Shown here one piece after another: positions 1-64,000 of a stretch of 64,000 nt of DNA. Every line of letters starts with the position of its first letter. Within the stretch, counting starts at the first letter, position 1. The translations under genes and the position numbers were made by a program. The stretch is from Podarcis erhardii (lineage: Eukaryota), in assembly GCA_964252035.1 (NCBI GenBank), contig OZ176205.1. One strand, 5' to 3'. The notes under the pieces are model-generated. The model did no database searches and was not told where the DNA came from. It was given only the letters and a program-made list of their open reading frames with translations.

Positions 1-459
1 GTGTCCAGATGGCCTTCTGGGCTATCTGAGTTCTATGGTTTTGTGAGAATGTTTAACTGGGGAAAGTGACAGAACCAGAAGAGACTGGTACCCTTGCATA
101 GAGCCTAAGCCCATTAAAATCTGCCTGGTCAAATATTATAATTAAATTAAAAAATATTATGTTTTCCCATTAAATACCCCGGTGACATCATTTTCACCAA
201 TTCACCTTATTAAAACAGTCATTTTGTGACATCTTGTACTCAACCCCCCGGTCCACTGAAATATCAATTATTTGTTTTTGCATTAAAAAATCTGTCATGA
301 CCGTAAGAGGACACACTATTTTGGCACTGCACTTAGCTACTTGACTTATGTCCATAAAAGGGGGTAGGGAATAAATATGTAATTAAACAAACAATCCTCC
401 AGGATTGGAATGGAAAACCTAATAATGATAGAATCCATGCCACAGAAGAAGGTGTATTA

Positions 460-719
460 CAATGGTACCTTGGGATGCAAGCGGGATCCATTCCAGAGCC
501 CTGTTCACATCCTGAAGCAAACGTAACAAGCAACGGCGCATCTGCGCATGCACAGGTCATGTTTTGCCGCTTCTGCGCATGCGCGTGACGTCATTTTGAG
601 CATCTGCGCATGCGTGAGCGGCAAAACCCGGAAGTAACACGCTCCGTTACTTCCGGATTGCCGTGGAGTGCAACTCAAACGCGCTCAACCTGAAGCACAT
701 TCAACCAGAGGTATGACTG
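460..719. mobile_element. Tc1/mariner-pogo (Tigger-like) MITE with CpG-rich interior
   Basis: Imperfect TIRs caatggtacct / gaggtatgactg, flanked by TA at 458-459 and 720-721; non-coding, 260 bp. Confidence 0.75.
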
Positions 720-1134
720 TATATGGTTAGCGCTAGCAGCTGGCAAACCACAGGAAGTAAAGCATACAACTGCTAAGGAAAATGGAAAAGTAAAGTGAGT
801 AAAACTGGAGGGGGGGGAGAAACCTGTCCAAATGCACATTATCTGTCCCTTGAAGCAAATGAAATGGAATCAATTTGAAAATTCCAGATGTTCTGCTTCT
901 TGTATCCGCAAGGAAAATTTTGATCCATATTCATCATTAAAATGTTAGGCTAAATACAGACAATTTACAACATTATACAGGTCTTAGGTCCAGGAATTGA
1001 GAAAAGTTATTTATTTGCTAAGTGCACAGCATGAAAGGCCATGTGGTCATTTGAGTCTTCCAATCTTGAACACAAAGCTATCATGTTGCAATTTAAGAAA
1101 CATTCACATTAAGTTCCATGGATTCATCATAGTA

Positions 1135-1376
1135 CAGTGGTACCTCGGGTTAAGAACAGCCCTGTTTACAAACTATTCGGTTTACAAACTCCGCAAAACC
1201 GGAAGTAATGTCCCGCGTTTGCAAACTTTACCTCGGTCTAAGAACAGAAGCGGAACGGTGGAAGGTCACCAATGGTGGGAGGCCTCATTACGGAAAGCGT
1301 GCCTCGGTTTAAGAACAGTTTTGGTTTAAGAACGGACTTCCAGAACAAATTACGTTCATAAACTGAGGTACCACTG
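1135..1376. mobile_element. Tigger-like MITE
   Basis: TIRs cagtggtacctc / gaggtaccactg with TA TSD at 1133-1134 and 1377-1378. Confidence 0.9.
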
Positions 1377-4300
1377 TATATTCTTCTTGTAATGAGCGTC
1401 CCAAAAAATGAGCAGATGAACATTCAAGCCCATTACAATCTTGGAAATTATTTTTTTATTGATTACAAAAAATAAGAAAAAATACTCTGATAGCTTTCAT
1501 AAAGGAGAAACTGGGTTATCTGGATCTCCAGCATGTCAACAAAATGACACTGAGGTGACAGGCAGATTAGAAATGTCTTCTCGTGTTGTTTTTAGCTAAC
1601 AGAAACTTTTTTTAAAAAAAAAAGTCAGGGCCAACAGGCTTCATGTTGGGCTATCATGAATTTATGTTTGTGAAGTCTGACAAGTCCTCTATTACAAAAA
1701 CATTTTCATGTCACATTCAACACATTGTGACTTTCTGTATAGTAAGAAAAACTGTTTCTCCTTTCAAAAAGAGTGCCTGAGTTAGAATATTTCCTTAGGT
1801 GATACTCAACCATTCAACAAAACATATACAAAACGGCTGCAGAATTATTCGCTAATGGGAGAAAACTCTGGCATTCTATGCTGCTTTATATGGAACTGTT
1901 CAACAGCAAAAGCAAAAACACAAAAAACCCTATAAAACCAATAGGCAGAACAGGATAATTTATGTTCCTGATGTATCTATTGACAATAATACTTACACCA
2001 TTTTAATGAATTTGCTGGTAAACTAATAGCTTCATTTCTGTTCTGCATTAACAGTATTACAGCATGTCAAATAAATCCTTGTAATGAAGTTTGATGAACA
2101 AAGATTTTGATGGCAGTGTACCATAATTATAAACATCAGCAGTATGGCTTTTTTGAATCATGAAAGGGAATGCACTTTGATGATGGCCTAGAAATTTCCT
2201 TGATTAAAATTACTGTTGACATTTCAGGCAATGGAAGTCTTCAAGTATGGCTCTGACCTTTACTCTTCAAAAATGCATCTTTTCATTAGTAAATTGCAGT
2301 ATCTTTAATCATCTAATATTAAGGACACCAAGAAACAGAAGACCATACAACTACAATTTTGATTTATATATGCAAATTTCAAGGAATCCGTTCTTCAATC
2401 CATTCTAAAAGTATTCATCCTCTAAAGAAAGGAACAACAAAAGCATCCCAATGGACAACCGCCTTTCATATGGAAAGAATCAAAAAGCTGAAGAAATAAA
2501 ATATCAGTTGGAGCAGACATTATATTATCAAGACTATAAACCATGATTTACAGTCAGGTTTCTTCTTGATAGAAGGATCATAAATTCAAAACTCAAGTTG
2601 GATCAGGTGCAAGTCTCAATATAAATCGGAAATCACCAGTCACCACTTGTACAATGTTTCCACGCATGATATCAAACACACCATGACTAGTTCACAGAGG
2701 AAAAGCTTTGCATCTATCAACATGTTATCGTGAACCATAAGCATCTTTGTAGAAAAATATGACAGATAGCAAATCTAGAGCTCATGATGAGAACAGATGT
2801 GAAACTCTGCTGCTCAAAATCTGGAGACCAGTTCTTTTTCCTATAGGTAAAATTACACATTCTTGGGTCCACAATTTTTCATTTAATTCTTTTCTGTTCC
2901 TATAATTAGACAGCTGGGTGGAACAGTTTCTTCCAAAGCTTCAGAAAGCATGTGCTGCTAGCATTCTCTACCTATGATACACATAAAGGTTAGCTCACTT
3001 TTTTCTCCTTTATCTTTCTTGAATCTCCTTTTCCTCAGCACCAGAAATCCATCAGAGTTGCCAACAGCATGCTTTGCCTAAGTCAAAGTTCATTCTGAAG
3101 ATTCTGCTACGCTTTGCCACAGTAGTCAAAGGGGCAGTTGTTTCAAAGGCCTACAGCATACAAAGGAATAGTGTGGCATGGACTACATCCAAACATGACA
3201 GTGGCATCCAAGTAATCCATTTCTCCTGTAGTGCACATCCAGGTCACATTTGAGCTGAATTAATAGACAGTCATAAATGACATGGGATACAACCTGAATC
3301 TACTTCCAATAATACAATGAACTTTCCAAGGAAACTTGAGAGTAGAAGAGGAACAAGCAGGGTGTTAAACAGAATTGCCAAACGCCATACCAAGCTTTCT
3401 GTTCCTCTCTGCAACCCTCTGCCCTGCCCCATTGCCTCTAGTATGGCCTCTACTTTCTACTCCACTATTGCAATTATTTTCCTCCCCAGAACACTGAAAC
3501 TCAAAAATATGCAAATGCTATTTCCCCTCAGTTGTGTGATCCATGCCAATTAAAAACACACTAGCAAATTTATAAACCCAGGAGAGGAGAAAATCTGAAG
3601 GTCTCTATATATACATCGCTCCCCCCCCCCCTTCTGCTAGTATTATTTCACTTTGGGGTTGCTATTGCAAGAAAAACTAAAAACTAAAGGAAAACTAAAG
3701 CCATAAACAAATACAAAAAATGGTTTGCATAAGGCAAAATTATTAAATAAATGGAAAAATATTGATTCAACTCCAGCCCTTACCAAAATGTCAGCCTCAA
3801 ATATTTTCTCGGCTTTTGAGTCAAAGATAGTTCCAACCACAGAACCATTGCAAATAAAGTGGTGACATCATTCAGGGGCCACAGAGTCAGGCAAGGATTC
3901 ATTGCAGTTATGTGGACACACCAAATGTTTCCTTAGCTCATTTGTTCTCAAGACTGAACAATGTCATCATCCTTTAAGCTCTCTTAAAATATTGAAAGAC
4001 TGAAAATTTAAAGAAATGGGCTAGCTTTTTTAAAACTCCAAAAACTTTAAAAATATAAGTAAACTTTTATAAAGCTTAAACAATAGTCATACACTACTTA
4101 ACAATTCAGATCTGTGAAGGATCTATCACCGCGATTGTTACAAAAAATGAAGTGCATGAGCTGTTTATTATAAAATACCTTGCACAAAATTATTAATTCA
4201 GCATGTAGGAAGAAAAGAAACTTTTTAATACTCACTTTGTTTGCAGAATGCTATATAACTTTCTTGGTTATGGGCAAGAATATGGAAGTCGTTTGGTTTT

Positions 4301-4408
4301 ATTATAGAAAGGAAACAAAGGCTCCTATTTTTAAATAAATTCAGTAAAAACTATTAAGTAGTCGGCCACAAAATATTTTTGGGATTTTATGTGCACAATG
4401 CTTTCAAC

Positions 4409-4411
<3 letters not shown>

Positions 4412-4461
<50 letters not shown>

Positions 4462-4470
4462 TACACATAC
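4412..4470. repeat. Compound (CT)n(AC)n microsatellite
   Basis: Read directly from the sequence. Confidence 0.95.
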
Positions 4471-4685
4471 CCTAATACTAATAGGTCTGCTTTTCCCCAC
4501 TTGCCTTTAAATAAACACATTGTTCACTACATAATTTCCAACCACATCTCAGAAATGATTGGGGCTTTTTTGTACTAACAGCTTGATTTATCAAATGATG
4601 AAGTTGGGCCATTTAGAGTTCTTCTAGGCTCAGGGAAAGGAAGATTAAGGGGGATCTAGTTACGCTCAAAACAAAAAATAAATCC

Positions 4686-4872
4686 ATCTGTTCTTAACCT
4701 GAAACTGTTCTTAACCTGAGGTACCACTTTAGCTAATGGGGCCTTCCACTGCTGCTGCGCCGCCGCCACACAATTTCTGTTCTCATCCTGAAGCAAAGTT
4801 CTTAACCCAAGGTACTATTTCTGGGTTAGCGGAGTCTGTAACCTGAAGCGTCAGTAACCCGAGGTACCACTG
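4686..4872. mobile_element. Tigger-like MITE, left end truncated (same family as 22225, 48820, 57223)
   Basis: Shares ttcttaacctgaaactgttcttaacctga ... gcggagtctgtaacctgaagc with the other copies; right TIR gaggtaccactg followed by TA. Left boundary approximate. Confidence 0.85.
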
Positions 4873-5723
4873 TAATACAATGAATCCAGTAATTTACAAC
4901 TTCCCTTGCTCAGTGGAAAATAGAGTTGGATCCAGTGAACTGTGAGCAGTTTCCCACATACACAACTGGGGTTTCTCCACACAGAATTTGTCAGTGCCCC
5001 CTTGAAAAGAGTGAGGGATATGGTGCAGTGGGCCAAAGGAAGTCAACAGTGGTCATCACCACAAGCAGAAATCCCTATCTACTCACAAAAGGCACCTCTG
5101 GATCAAACCTACACACTCCAGTATCCTACTAGCAAAAGCAGGGCTCATTGTCTTTGAACACATGCAGTGCCATCTCTTCAAAGGGGGATTATCATAATAG
5201 CCCACCCACCTACAACTGCTTGCAGTTAAATGGGTGTGAATTCCAGAATTGTTTAAGGATCGCCAATTCTCTTTTTAGAATTAAACACTAACAACTTCAT
5301 ACATAGCTTGCTGTACATTAAGAATATGCTAAGTGAGTATATACACATAGAGAGAGCTGTCCTCAGTCTTTACTGCTCAGGCATCATCTACAACTTGGTT
5401 GGTGCATGCACAGTTCCAACCCACATCTCTACATGTACTTTAATTATGGTTTGGCAGCCTGGTTCTTAGTTGCACAAAGGCTGGCTATTAAAGCATTAAT
5501 TTTCCTTTGGGAACTCAGGTCTCCAACTTCTGTTCTACAATGTAACTCACAACATGCCAAAAGGAGGTTTTTCTTAACCAGACCCATGACAATTGTGTGG
5601 TGCCACAAATGATGGGTTGTACACCTCACCCTGCACGAAGAATAAGAAGCCCCATCATTTGTAAAGTGCAACTGAATGAGGAAGAGCCACTAATACAAAT
5701 ATGAGCCAGGGAACCCATTCTAT

Positions 5724-5758
<35 letters not shown>
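5724..5758. repeat. (TAC)n microsatellite
   Basis: Read directly; it explains the poly-Thr in ORF 5701-5934. Confidence 0.95.
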
Positions 5759-6420
5759 TTATTACAACTATTGCTATTTCTATTGCTGTCCCACTGGCTT
5801 TGGTAACCTATGCCTTCTTCGCTTCTAAGAAGACATTATGGGTTTTCTTTTCTAAAGCAAACAGACACAATAATGTATTCTTCACACAGCAGAGGAAAAT
5901 ACTGTTTCACTTTTATACTGGTGCTGGTTTTTAAAGGCATAGATGGGAGATGGATGGCTATCTCCCTCTCTAATGCCTCTTACATAGGATACTCCACTGG
6001 CAAGTGAAGAGCTGTTGCTAGGCAACAATAGTATATCTGAAAGAACAATGGATCTGGAGTCCCATACATACAAAAAAGCTTCAACTGTTGCCTTCTCCCC
6101 TTATTTCCTTCCTGTCCTTTGCTCTTCTACTGTGATCCCAACACCTGGAACAAGGCCCGTATCTCTGGTAACAGAAAGTTTCTAATTATCCTAGCCTCAT
6201 CTTACCTGCTGTTCTGATGCCACCTGACACTCCCCTACCAATCTTCTTCAAAATTCACGACCTTTTCTCTAATTTCTGTCTCAATTATTAGACATAATGG
6301 CCTCTTCATACATTACAAAATTTCTGATACATTTACCAGATAAGAGAGAGATCTAAAAAATAAATAATTGATAGGATATTTATTGATGACAGCTCACTTA
6401 ACAGTGGCTAGGTTTAGGGG

Positions 6421-6817
6421 ATAAAGAAGGCTGATTGCCGAAGAATTGATGCTTCTGAATTATGGTGCTGGAGGAGACTCTTGAGAGTCCCATGGACTGC
6501 AAGAAGATCAAACCTATCCATTTTTAAAGAAACCAGCCCTGAGTGCTCACTGGAAAGACAGATCCTGAAGCTGAGATTCCAATACTTTGGCCACCTCATG
6601 AGAAGAGAAGACTCCCTGGAAAAGACTCTGATGTTGGGAAAGATAGAGGGCACAAGGAGAAGGGGACAGCAGAGGACAAGATGGTTGGACAGTGTTTTCA
6701 AAGCTACGAACATGAGTTTGACCAAACTCTGGGAGGTAGTGGAAGACAGGAGTGCCTGGCGTGCTCTGATCCATGGAGTCATGAAGAGTCGGACACGACT
6801 AAACGACTAAACAACAA
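6421..6817 (+). mobile_element. Bov-B (RTE clade) LINE, 3' terminal fragment
   Basis: Translation RVPWTARRSNLSI...LKLRFQYFGHLMRREDSLEKTLMLGKIEGTRRRGQQRTRWLD is the typical Bov-B/RTE C-terminus; ends in the gagtcggacacgactaaacgactaaacaacaa tail. Confidence 0.92.
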
Positions 6818-9800
6818 ACATGGATTATGATCAAGATGGGCAGGAGCCTAGTGACATGAGCCTTGGATACCTGACAGCAAATGCAAAGCAGGTAGGGGCT
6901 ATAGTTTTGTTGTCAGAACTAGCACCTTTTCAGTGCCTGCAAGAAAGCAAAATAGAAAAGCTTGTGCCATTTGTACACAGTTGTTCCTTTTCAAAGAAGA
7001 GCTGACTAATGGCAATGAGTGTAATGTGTTTTCTATTTGTGGTGCCAGCCTTGTTTGGCTTGCGCAAAACACAGCTCTTTCTCTGGTAAACAAATAAACT
7101 ATAAACCAGTGACCCAAAGAATCTTGGAAACTTTGCTGAAATCAAAGAGCTCCTCTCTTTGAGAACTGGAGTCTTTCAAAAGGTATTGCAGTCCAGATGC
7201 TGTATCATGGATATGCTGTTGTCATGCAGAGAGGTAATCTCTATTTTCTTGGCCATGCCTTATGTAAAAGGCTGAAGGAGAATGAATTAATTTGTTTCCT
7301 TTGTGTCCTTTTACCATCCCACCCTCAAGAGGTTCATGATGAAGCAGTATATGATTAAAAACACAAACAGAAAAGCTGTTCTTAAAGCTAAGAAAACAAA
7401 ATACCTGGCATTCGACTGAGCCAGAATAAAATGAAGTCCATTAAAGCGAAAGATAAGAAACACAGACAAAGCTGTCAGAGTGTTAAAATGACATTATTTG
7501 GAAGTTCTGGGGAGATGATGAAATAAGATGCTTGCTATAAGTTTTCTGATTAGGTGATCTATACAAACAAATAGAAGCAAAGGCTTCTAGCACTCTGTCT
7601 TCAGACAGAGGTCAACACACAGGCACTCATTTATTCAATTCAGCATTAACATCCCGCTTTTCCCTTCTGTGGAAAGCCCAAGCTGGCTGAAAACCACCAA
7701 CAATAACATAAAAAAGCAATACACACACACTGTGCACAAGTAGAATGAACTTTCATTCACACAATGGAACTTCACCTTTCTCTCCTTCCCCCCAGCAGCC
7801 CTTCAGCACCCTAAAAAATCTGCTCCAGAGAGCCTTTCCCCCTTTAAACTCCTCTGCACACAACCCAAATCTGCTTGTTGTGCTGACAAGCAACCACATT
7901 GGAATCCAACCTAAATTCACAATATTATATCATATCATCACCACACTATTGAAGTGGTAAGTATTTTATGATTTCAACAGAGAAAAATGAGGTAAGTCAA
8001 AAACAGCAGAAGATAAATACAGTAAATAAAAAAATAATTAAGAACTGAAAACAGAACAATATATAATTCAAAGGTACTTGTATTCTGAAAATGTGGGGAC
8101 TTGGTCAGTTCTCACTACTGGAAGCACCTGTTTCACTTTCATTTTATGATAGATTACAGCAGAAGTGCTAGAGAGGCTATTTTGTTTTCCTGCCTCCTTG
8201 TCTCTAGGAATGGCAGGCGAAGGCTACCAATTCACAATATGTGGATTTGTTTAGGAATTTTATAACTGAGCCTTCCACTGCATAGGGAACAGCCCAAAGC
8301 GAATATTGTTTGGGCAAAGTTATTGCTTTACACACCTTGCAATTAGGGAGGTCAGTAATTAGGTAAGGAGGATAATGTTACAGAGGGAGAAGGTGAAGGA
8401 TCTTTATGTGTGGAGTTGCCACTGGCTGTAGAACACAAATATTAAAGTGGCTTCTGGCCTGTACCCAGACAATCTGCACAAGCATTATGACCATGATCAA
8501 ATGCAGACATCTGGCAAGTCAAAGTTCAAGTCATAGCAACCCAAAAATCAAGCCATCCAGCTCAGGCTAAAAACAAAACAAAACACCCCTTCAAAGATGG
8601 ATGTCTAAGACTCTGGGATATATATGTCTCCTAGAAAGAAATCTGAAGTGTTTATGGTTTGTTTACAAAATAATGGTTTGTTCTGTTAAGCTGGAAAACT
8701 TGTTGATAACCCCAAAAAGTAAAACAGTAACAACTGTGCACTGTGGGAGAGGGAGTGCAGTAGAGATTGTGACAGTCTTTGCAAGAAGCCCACGTAGTGT
8801 GTCTTTGAAGACACATAAGAGGGCCAAAAAGCTTTATTTTTGCTTAATTTTGAGTACTAATACAGTGGTTGAAATATATTTTCTGTCTCAGAGATAAAGC
8901 AAAAGATATTACCCTGGCAATAGCTCGGCTGTGAAACCATTGCCAAATTAAAGAAAATGTTTTGCACAGCAGAATTAAATCCCACCCAACTTCATTTCTA
9001 AGAATTGGCTGGCACTGATGTTTGCTGTTCGAATATTAATTTGCAGAACAAATCCAGCCACCAAATACACTTCATTAGGGATGGTTGTAAATAAAGTCCT
9101 GATGTGATTGGTGCAGTGCAATGACATTCCTTGGGAAATACTAAATATAATTCTAAGGACTGCTTGGTTTGCTGCTGTATCCTGGCTTGCAGTCCACTAA
9201 TGAGAAAATATGAAATACAAGGACAGCCTGAACAGGCAGAAGGATGCAATGAGCCATCAACAGTAGCTGATAAAAGTGTTGGTTGTTTCACCCATTTAAG
9301 AAAAAGAAAGAACAGCCTGCACCTTTTTTACCTTCTGCATTTTTCCTAGGCCGGCACACTGCCAATCCCATAATAATGGTTTTCAAGAAATGCCCCTGAC
9401 AAACAAAGATTCTCCCTTTGCCAGATCACAGTATTTACAAGCAAGTCCAAATCTGTGAGAAAATTCAATTGAAGGCAGATGGCAGGAAATTCCTCCAAAA
9501 TGACAGTGGCCAAATGCAAACCACAAGACATGAAAATAACCCAACATACTAGACATGAAAAACATAGCTTATAGATTTTTTCCTCATGCAATTCGCAATC
9601 TGTGATTGATTACCGGGAAGACGGGCTGCAGATTTATTGGACTTCTGTAGAACAAGTATTCCATTTGCAACAATTAAACCATCCGTGGTTGAGAAACGGA
9701 TTAGAAGAGTGGAGAGGCGGTTCTGACACATAATGCATTGCTAGGAAGATGGCAAGTTCACTGCAGTGAAACAAGGCCAGGTATGCACAGACACATATGC

Positions 9801-10030
9801 CTTTTCCCACACTTACATATGTATTGCACAGCATGGGATCTGGTATGCAGTTGGGTTTCTTTCAAAACACACATGGGCACATCCACATTAAGCTTCTAGG
9901 GACATCCACATTAAGCTTCTGGCAAGTATCCAGTAATTCAGCGACATTAAAGATCACTGCATGGTGTGAATAAGTCTTTCCTTTTGCCTTTCCAGAAGAT
10001 TTCAGGATTCAGCTTTATAGGATGACCCCC

Positions 10031-10186
10031 AGCTTCTGACATTATGTTCCCCAAATCGCCATTTTCCTAAACTAACAAGCCCAAAATATTGTAACCTTTC
10101 ATCATAGGGTAGGCACCTCCATCCCCTTGATCATTTTGGTTGTCCTCTTTGGCATCTTTCCCCACCCCACAGTATCTTTTTTGAAA
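10031..10186 (-). mobile_element. CR1 LINE RT C-terminal fragment (degenerate)
   Basis: Minus-strand translation FKKDTVGWGKMPKRTTKMIKGMEV resembles the CR1 motif KKDI..LEKVQKRATKMIKGLE (recalled family motif); contains stops. Confidence 0.65.
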
Positions 10187-11151
10187 ACTGTTCACTATCT
10201 ATCAAAATAATAAATAATATAAAATTTCAATAAAGCATGGGTTTGCATATATGCATGCTCAACAAATAAGTTTAGTTCTCTTTGCCCAGCAAATGACTAG
10301 CCTTTCGGGTTGTGCTACTCTGTCTTCTGCTGAGATGGATATTGTTTCCAAAACACCAGTTCTGGAAAATCTAATCTGTTTTTAACTTTCATATCTGTGC
10401 AGGTTGGGGTCACTGAATTGGCTCATCCACCAGCTCGTCTTTTCATGTGCATGGCCACTGTAATAACTAAGGTACTTTATTTTACTTTAGACTGCTAATA
10501 AAAAGAACCTGTGTGAATGTTCAAGACAAATGTACATTCCTTTATCATTACTCATTGTGGCATCTTCTCTTTTGGCATCAAGCAAGCAGCTTTGTAGGAC
10601 AATTATTATTCCATCATTGGCAGTAAGGTACCAGTAAAAAAAAAATCCTTGCTTGTAATTCTACCCAGATCTTCCTTCATTCTGTCCAATGCTGCTCATT
10701 TCTATGTTTGGCTCTTGCATATATATATATATATTTTAAAGGCACGTGGCGGAGGGCAGTGAATGTGCAGAAGAGGAGGCTGACAAGTGCAGAGTTTGCT
10801 CCACAGAGGCTAGATTTGCCACCCCTCCCAGTTGTTGGGAGTCTGCTGCCCTGAGGCAACTGCCTCACCTCACCTCTGCGAATTTCCTGGAGGTTAAGGA
10901 TACCAACCCCAGGTTAACAACCTCCAGCAGCAAGCTCATTGTTACAACAAACATGGGTGGTTACTTCAGGTGTTGCAAAAGACAACACCCTCAGGTCTCT
11001 GGGAGAATTTAAAGAAGTGTTCTTCTCCAGGAGAAAAGCCATACTGCTGCTTTTCCTACATATCCCATGCAAATGAACAACGATTTAGCCCAACACAGGA
11101 GGACATCTTTTGCAGTGCACTTTGATACAGGATGGAATCAAGCTGGTGTTG

Positions 11152-13251
11152 TTGTTTTTTTTAAAATAATATTTATTAAGGTTTTAAAGGTTACAGATAA
11201 AACAGAAAAACACCAAATTAAACAAAAAACAAAACAATGTATCACATTAAAAAAAAGAATACCATACAAATAAAAAAAAGGAAAAAAAGATTAAGAAAAA
11301 AGGAAAAACAAAAGCAAGAAACACATCAAACCTTCACATAATATATCTTTCATTTGCTTGTTTCCTTGACCTCCTCCCACCTCCCTTTTTTGTATTCTAA
11401 TTCAGTTAGATATTTCAGCAAATCCTTTCCCTCTTTATTTTGTCCTTATAATCTATCTTAATGTACTATAATTTTACATTCTCTTCTTTCGCCAATTAAC
11501 AATCCTTTTTTTTTTTTAATCTTATTTCTCCTTAAAATTAATATATCTATTTGAACTTAAACTCTTAAAACATTTCCACTAGGGTCATAAAAATTTCATT
11601 CCACGATTTTTCTCTCCCTCATTAAATTTTTACAAAATTTCCAAATATAAACTTTAAATTCCCAATCTTCTTCCACCGTCTCCTCTCCCTGGTCTCGGCC
11701 TCTGCCGTCCCTTCTGTCAACTCCACACAGTCCATCAACCTGGAGATCTTATATCCGAGGCTCTTAACTCTTCTTCATGTCCCTTCTGCTGATCTTCTTC
11801 ATAATCTTTAGTGCTAAAAAGCAGATCTCGGGGGAGCTCCATCCCAACAATGCCTTTATTCCTTCTTAACAGGACAGCCAGATTTCCATAGTTAAAGCTA
11901 GGATCCATAAAGCATTCCAAATCTTGTTTCAAAATTCCTCCAAATCCAAAGGCCCCAAAAGCTCCAATCTCCTCCTGACCCAAATCCATATCCCAAAAGT
12001 CAATTGATCCCTGCATTGGGGAATCTCTCCAACTTTCCTTTTCCAGACCAGGCCAGGCTCCAGTCTTCAAGATCTGGCTTTTTCTAGTTTCAATCATAAA
12101 GGGCCTCAATTTGTGATCCTCAATTTGCATCTGTAAGGTTAAGGCTCCCCCTTGTATTACTTTAGGTTCAGCCACAGCAACTTTCTCCTTCTCCTTTTCA
12201 ACGATTTGTTCAGTCATAATAGATTCCTGTGCCGGATCCTTGACAACTTCTGTGTTGATGCCCACTTTTGATCCCAAGATGTCAATTTTAGTAGCCATAG
12301 CATCTATCTGTTTATGAAGCTTTTCCAACAAATAGTTTGTCTTATAAAATGCAGACACTAAATTTTCCCTAACTGACATTCTTGGGATGTTCAAGGTCAA
12401 ACTCTGGTTTCTCACAGTCCTTATCTTACAGCTGGATGCCTCCGCTCCGCTCTTGTAACAGTTTCAAAAACTCAGTCCTTTCCAACACAGTTCCAAAGGT
12501 GAAAAATAGTATCAATTTTCAGTTACTTTTTCTTCTTTTAAAACACAGAAGCGGACAATGGAAACAGTATCTTTCTCTTGTAGCTAGCTGTCAAATATGT
12601 ACTGTTCACCGTCAATTGACTTTTTCCTTTTTTTTCTTTTTGCAGCCCGTTCCCAGGTTCAGAGACATGGTAATTTAGTTTTCCACTCTCTCCTGCAGGC
12701 ACGCTTGGTCAAAATTTCCCCCCTCTTCCCCTGCTTCCAAGGGGAGTTTAATAGTTTCAATCAATGGAAGTTTGATCCATTACATGGATCTTTCCAAAAC
12801 CTTAGCTTACGAATACTGTGCTTCAGTCTATTTACAAAAAGGGGAGACGGACTTCCTGTTTTGAGCCTTCCCCGTTCGATGCCGAATTAAGGTATTTAGA
12901 AATCCAATTTTCCGTTCTACTCACGGGTTGTTATTTAAAATCCAATTGTCCACAGGAAAAAGTCAGCGCTCTCCGACAGCAGCAATGCGGCTTCACTCCG
13001 TGAAAGAAGCGGTTGATTCAAAGCACCGTGCCACTCACCCCACGTCGCTCTGGATTCCCGATACCGGGTCTCCCCATGAGTAGGGGGGCGCAAAAGGTGC
13101 CAGCTGAATCCCAAGTTCACAGGCTCTTCCGCCTGTGATTTTCAAGGGTCTCCGCCTTCGCCGTGGCGGTTCAGCCCCTGCTTTCCACGGAGCAAGTTCC
13201 TCCCGATCGGAGGAGCTCCGCCATTGCCGGAGGCGCTAACCTGGAAGTCTC
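11152..13251 (-). mobile_element. Full-length non-autonomous L1-derived (HAL1-like) retrotransposon, about 2.1 kb
   Basis: 18-bp TSD ggaatcaagctggtgttg (11134-11151 and 13252-13269). GC-rich 5' UTR starts agacttcc with a YY1-like CGCCAT core at 13219-13224. One long ORF; RDQGEETVEEDW remnant resembling the lizard L1 ORF2 C-terminus; T-rich 3' UTR, AATAAA and A-rich tail. No RT or endonuclease. Confidence 0.85.
11735..12379 (-). CDS. 214-aa ORF of the HAL1-like element (coiled-coil, ORF1-like N-terminus)
   Basis: ATG at 12379 (MSVRENL) aligns with the ATG of the second copy. Heptad-like LEKLHKQIDAMATKIDILGSKV; 61 of 100 aligned residues identical to ORF 18015-18347 by manual alignment. Confidence 0.7.
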   Translation of the reverse strand: MSVRENLVSAFYKTNYLLEKLHKQIDAMATKIDILGSKVGINTEVVKDPAQESIMTEQIVEKEKEKVAVAEPKVIQGGALTLQMQIEDHKLRPFMIETRKSQILKTGAWPGLEKESWRDSPMQGSIDFWDMDLGQEEIGAFGAFGFGGILKQDLECFMDPSFNYGNLAVLLRRNKGIVGMELPRDLLFSTKDYEEDQQKGHEEELRASDIRSPG

Positions 13252-13794
13252 GGAATCAAGCTGGTGTTGCTCCACTAAAGGAAGGCATCTGTCCATGGAA
13301 TATGGAGAAGCCATTCAGATAAATTACTCCTTCCTCTGCAACCCCCACCCCTCCAAAAAAAAAACTGATGTAAAGAGCTGCAGAACCCTCCAGAGCAGAT
13401 TTGGGGGCCTCTGTGCTGCAGAATCTCCCTTCTGCTTTCAGTTGCAATTTCAGTTACAATTCTATGATCACAGACTTCCCACACTTTATTTTATAATCAC
13501 TCAATGAGAGCAGGGTTTATCACAATGTGTGAGATATAGTTCAATATATGACTGGAGTTAATGAAACATAAAATGAGTGATAAGTAATCTTTATTGCTTT
13601 GCAGTTTGCTTTGGTTCCCATGAAACCTAGTATTCCATGGCTCTTGCATTTTCTTGGTCTTTTGGCTCCATAATGTAAAACTTTATTTTCTCTTTTTACA
13701 CTTGTGTGTGAGGGGTGGGGTGCGGAGAGAAATTAGATATTCAACCAATGTGTTATACACAATCCCCATTTTAGGGGAGCATTTCATGCATATA

Positions 13795-13852
13795 ATGAAG
13801 TGGGCTCTAACACATGAAAGCTTATGAAACAATAAATATTAGTTTTTAAGGA
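13795..13852 (+). mobile_element. Decayed Penelope-like 3' end with hammerhead remnant
   Basis: gaagtgggctctaacacatgaaagcttatg...aataaa resembles a reptile PLE terminus as I recall it (stem II-GAAA-AGCT-T-ATG); the CUGA core is lost. Confidence 0.45.
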
Positions 13853-16749
13853 TTTTCCACATTAAACCGTAGAGAAACAATCGTGACGGGTACAGCAGCA
13901 GATTCCCTTATCCAGTTGATAAATACATCAGCTGGAGGCAGCTGCTGAATTAGTGTAGTGATTTGAATTCCCCCTAGTGGTGCTTAGATGAAAAGGTAAA
14001 TTAAAAAGTTACTTTTTACAAGTATTATTGCAATTGCTTATTGCTGGGTAAAGAACCACAACCTCTTAAATCATGTCCTCCCAAAAAGTTACACTGAATG
14101 CAACAGAATGACACTGAACATTGGTATACATATACAAAACAAAACAAAAAAACTTCCCCAAAAGCAGCTGGAGAAGAGGGTGAAGAAAGAGCTGTGAATG
14201 GAGGAAAGCCCTTTCCCCATCCTTTGGACCCCCTGGGAAACTAAACAAACCTGCTGGAACTGGGTGTGGAGAGTGCAGCTCAATGGGACACAGCTGTGGT
14301 CAGCCAGAGAAAGCACCATCTACCTTGGGCCTGCCCATAAAAAGCAAGTCTAGAGTGAGAGACTTGGGTGATGACAAGGAACTCTTCTCATTGTGAGACT
14401 TTTGTGGGTGAACTTAAGAGTTTGTTGAACACTGGCTGAGAAACCTGGCAGTTGAGAAGAAGAGAGAACTAGACAGAAAATGAATGGATATTGATTTACA
14501 TATATGAGTAATTTTTATATTAATGTACCATTTTTATATGTAACTCTGTATTTTGTTTAAGTTGTCTGTTGTTGCTTCACCTTTTTTGTAAATTGCTTAG
14601 AGATATTGTTAATATAAAAAGTGGTATAGAAATTAAATAATAAATACATAAACAAATATAAGGCTTTTAAAATTGCAACATTAATCCCAGTTTATCATCA
14701 TGGAATGCATTCTTGCCCTTTTCTCTTTGGTGTCAATAATCATTCTGGCTCATGTTACTGTTAGTTTGTATTACAGAACTTTAAAATGTTAAGGATCACG
14801 AGCCGAGTGGCTAGGTTTGAGCTTGATTCTTGTACACATACAAGTTACAATTCAATAAGGAAGATCAATGCACAAAACCAGATCTTTACATGAAAAGCTA
14901 ATTCAACACTCATGCAAACTGCCATAGCAGGGAGCAGAAAGGAATAACAGTGGACCCCTATTATTTGTAGACTTATTAAATATATGTTTGTAAGAACCTT
15001 TATTTTTATTTATTCAGTGGGGATGTTTTATTTTCAATTTCAAAAAACAATGCACAAAGCCAGGAAGACAAGTCCACATGCATAGAAAATCTGCAAGTAG
15101 TAACAGGAGTAACACTGATAAAATTATCCATTGAGAACTGATGGTACGGACACTGAAATGATGAATGGAGTGTAAAACACACACACACACAAATGTACCC
15201 TTAAATATAAACATTACTTTCATTCTCACTGAAGTTAATAAAGAAAATGTCCAGGAAGGATTATCAAATCCTTTGTTTATTATGTTCAGTGTATCTTGGA
15301 ATAAAGAGCTTTACAAACCCAGCATTTCTTCTTGTTCTGAGATGTCAGTTGCATTGTAGAGCAACTCAGCGCAAAGTATCATATTCCTACTCTCTTATCT
15401 GTTATCTTGTTCTTTAGCCTTACATGAAGTCTCATAGCGTCTCACCCACAGGCATCTCATTTACCTCCATAGTACATTTTCCAAAGCAATTTGAGGGCTT
15501 CAGCATTGAACGTGCCACACACTTTAATTCCCTCATTAATTATAAACCATTACAAAGGATTAAAATACTCTACCTTTTCCCTAATGTTTGTTTTCAGCAA
15601 ATGAATTCAACTAGGCTGCACTGGATTTAATGTTTTGTACTGGCCTAGAAATAGATGCTAATAACTGAGGGTCAAGGGAAGACACAACCACACCATCATA
15701 ACCTAATAATTACTTTCTAAAAATATAGGTAACTACCTTTCTATCAGGCCAACAAAGAGGCCCATCCATTCCTAGACACATGGAACCAACCAGTTCCTGA
15801 ATGCACAAAGGAAAATAATCCATTGAGTTTGCTTGGTACTCTGCCAATTACTAACAGCATTCTTTTCTACCACTGCAGCAGGGAACCTCTGATGAATGAA
15901 GCAGTAGAGGACACATTATGAGAGGGCATGCAACCCACAATGGAAACAACTGATCAACTGCAGCCAGTGGTGAGCTGGCAGCTACAGGAGTCCCAGCAAA
16001 ATATATTTTATACATTCATCATTAAGAAGCTTGCAACACAATCCTGTGTTCAAGGAGACAACTAAGTGCGTGTAGAAATGCAGCCTTCAAGTATAATATT
16101 ACAGGACTTGTGGCAGCACAACCAAACTTCCTCTTTGTTCACTAACTGCAACACGGGCTTTTGAAAAAGGATTATGTACCTCGCCTGTGGCTTAGTTTAA
16201 CTATCATGAAGCAGCCCTGTCATGTTTGATTTATGCCCTTTCCCCTTGATCTACTTACTTAAGGAGGTGGGCAGGTTTATACTGGATGTGAGGGGCATTC
16301 TCTTGGTACTACTGCATCTGTAGAACACTTTTTCATCTGGTGCTCCCAACATTCTGAAACCAGCAGGAAGCCATGTAGATGCAGAATCTGCAGTTTTCGG
16401 CAACCACTGTTAAGCAGCATCCAAGGCAGTTTGCATACCTACCTAACTGGCACTGCTGAAGAACCATCAAGAAGGGCAAGTAGGTAGGTTTCATGGTACA
16501 GTCAAAACTAGTCTATAATTGTGCCACATAGCAGCGTATATTTTGGACACAAAGCATTTGAGCATGCTAAGAACTTAGGAAGGCCTTGATCACACAGTAA
16601 ACTTTGCCATGCTATATTTATTTTATATTGTATTCCTCCTTTTCCCCAAAACAGAAACTCAAGGCAGCTCACAAAAATTGAAACAGAAAGGGATAAACCA
16701 CAGGTAGCTGAAAACATATAAAAGATTATATGTACCGGTAGTTAAAAAG

Positions 16750-17630
16750 TAATTAAACTATAATGGAATTTAAATGATGTAAAAACAAATTATTAAAGTG
16801 TATATAGTAAAAACACTATAAACAACACACCATTTAAAAGCACTTTCCTTGAAAGCAGTCAGTTCCCTGCTGGAATAAATCAGTCTTCATCTGCCGGCAG
16901 AAGGACAACAGGGAGGGAGTCAGCCTAGTCTCTCTAGGAAGGGAGTTCTGAAGTCTGGAGCAGTCACTAAAAAGGCCCTCTCCTGTGTTTCCACAAAATA
17001 TGCCTGTGACATAGGAGCCAGCTCCTAGGGGCTGCGGGGGCTTCGTCCCCCACAATAAAATATTTGAGGGGAATGAGCTACCTCAAAGTTGATGGGCACT
17101 GTCATTCAAATGGTGTGTATGCACTGTGTCATGTGATTGATTATGCGGGGTGGGGCTTATCTGGGCCCCCACAATATTTCATTCAAGTTGGCAGCCTGGT
17201 CTGTGAGGGTGGTGAGATTGAGAGCAGGAAGGCCTCTCCCAGTGATCTAAGAGCCTGGGCAGGTTCATACAGTCCTTCAAATAGCCTGGGCCTAAGCTGT
17301 GTAGACTCAGCTTCATAGGTCATAACCAGCACTTCAAATTATGCCCAGAAACAGACTGGCAACCAGTGTAGCTGTTGTAACAAGGAAGTAACATGCTCCT
17401 TATAACCATCCCCAGTCAACAGACTGGTTGTAACTCTTTGGTCAACTAAAATTCCCAAGCACTTTTAAAAGGCATCCCTACATGCAGTAATTCAAATGGG
17501 ATATAACTAAGGTATGTGTTCCTGTGGCCAGATCAGACATCTCTTGGAACTGATGAAGCTAGCACACTAGCTTTAACTGTGCAAATGCACTCCTAACCAC
17601 CACAGAAACCTGGGCATCCCTTGCTCAGGG
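16750..17630 (-). mobile_element. L2 LINE 3' fragment (degenerate), interrupted by a hAT MITE
   Basis: Minus-strand EHVTSLLQQLHWLPVCFWA*FEVLVMTY resembles the L2 motif HITPVL..LHWLPV..R..FKVL; boundaries approximate. Confidence 0.6.
17010..17198. mobile_element. hAT MITE nested in the L2 fragment
   Basis: Imperfect CA..TG termini with an 8-bp TSD gcctgtga / gtctgtga (7 of 8 match). Confidence 0.65.
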
Positions 17631-17961
17631 TTGAATCTAGGCACACACCCTAACTGCAAACATGCATCTTCAGGGGAAGTATATCCCCATCTAGTACAGA
17701 CTGAATCCCTATTCTTGTTCTACTTTCTGCCTATTCAAGAGTACCTCTGTCTTGTCTGGATTAGGTTTGTTCACCCTCTGTTCACCCTCATCCAGTCCAT
17801 CACTGATGGTAGACACTGCTTTAGAACCAGTTATTTACAGAGGGATTTATAACAGCCACTGAAGGTGGGAGGCATAAACTAGGTCCCCTCCTGTCTCCTT
17901 GGCCACCACTCAGTGGCTTGTAGCATATTGTGCAGCACCATTGAGAAACCACTGTTTTCCA

Positions 17962-18767
17962 GCTGCAAGATAAGAGACTGTGAGAATCAGGGATTGACCT
18001 TGGACTATTTGAGAATGTCGACAGAAGAAACTTTAGTGATTGTATTATGCAAGATAAGTCACTCGTTGGAACAACTCCACAAGAAGACAGATGTCATGAC
18101 TACTAAAATTGATAACTTGGGACAAAAAGTGACTAACTTGGGACAAAAAGTGGCTATCAATACAGAAATTATTCAGGATCTGATACAGGAATCTACTTTG
18201 ACAGGGCAAATTGTTGAGAAGGCAAAGGAGAAAGTTGCTGTTGTTGAACCTAAAGTAATACAAGTGGGAGTCCCAGCCTTACAGAGGCAAATTAAGGACT
18301 ATAAATTGAGGCCTTTTATGACTGATTTTAGAAAAATGTTGGAATGAAATCTTATGGCTTTAGTTGAAATGTTATAAGGAGTTAAGCATAAATAAGCATT
18401 ATAGTATTAATGGAAAATAAGGGTAAAAATGAGTTAAGATATTTATATCACAGAAAACAGAGAAAGATGGAAAGGAATTGCTGAAACAATTAATAGAAGT
18501 GGAATACAAAAAGGGAGGTGAGAGGAGGTCGATGAAACAAGGGTATGAAAGATAGACTACTGAAATGGTACAATGTATGTTTTTAAATTGTTTTTGTTTT
18601 GTTTTGTTTAGGTTAATGTTGTGTTTTGTTTTGTTTAGATTATATTATATATTGTATTGTATTTTTTCCCCTTTTTGTTGTTTTTTTCTTTTTGTCTTTT
18701 TTTCTTCTTTTTCTTTTTTGTAAGTTCTAAAAGTAATAAATATTATTATTTTTTTTTAAAAAAAAGA
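17962..18767 (+). mobile_element. Second, 5'-truncated and internally shorter copy of the HAL1-like family
   Basis: 19-bp TSD gagaaaccactgttttcca (17943-17961 and 18768-18786). ORF and 3' UTR (ggaatgaaat...gaatacaaaaagggaggtg.gaggaggtc) are homologous to the 11152-13251 element; AATAAA plus A tail. Confidence 0.85.
18015..18347 (+). CDS. 110-aa coiled-coil ORF of the second HAL1-like copy
   Basis: MSTEETL...KLRPFMTDFRKMLE*; open frame with an in-frame 21-nt duplication (18113-18152). Confidence 0.65.
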   Translation: MSTEETLVIVLCKISHSLEQLHKKTDVMTTKIDNLGQKVTNLGQKVAINTEIIQDLIQESTLTGQIVEKAKEKVAVVEPKVIQVGVPALQRQIKDYKLRPFMTDFRKMLE

Positions 18768-21700
18768 GAGAAACCACTGTTTTCCAAGTCTTTGTCTAGA
18801 TATATAGACTGCAAAATCCAATGCATGTGGATGGAACAGTAGACTTTCCATAAGAGGTAGAGATGGATGGACAAAACGAACAAGCACCGTTATATCAGCA
18901 CTGTTATATCAGTGAGGCCATGAAGATTGACAGCTGGAACAAGGTGTTTATGTTGGATGCTAAAGGGGACGGGGACCTTGTGGAAGGCTCTGAGGACTAG
19001 CACAATACAGCCCAACCTATTCTTCTTTCCACTTAAAAACCTAGCTTACCGACCTATTCCCAAGTTAAACAAAATTAAGTGGACCTTAAAAAAAAAAAAG
19101 AAATACAAAAGGAAAGGAAATGCCACAATTCTCCATCTTTAAGTATTCTTGAGACACTCTCCTTGGCACAAATGATACAAGCCGGCTCTGTAGCAAGGAG
19201 AATTGCTTGTTTAGAGTCTAATCAGAATTTGTTTTTCTGACTAAACAGATTATGACATGGGAATAAACAAAATACAGTTAATTTTGGGCTCTGCTCCTTT
19301 GACTAGACAGGTCTCCCAGGGCTTGGATCCCTCAGTGATGCTCTTTGACCTCAAGGCTTTGTTTTGCCTCAGACCGCACATCTGTTCCCTTTCTTTTCCT
19401 CCCAACAGGACCATTCAAGAACAGGACGTGCTGCCTGCCTCTGTGTCTCACGCATCTCTTTCCAAATTCACAGATTAGAGGGTGAAGGAGGCAGAGAAAG
19501 GAAGAACTTACAAGACTGGTGCCTGGTTCAGCCTTCCCAATTCATTCTGACTTTTAGTGGTACCTCATGACTTTTTTAGCATATCTCTTTGCATCAGTGT
19601 AGAAATTTGAATGTGTTCCTCTTACCCTGACTGTTCCAGATCATGTTAGGAAGCATCCTAAATTCCAATTTAAGTCATAAACTCTTCAACAGCTACCTGG
19701 CATGATGGCTGACTACTGCTTCCACAATTAGAGGCAGCATGCCTCTGCATACCTGTTGTTGGGGAACAACAGTGTGAGGCAGCTATTGTATCAAGGTCCT
19801 GCTTCTAAGCTTCCTTTAGGCATCTAACTGGTCACTGTGGTAAGCAGGATGCAGGTCTAGATAGGTTTTTAGCCTGGTACATTAGGTCTCAAAAAGAGAC
19901 CTGTTGTATTACGCTATTGGTATATATTGGTGGTTTTATAGTGGGTTTCTAATCGTTTTTATTTTTACATATGCAAACAGACCTTTTTCTTATGATCTAT
20001 CCTGCTGGCTGTGGCTGTTAGGAATCTGAATCCAACAACAACTGGACAGTACAAGGTTGGCCACCCCATTGTGATTTTAAACTTCAATCCTATCCCAATC
20101 TAAATCCCCCCCCCCCGAAGTGGCTATTAGATTGCAGCAGGACAGGGGACATCCTTCTTTTTTCTGTAATGGGAAGCAGCTTCAGGTCTATTTTGATAAA
20201 TACTCTCCCTCAACTAGTTCTGCTCCAAGTTTTTTTTTTAAGCAGTTGTTGTCCTTCATGGTACTATTAAACTGATGTTGTGGTGGTGGAAGAATAGTTG
20301 GGAGATTCAACTGCAGATCCTCCCTCTTGTGTCTCTTTGTGCCCTCAGTTGGGACTCACTGGGCGACGACAGCACTATACAAGGACAACGTACAAAGTTT
20401 GTTCACTTATTATAGACACAGTAAGGGCAATCACAATACTTTTGTAAAACACTGACATGAGACTTTGTTGTGATCACTAGCATGTAACTCTCAGAGTAGC
20501 TTCCAGCCTCAGAGATCTTTTGATCAGAAAAAAATGTATATTTCTAAAATCTTTGACTGAACCTCCCCTGTAAATATAATTCACAAATAAATTTATAATT
20601 TATAATAGAATTTATCATCAAAGTCCTTTACCAAGAGTCCAATTGACGAGCCTCTTCATACCTATGGATCTCAGTCTTCCAAGATTAATCCATCACACCC
20701 TGAAGAAAAAATGTAGAAAGGAAGAAACCAGTAACAAAGTGGCTTCATGGAGACAAAAGGAAGTCTTACCACCACACAGCAAAGGCAACAGATATCCTTT
20801 GTGAGGTAGTACAAATACTGCAGTCATACACCAAGGTAAGATCCGCTTTAGTGATAAAAGACAGTAAAGCCTAGAAGACTCCATTAGGGAGTCATTCTTC
20901 CAAACAACAGGGGAAGCAATAATTTTCTACATCATGCTTTCTCAAAACCTGCAGACACAACACTGAAAGCCGGTACAGGTCAGCAATAAATCAACTTCAC
21001 ATCATAAGAACTATTTTTAAAAAATTCAAGATGTTCAAAAGTGCTTTCCCACCATTCAGCAGAAATTGAATCAAGATGCAACCAGCACTGAATAAAGATC
21101 TTGGAGGAAAAAACCCAATAACATATTTCTAATTGATCCCTATTGGTAAGATAGTTTGTGGAGCATTATTTCCACAACAGAAACAGTCTATGACAACCTA
21201 ACTCAGCCTTCTCCAAGTTAGTGCTCTCCAGATGTTTTGGATTTTAATTACCATCTGCCCCATCCAGCATGGTCAAGATGGCTGAAGCTGACGGCACTCA
21301 TAGTCCAAAACATGTGGAGGGTACCAGGTTGGGGGAAGCTGACCTAAGCAGATAGCCTTGGGTTGTGTGTGGAAATCTCATTGTGCAATTAAAATAAAAC
21401 CCTCACAATATCTTTAAAGGATCATCCAAAGCTATGTAAGAAGGGTATTTGTTGATTTCACTGTTTGTTTACCAAGAAAATCTGGCAGACTTGAGATGAA
21501 AGTGATAGAGAAGCCAGAGGTTAGAATAAATCTGTGAACCAAACACAGAATTAAAAAAAACAAAGGCCATTTGCTGCTCATATTTTTAATACCTCCCCTT
21601 CATACCTTCCCCAGACTTTTCTTATTTCCCATCATATCATGGTATTCCCAGATGAAATAATAAATCCTTTCAAAATTGTCTCATTCTCTCCTAAAGCCTG

Positions 21701-22224
21701 TGCTATGGATACCAGTTTTCATTTGCTAAACATTTCATATTCTAAGGCCAGAAATAGACTTGGATTTCTTAAGACATTTTGCAACCGAGACACAGGCCCC
21801 TGCCCACTCCATCCTCCTCTGGTGAAAAGCACAGCTGACATAGTATCACTGGCACAGAGATAACCATCCAAACCAGGTGCTACCCTAAACACTACAAGAA
21901 ATGAAAATGCTGGTTACGATTGATACCTGCCAATTAGATAAAGAGGTTTGTTGCTGGGGAAGGATCAGGAGACAAGTTGTACCAGGTCGCCAACTTTTTT
22001 GGGGCTGCGCACACCTTTCCAAACCAGTTAAATTACCATGAGCACTCAATATCCCCCTCCCACCAGAAAAGCATTTTCACTTCCCACCTCCCCTAACTTT
22101 TTGGGAGAGGGAGCTTCCTAAAGAGTACAACTGGAGAAGCAAGAGTCAACCTTCCTTTCCCAGCTTCAAACTCCAAGAAAATAATCACACAGAGATCACA
22201 TCCACACCATACATTCACAACATA

Positions 22225-22450
22225 CAGTGGTACCTCGAGTTAAGTACTTAATTCGTTTCAGAGGTCCATTCTTAACCTGAAACTGTTCTTAACCTGAAGC
22301 ACCACTTTAGGTAATTAGGCCTCCTGCTGCCGCCGCGCCGTTGGGGCACGATTTCTGTTCTCATCCTGAAGCAAAGTTCTTAACCCGAGGTACTATTTCT
22401 GGGTTAGCGGAGTCTGTAACCTGAAGCGGATGTAACCCGAGGTACCACTG
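22225..22450. mobile_element. Tigger-like MITE, complete
   Basis: TIRs cagtggtacctcg / cgaggtaccactg with TA TSD on both sides. Confidence 0.92.
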
Positions 22451-22772
22451 TATTTAAAGTGCATGGCTTCCCCAAAAGAATCCTGAGGAATATTGTTTGT
22501 TAAGGGTGCTGGGAATTATATCTCTGTGAATGGTAAACTATAGTTCCCATGAATCTTTGGGGGCAAACAATGTGCTTTAAATGTATAGTGCAAATGTGAC
22601 GACACACAACAATTAAGCTTGCAAAAAAATTCTATTGGTTAAAGCCAAAAACTTCTTTCAAGACTAATTTCAGCAAGGACAGGTGGACAGGACAAGATCT
22701 TGTGGGCACCATGGAAAACCACCTTTGGCACCTGTGGGCCTGTAGGTGTCAGTCAGTGTCTAAGTGCCATAT

Positions 22773-22844
<72 letters not shown>
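22773..22844. repeat. (AAAG)n microsatellite
   Basis: Read directly. Confidence 0.95.
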
Positions 22845-24131
22845 CTTCTCCTTCGCCAAATTAGTCAATAACTCTGTGACAGTATTTAAACTAGACATAA
22901 AGCCGCTGATGCAGTTGGCAGTAACATGTATATTTATTTGACAATCAATATAAGGTGTGGAATCCCTAATCCAAACTGGGAACCTGGGAACATGTAGGGA
23001 ATTTTAATTTAGTTTTCTTCCAGTGAAACTAGGAGGGGCAGGGGGCACAATCCAAATGATAATTGTAACAAGAGACATAAGGCTAAAGTCTTACCGTCTG
23101 AAGGTCCTTACCACCCACCAAGATGGTGGTGTATTAGCTGTATTAGCCCTGTCCTATGTCTCTACTACTTATTTTTATAAATAATTCATGCAATTGTTAA
23201 TTGGGCGAATGGTATCATGTCTAGTTTGCCCATACTAAGTTAATGAATGTTTGGCTCTGAAACAAAGATGCACATAAGCTTTAAATATGAACTTGAACCA
23301 AAGTCAGTCAGATCTCAAACCCACAAGCATTTAGGTCTGATTCACCAACTCTTAACATTGGATGTTACACAAATACCAAAACCTGGAAGACTACCATGGA
23401 GTCATTTCCAGGACACATTTCTAAACCTTATATGTGTGGGGGGGGGGTTGCTTCTAAATTGGCTTCAACTTTCATGTGTGCATTATTGTGGATACTTCAC
23501 AAAACTCTAATTTCATAATACACATAAATTTTACAATTCAGTTTTATACCAATTTAATCTGAAAGGGAACAGTTTAAATTCATTCTTCCATCAATTGCTA
23601 ATAGCTAAAAAATATTATTATGTAAACAGCTATGCGCTTCAATGAAAAGCCAAATGTGCAGGTGAAAAAAATACACACAAATGGAAGATTTATAGGTTGT
23701 CGCCTTGGATTACCTATTAGCCAATAACATCGTAAATTCATCACTAAAATTAGAGATGTTGACAAACTGCCTTGTATGCTGTCAACATACTGCCTCAACA
23801 GATCACAATTTTTCACAGTGACAACTTTCCTAGTGAGCAAATGCTACTCATTCCAAATGAGACAAACAACAAGTGGAACTGTCCTGACTTCTGCCCCAAA
23901 ACACACAAGCAGAGAGAGGCTCTTGTAAGAAAGAGATCTTTATTCAACACAGACTCAGCAGCAGACACAGAGCTGAGGCGTCTCAGTTCAGGAGTTCAAG
24001 AGTATAGCAAGAAGTTCAGAACTAAGGAAGTGAGAAAGATGTCCCAACAGGTTTCCATACCACATCCACTAAGCTTTTAAAGGCAATACAGGGAAGTTTC
24101 TAATGTGTGACATTTTGATGTATTTTTAATC

Positions 24132-24215
24132 TTTGTTAGAAGCCGTCCAGAGCGGCTGGGGAAACCCAGCCAGATGGGTGGGGTACAAATAATTAATTAT
24201 TATTATTATATTATC
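24132..24215 (+). mobile_element. LINE 3' tail (L2/CR1-like), short
   Basis: gaagccgtccagagcggctggggaaacccagccagatgggtggggtacaaataat followed by (att)n; family assignment from recall only. Confidence 0.45.
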
Positions 24216-25087
24216 ATTACATGGTGTGCTTACTGACAATATTTGCTCATCTTAGGGAATGACAGGATTGCTAGCACATGATACATTGGGAAGCTGGGTC
24301 TCCTGTTTAGGCTCCTGTTTAGTCACTGACATCTTGGCTACTCAAAGCCCTTGCCAGCCTCCACTAAGTCTTTCCACTCTGCAGGAAGATTCAAGGGCAT
24401 CCATGCTCCCCATTCTGTAACAACTGAAATTGGGGTGGAAAGGGGATATCCTGCCAATCCAAACCCATTTCAACAGCACTGTGGGGCTCATGGCAGAGAC
24501 CTCCAACAAAGTAATGCAGTGCAGAGTGCTTTTGTTCAGGATTCTAGACACCCCATCCCAAAATATGCTGATACCTCGTTCTTGTGCACAGTTGTTGCCA
24601 TTTTGGCTTCATAAGCAGCGACACTTGGACAACTAAACTGGAATTAAAGTGCAAGATGATGATGTAATGTGAGGTCTAAATGAATGTTTGCAAACTTACC
24701 AGGCATATGTGCAAAATTATTAATATTAATACTACATAAAATGAAACATGTTTTAATAAATATTTGTTTAAAATTCACAAATAAAGCTGTATTACACAAG
24801 ATGTGGTGGCAAATGCACATTTGCCACAGTAGTTTACTGCACCAATGAGCTAGCCAATGTTTCCTGGTGTATGCAGCTGTGTAACATCCATAGCTGAAAA
24901 TGAACATTTGTTGTGAATCCATTGAATTTTTATAAGTACATGTAAAAGAAGAAGAAGCCTGTAACAATATAATCATCTCATTGCCATTTAAGTTACAGAT
25001 AGGTAGCCGTGTTGGTCTGCCATGGTCAAAACAAAATAAAAAAATTCCTTCCAGTAGCACCTTAAAGACCAACTGAGTTAGTTCTAG

Positions 25088-25125
25088 GTATGAGCTTTCG
25101 TGTGCATGCACACTTCTTCAGATAC
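25088..25125 (-). ncRNA. Minimal type I hammerhead ribozyme motif (PLE-associated)
   Basis: Exact reverse complement of 26860-26897. Confidence 0.75.
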
Positions 25126-26679
25126 ACTGAAACAGAAGTCACCGGACCTTTCTATATAGTGAGAAGGTGGGGAGGGGTATTACTCAGAAGGGTGGTGGGA
25201 ATGGGTGATTGGCAGATAGCTGCGATGAGCCTGTTGACGACTCTACGTGACACCACAGATTTTCTGAGGAAAATACAATCTTTAAATAATCTTCCCAACA
25301 ATACTATACTAGCTACTATGGATGTGGAATCTCTGTATACCAACATCCCACACAACGATGGTTTACAAGCTATAAGGAATACCATTTCAGATAAAACCAC
25401 AGCGGACTTTGCTACCAAACTCTGCCAATTTGTCCTTACCCACAACAACTTCAAATTCGGTGATGACCTGTTCCTTCAGATCAGCGGCACAGCAATGGGC
25501 ACCCGCATGGCCCCACAGTATGCCAACATCTTCATGGCGGATTTAGAACAACGTTTCCTAAACTCCTACCCACTCAAACCTCTCTTGTACCTGCGATACA
25601 TTGATGATATTTTTATCATCTGGACACATGGTCAACAGACCCTGGACACCTTCCACCAGAAATTCAATGATTTTCACCCCACCATCAACCTAACAATGAA
25701 TCAATCTATGCAAGAAATACATTTTTTGGACACTACTATAAAAATACAGGATGGGCGCATAGACACCACCTTATACCGTAAACCAACTGACCGACAAACA
25801 TATCTACATGCCTCTAGCTACCATCCCAAACATACCAAACAGTCCATTGTATATAGCCAGGCACTACGTTACAGCCGCATCTGCTCCAATTCTACAGACA
25901 GAGACTCTCACCTAAGAGATCTACAGCAAACCTTTTTAAAACTAAAATACCCAGCAGATGAAGTTAGACAACAGATCAACAGAGCCAGACTGATACCCAG
26001 AGAGAACTTGCTGCAAGACAGACCCAAAAAAGAAAATAACAGAACACCTCTAGTCATCACATACAGCTCCCAAGTTAAAACAGTACAACGCATCATCAGA
26101 GATCTACAACCTCTCCTGGACAATGACAGTTCTCTTTCTCAAGCTCTGGGAGGAAGACCTTTCATTGCCTACAGACAGCCACCCAGTCTTAAACAACTCC
26201 TAACCCACAATAATACTACAACCAGACCTAACACGGACACTGGCACCAGAGCCTGCAATAAACCCAGATGCCAACTTTGCTGCCACATACACCCGGACAA
26301 CACCATTACTGGCCCCAACAACATCACACATACCATCTCGGGACTATTTAATTGCTCATCGTCTAACATTGTGTATGCCATAAAATGCCAACAGTGTCCT
26401 TCAGCTCTCTATATTGGACAAACAGGCCAGACCTTACGCCAAAGAATAAACGGACATAAATCCGACATCAGGAACCACAAGACAGAAAAACCAGTAGGAG
26501 AACACTTCAATCTCCCAGGACATTCTATACAAGATCTCAAAGTAGCTGTTCTATTACAAAGGAATTTCAGAAATAGACTGGAAAGAGAAGCTGCTGAATT
26601 GCAACTTATCACCAAACTTAAAACTATGGAGAGACCTGGTTTGAACAAAGACATTGGATTCTTATCTCATTATACATGA
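25090..26679 (+). CDS. PLE reverse transcriptase-Zn knuckle-GIY-YIG endonuclease (N-terminally truncated; first ~52 aa derive from the inverted 3' UTR)
   Basis: RT motifs MDVESLYTNIP, GTAMGTRMAPQYANIFM and YLRYIDDIFIIW; thumb LYRKPT...HP; Cys linker CNKPRCQLC...CSS..VYAIKCQQC; YIGQT...LRQRINGH and C-terminal E...GLN. No internal stops. Confidence 0.93.
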   Translation: MSFRVHAHFFRYTETEVTGPFYIVRRWGGVLLRRVVGMGDWQIAAMSLLTTLRDTTDFLRKIQSLNNLPNNTILATMDVESLYTNIPHNDGLQAIRNTISDKTTADFATKLCQFVLTHNNFKFGDDLFLQISGTAMGTRMAPQYANIFMADLEQRFLNSYPLKPLLYLRYIDDIFIIWTHGQQTLDTFHQKFNDFHPTINLTMNQSMQEIHFLDTTIKIQDGRIDTTLYRKPTDRQTYLHASSYHPKHTKQSIVYSQALRYSRICSNSTDRDSHLRDLQQTFLKLKYPADEVRQQINRARLIPRENLLQDRPKKENNRTPLVITYSSQVKTVQRIIRDLQPLLDNDSSLSQALGGRPFIAYRQPPSLKQLLTHNNTTTRPNTDTGTRACNKPRCQLCCHIHPDNTITGPNNITHTISGLFNCSSSNIVYAIKCQQCPSALYIGQTGQTLRQRINGHKSDIRNHKTEKPVGEHFNLPGHSIQDLKVAVLLQRNFRNRLEREAAELQLITKLKTMERPGLNKDIGFLSHYT

Positions 26680-26859
26680 CAAAGCCATTTTTCACCTTCT
26701 CACCCCTTGCTTTTTCCTGTTAGACCTATTGCAGTCGTTAAGAGTCGTCAACAGGCTCATCGCAGCTATCTGCCAATCACCCATTCCCACCACCCTTCTG
26801 AGTAATACCCCTCCCCACCTTCTCACTATATAGAAAGGTCCGGTGACTTCTGTTTCAGT

Positions 26860-26897
26860 GTATCTGAAGAAGTGTGCATGCACACGAAAGCTCATAC
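26860..26897 (+). ncRNA. Minimal type I hammerhead ribozyme motif (PLE-associated)
   Basis: GTAT (stem I) - CTGAAGA core - A - GTGTGCATGCACAC (stem II hairpin) - GAAA - palindromic AGCT (stem III) - C cleavage site at 26893 - ATAC (stem I). Confidence 0.8.
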
Positions 26898-27457
26898 CTA
26901 GAACTAACTCAGTTGGTCTTTAAGGTGCTACTGGAAGGAATTTTTTTATATTGCCATTTAAGATTTGTTTTAGGAATGCATGTTTAGCAAAACACATTGA
27001 TTTCCCTGTTTGGGTATTCAGAAACTCAGCAAGAGGAACAACAAACAGTTAAACCTACGTTCAGGTTCACCACTTCCTTCTTATGTGTCTCTTGAAATTA
27101 CATAATGTCTGCTTTTTCCCCCTTTTTGAAAAGAAACATTGTATTTCATAGTGGCTGCGTTATATCCCAATATAACAATTGTAAGCGATATGTAGGGTAG
27201 GACCCAAAGAGATACTTTAGGCATGCCCAACATGGTTTAGGTACAGTACATCCAGTGAGCTGTTTGGAATTTGCATTTGAGAGTATGCCCCTACATCCTG
27301 CATCACAAATGACCTTCCTGAGATACAAAAATAGTTGACTATGCAGCATAGGCAGCTGTTGATTGAATAACACAAGCCCCTGTAGGCACATGAAACTAGT
27401 CATGCAGTTTTTTCAAACTGACCAGTGGTGCCTTCCTGATGCTGGATTACAAATTCC

Positions 27458-27590
27458 CAGTGGCGTAGCGTGGGGGGTGCAGGGGGGGCCGGCCGCACCG
27501 GGCGCAACATCTGGGGGCGCAAATCCACGGGTTAGGGGGCGCAAATTACATGCCTTGCCCCAGGTGCTGACAACCCACGCTACGCCACTG
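27458..27590. mobile_element. 133-bp hAT MITE
   Basis: Perfect 17-bp TIR cagtggcgtagcgtggg and exact 8-bp TSD caaattcc (27450-27457, 27591-27598). Confidence 0.92.
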
Positions 27591-30554
27591 CAAATTCCTC
27601 TCTATTGGCCATGCTGACGGAAGATGATGGGAGTTGGAGTCCAACGACATTTTGAGAGTACATTGGCTACACCTGCCATAGTTAGTGGAACCTAATCTAC
27701 TCCTTTATGAATTATATCCTTGGGAGGGGGGGCGACCTTCTATCTTACTACTACATAAGTTTCCCAGTGATCTCACATCCACGTTTCTGACCTGTTCCAC
27801 AGCTACTTAGGTGCAGTAATGCTGCAACATCTGGTACTCTCAAGCCTCCTCCATTAATTATTTGTTGTATGCTAAATCCACTCTACCCTTGCCACTTTAC
27901 CTACAATGCAGCTAAAACGAACTCACATTCTGGTTTATTTTCACTTATATGTCTTATTAACAACTTCTCACAAAATTATAGTTAAGTCAATGGGTAGTAT
28001 AAAAGGAACTATTTCATTGTGGTGCCTCAACTTGATCTGCCTACCCTTGAAGGGGCTCCCCAAATGTTCTTCTCGGTTTGTTGTAAGATGGAAAAGACCC
28101 AAATTGAGGGGCAAAAGAGAGTACAGGTTTCCAATATTATCTTGTGTTTCCAACACAAGAGTCTGGATGCTATTTCCAGCATGGGATCTGATACTGTTTA
28201 AATCAACTGGAACTCTCATAAGACATTCATTCACTTTCCATTACATTCATACAGACAGACAGATAAGTTTAGAAGAGTTGATAATGGTATGATAGAACCA
28301 TCACTGCTTGTGGTGTATACATTCCTTTTGTCTTGCTATCATCTCTGGTCAAACATGTTTTGCAGCTTTTTGCAGCACTTGAAAGAGTGACAACTGCCCA
28401 AATGAGCTGTCTTTGCTGCAGATGTTTCTCAGTTAGGCAAGCAAGGTTACCAGAAGCTAGGTGGGCATACACATCTATAAACAAGTTGTATAATAATCAA
28501 TTATTATAACTGTGTGCTGTCATAATTAACAACAGCCTTTCTCTCTGATCCTTTTCTATGAACATATTTTAATAATATGTCCAAGCACATGATTTAACAA
28601 AATAAGGATTTAGAAGCAGTGGTTGTTACACAAATGCTGTTTCAGTTTTGTACATGTCAGCTTCTTCTACACAGCAGTGCTGAGTTAAAGGTACCACACT
28701 GGGCACAGTGCTAAGATTTGCCAGTTTAGATTTTGACTTTTTCTGCCCAAATACTATTTTGACTTGAACAGGACTTTCCTGTTCTGATGTATATGCTATG
28801 TTTGTATCCACCCATGTGCATGATTGTCAGGAATTCAGGTCTTTACCCACTAACCCATATAGTACTAAGATCTGCAAAAAAATAATTCTCTTATGTGGAG
28901 CCTAAACACCAACTGGCACATGTACAATGAGCTGATCAGTAACATTTTCATGCAATATGACAAGCTGTCGCTGCGTAGGGAGCAACATAAAGCAATTGGC
29001 TCTTCTGATTTACTGCCACTTCTCTCAAAACTGAATACACAGCAAGACTTTCATTACACCATGTTTTCTATTCAAACACCTCCACAGGTTTTGCAGAGCC
29101 ATTCTGCATCCAAAAAAATGTACCAGTGGGGATGCATAAAATACAAAATATGTCTGGGTCTGTATTTTGACTATTTCTAAGAAACATGCTTTAACCGATT
29201 AAAATGATAAATAGAAGAGGAGGGGTGGGGAATAAACCACTATGCTATTTAAATCCAACATTTCATGCCCTAGTGATTTTATAGGCTTTATTCTTCAAGC
29301 TATCCTTCAATTTTCCTGGATTTTCTCATTTTTCCAAAGGAAATAAACTTTAAGTATAACAAGACAGATGTGTTGTAAATAACAGTGACTATTATTATGA
29401 AATAGACACCTCCTGCCAGCTGTAATTTCTTTCTCCAGGCATAGTATATACTATGATCAGAAACAGGGTAGTGCTGACACGTGAGTATCCCTAGAAAATA
29501 TTCCAGAGGCAAAATGCTTTGAATGCAGAATACATACCACATGACCACAATGGTAGTTTGAAGCCAATTTGTCTATATATACTTCTCTGTCAACAGCAAG
29601 GAACCTAGCTTAGCCTCCTACCATTACATTTGCTTTACTGGCACAACCATGCTGTTGAATTCCACATCATGACAGGTAACATGTGAGGATCAACTATCAA
29701 CCAGATCACTGGTGGTTGCTTCCCACAGCCCAGCCAAAGTGTGCTCCTCTCATAGGAAGTAACCACATGATTGTGCAACCCAAGTGAGTGGCCCTTGAAT
29801 ATTCTGCTACTTAACTTGACCACAAGAAAGTGTATTTGAGATGCTACAATAGAAGAGCCAAAGAGGGTCCTATTATTTTATTTGTCCCTATCAGCCCCTG
29901 TATCAGAAATACAGAAGGCTCTGTCTCAACCAGTCGTGGAAGTATGAGCCAGGGTCGCACCATCAACATCCACATTCATTTAAGACAACTAGTGTTCTGC
30001 TATGACGTTCAACCTATCGGAAAGAAAATGGAAAGACTATAGAATGAGGTGGAGAGCAGGAACAGGAAGATGCCACAGAAGAACTGAGAGCAATATTGTG
30101 GCATCCTAGACTACTAATAGCCATTGCATTTCTTAGCTAAGTCAACACTGCCAAATATTTATTAATGGTGTCCTCACATGCAGTTTGTTATTCTCACAAA
30201 TTAATGTCTACATGATGCTGAGAAATCTAAACAATCAGCAGCATTCTCCTTACTCACTTTTAGAAACCAATAGGACTCAAAATGTTGATTAAGTGGCAAG
30301 AAAATATACCGATAAAGATTGTTAGTAAATGCTGCACTAACACAGTGGAAACAATGGTGTGTGTCAATGGCAAAATATACAAAAAGACCTTAAGCCAACA
30401 CCACTACTACAGAAGGGAGTCCCCAGCACTTACAACCATTGTGTGCAACAACTTTGTTAAGTTACATCATTGTACCTGCTCAGGAAAAGTTTCTTTTAGT
30501 TGGTGCCTAAGTCTCCCCGCGGACTTCTTTTAGTTGGTGCCTAAGTCTCCCCGC

Positions 30555-30909
30555 GGACACGGGTGGCGCTGTGATCTAAACCACTGAGCCGATAGGAAAG
30601 TTGGCAGTTTGAATCCCCGCGACAGGGTGAGCTCCCATTGTTCAGTCCCAGCTCCTGCCAACCTAGTAGTTTGAAAGCATGTCAAAGTGCAAGTAGATAA
30701 ATAGGTACCGCTCCAGCAGGAAGGTAAATGGCATTTCCGTGCGCTGCTCTGGTTTCGCCAGAAGTGGCTTAGTCATGCTAGCCACATGACCCGAAAAAAA
30801 CTGCAGACAAACGTTGGCTCCCTCGGCCAGTAAAGCGAGATGAGCGCCACAGCCCCAGAGTCGTTTGTGACTGGACTTAACTGTCAGGGGTCCTTTACCT
30901 TTACCTTTT
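30555..30909 (+). mobile_element. Sauria SINE, full length
   Basis: tRNA-like head (gggtggcgctgtg A box, gtttgaatcc B box), gtgcaagtagataaataggtacc body and (accttt)n tail; 13-bp TSD taagtc(t/a)ccccgc. Confidence 0.9.
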
Positions 30910-32377
30910 TAAGTCACCCCGCACATCCATCCCAACTCTGTCTTGTTGATTCAAGGACCAAGTACACAGTCTGGCTAGCCAGATGGACTACAAAGGGGTA
31001 AATGCTGTAGGAATCAAGTCTGTAAACTATATTTAGCTCACCTTAAAGCAATATTTAGAGCACAGTTCCTGTCTATGGTACAGAACATATGGGGTCCTAT
31101 GCCCATCAATGCACAAGAAATCATTGCTTCATCTTTAAGAGTTGTTTTGGCAGCAGGATGGGTCTTTTGGAAAGCCTGTGCCAAAATAATCGTCCTTTGT
31201 GGAGGAGCAGTGAACACATTTGAGGACTTGTTACATTACAAATTAAAAGGGAAGCTTGGTTTTTTTAAAAAAATCACATTCAGCACAGTACAGCTGGCTG
31301 GCATGGATATTGGATGGCGTGGATGGTAGAGACAAAAATGAAAGCATCAAAGGATAGGAAGCAAGGCCAAACTTATACTCCACAGCTCAAGCAAACAATA
31401 AAAGTATTCATAGGAAATAGTTTGCTTTAATTTGAAAATGCACAGAAAAGCAGGGTTGTCCCTGTTGTGGGCACGTTAAGGATCGTTTTAAGAAATTGCA
31501 TTAATTTACAAAGCTGCTAGGCATACTATTACTTCAGTAATGCAGCAGATCCATCATGAACAACCACTTCCTTTCTAAAACAGATTTAATGTTAGCTCAC
31601 CTCCAGTCAGGCAGCTCAAGATTGGGAGAAATGGCCTGTGCCGAAGCATCTAGGCTACATTTTCAAAAAGAACTCTTGGATATATGTTTTAAAAGCAGAT
31701 CAAAGCACACTGTGATTACCATCTGTCACAGAAAGATAGATGTATGTTAGTAATGTGATGTATTTGTTGTTATATTCTGTACTGGGACATTATAGTTCAA
31801 CCACCAAAAGTCATGGCCAAAACTAGCTATGAAACCTGCTGCCAATAAGTCAGGACCAAGGGATATGGAAGTTTGATATTTAGTAGGTTGGGGGGGGAGA
31901 GAGAGAATCCTTCATCTGTCTCTGCAGTCCACAGACAGATGTTATGGTATTTCTACCCTTTACAATTATTGTTAACTGACTGTTCTTCATCAATGTTATT
32001 ATTTGGTATATTCTTGCATCTGAGATATAGCAATTGCTATACACAGTTTTCAAACCAATGAAATGCAGGTTTACAATGTCTCATATAAAAGAGGATCATG
32101 GGGAAGGATCTCATGTATCACCAGCATATCCATCACAAGCCACACCCTCCACACAAGCAAGGTGAGACAATGGTGCTGTATCAGTTCATACTAAAAGGAT
32201 TGCCCTACGACCATGATAGAATTTCGGTTGCAAAACAGTAACACCACCTGGAGTACTGATATTAGCAGTAGACCATGACATCATAACTAATTGGACGCTC
32301 TTTCTCATATGAAAAACTAAATTAAACACACACACAAACACACACAAGGTAAGGAAGCATTAGGTCTTGTTAACTAC

Positions 32378-32381
<4 letters not shown>

Positions 32382-32418
<37 letters not shown>
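32382..32418. repeat. (TA)n microsatellite
   Basis: Read directly. Confidence 0.95.
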
Positions 32419-32421
<3 letters not shown>

Positions 32422-33321
32422 AAACAAACTTTAAATAATGGTTGTGACAGCACGTCAGAGCAGCATAGATTCCACTCAGTTTTCAGTGAAATAAATGAAG
32501 GGACCGTGGGAACCGTATAACTTCTACATCCTCAAAGGTCCAGGGCATGGAGAGTATTGGACTTAATTCAAATCCCAGCTCAATGTGACTGGGTAGCCTT
32601 GGGCTTGTCATAATCTCTCCAGGATTTCAAGTGTGGATAAAATGGGTTATAAAAGCTCTTTGAACATAAAATGGAATTAATAAAATGATAAATAAGGCTG
32701 TAGAGATTTGATGGGATACCCACACGTAGGGTACTTGTGTCTAGTCACAGAAAGCCAGGTAAGAAAGCAACAGACAAAATATGTTGCTAAACTTGGGAAT
32801 GAAAAACTGATGGCTAGTTCTAGTGGGGCAGAAGAGGTGGAGATTAAATATTAATTAAATTAAAAGATGAACACTGAATTAATGTAATGCCTTTTGTATA
32901 TACAGTGTCTAGTGATATATATATGATTCACCTGACTCACAAAAATATTTTTTGGCCAGTTAAATGTGAGAGTTATGGCAATATCTACACTACAAACTTA
33001 AAACTCTTTGCCAGTCTGTTCCTCTTTCCTGGGAATACTAGTGCATTCAGCACCTGCTAAAAATGTTTTTGTTTGTACAAGCATATTCAGACATGTTGAA
33101 TGTTGACATGCGTTTTAATCTGGTTTTTAACTTATCAATGATTTTAATTAATTTGTTTATGTTTTAAATGCTGTCTTTCACCGAAATCTTGTTTTATTCT
33201 TTTTGTAAGCCACTTTGAGGTTTTATTACAATCAAGAAGTATATAAATCTTATGAAACAAAATTAATATATAGTTAAATAACCAGGAAAACTAATGAAAA
33301 ATTTCCCATGTCTGCATATAG

Positions 33322-33486
33322 CCTTATTGTCCAACGCATTTTTGGACCACTATGGTCCTTCATCAGGGAAATTCATATATATAAAAGTTCAATATACATG
33401 GTACAGTATATAATAGTACAAGGGAGTACATGGCACTTCTGTGTATCTGAATTTCCTTGATGAAAGTGGATCAGTCCAAAATGTTT
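33322..33486. mobile_element. Old PLE-derived remnant with two divergent decayed hammerhead-like motifs
   Basis: Minus strand: tgaatttccCTGATGAaGGACCatagtGGTCCaaaaatgcgtt. Plus strand: tgaatttcctTGATGAaagtggatcagtccaaaatgttt. Confidence 0.5.
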
Positions 33487-35759
33487 CCCCTCGCTGTGCT
33501 TTTTGTTTCATTTTCTAAGCAGATTGGATGCAAAATCACATTTCATTATAAATTTAATAGCAGGTGGGGGGAGGATTGAACTAGACACAATGCTAAAAGT
33601 GTCATTGGATTCCAACCTGAGTATCAGGTATGTGGGGGAGGGGTAAGAGGTGAGCTTTAACCCTTCCTTCCCCAGCTGTTCCACCCTATAGCTTACTGAA
33701 ATTAATGAGTAAGTTAATTGTAACAAGTCATGTTGATTGTGAAGGAAATGAAGTGGAACTAACTCATTTTGGATTGAGGCCACTGTTTTTAAGACTGCGG
33801 CCATAAAAAGACAAAAGCTTTCAAAGAAAAATTATGGGCAAAAAAACAGATTCTGCCTCAAACCTGTGCCCTCAAAGGCCAGTCACTTTTTTTTTTTTTG
33901 AAACTATTTTTCAATGTAAGTGGTTGGCACTTATGCCCTTCCTTGCTTCCTGCTGATTTTCCTCTGCAGGCAGTGTTTAATTTTTAGAAAAAGGTATGCC
34001 AGGGCTCCGAGATCTGTCTAAAAACATCATCCCCTGATGCAAAGACCTGGTTGTGTGGTGGTGGTTCTGTACACTGTGAAACACAAATGGCTACTTCACA
34101 ACACCTTTGCACACACTGCTTATAGTAGCAGTTCCAAGAAACATAACTTCATCCCATTCTTGCAGTCATGACTACAAAAGGATTTGAGATAAATTTCAGC
34201 ATGAATCCAACATATTATTTAGTGTTTGCTACATTAATGGAAAAATGCTTCTTCTCAGACCTGTACTAATTGGACACTCACAGGATGAGCTGCAGAGCTA
34301 AGAGCCAAAGTTGCAATCCCTGCTTACATGTAAATATTAGCATCAAGAGCAATTAGGCACATGGTTGTTCGAACTCTCTACCACTAACCAAAGAGGAAGC
34401 AGGGAAGTGGTGGCCTACACAGGGCAAAACCCTATGGTATGAAATGTACAGAGTACAGAGTACACAATGATAAACTGTGCATTACTCCCGCACTACTTGC
34501 AACCTTTTGCCCTCCAGTTGCCGCCAACCTACACTCCATTATCCTGGGGAGTTGTAGTTCAGCAACATTTGGAGTGTCAAAACTTCCCCACCCCTGGCCT
34601 ACAATATAGCCCATCCCACCCAGCCACACCATCCTAGTCCGTATACCCATTCTGCTAATACGCCATGGTTCTTAAACATTTAGCCGAAGACCATTATGAA
34701 ATAGTATAAAAGTGGGGGCGTGTCCTAAAATAAAACAACTAATATCTGAACGGATTATGCTGTAGAAGGGGGTTGTATGAGCTTATTAACACTGGAAGTA
34801 GCTAATGGATAACAAGAAATAGATGGTATTCTTTCTTCAAGCAATTATAGTGTAATATAAGGCTCTCTAACTTCTTCCTGCCTGGTCCTTTGGGCCCATG
34901 AACAAGTCAACATAAGAAATAAAATTAAGTGTTTCACTTATACAGCTTTGAAGCAGACCTTCTTTACTACCGATGAAATACTGCTCAACTCATTAAATGC
35001 TAAAATCTCTTTTATAGTTTCAAATATCATGTTACCGCTCTGCTAATGCTCTATTTTGGGGCTAAGCTTCTAACTATTACAATTTAGCACAATTTCAAAT
35101 GGACAGTTGGCTTTGATAAGTTCGCAGCATGTTATGAAAAGGGTTCCCCTGATCTGCAGCAGTACCTGCAGAAGGGGGGAAATTGTGGGGTGAAGGAAGA
35201 TAGCTTTTGCACTGCTGGAAAACCTGGTTCATTAGTTTCAAGAAAAGTTTTACCTAATTAATGATTAGTAGGATTTGTCCTAAAGTATTTCTTTTCTTCC
35301 CGAAGTGAACAAAGAAAAAGAAAGACTTGTTACCTTAAAACAGTGTGTTCCTTGGCCGGGGGGGGGGGGGGGACAGTTCCTTGATGTCAATTTTTCTTCT
35401 TACCCTGTCATACTCCTACCCCTCCAGTGTGAAACCACAGGGGAAACAGAGTCCTAGCTTCCTGTTTTAGAGGAATTGCATTAGTATACAGACCCTAAGG
35501 CAACAAGTTAATGAAAAATGAAGATTTTATAAAAGTGTTGGCAGCCTTATAAAGTATGTGCCTGAAGTCCTTGTGTATGCAAGAGTGTGTACACAAACTT
35601 GGCTAACTTTAAAAAGAACATTTGACATAGTATGACCTTTACATTATTAACAATCACATTTCTTAAAGTGCAGAAAGGTGAAAAAATAGATAGACGAAAA
35701 GACATTTTGGGGGGAATTTAATTTTTTTATAAACAAAACTCTGAATCTGGACTCCCAAC

Positions 35760-37320
35760 TCTTCATAAAATTATTTGAATAAAATAAAATGCCAAAATTT
35801 AACCAGACTCACCAGGAATCATTTTATAAAAAGTTTTCAGAACATATCTCACATTTTCTTCTGAAATTGTTTCTTGACATACGGAATAGAGGCCAAATTC
35901 CTGAAACCTGGAGTACCTCTGTTATGACAGCTATACCCAAACCACAGAAAGATCTTGAGCAAGTTGAATCCTATAGCCCTAATTCACTAATTAACGTGGT
36001 TGCTAAATTATTTACAGGCATAGTGATCAGCAGACTTTCAAAAATTTTACCCAACTTTGTCCACCATGACCAAGTCAGATTCATAAAATAAATATTCACA
36101 GCCTTCCCTTTTAGAAGGGTTCTCAATACAATTTTATTTTTAGTCAATCATATTCAGAACCTACTGTTCTCCTGATGCTGAACACAGTCAAGGCAACTGA
36201 TCATTTAAACTAGCAATATCTACAAGTCTACATTCCTTTGGTATTAGCACACCCTGGCTTGATATGCTTTATAATTTAGATTACGTGGCACTGGCCCAAG
36301 TTTTGGTAAATGAGGAATGCTGTTCAATATTTCCCATTGGCCAGGGCATGAAACAGGGCTGCTCACTGACTCTCCTGCCTTTTGCCCTGGCCATGGAACC
36401 CCTAAGCTTTGGCACTGAAAGAGGATGATGACGTGAAAGGTTTTGAATTATTTGAAAGAACTAATCTTATCAATATGTTTGCTATTCTTTTCTGATCCTG
36501 AAACATGCTCTTATGCACCAACTTGCTATATATGGCAAAGTATCTGTGTCCATTGTTAATGTCACCAGAAGTGAGTTGATGTGTGTTTACACACCCTGCC
36601 AAACCTACAACTGCACTGGCACAAAACAACTGGCCTGAAATTCTGTAATACCTACTATAAATAACTGGGAGTGAGTATACCTAAGAATCTATCTAAACTA
36701 GAAAAATTGAACTTTACTCCCTTGATAAAATATCGAATAACTAACTCAATAATTGGTCAAAGCTAACATACTAATGGTTGGACAGCCTTTCTATAACAAA
36801 TGATGTCATTACCACACCTTCTCTACGTATTCCAAGTCTTACTAATAGGCACACCCATCTCTCATGCTGATAATTGGCAAAAAAATCTACTAAATTTTAT
36901 TCATGCAAATAAGAGACCTTGGCTATCTCATAAAACCCTACGTAGGATCAAATGCACAATACACAATATCCTTTTGATTTTACAGGGCTCAGACCAGGTC
37001 CCATGGTTAAACATGGAGTATAGAGGTCAATACATTATGTGTTCACTCCCATATCAGAAAATGGACAAGAATAAACTAAAAGACATTAACTCCTTCTAAA
37101 ATCAATTTAACCATATGGAAAGAATGGAGACTGAAACTTTTATCATTTGATTCCTTTTCAATCCCAATAACACAACACTCTTCCTTTTGCACAGCCTAAG
37201 GCACGATGGTAGCATAAATCTTGTTACTTCATATAATTTAGCTACTGACATATATTTTAAACAGCTTAGAATATATTGTAGAAAAATATACTTTCTTATA
37301 TTTCTGTACCAAAATTGCCA
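35760..37320 (+). mobile_element. Degenerate L1-clade LINE ORF2 (RT) fragment
   Basis: FYKKF...IPKPQKD...SY.P.SLINV.AKLF..I...RL..ILP..VHHDQ..FIK, then GMKQGC...ALAMEPL and SLPHLLYVFQ; many stops and frameshifts; boundaries approximate. Confidence 0.85.
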
Positions 37321-37368
37321 CCTTGGCTTGTCAGTGGAGAACAAGCTGCTGCTGAATAAATGAACATG

Positions 37369-37628
37369 CAGGGGCGGAGGCAGGGAGGTGCGGTGGGTGT
37401 GGACCGCCCCGGGTGTCACCACTGAGGGGGGTGACAAAATGTTGGGAAGGACTCACTGCAGGGCCTGCAGTGAACCCGAACCACGGGTCTCTCCTGGGAG
37501 AGACGCAATGGCTTGAGCATGCACAGGCTCCGCACTGCCCAAACGGTCCGCCCACTGCCTCCTCCCCAGCTGTACGGCAGCTGAGTGGGAGGAGCAGGCA
37601 AACTCTGGAGGCCCCACGGTGCGTCCTG
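37369..37628. mobile_element. GC-rich hAT-like MITE fragment
   Basis: caggggcggagg start and ccgccccgggtgtcaccactgaggggggtgac palindrome; no TSD found. Confidence 0.4.
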
Positions 37629-40600
37629 CAATGTAATGTAGCAGGCAGTGAGGAGTCTTCAACAATGTGTAATAGTGGAGGAAACGAGACATGCAAAAGC
37701 ATGGGTACAATTTTCAACTGTAAAACTCTGGTAAACTGCTTTATTTCATGTAACAAAGCTCTAGAAATGCTGTGCATTGGATCCAAGGGAAAGTGTACAG
37801 AGGGAGGCTGGCAGAAGCTGCCTCTCCTTCACCAGAAGCCCTCCCAGCCCCCACAATTCATCTCCAGAGTAGCATGGAAAACTATGGAAGATGTCTCCAC
37901 TCAATTTTCATTGATTCCCCACTTCCTTGCAGTCTCCTGTATCACAACCTACTCCATTCAGCAGGGTCTTCTGATCCTTGGGAAGGCTTTCAGAAGAGGG
38001 CTGTCACAGGGCAGCGAAATCCACTTTTGCCAAACCCCATCCACACACTTTACTCTCAAGTCCAACCCTGTGACTTTTCCCTTGCATTCAGAGGAAATCC
38101 CATAATGTAAAAATTACTATTACAATTTAATGAATATTGAATGCTCTCAAAAACATAACTTACACATATATTTTGACAGGTTCAAGATTAATTTCTTTTG
38201 GTTTTTTAAAAAATACCACCACTTTCACACAGATTTTTCTTTCCACATTTTCCTATGCCTCATGAAACAGTACAGTTGAATGGGAATGAGACTACTTACT
38301 AAAAGGAAATAGCCCTCGCTATTCTACAGCAACAAATTCTCAGTTATGCAGGATTAATTTTGGTTTTTTCTTTTTTCTTTTCAGTTCACAAACCTCATCA
38401 CACAGAACACAGTGACCTATTTACAGGAAACATTTGTCAGGCTGGAGAATGCCTTGAAAAAATATATAAATCCTACTGCCTGGTTTTATTTTATGAGTTC
38501 TGGTCACAGTTCCATCCTCAAAACAGTATTCCTGATGACCTTTAATCTTTCTCCTCACTTGGAACTTGAGTCAGCATCACTCCAAAAGTCGGAATGAAAT
38601 CTGTGAAATGTTCTATAAACTGTGAATTACAACTTCATGCCTTAATCTGCAAGAACTCAGTAAGTTTAATGACAAATTGTAGTAGAGAAGGGATTTGTCT
38701 TGGGACTACAAAGCAGATAGTTTTGGTTACTTTTTCCCAGCAGGCTTCAGACAGCTATGAAGCTAGTCGAACTGTACCAACTTATTAAACAAACCCTCTT
38801 TGGATTCATAAAAATGCTTATTTAGCACACTGCATGCTTGGAAAGAACCACAGGAATAAAATTAATTAGCATTGGCCTGAAACAGTTTGCATTTCCAACA
38901 GTAATGCAAGAGTGGGTAGAACAGTCATCTCAAAACCTTTATTTAATGCAGTCACCAAGTTTTTTCTTTGACGAAGCAACAGCAAGCTGAAGGTTATTGA
39001 AAATTTATTCACCCACGCTAACTGCAGACTCACAAAAATAAAGTGGCCATCTGCTAAAAACACCACCTTGCCTAAGGGCACACATAAAATACAAATGTAA
39101 ACACAATTTTCAGTCAGCCATGTATACATGTGTGAAACTATCTATAGGGTAAGAAACACTCCAAATTTCACTTAGGAAGCGCCAACAATTTTTCTTGACT
39201 ATGCGTGGGTGATTATTACTATTTTGGAATATAAGGCTTCGGTAGAAGAGGCACAATTATTACAAACTCAGCAGTACTGCACACACATTCAAAAGTAGTG
39301 TGGAAATACAGCAAATTACAGAAAACACAGCTCTGCTCAAACTAGACACTACAAATCAAATCTCTTATGCCTGGGGAATTCATTTTACTAATGAGGCACT
39401 GGATAATATAAAATATTATTGATTATTGATATTGACTTCTCTTTAATATATTTTATGAACTTTTTCATAACCTGCTGAGTTTATTTTAAGAAAAGTGGCG
39501 TATGAATTTCTAAATGAATAGTGCTATTAAAAAGGGGGTTATTATTTGTAGTATAAGGCACATCTATATGTTGTAAAATATACGGATTACTGAAAGTTGC
39601 TGTCTTAATATGGTAAATAAAAGGCGACAACATTTAATAATGTATATTGGACACCAAAGATACTCTATCTCAAAGTGATCCCATATTCCAGAAATACAGG
39701 TGTAGGAATTACAACATAACAGCACTCATTTTGCAACAAATATATTAAGATTGCACTGTATAATAAAGATACAGAAGAAACAACTTTTTTAAAAAAGATT
39801 TTATCTTTAGAGGTTTATCATTTTTTAATAAATATTTCATGAAGCCGCTTAAAATATTGCAAGATACAAATTCATTTAATAAAACCTTTTAACATATAGT
39901 TACTCACGATAAACAATATTAGAATCACCAGCACAAAGTAGTAGTAACTCAACCATGCTTTAGTTAAGTTCCCAGTTATGTTGTTTTTCAGTCATCTTAA
40001 ACAAAACAACAGTTGGGGCCTGCCTGATCTCTAAAGGTATAAGGCTATATATCATAATTGTGCAGTTGCTGTTGAGAAGGCCCTGCTAAATTTCCTCACA
40101 AGTCTAATCACTTTTACTGGTCTGAGCTAGATGAGGATGATTACGATGGTTTTAATTTATTATCTTCCCTTCACCCTAAGGTCCCAGGATGGGTTACAAG
40201 AATTTGAAATACTACATGATAAACAATTTAAAAGATGGAGCAGGTCCTAAAAGTATACACCTCAGGGTGTCAAAGGCCACATTAAACACATACAATTTCA
40301 GGGTTTACCAAAAACTGTACACCTCTGTAGGAATCCTATCATTATTGATTTATGTATTACCTGCCCTACATCCAAAGGTCTTGGGTCAGGTTACAGTATC
40401 AAAAACACAAGATTTACACAAGAAAATTAAATGCAAATAAAGCACAGTAAGAAGAGAGTCCACAGAGATAATAGAAGAGAGAAGAGAGGAAAGATAATGA
40501 TTTTAAAACTGATTATCTAAGAGTATTTAACTTTTTATCTATATATCTATCATAAACTAGTAAAATGAATTCAGTAGTCTGGACTCTCGATAGAGGGATA

Positions 40601-43600
40601 AACTTTATATATTGGAGGAAGCCCTTGATGAGAACAATGCATATTTTCTGTGCTGTCAAGTTCTGTCCCAGATTTATTTCATGCTCCTGCTGCTTCATTA
40701 GAAAATTATTATTATTATTATTAATTTTTAAATTTTTTATACCATCTTTAGAAAAAGAACATGACAGTGTAAAGCAGTCAACAATCAAACAAACCTTGGT
40801 GTGCAACAATCAAATATTTCAGTTCAAACTGAGGTTAGTGAGTTTGTGAATAAAACCAAGGAATTCTGTTTTACAGGAAGCAATCTGGACTAAAAGAAAA
40901 ATTTAAGACCATTCTCTTCTGTATTTTTTAAGTGTTAAATTAAGTGCTACATTACGTGTTACATTAAATGCTACATATAAGTAGGCTTGCCTATTTTATT
41001 TTTATTTTCTATTTGACTTCTTCTTAAGCTTACAATAAGCACTAATACAAAACAGATAACTTTACCAGAGTTAAACAAACAAACATTCTCTGGATACAAA
41101 ACAGCCTCCTTGTTCCAGTAAGCTTATAAATCTCTTAAGACTGAGATCTAAAGATTCAATCTCAGCAAATTCAGTTCCATAGGGATAAAAAACTGTGGCT
41201 GGCACTAAAAGTGCAATCTTATACATACCTTCTTGGAAGTAAATTCCATTGAGTTACTGCCAGGTAAGTGGGTGCAGCCTAAATTCACTAGGTTATTTGT
41301 CTTGAGACCTCTGAATGCACCAAACTTACGTGTCATATAGGATAGCGTAGACAATGTGGCACCCTCTAGATCAGGGAAGTCCAACCTTCCATACCAAGTG
41401 GGCTGCAAGAGTACTTTGACACAAAACCTCCATCAGCCCCTTTCAGCATGGTCAGGGATGATGGGAGCTGTAGTCCACAACACTGGGAAGTAGCACTATT
41501 TCTGATACATTCATTCAGGATTGGCTTGGTTCTTGACCAATTGGCAAACCCAGGTTTGCTGCTGCCTACTTTTGCTCCACTGGGGAATTGGCTGGATTTT
41601 TATTTTATTTTTTGCCTTGTAACCTATTTTCCTTAAAACTCCATGTTTTTCCCACCTTAGAAAACTCTTGTACAGCGCAATCACAACTTACATGACAACT
41701 GTGTTCCTGGGGGCTGTGAATAAAAACAGAATCATGTAAAGACAGAACAACCCCTGGAATCACCCCTGCTGCCTGAGATCTCGTGAGATTGGGACCATCC
41801 ACGGGAACGTCCCAGAGGCCTTGTGCAACTGTCCCAACCTTCCAACCACCAACCTTCTAGTTAACAGTCAGTTGCACTGACCCACTGCTCCACCTGGAGA
41901 GCCCTTCCACAAAAGGAAAACAACATATTAAGCAAGAGAGCCTCATTAAATCACCAGACAACATTGTTGTACTCATGGTCCAATTTAGATCATTTGCTTC
42001 AACTTGACTATCAAAAAGGCAATCAATTGATTGTCTAACATTTCATACAAATGCATATTCACCTTCTTGGCTAGAAACAATTCTAATTTTACAAGCAGGT
42101 ATAGTCCATCAAAAGGCAGTGCCTTTTTCTGTGTAAACTTTCCAATTAAGGCAGTGCAAGTCCTTTTCCATTTACCTGGCCTTTAAAATGTGTTCTTTTA
42201 TCAGGTTTTAATGTCCAATGCAATTTAATCAGAAACACATGCCTCATAAATATCATCTGTCATGTTCCATTAGTTTCATGCAGAAAAAGTACAAGTCAAT
42301 AAACAAAGGTTGTGCCATAAATCTGCCTTGAACACATTATACCACAAATAAGAAAATAAAAACACGTGTGTCCTTTGACCTGAAACGTTTTAAAGATGGG
42401 AACTCTAGGTATTGTTTTATACCTTCAGAAATGTTTTAAGTGTTCACAATTAAATTGCATACCTAAGCAACCTCGATTTACATAATGTTGATATGTAGAT
42501 GGTGATTACCCAAAAACCATGCCTGCAAGGTACCTGCTAAATCACATCAATGCTTCTGGGGTTGATACCGATAGCAGGAACTGCACAATGAAAACCAGTT
42601 TCCTCCACTAGGCAACTCTTGTATAAAATACCCTTGGAACTTTGAGAACCCCTTACACGTAGCAATTAAGAGAGATGGTGGTTGGTTGGAAGGCAAGTTA
42701 ATCTTACTGACTTGAAATCTGGTTGAAACTTTTCACAGCAGTGAATGCATGGCCTGACATACTATACTGCATAAGAAAGAAAGATCTCATAGAGTTGCTT
42801 CGGTCTACCCTATCTCCGTTAAACATAACTGAAAGTGCAGACCCTTTGCTCCTCCTTTCCTAGTACAAGCAATCAAACCAGGAAGCCTCTAATTACCCAT
42901 AGTTTCACGTTTCATCCGAACGATAGTTACCAGCTTCAGGACATGCCAGGACCCTAAACCAAATTCAAACAACTTCAAAGAACCTCCCCCCCAAATCAAA
43001 AAATGCTTCCATGGGAGCCACAAGAAAGTGTATCCCTGCCATAGGATTAAATAATATATTTGTTTCCTTCCTAGGCTTGGCATTTCTTGGGTGTAAGCTC
43101 ACACCCACATCTATATACCGTAACTGCAATTTGCTATTGCTAAATGACCTATACAGAAACATAGACTGGATGTGGTAACTGCATTCCACATACATTGGTG
43201 GCCATGCATATATTTTCTGCGCACCTGACACTGCTTTATCACATACTGTACTGTCATATACTATTTCTGGTATTACCTCTTTCTCTCTTCCCTACCCCAA
43301 TGCATCATGGATCCCTTTCTCTCCTTCACCCTATTGCAGCCAGTTTTCCCTTCAGAGTGAGTCTATTCATATAGTTTTCCCGCACATCCTTTCTGCTCTG
43401 CTTTTGTTGGAGAATTGAGCTTTTTTAACATCTCAGGAAATAAGAAGTACCTCATATCTGTAAAACTGATTTATTTTTCTTTAATGAAACCAACTCTGCA
43501 TTTTGCCAGGAAAACCAATGTTTCTCTGGTGACCAAAATCTAAAATCAAACCTAAAATAAAAAGTTTCAAACATCTGATTCACTTAGCAGTCAGCAGAGC

Positions 43601-44773
43601 AAGCTCAAATGGAGCTTAGCAGGATTTTTGGAATGTCTTAAAAATGTGTGACTAACTCAACTTCTAAAGAGGTTATTTGCGCGTTAGATTTTTGGTCTCC
43701 CCACAGAAAAAAAAAACCATTGGAGTAAATTGCAGGCTGTGATGTTAGTGGCAAGGTAAAAAGTTATTGCAACAGGAACATCTTTACAATTCAAAGAGAC
43801 AATTGGGGGGGATCAGCTTTTGTTGACCTTTAAAACATTAGGAAAAGGAATGGAAAGATGATCAGCAACTTCTCACCTAAGAAGCCCAAGCTTTGCTTGT
43901 AGTAAAAAGTTTAATATGCCCCTGTCCATGCCCAAGTAGATAGAAGGCTCTCTCTTTCTCCTTTCCTCTTCCTCTTCCTCTTCCTCTCCCTGAGGTACAT
44001 AAGGGCTTGCAAAAGTAACACTGCTGTGACTCATAGAAAAGCCAGGCTTGAGGAAAAAACATCTGATGAGGCCTAACTGAGCACAGAAATGGGAAAACTG
44101 CCTGATATGGGACAACCACCACCTGCAGTGCAGCTTCTTAGAAACTGAGTTTTATATGTCATGCCATGGTGATGCCACTAAAAACAAGCATCCCAGTGAA
44201 GTTCCACACATCTGTCCCACAGTAAAGTCATGTGTATCATCATACTGTTGGTTGTCCTTAGGAAACTCACACTGCCAGCAACAGAAAATGGCTTACTGTG
44301 ACCACACAAACATGCTGGCTCCTAGACAGGAAGTCATATCCCTTTGCTTCTCCCTGGCCTTTACGTCAACACAGCACAGCACAGCTGCAAAGTAAAGGTT
44401 TGTATTAGTGTGCCATCCAACCCAGAGGTCATGGTCTCTCTTCCTTGGCTACAGATCTTGGTTAAGGAGAGCAACTTTAATGATTAGCCCAGGTTCGACC
44501 AAACCTTGACTTAGCTGCCATGGTTACCTAAAAAAACCAGGAAGAGCAAAGCAACTACAATTTCCTCCTTGGGAGCCAGCATATTCACACTAAGCCATGG
44601 CCAATAATTTTTTTGTGGGGGGACAAGGAAATCATATCACGTGATGAATTGCTTTCGTGTTAAGGTATTTCCATCAGATATAGGGAGGACCGCTACAGAG
44701 GTGGCAGCCCATATAGCAGGTAACTTGGTTGTACAGAGGCGTCAAAGATGCATTGGACTAGTTTACCCAACCA

Positions 44774-44775
<2 letters not shown>

Positions 44776-44812
<37 letters not shown>
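44776..44812. repeat. (AAT)n microsatellite
   Basis: Read directly. Confidence 0.95.
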
Positions 44813-45353
44813 TACCTAAGAATAATAGGGTGGGTCCTGAAAACACACCTCTCGGGTGTCAAAGACCAGGGTAAAAAGGAGTTACCAAAAGTTGTAGATG
44901 GAACTATCAAAACAGCTCCCTATGCTGGTCTTAACACCCATTAGGGTCTATAGGGAAGAAGGTAGTCTCTGATATATCGTCTTTGTTAGTAAAAAAAGGC
45001 AAGGATAATGTGGTATCATAGAAGCTACGCAGACTCTTCTCATTACTCCCTCAATTTTATCTTTAGGTTGAAACATCAAGAGAAAAAGTGGGTGTGGGGA
45101 AATTTTCCAGCTAGAAATCCTTCCTATGAATATCACCCAGTATAATCCACTAACTGGGAGTATATTTTTGAGGTGGGGGTGTCTAAGTTATTATTTTTTT
45201 TACAAGTCCAATCTAAACTAGAGTGGCATATAAAACAAGGAAGTTATTAAGCAATATGAAAACAAAGCTGAATGTGTAAGAAACCAGTGATGTCAACCCA
45301 CGGTCCATATTGTTGCCTCACTGACGTCAATGGCAAAGTCACTCTTTATTTCA

Positions 45354-45400
45354 GTTGTTGTTGTTGTTTAGTCATGCCCGACTCTTTGTGAACCCATAGA
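45354..45400 (-). mobile_element. Very short Bov-B 3' end
   Basis: Reverse complement ...aagagtcgggcatgactaaacaacaacaac matches the tail at 6785-6817. Confidence 0.6.
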
Positions 45401-48400
45401 CAGTAGGAACAAAATAAAGTCATATTTGCTGCCAATGTTCCCCAGTCCATCAGGGGTGAGGATTTTGCAAAGTGCTCAGAGCTCAATTCTCCTCTTTGAA
45501 GACAACAATAATTCCCTTTGATTTAAAATGGAAGCAGTTGCAGCAACCCTGAGCACGTGTATAAATACTACTGTAAGAAACTCTCTTGGGGAACCAGTAG
45601 GAAATCCATCCATCTCATTCTTCTTTGTAATCCACACAAACCACAAAGTCATCTGCCTGGCACACACAGGGCAAACCAAGGTTTTCATAAAAAAGGGTTA
45701 AGGAGGTTGGGTGGTCTATTTTAGCAGAAGCTAAGAAACAACTTGCCTTGTTCAAATGCTATTCCAATACCATTTTCTGTTTCCCTTTGGAGTTACTCAC
45801 CGTACATGGGACAATTCCAGGAAAGAGCAAATTCTATCAGGGGTTCACCGATGCCTTGCCCTCAGTGCAAGAGTCAGATTAAATTAAACCCAGCTGCTGC
45901 AGCAATAGGATAGAGGAAGAGCCAAAAATCCAAGAACTTTAAAATGTGTGCAGAATTAGTCCTATTCTCATGTAAATCACTTTCAAAAGCATTATGTTTT
46001 TTGATATAAGTCAATGTGAGATGTTTATTATTATATATTTTTTTAAGAAAACTGCACCACCCTGCTCTGCTTCCTTTGGTCCGATAGCTCTGAAGTGTGC
46101 CACTCATCCCTCCCAGCAAAATATCCCATTTCATAAACCTGCTCCTAGATATCTGAAACGACACATCATTAAGCGCTTAGCTTTAGGCATCCAACATTCC
46201 AAAGAATTTAAACATATTATAAAGAAACCTGGACCACGTTAAGCATGAAGAACTTAAGTGCACATCCATCTAGAGAAGCATTTCATTTCTTATTTGGCAG
46301 TTATGCCACTGTCAATCTTAAACAAAGAAAAATATATTTGCAACAAAACCAATTGGGATCTTTTACTTGAAGCAACCAAAAGCAACCTAGGCTTTGATAG
46401 TGGGTATGATTAAATTTCATTTCTATGATGCACTTTAATTGTTGTTGGGTTGTTGTTGTTTTTCCCCAAGGATTGGCGGCTTTAGTTTTTAAGCTACTTC
46501 ACCTCCATAAAACATGAAATAGCAGTGAATCACTGGAACACATTGGCAGTAAAGTTTAGGCCTTACAGTATGTGCTGGGAAGTTACTTGGCTTCACTGTT
46601 GCACCATATATTAATCTTCTTGTACGTACCATAACTTGTAAAACTGTATGATTACATAAAGATTATTATTTTATGAAAGGTTAGTCATTGATTTACACAT
46701 TGGATTCTCTTTGTCTTAGCGAGTATGCCTAACTTCTTCAGACCTGGAAGGCAGGCAAAATACATCATCTACTATTATACATATTTCTACTAAGTATTAA
46801 AATACCAGATCCCAAGAGTCACATTTCATATGGTTCAGCAATGTTCCAGAATAAACCAAGTCTTCAACCCCTTAAGAGCTTAAAATAACAGCAATTGAAA
46901 TATGCATTAAAAAGTTAGTTTTATGGTATTTGCTGATGTCTTCTTAGGGCCACCCTCCCTCCCCAAAGTAAAACATGCAAATACACACAAGAATTACATT
47001 ATTTTTCTTCTTACATCAAGATTCTTGCTATTATCTGTAAATCCTTCATAATCAGGTATCCCTTTGAATTTTTTTTTAAAATCATTTGCCTAATCCTTGA
47101 AACAAATTTACAAATCAGATTTATTCCACTGCTATGCTTTTTATTAGGAAATCATGTAAAACTATCAAAGACCTATTCAAGCATAGCAATATAAAAGGTC
47201 AGTCGACATCAACCAGCAACATCAAACTTTACAATATTTATTTTAATGTACTGATTGGCCAGATAGAGCTTGGCTCATTACTTTGCAATGGTTTGAATAA
47301 GTTCTTGCAATTCGTAAATACACAAAACCACATGAAAATTGAAACAGCATAAGTTGGAGCTGTTTCGTACAGCAGTATTTTTCCCAGTAACTGTCAGTGA
47401 TGAATCATCATTTAATAAAACACAAATTAAACCACAGAAAAAAGGGGGGGGATCCTTTTGCCAGCTTACCAGTGAAGCATGTGTCGTACAAATAAGAAAG
47501 CATTCACACATACTGGATGCCTTAAGAGTGTAAGAGAGTGGGCAGAAAACTTGGCAGCTAGTCTTCAAAGGTATTCAAGTCCAAACCTAAAGGCAAAACT
47601 GGAATTGAATTTAGATTAAATGGTCTTTGGCTTTTCACATGCCAAAAAGGGTAGTGGGAGAACTCTTGCTATTTTCATTACATTAGGGGGGGAAATTGGA
47701 CGCCTTTAAACCCAATCAATTTTAATGCAATAAATGCATATTTTAAAATAATTTGTGGCACACAATTTTTATACACCATCTTTGGGATTGTGGGAAAGGA
47801 ATGCATTTCCCCAAATGCAAACTCCATCACAGCATCCATTGCAACAGCAATTGTCAGACTGCATATGGCTCGCATGGCTGTAGGGACTAACTATTATATT
47901 AGCCACATATCCATTAGTGCACAGGTTCCCGAACTTTAGTCCACAGACCACTTCATTCTGGTGATCTGTAATCTGTAAAAATACAATTTAAAATCATGCA
48001 GCATCTAGCACAGCACATTATAATTGCTACAACATGAAGAAAAATTATTAAGCGGTCCATTGGGACCCATAGTAATTTTCAAGTGCTCTGCGGACATAAA
48101 CATTTGGGAACTGCTACATTAGTACAAGCAACATTCTCCATGATCCCCAGCTCTCCATCATTTTATGAATGTCTATTATTTAGAAATATGGTAATACCTT
48201 TCTGCACAGTCTGTATAGACACACAGGCTAGTAAAACATTTTCACGTGCTAACTTCTGTGAGTTTGTTCATTAGATTGTCTTACAATCAGCAGCTATGAT
48301 AAGACTAATGATTTTACATCTCTGAGGCTCCCCTCCATGGGTTATACTGTGGATTGCTGGCAGGATCCACAAAGTTCAATTACTTGAAATTCAATAAAAC

Positions 48401-48819
48401 AGTATTATTTGCTTAGACTGACAGTCCCAGCAAGCTTTGGATAATGAGAAATTCTGGAAAATCAGATTCAGGTTTGAAGAAAGAGGAAGATTATGATGTA
48501 GTTGGCTGCAGCCCATGACCTAGTGTTTATTGCCAGTTGGTAGATTATGCCCATTTTTTAGCAAGTCCTCCAGTAACTGCAAGTGTAGAGGGAGTTTGAT
48601 CCAAGGAACACTTCAATCTACCCCCTACCTAGCTGGTCCTCTTTTTGAAATAGCACCTGGTGTGGCACAGCTGGTTAAAAAACAGACTGCCAACTGGCCA
48701 GCAACATTATTGAAATGGAGCTTCAGAAACTAACACTGAGAAATCAAATGTAACAAGTTGCACGAAGGATGGAGCAAGCTATGAAGGAATACTCTCAGTT
48801 TACACCGCCTTTCTGAGTA

Positions 48820-49061
48820 CAGTGGTACCTCGGGTTACATATGCTTCAGGTTACATACGCTTCAGGTTACAGACTCCGCTAACCCAGAAATAGTGCTTCG
48901 GGTTAAGAACTTTGCTTCAGGATGAGAACAGAAATAGTGCTCTGGCGGCATGGCGGCAGCAGGAGGCCCCATTAGCTAAAGTGATGCTTCAGGTTAAGAA
49001 CAGTTTCAGGTTAAGAATGGACCTCCAGAACGAATTAAGTACTTAACCCAAGGTACCACTA
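48820..49061. mobile_element. Tigger-like MITE, opposite orientation to the 22225 copy
   Basis: TIR cagtggtacctcggg / aggtaccacta, TA flanks, internal 16-bp tandem duplication (ggttacata.gcttca). Confidence 0.9.
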
Positions 49062-52000
49062 TACTGGAGAAATCACACACATACACACCCCTACCTTAAA
49101 ATGGTATCAGTCTCCCTCCACCAAGGCTGTGTGAGATTAATCGAAGGATGAGTGGACTATCTGCAAATGACACCAGTCTGCTCCAGGAGTCCCATTTCTA
49201 TTTGTAAAATATCTCTCTCCATCCATGTCATTGTACTCAGTGTCTTCACTAAGTTTAGACAATGAAAGGACAGTGGACAGGTGTGATGGGGTCTATGTAC
49301 TGTATGAGCACAGAGGGCATATGCTTGCAAGACCTCAGAAGAGTATTATCTATTCTAATCAGAAAACACCATAATAGGGTAAATTTCAACAACAGCCCAT
49401 ACGAAAGGTAGATTATCTCCTACAAAATGACAGGAGTTGCTTCTTCTAATTAATGTGGCTATATCTTTATTTTCGTAAACACTATTATGAAGAAATTGTA
49501 TAAGACAATTGAAAGAAGGCATATTCTCTGATGCTACAAGGTGGCACACCTACACAGGTGAAGAGAAAAGGTAGGCAGCCTATATGCTGAGTAAGTCTGA
49601 CTTCAAGAACAGCCAGGCTGTTTTTTTTGTTTTCGTTTTAGAAAGTTCAGAATCTTCTTTTCCACAGTGAATAGCATTTCTGAGCAAGTCGTCATAAATA
49701 CCCAAATACTCAGAAATGAGAAAGCTTAGCAGACCAACTGCTTTTATTATTAACATATAACTTCAAATATTTACAGGCACGCCAAGCAAAATATTGTGAC
49801 TCCCAGGATTTGCCCAAAATGCTTTAGCTCCAACAAGCTTGAGGTATCAGCAAACCTTTGCTGTGAATTTTCCAGGACAATCTGTACCTCGGCAGTAAAT
49901 GTTCGTGTGAGCCACAACTGGATTTCAGCAGTCATAGCTGAACTTCAGCTTGCTGAAACAAGCTTGTTAATTTAATGTCTAGATATTTATTTTATTTTTA
50001 ATTTTAGAAGGTGAGAAGCTGCTTGCATATCACCCTAATCACCTTGATTTCATAGCACAAAGCTCATACTGTATAGTGTAGTGGCTGAGAGTGAAAAGAG
50101 TCAGGAAATCCCTGGTTCAAATATCACCTCAGCTGTGAACTTCTTAGCTAGTCTCACCTACAGTCCTCCTATGAGCAATACCAGGGATACTCTTATTGTT
50201 ATTGCTTGCATATTCTTAATGCATAAAGCCCTGAACAACTCAGAAAGAGGTTGCTTGAAAGTCCACCTGCTCCTGTACGATTGCCTACATCATCTGGGGA
50301 AATTCTACTTGTGGCACCTCATCCTACAGAATATCATAGGGCAGTGACTGGAAAACAATAATTTTTTGCTACTATCCCTGCACTGTGTAATGCCCTTCCC
50401 TCTGCCATATGTGAGCAGGAGCCAACAACTGCTTCACATATCTTTTCCTGACCCATAAGATTGGACCCTGCCTTACACATCTGAATCCTCTGGATTGCTG
50501 TTTTATTCACTTTAATATGTTTTATGTGGGTTAGTATTATATTATTATTATTTGATTTATTACCCACCCTTTACCCTAAGGTGCCAAGACAGCTTACAAT
50601 ATTAAAACAGAACATTACAACACTATATTAAGAACAGTTTATAATTTTAATGTTTTAATTATATTTTGTTTTTAGACTGTACACTGCTTAGAATTTTTGA
50701 AATATTCAGTTCATCAATGCTTTTAAATGAATAAATAATATTTAGCTTTACAAGCTGCTGTGATGGTTATTGAGCTAGAATATGCAAAATGGTGTGAATA
50801 CCCACCTGAAATAATTCTATCCATAAACATTCACTGGCTCACACATTATTTTAGGACCATTAATAGCCACATTCACACAAGCACTAAGTCAAACCACATT
50901 CACACAAGCACTAAGCAACTACACTAAGGTTTGGGCTTAGTGTTATCGCCAAACACGGGATCATGCTTAAGCTCTCTCCCCTCCTTAACTATGATCTGTA
51001 GCCAAGGCTTGTTCTTGATTGTTCAGCTGCAGATTAGTTATGTAGAATTAGGTGTGAATTTACTTAATTTCATGGTAAGTCATTTAGGTACCTACTTCTC
51101 TTCCTCTGAGCAAAACATTCAAAGGGAAGGCCACATCAACTAAAAAGTTGATGAATTTAGATTTATATACTGTACCAGAAAGAAAGAAAATGGATACAAT
51201 GACAGCATCCTTTAGAATTTTTCTGGCTAGTACACCGATTCTTGAAACACCTGTGGTAAACCCACTGCAGAAGTTAAGCCTTCTGCCCAGAAAGACAGCT
51301 GAAAACCTCCTGAGCCAAGCTATTGTAAATCACCAGTTCAAAGCCACCACATGAATACTTTGAGGCTCCTACTCCAGATCCTTTACACCTCTGTCCCAAC
51401 TCTCCTCTCGCTCAAGCAGTCCTTTATGAAGAACATTGCCATTGCACTTTTTGAAGAAGAAAAAACAGGATACCCGTGTGAAGACGTTAGATGCTATCAT
51501 CTCTGCTACGTTTTGCTGCATCACTTCAAGAACATCACTTCTTAGAGGACAGATATTATCGGCCACCAAACAGTTTCATTTTTGACAAGTCTGTGTGCGC
51601 CAGCAGATAAACCTGAGACCTGACATATAATTAAATTTTTAGAAAGCAAACCTTTTTATTTCAGCAGGCACTTGAAGGAGACAAAACTGACATCTTGTTT
51701 TTCTTGCTGCTTTTGAAGGATTTTTCTGGAAGGTTTTAAATTGTGTTTCATTTTTCTAATACTTTATCCTTAATTGTATACTATTGGCCATCTCTTTTGA
51801 GATGAAACAAAGAGTTCTCACACTTCAGTTTCAGCCGTTTTAGTACGAAAAAGGAAGGAAGCACTGACAAATGCTACCATTCTCGGTACTACTGTTTTCC
51901 ATTGCAAATTATGTACAGTACTCCCCATTCTTGCTATGAAGATTTCCATGGGATAAATCAGACTGCTTTCTTTCATCCTAGATTTCAGAGTTGGTACACA

Positions 52001-52505
52001 CTGAATTAGCATATTAGAGCCAGCCCATGTACACATTTGAAAAGCCCCAACGCGTTTACATGTTATCAGAACTCCTGCTGGAAAATCTTTCTTTCAAATC
52101 CCTTTGTACTATAGTCCTCATCACTCAGACTCACTTCCACATTTGTAGAATGAAAACATTGCTCATCTACTCACAAGATTTAAACAATAACTTATAATAA
52201 TAAATATGCTCAGCACCTTGCAACGAAGGATGACACAAAACTATTATTAATGAAGCTTAAGTGAGGCATTTTGAAAGCAGAAACTTTACAAGCCAAATAG
52301 GAAACAAGTTTGCATGGCCGTATTTGTCTCTCAAGTAAACAATACTGGCTATAACATGCTTAGTTTTCAAACACCAAAAACCCTACCAGACACTTAAGAT
52401 GGCGACAGTTTCATTTTCTCTTGAAATCAAGAGAGAGGGCAATAATTAACTAAACTAACCTTACTACACCCACAAATACGGAAAAAAGAAGAAATAAGTG
52501 TGTTT

Positions 52506-52666
52506 TCACTCTTTTCTGACACGGTGCCTATACAGCACTGTCTGCACATATTTTTCAGAACTTGGTCTTGCTATTTCTTTCAAGTATCGATGACTAACTA
52601 GGCCATCTACAAGGGAAGTCTGGTTTAAATTGTCTTGTGGTGAGAAGGTGAAGGAAAGCTGCCAAG
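52506..52666 (-). CDS. Candidate coding exon 3 of an unidentified gene (AWQLSF...HRVRKE*)
   Basis: Strong acceptor (ttttttattcacttaatttatttgttag) after a 111-nt GT-AG intron; phase-compatible with the upstream exon and open to TGA. Confidence 0.35.
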
Positions 52667-52777
52667 CTAACAAATAAATTAAGTGAATAAAAAAAAGCAA
52701 ATAGCATCCTGAGAAACAAGGAAGGAAAAGGAGACCACAGATAAAATATTTTATAGTTCATGCACTTTATTACTCAC

Positions 52778-53114
52778 CCTTTTGCTGGAAATACTCTCTG
52801 CCAGTTTTAGGGCATCGTGTCTCTTGTGTCCTTTGCAGAATAGGAAGTCTCTCAAATATGCTAGGTCTTTTGGGAAAGAGATCTAGCAGAGGCACTGGCA
52901 GTTCAGGTGGGATCTGCTGAGTTTCATTGCTGTCACCACCATTGCTGACAGTTATTTTAAAGGACATCTGGGAATTCAAAAAAGCTCGACTGCTATTTGA
53001 ACAGCTACCTTGGGGCAGCTCCTTCATAGGCATGACTTGGCGTTTGTCAAGGACTTCAAAGAATGCTGCACTGCTGCTACTGGACTTCGGATAATCTGCC
53101 ACTTCATAGTGCAT
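52778..53114 (-). CDS. Candidate coding exon 2 of an unidentified gene (MHYEVADY...EYFQQK)
   Basis: 112 open codons ending at G|gtgagt; possible acceptor at 53154. No homolog recognised. Confidence 0.4.
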
Positions 53115-54489
53115 ATTGATGCCCCTCTACTGGAGGGGCTCCCTTCCAAGTCTCCTACATCAAGTGGAGCAAGAAATGTTGAAGTCTGTCAACAGATTAA
53201 ATGTTGATTAGCATTCTTTATTTACTTCAGGTATGGAAACAGACACAATTGCCTATAGCAAGCAACAAATCACCTCTAGATGATCAGGAAGTACAAGTTT
53301 TCTAATCTAGAAGACAGCTGGCTGGCTGGTTTCAATTTTGGACCATCAGTCTATCATAAATGACTAGCAGACTAGAATGCAAGTAAGCAAACTGACAGTA
53401 GCACTTCTGTGGGCAGCAACATTTGTGGGCTTCCAGAGGAGTATGCATATGAGGCTGCAATCCTGCACCTACTTACTGAGAAACACACCCTACTCAACAG
53501 GATTTAATTATGAGTAGACATCTATGGGATTACAGTGCCAGTCATTCTGTAGTCAAAATATTCTCCACAATAGATGTGTGATGTATTGTGGCATCAGCTT
53601 TTATAGGGTAGAGCTCACTACAAGATACAGATTTATAAACAAGAGTAAACCCTATTTTCTAACTGATTTAAATAAAGAAATAAGATGTCTATTTCCAAAA
53701 TATGTCATTTATTCATTTTTAATATTTTACCATAATTCTGTCACTCAGAACCAGAAAAAATATTGATCATGCATGGCGTAAGTTTATCAAGAGGTGTCAC
53801 TGAAAGACTGACCATTTAGACCATAGAATGATCCTTATCCTCAACTAGGCAAACTCAGATTTGCATAGATTGTGGCCAGCAAAGTCTCACCAACAGCCAG
53901 TCTTTGGAGATGGGAATTCCAAAATCAAATTAATCCTTTCAACCCCATAGAAGGTGGCAATTAAATATATACAGCCATGGAAAGCATCATTTAGCAGCAT
54001 GTGCCCTTCTTGATCTCACACCCCAGTACACATTCCAGTCAAACATTCCAAAAGAAGAATTCCTTTATAAATCTTAAAATCCATGGGGATCCGTAAATAA
54101 CATCTATGCAACGTATTGGCTTGTGCATTGGCTAGCGCATTCAGCCTATTGTCCAATGAAGTGTAAATCAGATGCTTATTTTTTTACAGAGAACAATAAA
54201 TACCAGGCAGGAAAGACTGCAAAGTATTTTGTTGTGGCTAGAAGCTTGGAAGCAATGGGAAGTTTGAGGATTTGTTAGGTTTTGCTAATAGATGAATCTA
54301 AGTTTCCCTACAACGCTACCCTTGGTCTTCTCATGGGGGGAAGGGGAGAGGGACTCTTAATGTTTTGCTCCTGCTGATTCTTTCACTTCTGCCTGACAAA
54401 GCGCAATGGCCAAGACTGCAGCAGAACTTCGTGTTTTTTTGGGTTTTTTTAAAGCAAGTTGCATTTCTGAATTTGTTGAAACAGCACGA

Positions 54490-55310
54490 TTAGCGAACAA
54501 CGCATCACTCTCTCAGAATGCAGAACTGCCCTCCCGGCTACCTTTGGGCGCTTTTAACTTTTGCGGGGAATCCTAAGCGCCTGAACTGCTGAACGAGGAG
54601 TTCTGCTGCAGCCGAAAACTTGCTACCTGCATTTTAGAGCGATATAACAAAATTTAGCCTCGCTAAAGTAGGGGCGCGGGGGAGGGGATGCCGGCAGGCA
54701 ATAACCACTGCACGGGTCCGCATGTTTCCAGGGCAGCCTCCCCGTAGGAACTTCAGGGAGCTCTTAATGCCCAACTCCTCCAAGCAGCCAAGGGCAGAAA
54801 GAGAGGCTCCCCGCCGGGAATTAGCTAAAGAGACCAGCGCTCTGCCTTTGCAACCCACACCAGGTGGAGAGCATCTCAGTTAGGCAGGCATACCCACTCC
54901 CCTGCAGGTGAAAAGCCGGGTCCTCCCCATGCCCCCTACCTGCCGGAGTCTGTCCCGGGAGACAATGCTGCCGTCTCAACAGCTGCATCGCTGGAAGAGC
55001 TCCGACGGCGATCGCTGCTCTCCGCCTTGCGCCGTCGTAGCTTCTCCAGCCGCTCGGCGTTGCCTCTAAAGCCGGGCGCCTGATTGAAGGCAGCCGCGGT
55101 CATTGCCCTTCCAAGGCGCCGGTGGCTGAGGAAGCCCAGCCCCTGAGTCAGATCGGGCGGAGAGGAACCGCCCCTTCGGGGCTGGGATGGGCGGCGAGCG
55201 TGCAAGGGCCAGCGAAGGGACACGCGTGTGCAAAGGAGCGCACGCCGGCACGTGGCGGCGCAAAACTATCCTCGCTCGCTCCTTCTTGCCCCGGTTTGCG
55301 AGTGCATCAG
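54490..55310. promoter_or_regulatory. CpG island / probable promoter
   Basis: Abrupt GC and CpG enrichment in non-repeat sequence; GC boxes (55155-55160), TGAGTCA (55144-55150), CACGTG (55249-55254). Confidence 0.8.
54940..55103 (-). other. Candidate first exon with ATG-initiated frame (MTAAAFNQ...TDSG)
   Basis: ATG at 55103 with G at -3; donor CAG|gtaggg at 54939; lies inside the CpG island. Confidence 0.45.
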
Positions 55311-56533
55311 TGGACATCTTAGTGCCTGTCTAACTGAGTTATCCAGACATGCCCATCAAGGTGACCTGCAGGATATCGGAATTACGCCCCTAAAATGCAG
55401 CTGTAATTCTTTCTCTTCTTTCGTTTCTGCTCTCTTTTTACGGAAGAAATTGAGCATCTGTATCACACTTGTTTTTATTCATGTTGCAGCGATATCGCCG
55501 TTTCCAACTACAGTACCTGCATTTTCTTCCACTGGAAAAGGCGACTCGTCATTTCCCAGATAGCCTTTGTAATTATAGTAGCCCAGATCGCAGCTACACA
55601 CACAATGGGATTGGTATTTTGTGGGCAGAGTTGGCATAAATATACATAAACTTTAAAATAGCAGAGGACTGAATTTTGCTGAAACAGAGTAACAAGCTAC
55701 TTCTCTGGAATTTCTCACTACACTGAACAAAACACTCACGCGCTGTTCCTGAACACCAGCAGAGTTTGCCACAATGTTTATGGAAAACAGCGTACATTGC
55801 AAAAGAAGCTTATGTAGATCACAGACTACTTTGATGCATGAAGCAGAACAAAATCATCATATATGGATTTTGTAGTCCCACGGGGAGTATATCCTGGACC
55901 TAGGCAAAATGAGGTGGGATTCAGTGCCGGTCCTACTCCAAGTAGACCCATTGAAGTTACTAAACATGGCTAGTTTAGGCTCATTAATTTCAGTGGGACT
56001 ACTCTGAGGAGCATTTGGGTTGTTTACAACCCATTGTTCCATTCATTGTATTTCAAGAAAGACTGGAAAGCTCGCACTTTGTATTCTTGAGTAAAGCACC
56101 ATGCTGATTTCTTCGTTAAGGGTTGCATTATGGAGTTTGCATTATGGAGACAAGTATTAAGACCTATTCAATAAATAATTGATTACAATATTCTTAAGGA
56201 TCCTTTTAAAACTTGCTTTACTTGGGAAAGGTAGAGAACATGCTTTGCATGGCAGGGAAGGGGCACCAGTGAGATCTGAGTGGGCAACACCTTGTGGGCA
56301 ACACCTTGTGAGCTTCCTCCACCTGAGATGACTGCTTCATCACCCTGCTCATGGGTAGGCTGGCACTGACCCCTTTGCCAATTCACTGTAAAGAACAGGT
56401 CTTCACAAAAGCAGTCTGTATCCATTTTCATCAAGTTTCACTTAAATCTCTGTACAGCTAAGGGAAGCTAACCAAAGCCAATACGTAAAGATAAGGGCTG
56501 GATATAAAAAGGGTTGTGTACCGGTATATATAT

Positions 56534-56537
<4 letters not shown>

Positions 56538-56574
<37 letters not shown>
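56538..56574. repeat. (AG)n microsatellite
   Basis: Read directly. Confidence 0.95.
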
Positions 56575-56577
<3 letters not shown>

Positions 56578-57442
56578 GAGCATATCTAGCATCTATAAAT
56601 ATATTATTTTCTCTTTCCAAATCAAAGACACCCAGTCAATAGATAGGAACAGCTATATTTTGCTAAGTCAGACCATTGGTTCATCTATCTCAGTATTTTC
56701 TTTACTGATCGCAGTGACTATCTAGGGTTTCAGATGTTACATTCCCAGCCCTATCTGGTGATGGCAGGGCTTGAACGTGGGACCTTCTGCATTCAAAGTA
56801 GTTGCCCTGCAATGAGCTAGAGCAGGCATAGGCAAACTCAGCTCTCCAGATGTTCTGGGACTACAGTTCCCACCATCCCTAACCACTGGTCCTGTTAGCT
56901 AGAGATCATGGGAGCCTTTTCTGTGGCTGCTTCCATATTGTAGAATTCACTCCCAAGAGAGACTAGATTGGCTATGTTTTCCTTCTGCTAACAGGTGGGC
57001 CTTCCTATTAAAGGTGGGCCTCTGAAAACTAAGGTACAAATGATGCTGATGACTGGGTTGCTGTCAGGGCAAACTGTATTTTAATTGCTGGTTCTAAATG
57101 AGTTCTGATATATTTTAATTATTGCTTTTAACCTGTTTACTTTGTATTTTATAAAGTAGCTTGGGAGAAAGGCAAGATATAAGTACATTAAATAATAACA
57201 ATAGCCAGGTTACATTAAAGTACAGTGGTACCTCGGGTTGCAGATGCTTCAGGTTACAGTCTCGGCTAACCTAGAAATAGTACTTCGAGTTAAGAACTTT
57301 GCTTCAGGATGAAAACAGAAATTGTGCAGCGGCAGTGCGGTGGCAGCGGGAGGCCCCATTAGCTAAAGTGGTGCTTCAGGTTAAGAACAGTTTCAGGTTA
57401 AGAATGGACCTTCAGAACAAATTAAGTTCTTAACCCAAGGTA

Positions 57443-57793
57443 AAGGTAAAGGTACTCCTGCCCGTACGGGCCAGTCGTGTCCGACTCTAGGGTTGTGCGC
57501 TCATCTCACTTTAGAGGCCTGGAGCCAGTGCTGTCTGGAGACACTTCCAGGTCACGTGGCCAGCATGACGAAGCTGCTCTGGCGAGACATCACCAGCGCA
57601 GCACACGGAAACGCCGTTTACCTTTCCTCTATAAAGTGGTACCTATTTATCTACTTGCACTTAGGGGTGCTTTCAAACTGCTAGGTGAGCAGGAGCTGGG
57701 ACCGAAAGACGGGAGCTCACCCCGCCACAGGGATTCGAACCGCCGACCATACGATCGGCAAGTCCTAGGCACTGAGGTTTTACCCACAGCGCT
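57443..57793 (-). mobile_element. Sauria SINE nested in the MITE
   Basis: (ggtaaa)n tail, B box reverse complement ggattcgaac at 57731-57740, 10-bp TSD acccaaggta (57433-57442, 57794-57803). Confidence 0.9.
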
Positions 57794-57808
57794 ACCCAAG
57801 GTACCACT

Positions 57809-57937
57809 TATAGATAGGTAGCCGTGTTGGTCTGCCATAGTCAAAACAAAATAAAAAAATTCCTTCCAGTAGCACCTTAAAGACCAACTAAGTTAGTTCT
57901 AGGTATGAGCTTTCGTGCGCATGCACACTTCTTCAGA
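57809..57937 (-). mobile_element. 129-bp Penelope 3'-end fragment with hammerhead core, same family as the 24993 element
   Basis: Near-identical to 24995-25122; 12-bp TSD caaggtaccact (57797-57808, 57938-57949). Confidence 0.9.
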
Positions 57938-59953
57938 CAAGGTACCACTGTAATTAAATTAGCTACGGATATCACCTACCCATTCAGCACCCATTATACC
58001 AACTTACCTAATTTTTGCCATTTTTTCCCCAATGTTACACACTCTGCCTCCAAGGTCCCCACTGGTTCCCTGGTATAAAAAGTGGCTTTAAGCACCATTC
58101 TACATAAAAATTGGGCTAGGAAACAGAAAGAGAAGAGAGTTTTTTTTAATTGCTTTAAATAATCTCACCCTCCCAAGAAGACATGGCTTGTCCACCAAGG
58201 AATCAAAAGAATGCTACCATGTTCTTTTTAGACTTTTATTTTCTGGGCTTGTTCTAGTTGCCTAGGAAAAACTATTAACTTAATAAGCTTGGGAGCAATT
58301 GTCCTGGAGGAACCACCATACAGGTTCAAAACACATTAGAACTGTTGAAATCCATTATGCAGCAACTTGACTTTACCTCTAAATTTCCCCCCTATGCTCC
58401 TGTTTTACAGCTGGGGACCAAATTGCTCTTCCCCATATCAACAGAACATCTTTCGAAAAGTGTGGACAACCTGTAGTCACTCTTAGTTACACATGCCAAC
58501 TTATCTTTCCTAGTCATCAGCTATCACACATGTTGCATGATCACTAACAGAAGGGAAGGAGAATATCTACAAAAATAGTCTTAATAAGGTAGACTGTCTT
58601 TTAAAATTACAATGAAATGCTTATTTATTTCATAAGATGATGACAATGATGATTAGATGATCGCTTTTCAGAAAGCCTAATTATAATTACAAAAACTCCA
58701 GTGCAGCTTAAAAAACAAAAAAACCCTGAAGCAGTTTAGGGAGCAATGAACTGGGATGAGAAAAGTGGCAAAGGGAAGGGTGAGCAACCCTTTACCTGCT
58801 GTTATAATATAGCTGTTATAATACTCCAAATCACTCTCACCCCACTCCATAGGGTTCCAAACAAGTTAAAGTGCTCCACAGACTTTACCCCCATAAGCTT
58901 TCTTCCCTGATGCATGTTTGCAAGGTCCCATATAATCAGTGGGATCTGCTCATGAGTAGCATGCCTGACACCATAAACACTACTTACAGTCCCTATAAGA
59001 TGGGTTGGTATTATTATCACTATGGTACAAACAAAAAGAGATTGAAGGAATAATGTTTTATATCAGGCCATGTAGTGATTGCATGACTTAAGTAGAGATT
59101 TGAGCAGGAGTTTCCTGGCAGCCAGCTAACATTCTTAGGGCTAATGGGTAAATGGAAGATGCCACATCCATTAACAATTATATTATTTTTGTTAAAGTAA
59201 ATTGCAGGTGCACAAATCCATGCTGGGACTCTGGTTGAGAGGGGCTTTAATCATTTGCCTCTCAATGCACTGTTTATCTCTTACTTATAACAAAATGGTC
59301 TTTAGTTTCTCAGTGAAGGCCACTTCACATATTAAATTTTGGGGCATAAAAATTAACCTCTGTGCTAAAATAGCATGTACATGAAAGGTCTAACTATGGA
59401 GTTTGTGTCCAGTTGAGTGTACCTGGTTCAGAAAGTTGATACAGCGTCTGGCACCTTCACAACTCAGGTTGCTGAAAAATAAGAGACACATATCCCTTCA
59501 TTCAAATGTAAATATACACTTTTCTCTCAACACTAGGATTAATTTTCATGTCAAATAGTAATTTGGGAAGTAGCTCTGAAAACGGTACAAATTGCTAAGA
59601 GGAGACCACATAATAGGGTCACAGTATTAAGCCATGCTCTTAGTGCAGCCAGGGCCAGCCCAAGACATTTTGCTGTCTGAGGTTCAACAGCAAATGGTAA
59701 TCACCACCACCATCCCAAACTGCATAGCACTCAAAGCCAGCCAAGTAATTCTGGAGCAGACAATTCCAAAAACCATCTCTCCCATTCCTGGCAGTAAAAA
59801 TACAAGAATAATAAATAACAATTTGCAGCCCTTTAATGACACCCACAGTCACTTGCCTGTGGCAGCCAACTGACTGCCTAACAGTACACCCTGTCCCTGC
59901 CTGGCCTTGACAACTTGTGGTTGCCAAATGTAGCTCATCAGCCAAGTATGGTC

Positions 59954-59955
<2 letters not shown>

Positions 59956-60032
<77 letters not shown>
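59956..60032. repeat. Compound (TG)n(AG)n microsatellite
   Basis: Read directly. Confidence 0.95.
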
Positions 60033-60035
<3 letters not shown>

Positions 60036-61045
60036 ACACCTTGGTGCCTGCCTGAGTGTGTAAAAATAGATTGTCAAATATCTGGCCAACAACAATCCAT
60101 GGCTACTGGGCTGCATTTTGTTTTGATGGGGTCACAAGTAGTGCAGGCCTGGTCTGGTGTCACTGTCAACAATATCTGCACCAGATGGGTTAATAAAACG
60201 TTCAAGATAGGAGCACACGATCTTCCAGATCTTTGGATGTTTCTGGGGCAACCCTTTATGATAAACAAATTGGCCACTTCTTTTAGAGAAGTTCTAGACG
60301 ATGATCCTAACATCCCTCTGCTTTTGGCAAAAAACAAAAACAAAAAAAACAACAGTCTAAAGAATGTCTGAAGATTTTTGCTGAGAGGAAGATTCTGTGA
60401 TAAGAGGTATTATATTATGAATAACTGAAAGTAACTGGAGAACTTTCAAACTGAATTCACCCAATGCCATACAAAGGCCAGGTATTTATCAACATCCTTT
60501 TTCAAGAGAGAGAGAAACCCACTGGAGATATAGATTAAAGATTATTCTGACCAGTTCCTTTTAAGCTAAAACCCCTCAGTGTGTGTTTTATCCCAAGACA
60601 GAATGTATCGGTAGGTCAAACTGACCATGATAGCTGGTGGTGCCATTTTGTGGTTTTCCTATCTCAACCTGCAGTCTACACTGTACTGCACTTGTGGCAG
60701 GGGAACCTAATCACACACAGTGTATCTGTGACACTGGCAAAGGGTTGGAGATGTTTTGTACATGCTAGAAGAGTTAAGCACAAAAGTCGTCCTTGCTGCC
60801 ATTTCTAGGTGGATGTGCTTCGCTTCAGATGTGGAAGAACTGAGGCAGCTTGACCGGCCTAGGCTGTTATTATATGTTATTATTATATTCCATCAGCAGG
60901 AATACACAATGAGGCAGCAAGTGCACATGGTGTGTGTCGGTGTTTGTACATATAAGAATCAGCACTTTTCATCTTTTCTGTGCCAGAAGCTGCAGCAACA
61001 ATTTGCAGCCGAGTCATAGCTGTCTCTCCCCCGCCCCGATGGCAT

Positions 61046-61146
61046 TCAACAAAGTTTTACTCAGAGTAGACCCAATTAAATTAACAAACATGCCTAAATT
61101 AGGTTCATTCATTTCAACAGGTCTACTTTGAGTAAAACTTAGTTGA
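61046..61146. repeat. Palindromic hairpin element (MITE-like)
   Basis: Arms aagttttactcagagtagacc / ggtctactttgagtaaaactt; related partial copy near 55935-56008. Confidence 0.65.
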
Positions 61147-62663
61147 CTACCACTCACTGTGTTAAATGGGTAAAATAAAGTTCTCCTCTACCAGTGTTAG
61201 TAGGAAAAATGGATGATGGATGCTCCTTTTTTTTTTTAGTGAGGGGTTGTTACAAGAAAGCAAATGACAAGTGAAGAGAAGACCTCTATACCCTCTTAAA
61301 CTTAAGCACAAGGGATAACTTATATGCACTTGGTCACTGCTGTGTGAGGGAGAGAACACTGAGGTATATGACACCCATGTTTCTTCTTCCCAGGCCTTTT
61401 CCTGAGGTAAAGTTTTGTTATTGTTAGACATTTTTTATGATGACTTTCAGCCAAAGAGCTTCCTCAGACAGGTTCACATTAAAATTCATGTCAAATTTTT
61501 AGAACAACAAAAAAAATCCAAACGCTTTAAAATACTGTAGACTAAAAGTCAAACACATCCAAGTTTCTGCCAAAAGGCAAATCCCCACAAAAATGACACT
61601 TAGGATGCTAAGAAGATCTCAAACCAACACCATCACCCTCAAACAAGGATCAACATTTTAAAAGTCTTGCTGCATTTTTAAGGTACCAGTTCCTCACTTC
61701 CATCTATTCAAACCCATCCATTCCCAGTGTTACCTAAGGCAGCCCTTAAACTAAGACTGAAATTTGCCTTCCTCACATATAAGGGAGTTCTAAACAAAGT
61801 TTCATTCAGCATGAAGTGAGCCAAAATTTTCTGAAGATAATTTTCAGAGAAATACTGTTTGAGGACTTCACCTCCCCAGCTCACCTGCAAAAAAATATTC
61901 AGCAAAATGCCTCCCCTCAGTTTCACCACTCACAAAGAGTGTGCAGAATTTTGGGAGGCCATTTCCCCTCAGCCTTAGACCAACTGGCAGGCTGCATCTG
62001 GAGGAGCTGAATTTTACATATTTATTGAAATTTGCCAGCCAAGTGTTTGGCTGCCAGCCTTGAGCCTGTTTATAATCATGAATCTAAAGAGACAACACCA
62101 TACTTGTGAACAATGTAGTCTCTCAACAAGTAGAAAGCTTTTTTCAGTAGAAAACAACCTAATTAGATGCATTAACCTCTTAGCTTCTGGGGGGGATATT
62201 AATTTAGCCAGTTTTTCAAAACTATAGTCCATCATTATGGCTAGCTGAATTTTCTCTAAGCTTGGCTGCTTATCCAGAGTATAACTAGGTTAAATTACTG
62301 GAGAACTCTTCCTTAGTTCTAGACAGTAAAAATAATAAAATAATATAAAAGTTACAGGAGCCGTTTGTCCTTTTCTCTCCAGTTACCCATGCCTGAGGTA
62401 CTGTTGATATAGCAGCCTGAGCTTAGCTTTTATTAGCTAAAACAGAAGTAATACATATGTGGTCCCTCTTGGCCCCTTCTAGACTACACTCTCTAGGTAT
62501 ATGTGGAGCAGGGCCAATTTCTCATAACAGGCAGAAACACCCAATAATTAAACAATAGAATTATGATTTATTTTTTATTTAATATATTTACATTCCACCT
62601 TTCTCCCAAGTTGGGATTCAAGGTAGCTTACGACATTAAAAACATTAATTATTAAAATGCATA

Positions 62664-62815
62664 CCGTATTTTTTCCATGTATAAGACTAGGGTTTTTAAA
62701 CAAAAAATTAGGTTTAAAATTGGGGCTCGTCTTATACACGGGTAGTGCTAAGGGGTGTTTTCTTAATTTGGAGTCCCACCAGAATAGGGGGCGTCTTATA
62801 CACGGAAAAATACAG
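62664..62815. mobile_element. Mariner/pogo-type MITE of a different family
   Basis: TIRs ccgtattttttccatgtataagac / gtcttatacacggaaaaatacag with TA flanks. Confidence 0.85.
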
Positions 62816-64000
62816 TAATAATAAAATCAAATTAGTTAAACCAGTAATTAAAATATAATGCAACTTATTTTAAACGAGCTATTAAATTATAATTTGCCCA
62901 GTGCAATATAACAGCAAATCTCAACATGGACAGAGCTCTCCAGACTGGATGTACAAAGATTCCAGTCGTCTTCAAGACTGATAAGGGCAACTGTGTATTT
63001 GCTTAAGGACAAGCTTTGTTATTTCAAATGCACTGGAATCAGGGAGCTCTCACAGAGAAGTTGTCCTCTGCAACGCTAACCATAGCATATGAAGGAAAAT
63101 AGGCAGGTGGGTCAAAAAATGTGCATGTGACCATAATTACAGGATCTGATGTGACAGAAATGGCTATGCATACCAAACGCTACACAAGGAGCCACAAAAC
63201 CCTCCCTCCCAAACAGTTGTTTTGGGAAAGAATGGCTTTGGATTGAGATAACAGACAAGAGTTGTTTTCCAAATACAGCTTCTCTTTCTTACAGGAAACA
63301 GAAAGCTCAACCCCGAAAGTTGTTGAGCTTTGTTATTCCAACCCGACAATACTGTGCTAGATAGACCCATGAGATGACTTGGTTTAAGGCAACCTGGGTA
63401 CAATCTACCCTGAATTGCCCTTGCTTTGCAAAGTGTTACTTTATTTTTTGCAAATGCAATTGTTCCTCAGGAGTCAGACTGTATGGAATACAACCCTTTA
63501 TCTCCCATGTTTATAATGCGATTTCATGCTAAAAGCCACGAGAAAGTATAATAAAAACTGGCAGATTCTTAAGTCCTGTGTGTCCTGTGTTGCCATTATC
63601 ACACAACCCAGCACCACACATTCTTGTTGTTTTAATTGAAGAGGAAATGGATGGTGTTTGAAAGGACACACACACACACATTCACAGTTGCACAGACAGT
63701 AATTTGTGCATAGATTTTAGTGTGCCTTTCCCTTTTTCCTCAAAAGTGCACATGTCAACCAAATCACAATTAAACTGGCTCTTTCCTTCACAGCTAGACC
63801 CTGTGCACTGGCCTTGTTGCTAGGATTAGGGCTTTTCAGAAACCTGGGGAAACTTGCATGTGTTAACCCTAGTTAGTGAAGGCACTTGGGGAGCGAGGCG
63901 CAGTTCATTTGCCTACCATCTCTTGTGTTGGTCCCTCAGTGTATCTCAGACTCACATTGAAAATAATGGAATCATGATATTGCTTTGATCTTTCTTCTTT

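What the first reader, a model, noticed from the sequence alone, without database searches (positions are those of the whole stretch)
11134..13269. Protein-coding non-autonomous L1-derived retrotransposon family with a conserved coiled-coil ORF and no RT/EN
Seen: a 2.1-kb unit with an 18-bp TSD, CpG-rich 5' UTR, one 214-aa ORF and an A-rich tail, plus a second copy 4.7 kb away with its own 19-bp TSD. The two ORFs start at the same ATG, are about 61% identical over 100 aligned residues and are both stop-free. Known: long TSDs and A tails mark L1-type target-primed reverse transcription, and HAL1 elements encode only ORF1p. Inference: this is a lizard lineage that borrows L1 ORF2p in trans while keeping its own coiled-coil protein under selection. 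That protein could be an RNP chaperone, or a partner or dominant-negative of L1 ORF1p trimers. I see no canonical ORF1 RRM motif (RRNNLRI.G) in it, so it may differ from a standard HAL1.
Basis: partly seen in the sequence, partly recalled or inferred. Interest (0 to 1): 0.75.

Follow-up and report, generated by a model that had tools for sequence, protein, structure and literature searches.

The report
Lizard half-L1 retroposon with mini-ORF1
This is one copy of an abundant lizard jumping gene that derives from LINE-1, has lost the copying enzyme, and still carries a shrunken LINE-1 ORF1 protein that appears to be kept by selection; the kind is known from mammals (HAL1), but the shrunken protein is a variant.

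Summary
Window 11152-13251 (minus strand) is a 2.1-kb retroposed unit between exact 18-bp target-site duplications. It has a CpG-rich 5' UTR, one 214-aa ORF, a 583-nt 3' UTR, AATAAA and a short A tail. A second copy (17962-18767, plus strand) has its own exact 19-bp duplication; it is 5'-truncated and internally deleted.

Contigs from four related organisms pile up by the thousand exactly within the element, while the flanks stay single-copy. It is therefore a high-copy family.

The ORF is not a new protein. Profile comparison (97.9%, E 3e-13, 197 columns) shows it is collinear with lizard L1 ORF1p, whose model matches the human LINE-1 ORF1p trimer. It lacks two coiled-coil heptads, the RRM core (about 40 aa) and 17 aa of the CTD.

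Seven relatives of 199-215 aa, only 30-58% identical, share the start, the end and these deletions. Neutral simulation never keeps such an ORF open. Heptad core positions and the last 31 residues are selectively conserved.

No RT/EN is present, so mobilisation by L1 ORF2p in trans is inferred. It is HAL1-like but of independent origin, with an eroded ORF1p. Other windows of this scan already hold the family. Interest is moderate.

The parts
11134..11151 (.). target-site duplication of copy 1, 3' side of the element (18 bp, exact)
   Evidence: read; identical to 13252-13269; repeat pile-up starts at 11135-11152
11152..11734 (-). 3' UTR of copy 1 (583 nt; A 36%, T 36%). It ends in AATAAA (11172-11177 on plus) and an A8CAA tail (11152-11162). 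The first ~140 nt hold a 47-codon stop-free frame that might be an ORF2 3' tip; this is untested.
   Evidence: 70-73% identical to 18330-18747 of copy 2
11735..12379 (-). mini-ORF1: 214 codons plus stop. It holds the coiled coil (about residues 3-40 modelled as an in-register parallel trimer), eroded RRM beta1-alpha1-beta2, CTD remnants and a conserved C-terminal tail.
12380..13251 (-). 5' UTR of copy 1 (872 nt). The 5'-most 400 nt (12852-13251) are CpG-rich and are the presumed internal promoter. It has only 5 upstream ATG against 16 expected.
   Evidence: many contigs of other copies reach this same 5' end (bin 13168-13274)
13252..13269 (.). target-site duplication of copy 1, 5' side of the element (18 bp, exact)
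17943..17961 (.). target-site duplication of copy 2, 5' side (19 bp, exact)
   Evidence: family D17
17962..18767 (+). Copy 2 of the family (806 nt). It is 5'-truncated 57 nt before the ATG and carries an internal deletion of about 466 nt. Its ORF (18015-18347) encodes 110 aa, the coiled-coil part only. It has a 21-nt tandem duplication at 18113-18154, AATAAA and an A-rich tail. Identity to copy 1 is 70-74%.
18768..18786 (.). target-site duplication of copy 2, 3' side (19 bp, exact)
   Evidence: family D17

Best explanation
Copy 1 is a full-length member, and copy 2 a truncated and deleted member, of a high-copy non-autonomous retroposon family of lacertid-type lizards.

The family arose once from an L1 element by loss of ORF2 (endonuclease and reverse transcriptase). 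It keeps an L1-style CpG-rich 5' UTR (presumed internal promoter), a shrunken ORF1 and a polyadenylated 3' UTR.

**Shown**
- The anatomy, the copy abundance and the homology of the ORF to lizard L1 ORF1p.
- The three in-frame deletions: two coiled-coil heptads, the RRM core beta3-alpha2-beta4, and 17 aa of the CTD.
- The ORF stays open across 30-58% identical lineages.

**Inferred**
- The RNA is transcribed from its own 5' UTR and translated into the mini-ORF1p.
- The mini-ORF1p trimerises through its N-terminal coiled coil.
- The RNA is then reverse-transcribed at a nicked target by ORF2p supplied in trans by an autonomous L1 (target-primed reverse transcription). This gives the 18-19-bp duplications, the A tails and the 5' truncation.
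- The protein probably helps its own RNA in cis to form or join an RNP that captures ORF2p. Its most conserved parts are the heptad core and the last 31 residues, not the RNA-binding RRM.
For: **Anatomy and insertion marks**
- Exact TSDs of 18 and 19 bp, AATAAA plus an A tail, and 5' truncation in copy 2.
- No other sense ORF above 68 codons in 2.1 kb.

**Family**
- 1,631 to 10,566 contigs per run, from four organisms, lie on 11135-13274 at 80% likeness or more.
- Summed word depth there is 1e2 to 1e5 times that of the flanks, which are single-copy.

**Origin**
- HMMER over 1.84 billion proteins finds short relatives and ~350-aa lizard proteins.
- P0015's best solved relative is human LINE-1 ORF1p, by sequence (E 0.005) and by fold (2ykp, E 2.7e-10, top 11 hits).
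- hhalign of short family against lizard ORF1p: 97.9%, E 3.2e-13, 197 columns, collinear.

**Selection**
- Seven full-length members of 199-215 aa at 30-58% identity share the start, the ...ASD..PG end and all three deletions.
- 0 of 800 neutrally evolved ORFs stay open at any of these identities.
- Heptad a/d positions are 89% hydrophobic against 31% elsewhere (p 9e-18). The last 31 residues are 59% identical pairwise against 31-35% elsewhere.
- Coiled-coil indels are exact multiples of 7 aa.
- The 5' UTR is depleted of ATG: 5 against 16 expected, P about 0.001.

**Trimer**
- Three copies of residues 1-110 score 0.46 against a best control of 0.00. That mark was reached by 21 of 30 solved homo-pairs and 0 of 23 single chains.
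- Partner pLDDT was at least 41 and run agreement at least 33%. The interface is in register at residues 3-40.
Against: - No proper codon-model test was therefore possible.
- The only pair available gives omega 0.41 (bootstrap 0.22-0.72). Shifted frames of the same alignment give 0.40-0.66, and differences per codon position are 18/27/27. That test has no discriminating power here.
- Protein databases hold only called ORFs, so open copies are ascertained preferentially.
- The AF2 monomer is confident only for helix 2-43 (mean pLDDT 41). The C-terminal two thirds may be disordered.
- The trimer pass may partly be memory of solved ORF1p or of generic coiled coils.
- UTR modules are far deeper than the ORF body, and internally deleted variants exist (tables 2 and 5; copy 2). 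Copies can therefore spread, or at least insert, without the full ORF.
- No RNA run holds the stretch, so expression is unknown.
- The partner L1 was not identified, and neither target site is a clean TT/AAAA.
Confidence: 0.75

Rival explanations
1. The ORF is a passive relic. The family spreads as RNA alone, as SVA or other non-coding L1 dependents do, and the ORF is open only in young copies because it has not yet had time to decay.
For: - Internally deleted and ORF-less variants exist (copy 2; joints table 5).
- UTR modules are 5-40 times deeper than the ORF body.
- Pairwise dN/dS is not distinguishable from shifted-frame controls.
- The seven listed differences between this copy and most others are 5 non-synonymous to 2 synonymous, close to neutral.
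- An earlier scan note reports a non-coding relative in this genome (s1-259098; unchecked).
Against: - Seven lineages at 30-58% identity all keep the same start, the same stop and the in-frame deletions.
- Neutral simulation gives 0/800 open.
- The heptad core and the C-terminal tail are selectively conserved.
- Of 11 clusters found at 50% identity, most are full length, where neutrality predicts almost none.
Confidence: 0.12
2. The mini-ORF1p works against or on L1, not for its own RNA. It forms mixed trimers with L1 ORF1p through the coiled coil, either to ride in L1 RNPs or to poison them as a dominant negative.
For: - The coiled coil is retained and homologous to that of co-resident L1 ORF1p (38-49% identity to P0012).
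- The RNA-binding RRM core is gone, so the protein may not bind RNA itself.
- The model supports self-association.
Against: - The short family lacks two heptads of the L1 coiled coil. Its coiled coil is only about 35% identical even within the family, which argues for homotypic and not heterotypic pairing.
- No heterotrimer was modelled, and no co-resident L1 sequence from this genome was available.
- A dominant negative would harm the element's own supply of ORF2p.
Confidence: 0.1
3. The copies are processed retrocopies of a host gene that was domesticated from L1 ORF1 (in the way of L1TD1), not a transposon family of its own.
For: A single ORF with UTRs, a poly(A) signal, an A tail and TSDs is also the anatomy of a processed retrocopy.
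Against: - Thousands of contigs per genome lie on it, with subfamily-level divergence.
- Many copies reach the same CpG-rich 5' end, which points to an internal promoter carried along.
- Relatives differ by up to 70% in protein, which is not expected of retrocopies of one gene.
Confidence: 0.02
4. The family is mobilised by a LINE clade other than L1 that also makes A tails and TSDs.
For: - The partner was not identified.
- The target sites (gag/CAACAC and att/GAGAAA) are not clean TT/AAAA.
- Squamate genomes hold many LINE clades (PMC3787681, abstract).
Against: - The ORF is L1 ORF1-derived.
- Long 18-19-bp TSDs, AATAAA plus an A tail, and 5' truncation are the L1 pattern (established knowledge).
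- Earlier scan notes report L1-type ends for this family (unchecked).
Confidence: 0.04

Closest known systems
HAL1 (half-L1) non-autonomous L1 derivatives of mammals (Smit 1999; Bao and Jurka 2010, as cited in PMC5753468)
   Same: - Derived from L1.
- Keeps the 5' UTR, an ORF1 and a polyadenylated 3' end, and has lost ORF2.
- Amplified to high copy number, presumably by L1 ORF2p in trans.
- PMC5753468 states that HAL1 arose independently several times.
   Different: - Independent origin from a lizard L1.
- The ORF1 is not a complete ORF1p. It has lost two heptads, the RRM core (beta3-alpha2-beta4) and 17 aa of the CTD, and its beta1 signature is degenerate.
- Pfam sees no domain in it.
- I recall that mammalian HAL1 ORF1p is full-length, but I did not test this here.
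L1 ORF1p (human 2ykp/2ldy; lizard proteins P0015, P0019-P0036)
   Same: - N-terminal parallel trimeric coiled coil.
- Collinear remnants of the RRM and CTD.
- Same position in the element, directly after a CpG-rich 5' UTR.
   Different: - 214 aa against about 350 aa.
- Lacks the N-terminal ~50-residue basic/disordered region, 14 aa of coiled coil, about 40 aa of RRM and 17 aa of CTD.
- Invariant RRM residues of the lizard ORF1p alignment (for example R208 D209 C210 L211 of P0015) fall in the deleted part.
- The best conserved part is a C-terminal tail ending ...ASD..PG, which L1 ORF1p has only in loose form.
Non-coding L1-dependent retroposons (SVA, processed pseudogenes, L1 internal-deletion copies)
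   Same: Same insertion marks (TSD, A tail, 5' truncation) and the same presumed dependence on ORF2p in trans.
   Different: These carry no conserved protein of their own. Here the ORF is kept open over deep divergence.

Membership tests
HAL1-type (ORF1-only) L1 derivative | The ORF is homologous to L1 ORF1p | tested here: met
   hhalign of A2 against A3: 97.9%, E 3.2e-13, 197 columns. The A3 member P0015 matches human LINE-1 ORF1p by sequence and by fold.
HAL1-type (ORF1-only) L1 derivative | No ORF2 (endonuclease / reverse transcriptase) | tested here: met
   The element is 2,100 nt. The only sense stop-free stretch above 68 codons is the ORF itself. tblastn with all fetched proteins finds nothing outside the ORF.
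HAL1-type (ORF1-only) L1 derivative | L1-type insertion marks: long TSD, poly(A) signal and A tail, frequent 5' truncation | tested here: met
   TSDs of 18 and 19 bp, both exact. AATAAA plus A8 in copy 1 and an A-rich tail in copy 2. Copy 2 is 5'-truncated.
HAL1-type (ORF1-only) L1 derivative | Amplified as a family of its own, with a shared structure of single origin | tested here: met
   Thousands of contigs in four organisms lie within the element's borders. All full-length relatives share the three deletions relative to ORF1p.
HAL1-type (ORF1-only) L1 derivative | Encodes a complete ORF1p (coiled coil + RRM + CTD) | tested here: not met
   The RRM core and part of the CTD are deleted (mapped on the P0015 model). 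There is no Pfam hit. In the AF2 model, residues 41-214 are below pLDDT 50.
HAL1-type (ORF1-only) L1 derivative | Mobilised by L1 ORF2p in trans | not testable with these tools
   This needs a retrotransposition assay. It is inferred here from the insertion marks only.
HAL1-type (ORF1-only) L1 derivative | Match to a described Repbase/Dfam family | not testable with these tools
   No repeat library is at hand. Paper searches found no lizard HAL1 description.
L1 ORF1p / Pfam Transposase_22 | Reaches the Pfam gathering score | tested here: not met
   No hit for the window ORF or its relatives. The bona fide lizard ORF1p set also gets no Pfam hit, so this test is insensitive in lizards.
L1 ORF1p / Pfam Transposase_22 | Trimeric parallel coiled coil | tested here: met
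   Score 0.46 against a best control of 0.00. The mark was reached by 21/30 solved homo-pairs and 0/23 single chains. pLDDT was at least 41 and run agreement at least 33%. Heptad core positions are 89% hydrophobic in seven members. This is model support, not proof.
Processed retrocopy of a host gene | Few copies, all derived from one intron-bearing parent gene | tested here: not met
   High copy number and deep subfamily divergence.

The most novel reading that the evidence does not exclude
The mini-ORF1p is a new kind of retroposon protein and not merely a decayed ORF1p. It has shed the RNA-binding RRM, yet it keeps under selection a short trimeric coiled coil and a strongly conserved C-terminal tail (R-D...K...G...A-S-D..P-G). 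Through these it would dock onto the L1 machinery (ORF1p trimers, ORF2p or a host factor). That would be parasitism of L1 at the protein level, beyond simple RNA competition for ORF2p.
Probability: 0.2. Interest if true: 0.65.

Novelty: new variant of a known kind. Interest (0 to 1): 0.42.

Why it matters
ORF1-only L1 derivatives have so far been described in mammals. They bear on an open question: what ORF1p contributes to retrotransposition in cis, as opposed to ORF2p.

This lizard family has pared ORF1p down to a coiled coil, fragments of the RRM and CTD, and a conserved tail, yet it stays open over deep divergence. It is a natural deletion experiment that points to the parts of ORF1p a parasite of L1 cannot do without. 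It also gives a testable system: mobilise the element with and without the ORF, and with or without the tail.

For genome annotation it explains a set of 'hypothetical proteins' in Podarcis gene sets (for example P0013).

Tried and rejected
**Searches on the window ORF that found nothing**
- Pfam.
- PDB phmmer and PDB profile search.
- Word-indexed protein search.
- ESM Atlas (best score 0.75, below use).
- Only the full HMMER scan found relatives.

**Other searches that found nothing**
- Rfam and tRNA scans of the element. The 5' UTR is therefore not a tRNA/7SL-type SINE head.
- JGI metagenome scan for DNA of relatives.
- tblastn of all fetched proteins against the UTRs. No ORF2 remnant could be shown.

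**Steps that could not be done or were inconclusive**
I have no DNA of relatives, no lizard L1 DNA for comparing UTRs, and no codon-model test.
- dN/dS on the two window copies gave 0.41, but shifted frames gave 0.40-0.66. I rejected it as evidence either way.
- A profile word search returned only three proteins, so it is no census.
I repeated it by reference.
- The AF2 monomer of the mini-ORF1p was too poor (pLDDT 41) to send to a fold search.
- No heterotrimer with L1 ORF1p was modelled, because the one complex job went to the likeliest case, the homotrimer.
Full report
**Observation**

Read on the minus strand, window 13251 to 11152 is a 2,100-nt unit flanked by the same 18-mer at 13252-13269 and 11134-11151. 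In order it holds:
- an 872-nt 5' UTR, whose first 400 nt carry 27 CpG (GC 0.48-0.61, CpG observed/expected 0.74-1.17);
- one ORF of 214 codons from the ATG at 12379 to the stop at 11735-11737;
- a 583-nt A/T-rich 3' UTR that ends in AATAAA and A8CAA.

No other sense frame is open for more than 68 codons, so there is no room for an endonuclease or reverse transcriptase.

A second copy lies 4.67 kb away on the plus strand (17962-18767), between exact 19-bp duplications (D17).
- It is 70-74% identical in DNA to copy 1.
- It starts 57 nt before the same ATG.
- It lacks about 466 nt, so its ORF stops after 110 codons.
- It ends in AATAAA and an A-rich tail.

**It is a family, and a large one**

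Logan contigs of four runs from four coded organisms were laid on 10600-13800 at 80% likeness or more.
- Flanks carry one contig each, with summed word depth of about 7-100.
- From 11135 to 13274, between 1,631 and 10,566 contigs per run pile up, with summed depths of 1e2 to 2e6.
- The steps fall exactly at the TSD borders.
- The tool warns that this is no copy number, so I say only 'hundreds to thousands of copies'.

Organism A matches the flanks without a difference, so it is presumably the source species. Organism B differs by about 1%. In both, a contig runs from the left flank 25-28 nt into the element, so the insertion is shared.

In organism E (flanks about 4-6% different) one contig stops at 11151. 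Another starts at 13252 with 12 unaligned letters in front. That is 12 + 18 = 30 = k-1, which is what an empty site would give, but I could not see the letters. This is suggestive only.

Within the element, three bins are 5-40 times deeper than the ORF body: 11349-11455, 11670-11776 and 12847-13060. Contigs with internal deletions also occur (table 5). The UTR modules are therefore shared with other, more numerous relatives.

**What the ORF is**

Pfam, PDB, the word-indexed search and the Atlas gave nothing. The exhaustive HMMER scan found 15 proteins of two kinds.

*Short proteins of 199-215 aa.* These match end to end at 30-58% identity: P0001, P0002 with P0016-18, P0004, P0009, P0013, and later P0038. 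P0013 is a 'hypothetical protein' of Podarcis lilfordi.

*Lizard proteins of about 350 aa.* These match the N-terminal half: P0015, P0007, P0012, P0014. They are L1 ORF1p:
- UniRef names one relative 'L1 transposable element RRM domain-containing'.
- P0015's best solved relative by sequence is human LINE-1 ORF1p, collinear over RRM and CTD (E 0.005).
- Its AF2 model (mean pLDDT 68; helix 57-152, then a beta-alpha-beta-beta-alpha-beta RRM and a CTD) has the human ORF1p trimer as its top eleven fold matches (2ykp, E 2.7e-10).

A profile of the short family against a profile of 17 lizard ORF1p gives 97.9% probability and E 3.2e-13 over 197 collinear columns. Mapped on P0015, the short protein lacks four parts:
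- the first ~50 residues;
- 14 residues of coiled coil;
- residues about 205-244, which are RRM strands beta3 and beta4 and helix alpha2, including residues invariant in lizard ORF1p;
- residues about 283-299 of the CTD.

The beta1 signature (K-Q-T-N-L-R-I-R-A-V-P-E in L1) is degenerate in the window copy. All full-length short relatives share these deletions, so the family has a single origin.

**Is the ORF kept by selection?**

The direct test is weak. The only DNA pair I have (copy 1 against copy 2, 101 codons) gives dN/dS 0.41 (bootstrap 0.22-0.72). The two shifted frames give 0.40 and 0.66, and differences per codon position are 18/27/27. I do not count this either way.

The indirect evidence is stronger.
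- Seven lineages only 30-58% identical keep the same start, the same end and an open frame.
- When the window ORF is evolved neutrally to those identities, 0 of 800 replicates stay open at any level.
- The core heptad positions 7, 11, 14, 18, 21, 25, 28, 32, 35 and 39 are hydrophobic in 62 of 70 cells, against 60 of 196 at other positions of residues 3-40 (p 9e-18). This holds although that segment is only 35% identical pairwise.
- The last 31 residues are 59% identical pairwise against 31-35% elsewhere, and they hold 9 of the 12 invariant columns.
- Coiled-coil length changes are exact heptad multiples: 14 aa against L1, and a 21-nt tandem duplication in copy 2.
- The 5' UTR holds 5 ATG against 16 expected from shuffles.

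Two caveats apply. Protein databases list only called ORFs, although the same search also returned truncated members (P0003, P0005, P0006, P0010), and these are the minority. Conservation of the tail could also be partly at the nucleotide level, since that bin is deeper.

The window copy itself looks like a decaying insertion. The seven listed ORF differences from most other copies are 5 non-synonymous to 2 synonymous.

**How it most likely works**

*Shown:* a promoter-like CpG-rich 5' UTR that many copies reach, one ORF1-derived ORF, a poly(A) signal and tail, long TSDs, and 5' truncation.

*Inferred:* transcription from the element's own 5' UTR, translation of the mini-ORF1p, and target-primed reverse transcription by ORF2p of an autonomous L1.

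The N-terminus is modelled as an in-register parallel three-stranded coiled coil over residues 3-40:
- score 0.46, best control 0.00;
- the mark was reached by 21 of 30 solved homo-pairs and 0 of 23 single chains;
- partner pLDDT at least 41, run agreement at least 33%;
- the job used three copies, unlike the calibration.

The rest of the monomer is not confidently folded (pLDDT below 50 from residue 41). With the RRM core gone, classical ORF1p RNA binding is doubtful. What selection preserves is the trimer and the tail. I therefore favour a cis-acting helper that marks or packages its own RNA for ORF2p capture. A partner or poison of L1 ORF1p remains a minority alternative.

**Comparison with what is known, and novelty**

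The closest known kind is HAL1, the ORF1-only L1 derivative of mammals, which arose several times (PMC5753468). This family meets the defining points that I could test: L1-derived ORF, no ORF2, L1 insertion marks, and its own amplification. It fails one, a complete ORF1p.

It is of independent, squamate origin. Paper searches found no description of it, and Repbase and Dfam could not be consulted.

Earlier notes of this scan describe the same family in other windows of this genome. My tests agree with them independently. Hence the rating: a real feature, a new variant of a known kind, of moderate interest.

Noticed in passing
window 25090-26679 (+): A 529-aa ORF with a reverse transcriptase domain (RVT_1, E 4e-12) and a GIY-YIG nuclease domain (E 2e-5). 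This is a Penelope-like element with a long open frame.
   Followed up: no
proteins P0014 and P0020 (Podarcis muralis gene models, not in the window): These gene models are named TRIM39-like. They carry RING and B-box domains, followed by the end of the coiled coil, the RRM and the CTD of lizard L1 ORF1p (61% identical to P0015 over 70% of it). This is either an annotation artefact or a TRIM-ORF1p fusion worth a look as a possible L1 restriction factor.
   Followed up: no
window 11349-11455, 11670-11776 and 12847-13060: These three stretches of the element are 5-40 times deeper in contigs of other copies than the ORF body. They seem to be modules shared with more abundant relatives, such as autonomous L1 or non-coding derivatives.
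   Followed up: partly
window 11596-11740 (-): A 47-codon stop-free frame lies directly after the ORF, in another frame. It could be the ORF2 3' tip that earlier scan notes report for this family. No lizard ORF2 sequence was at hand to test it.
   Followed up: partly
window 18113-18154 (+): A 21-nt tandem duplication (95% identical) in the ORF of copy 2 adds exactly one heptad to the coiled coil (D13).
   Followed up: yes
window 11151/13252, organism E: In one related organism the contigs stop and restart exactly at the TSD edges, with 12 unaligned letters (12 + 18 = k-1). This suggests the site is empty there, so the insertion would be younger than that split.
   Followed up: partly
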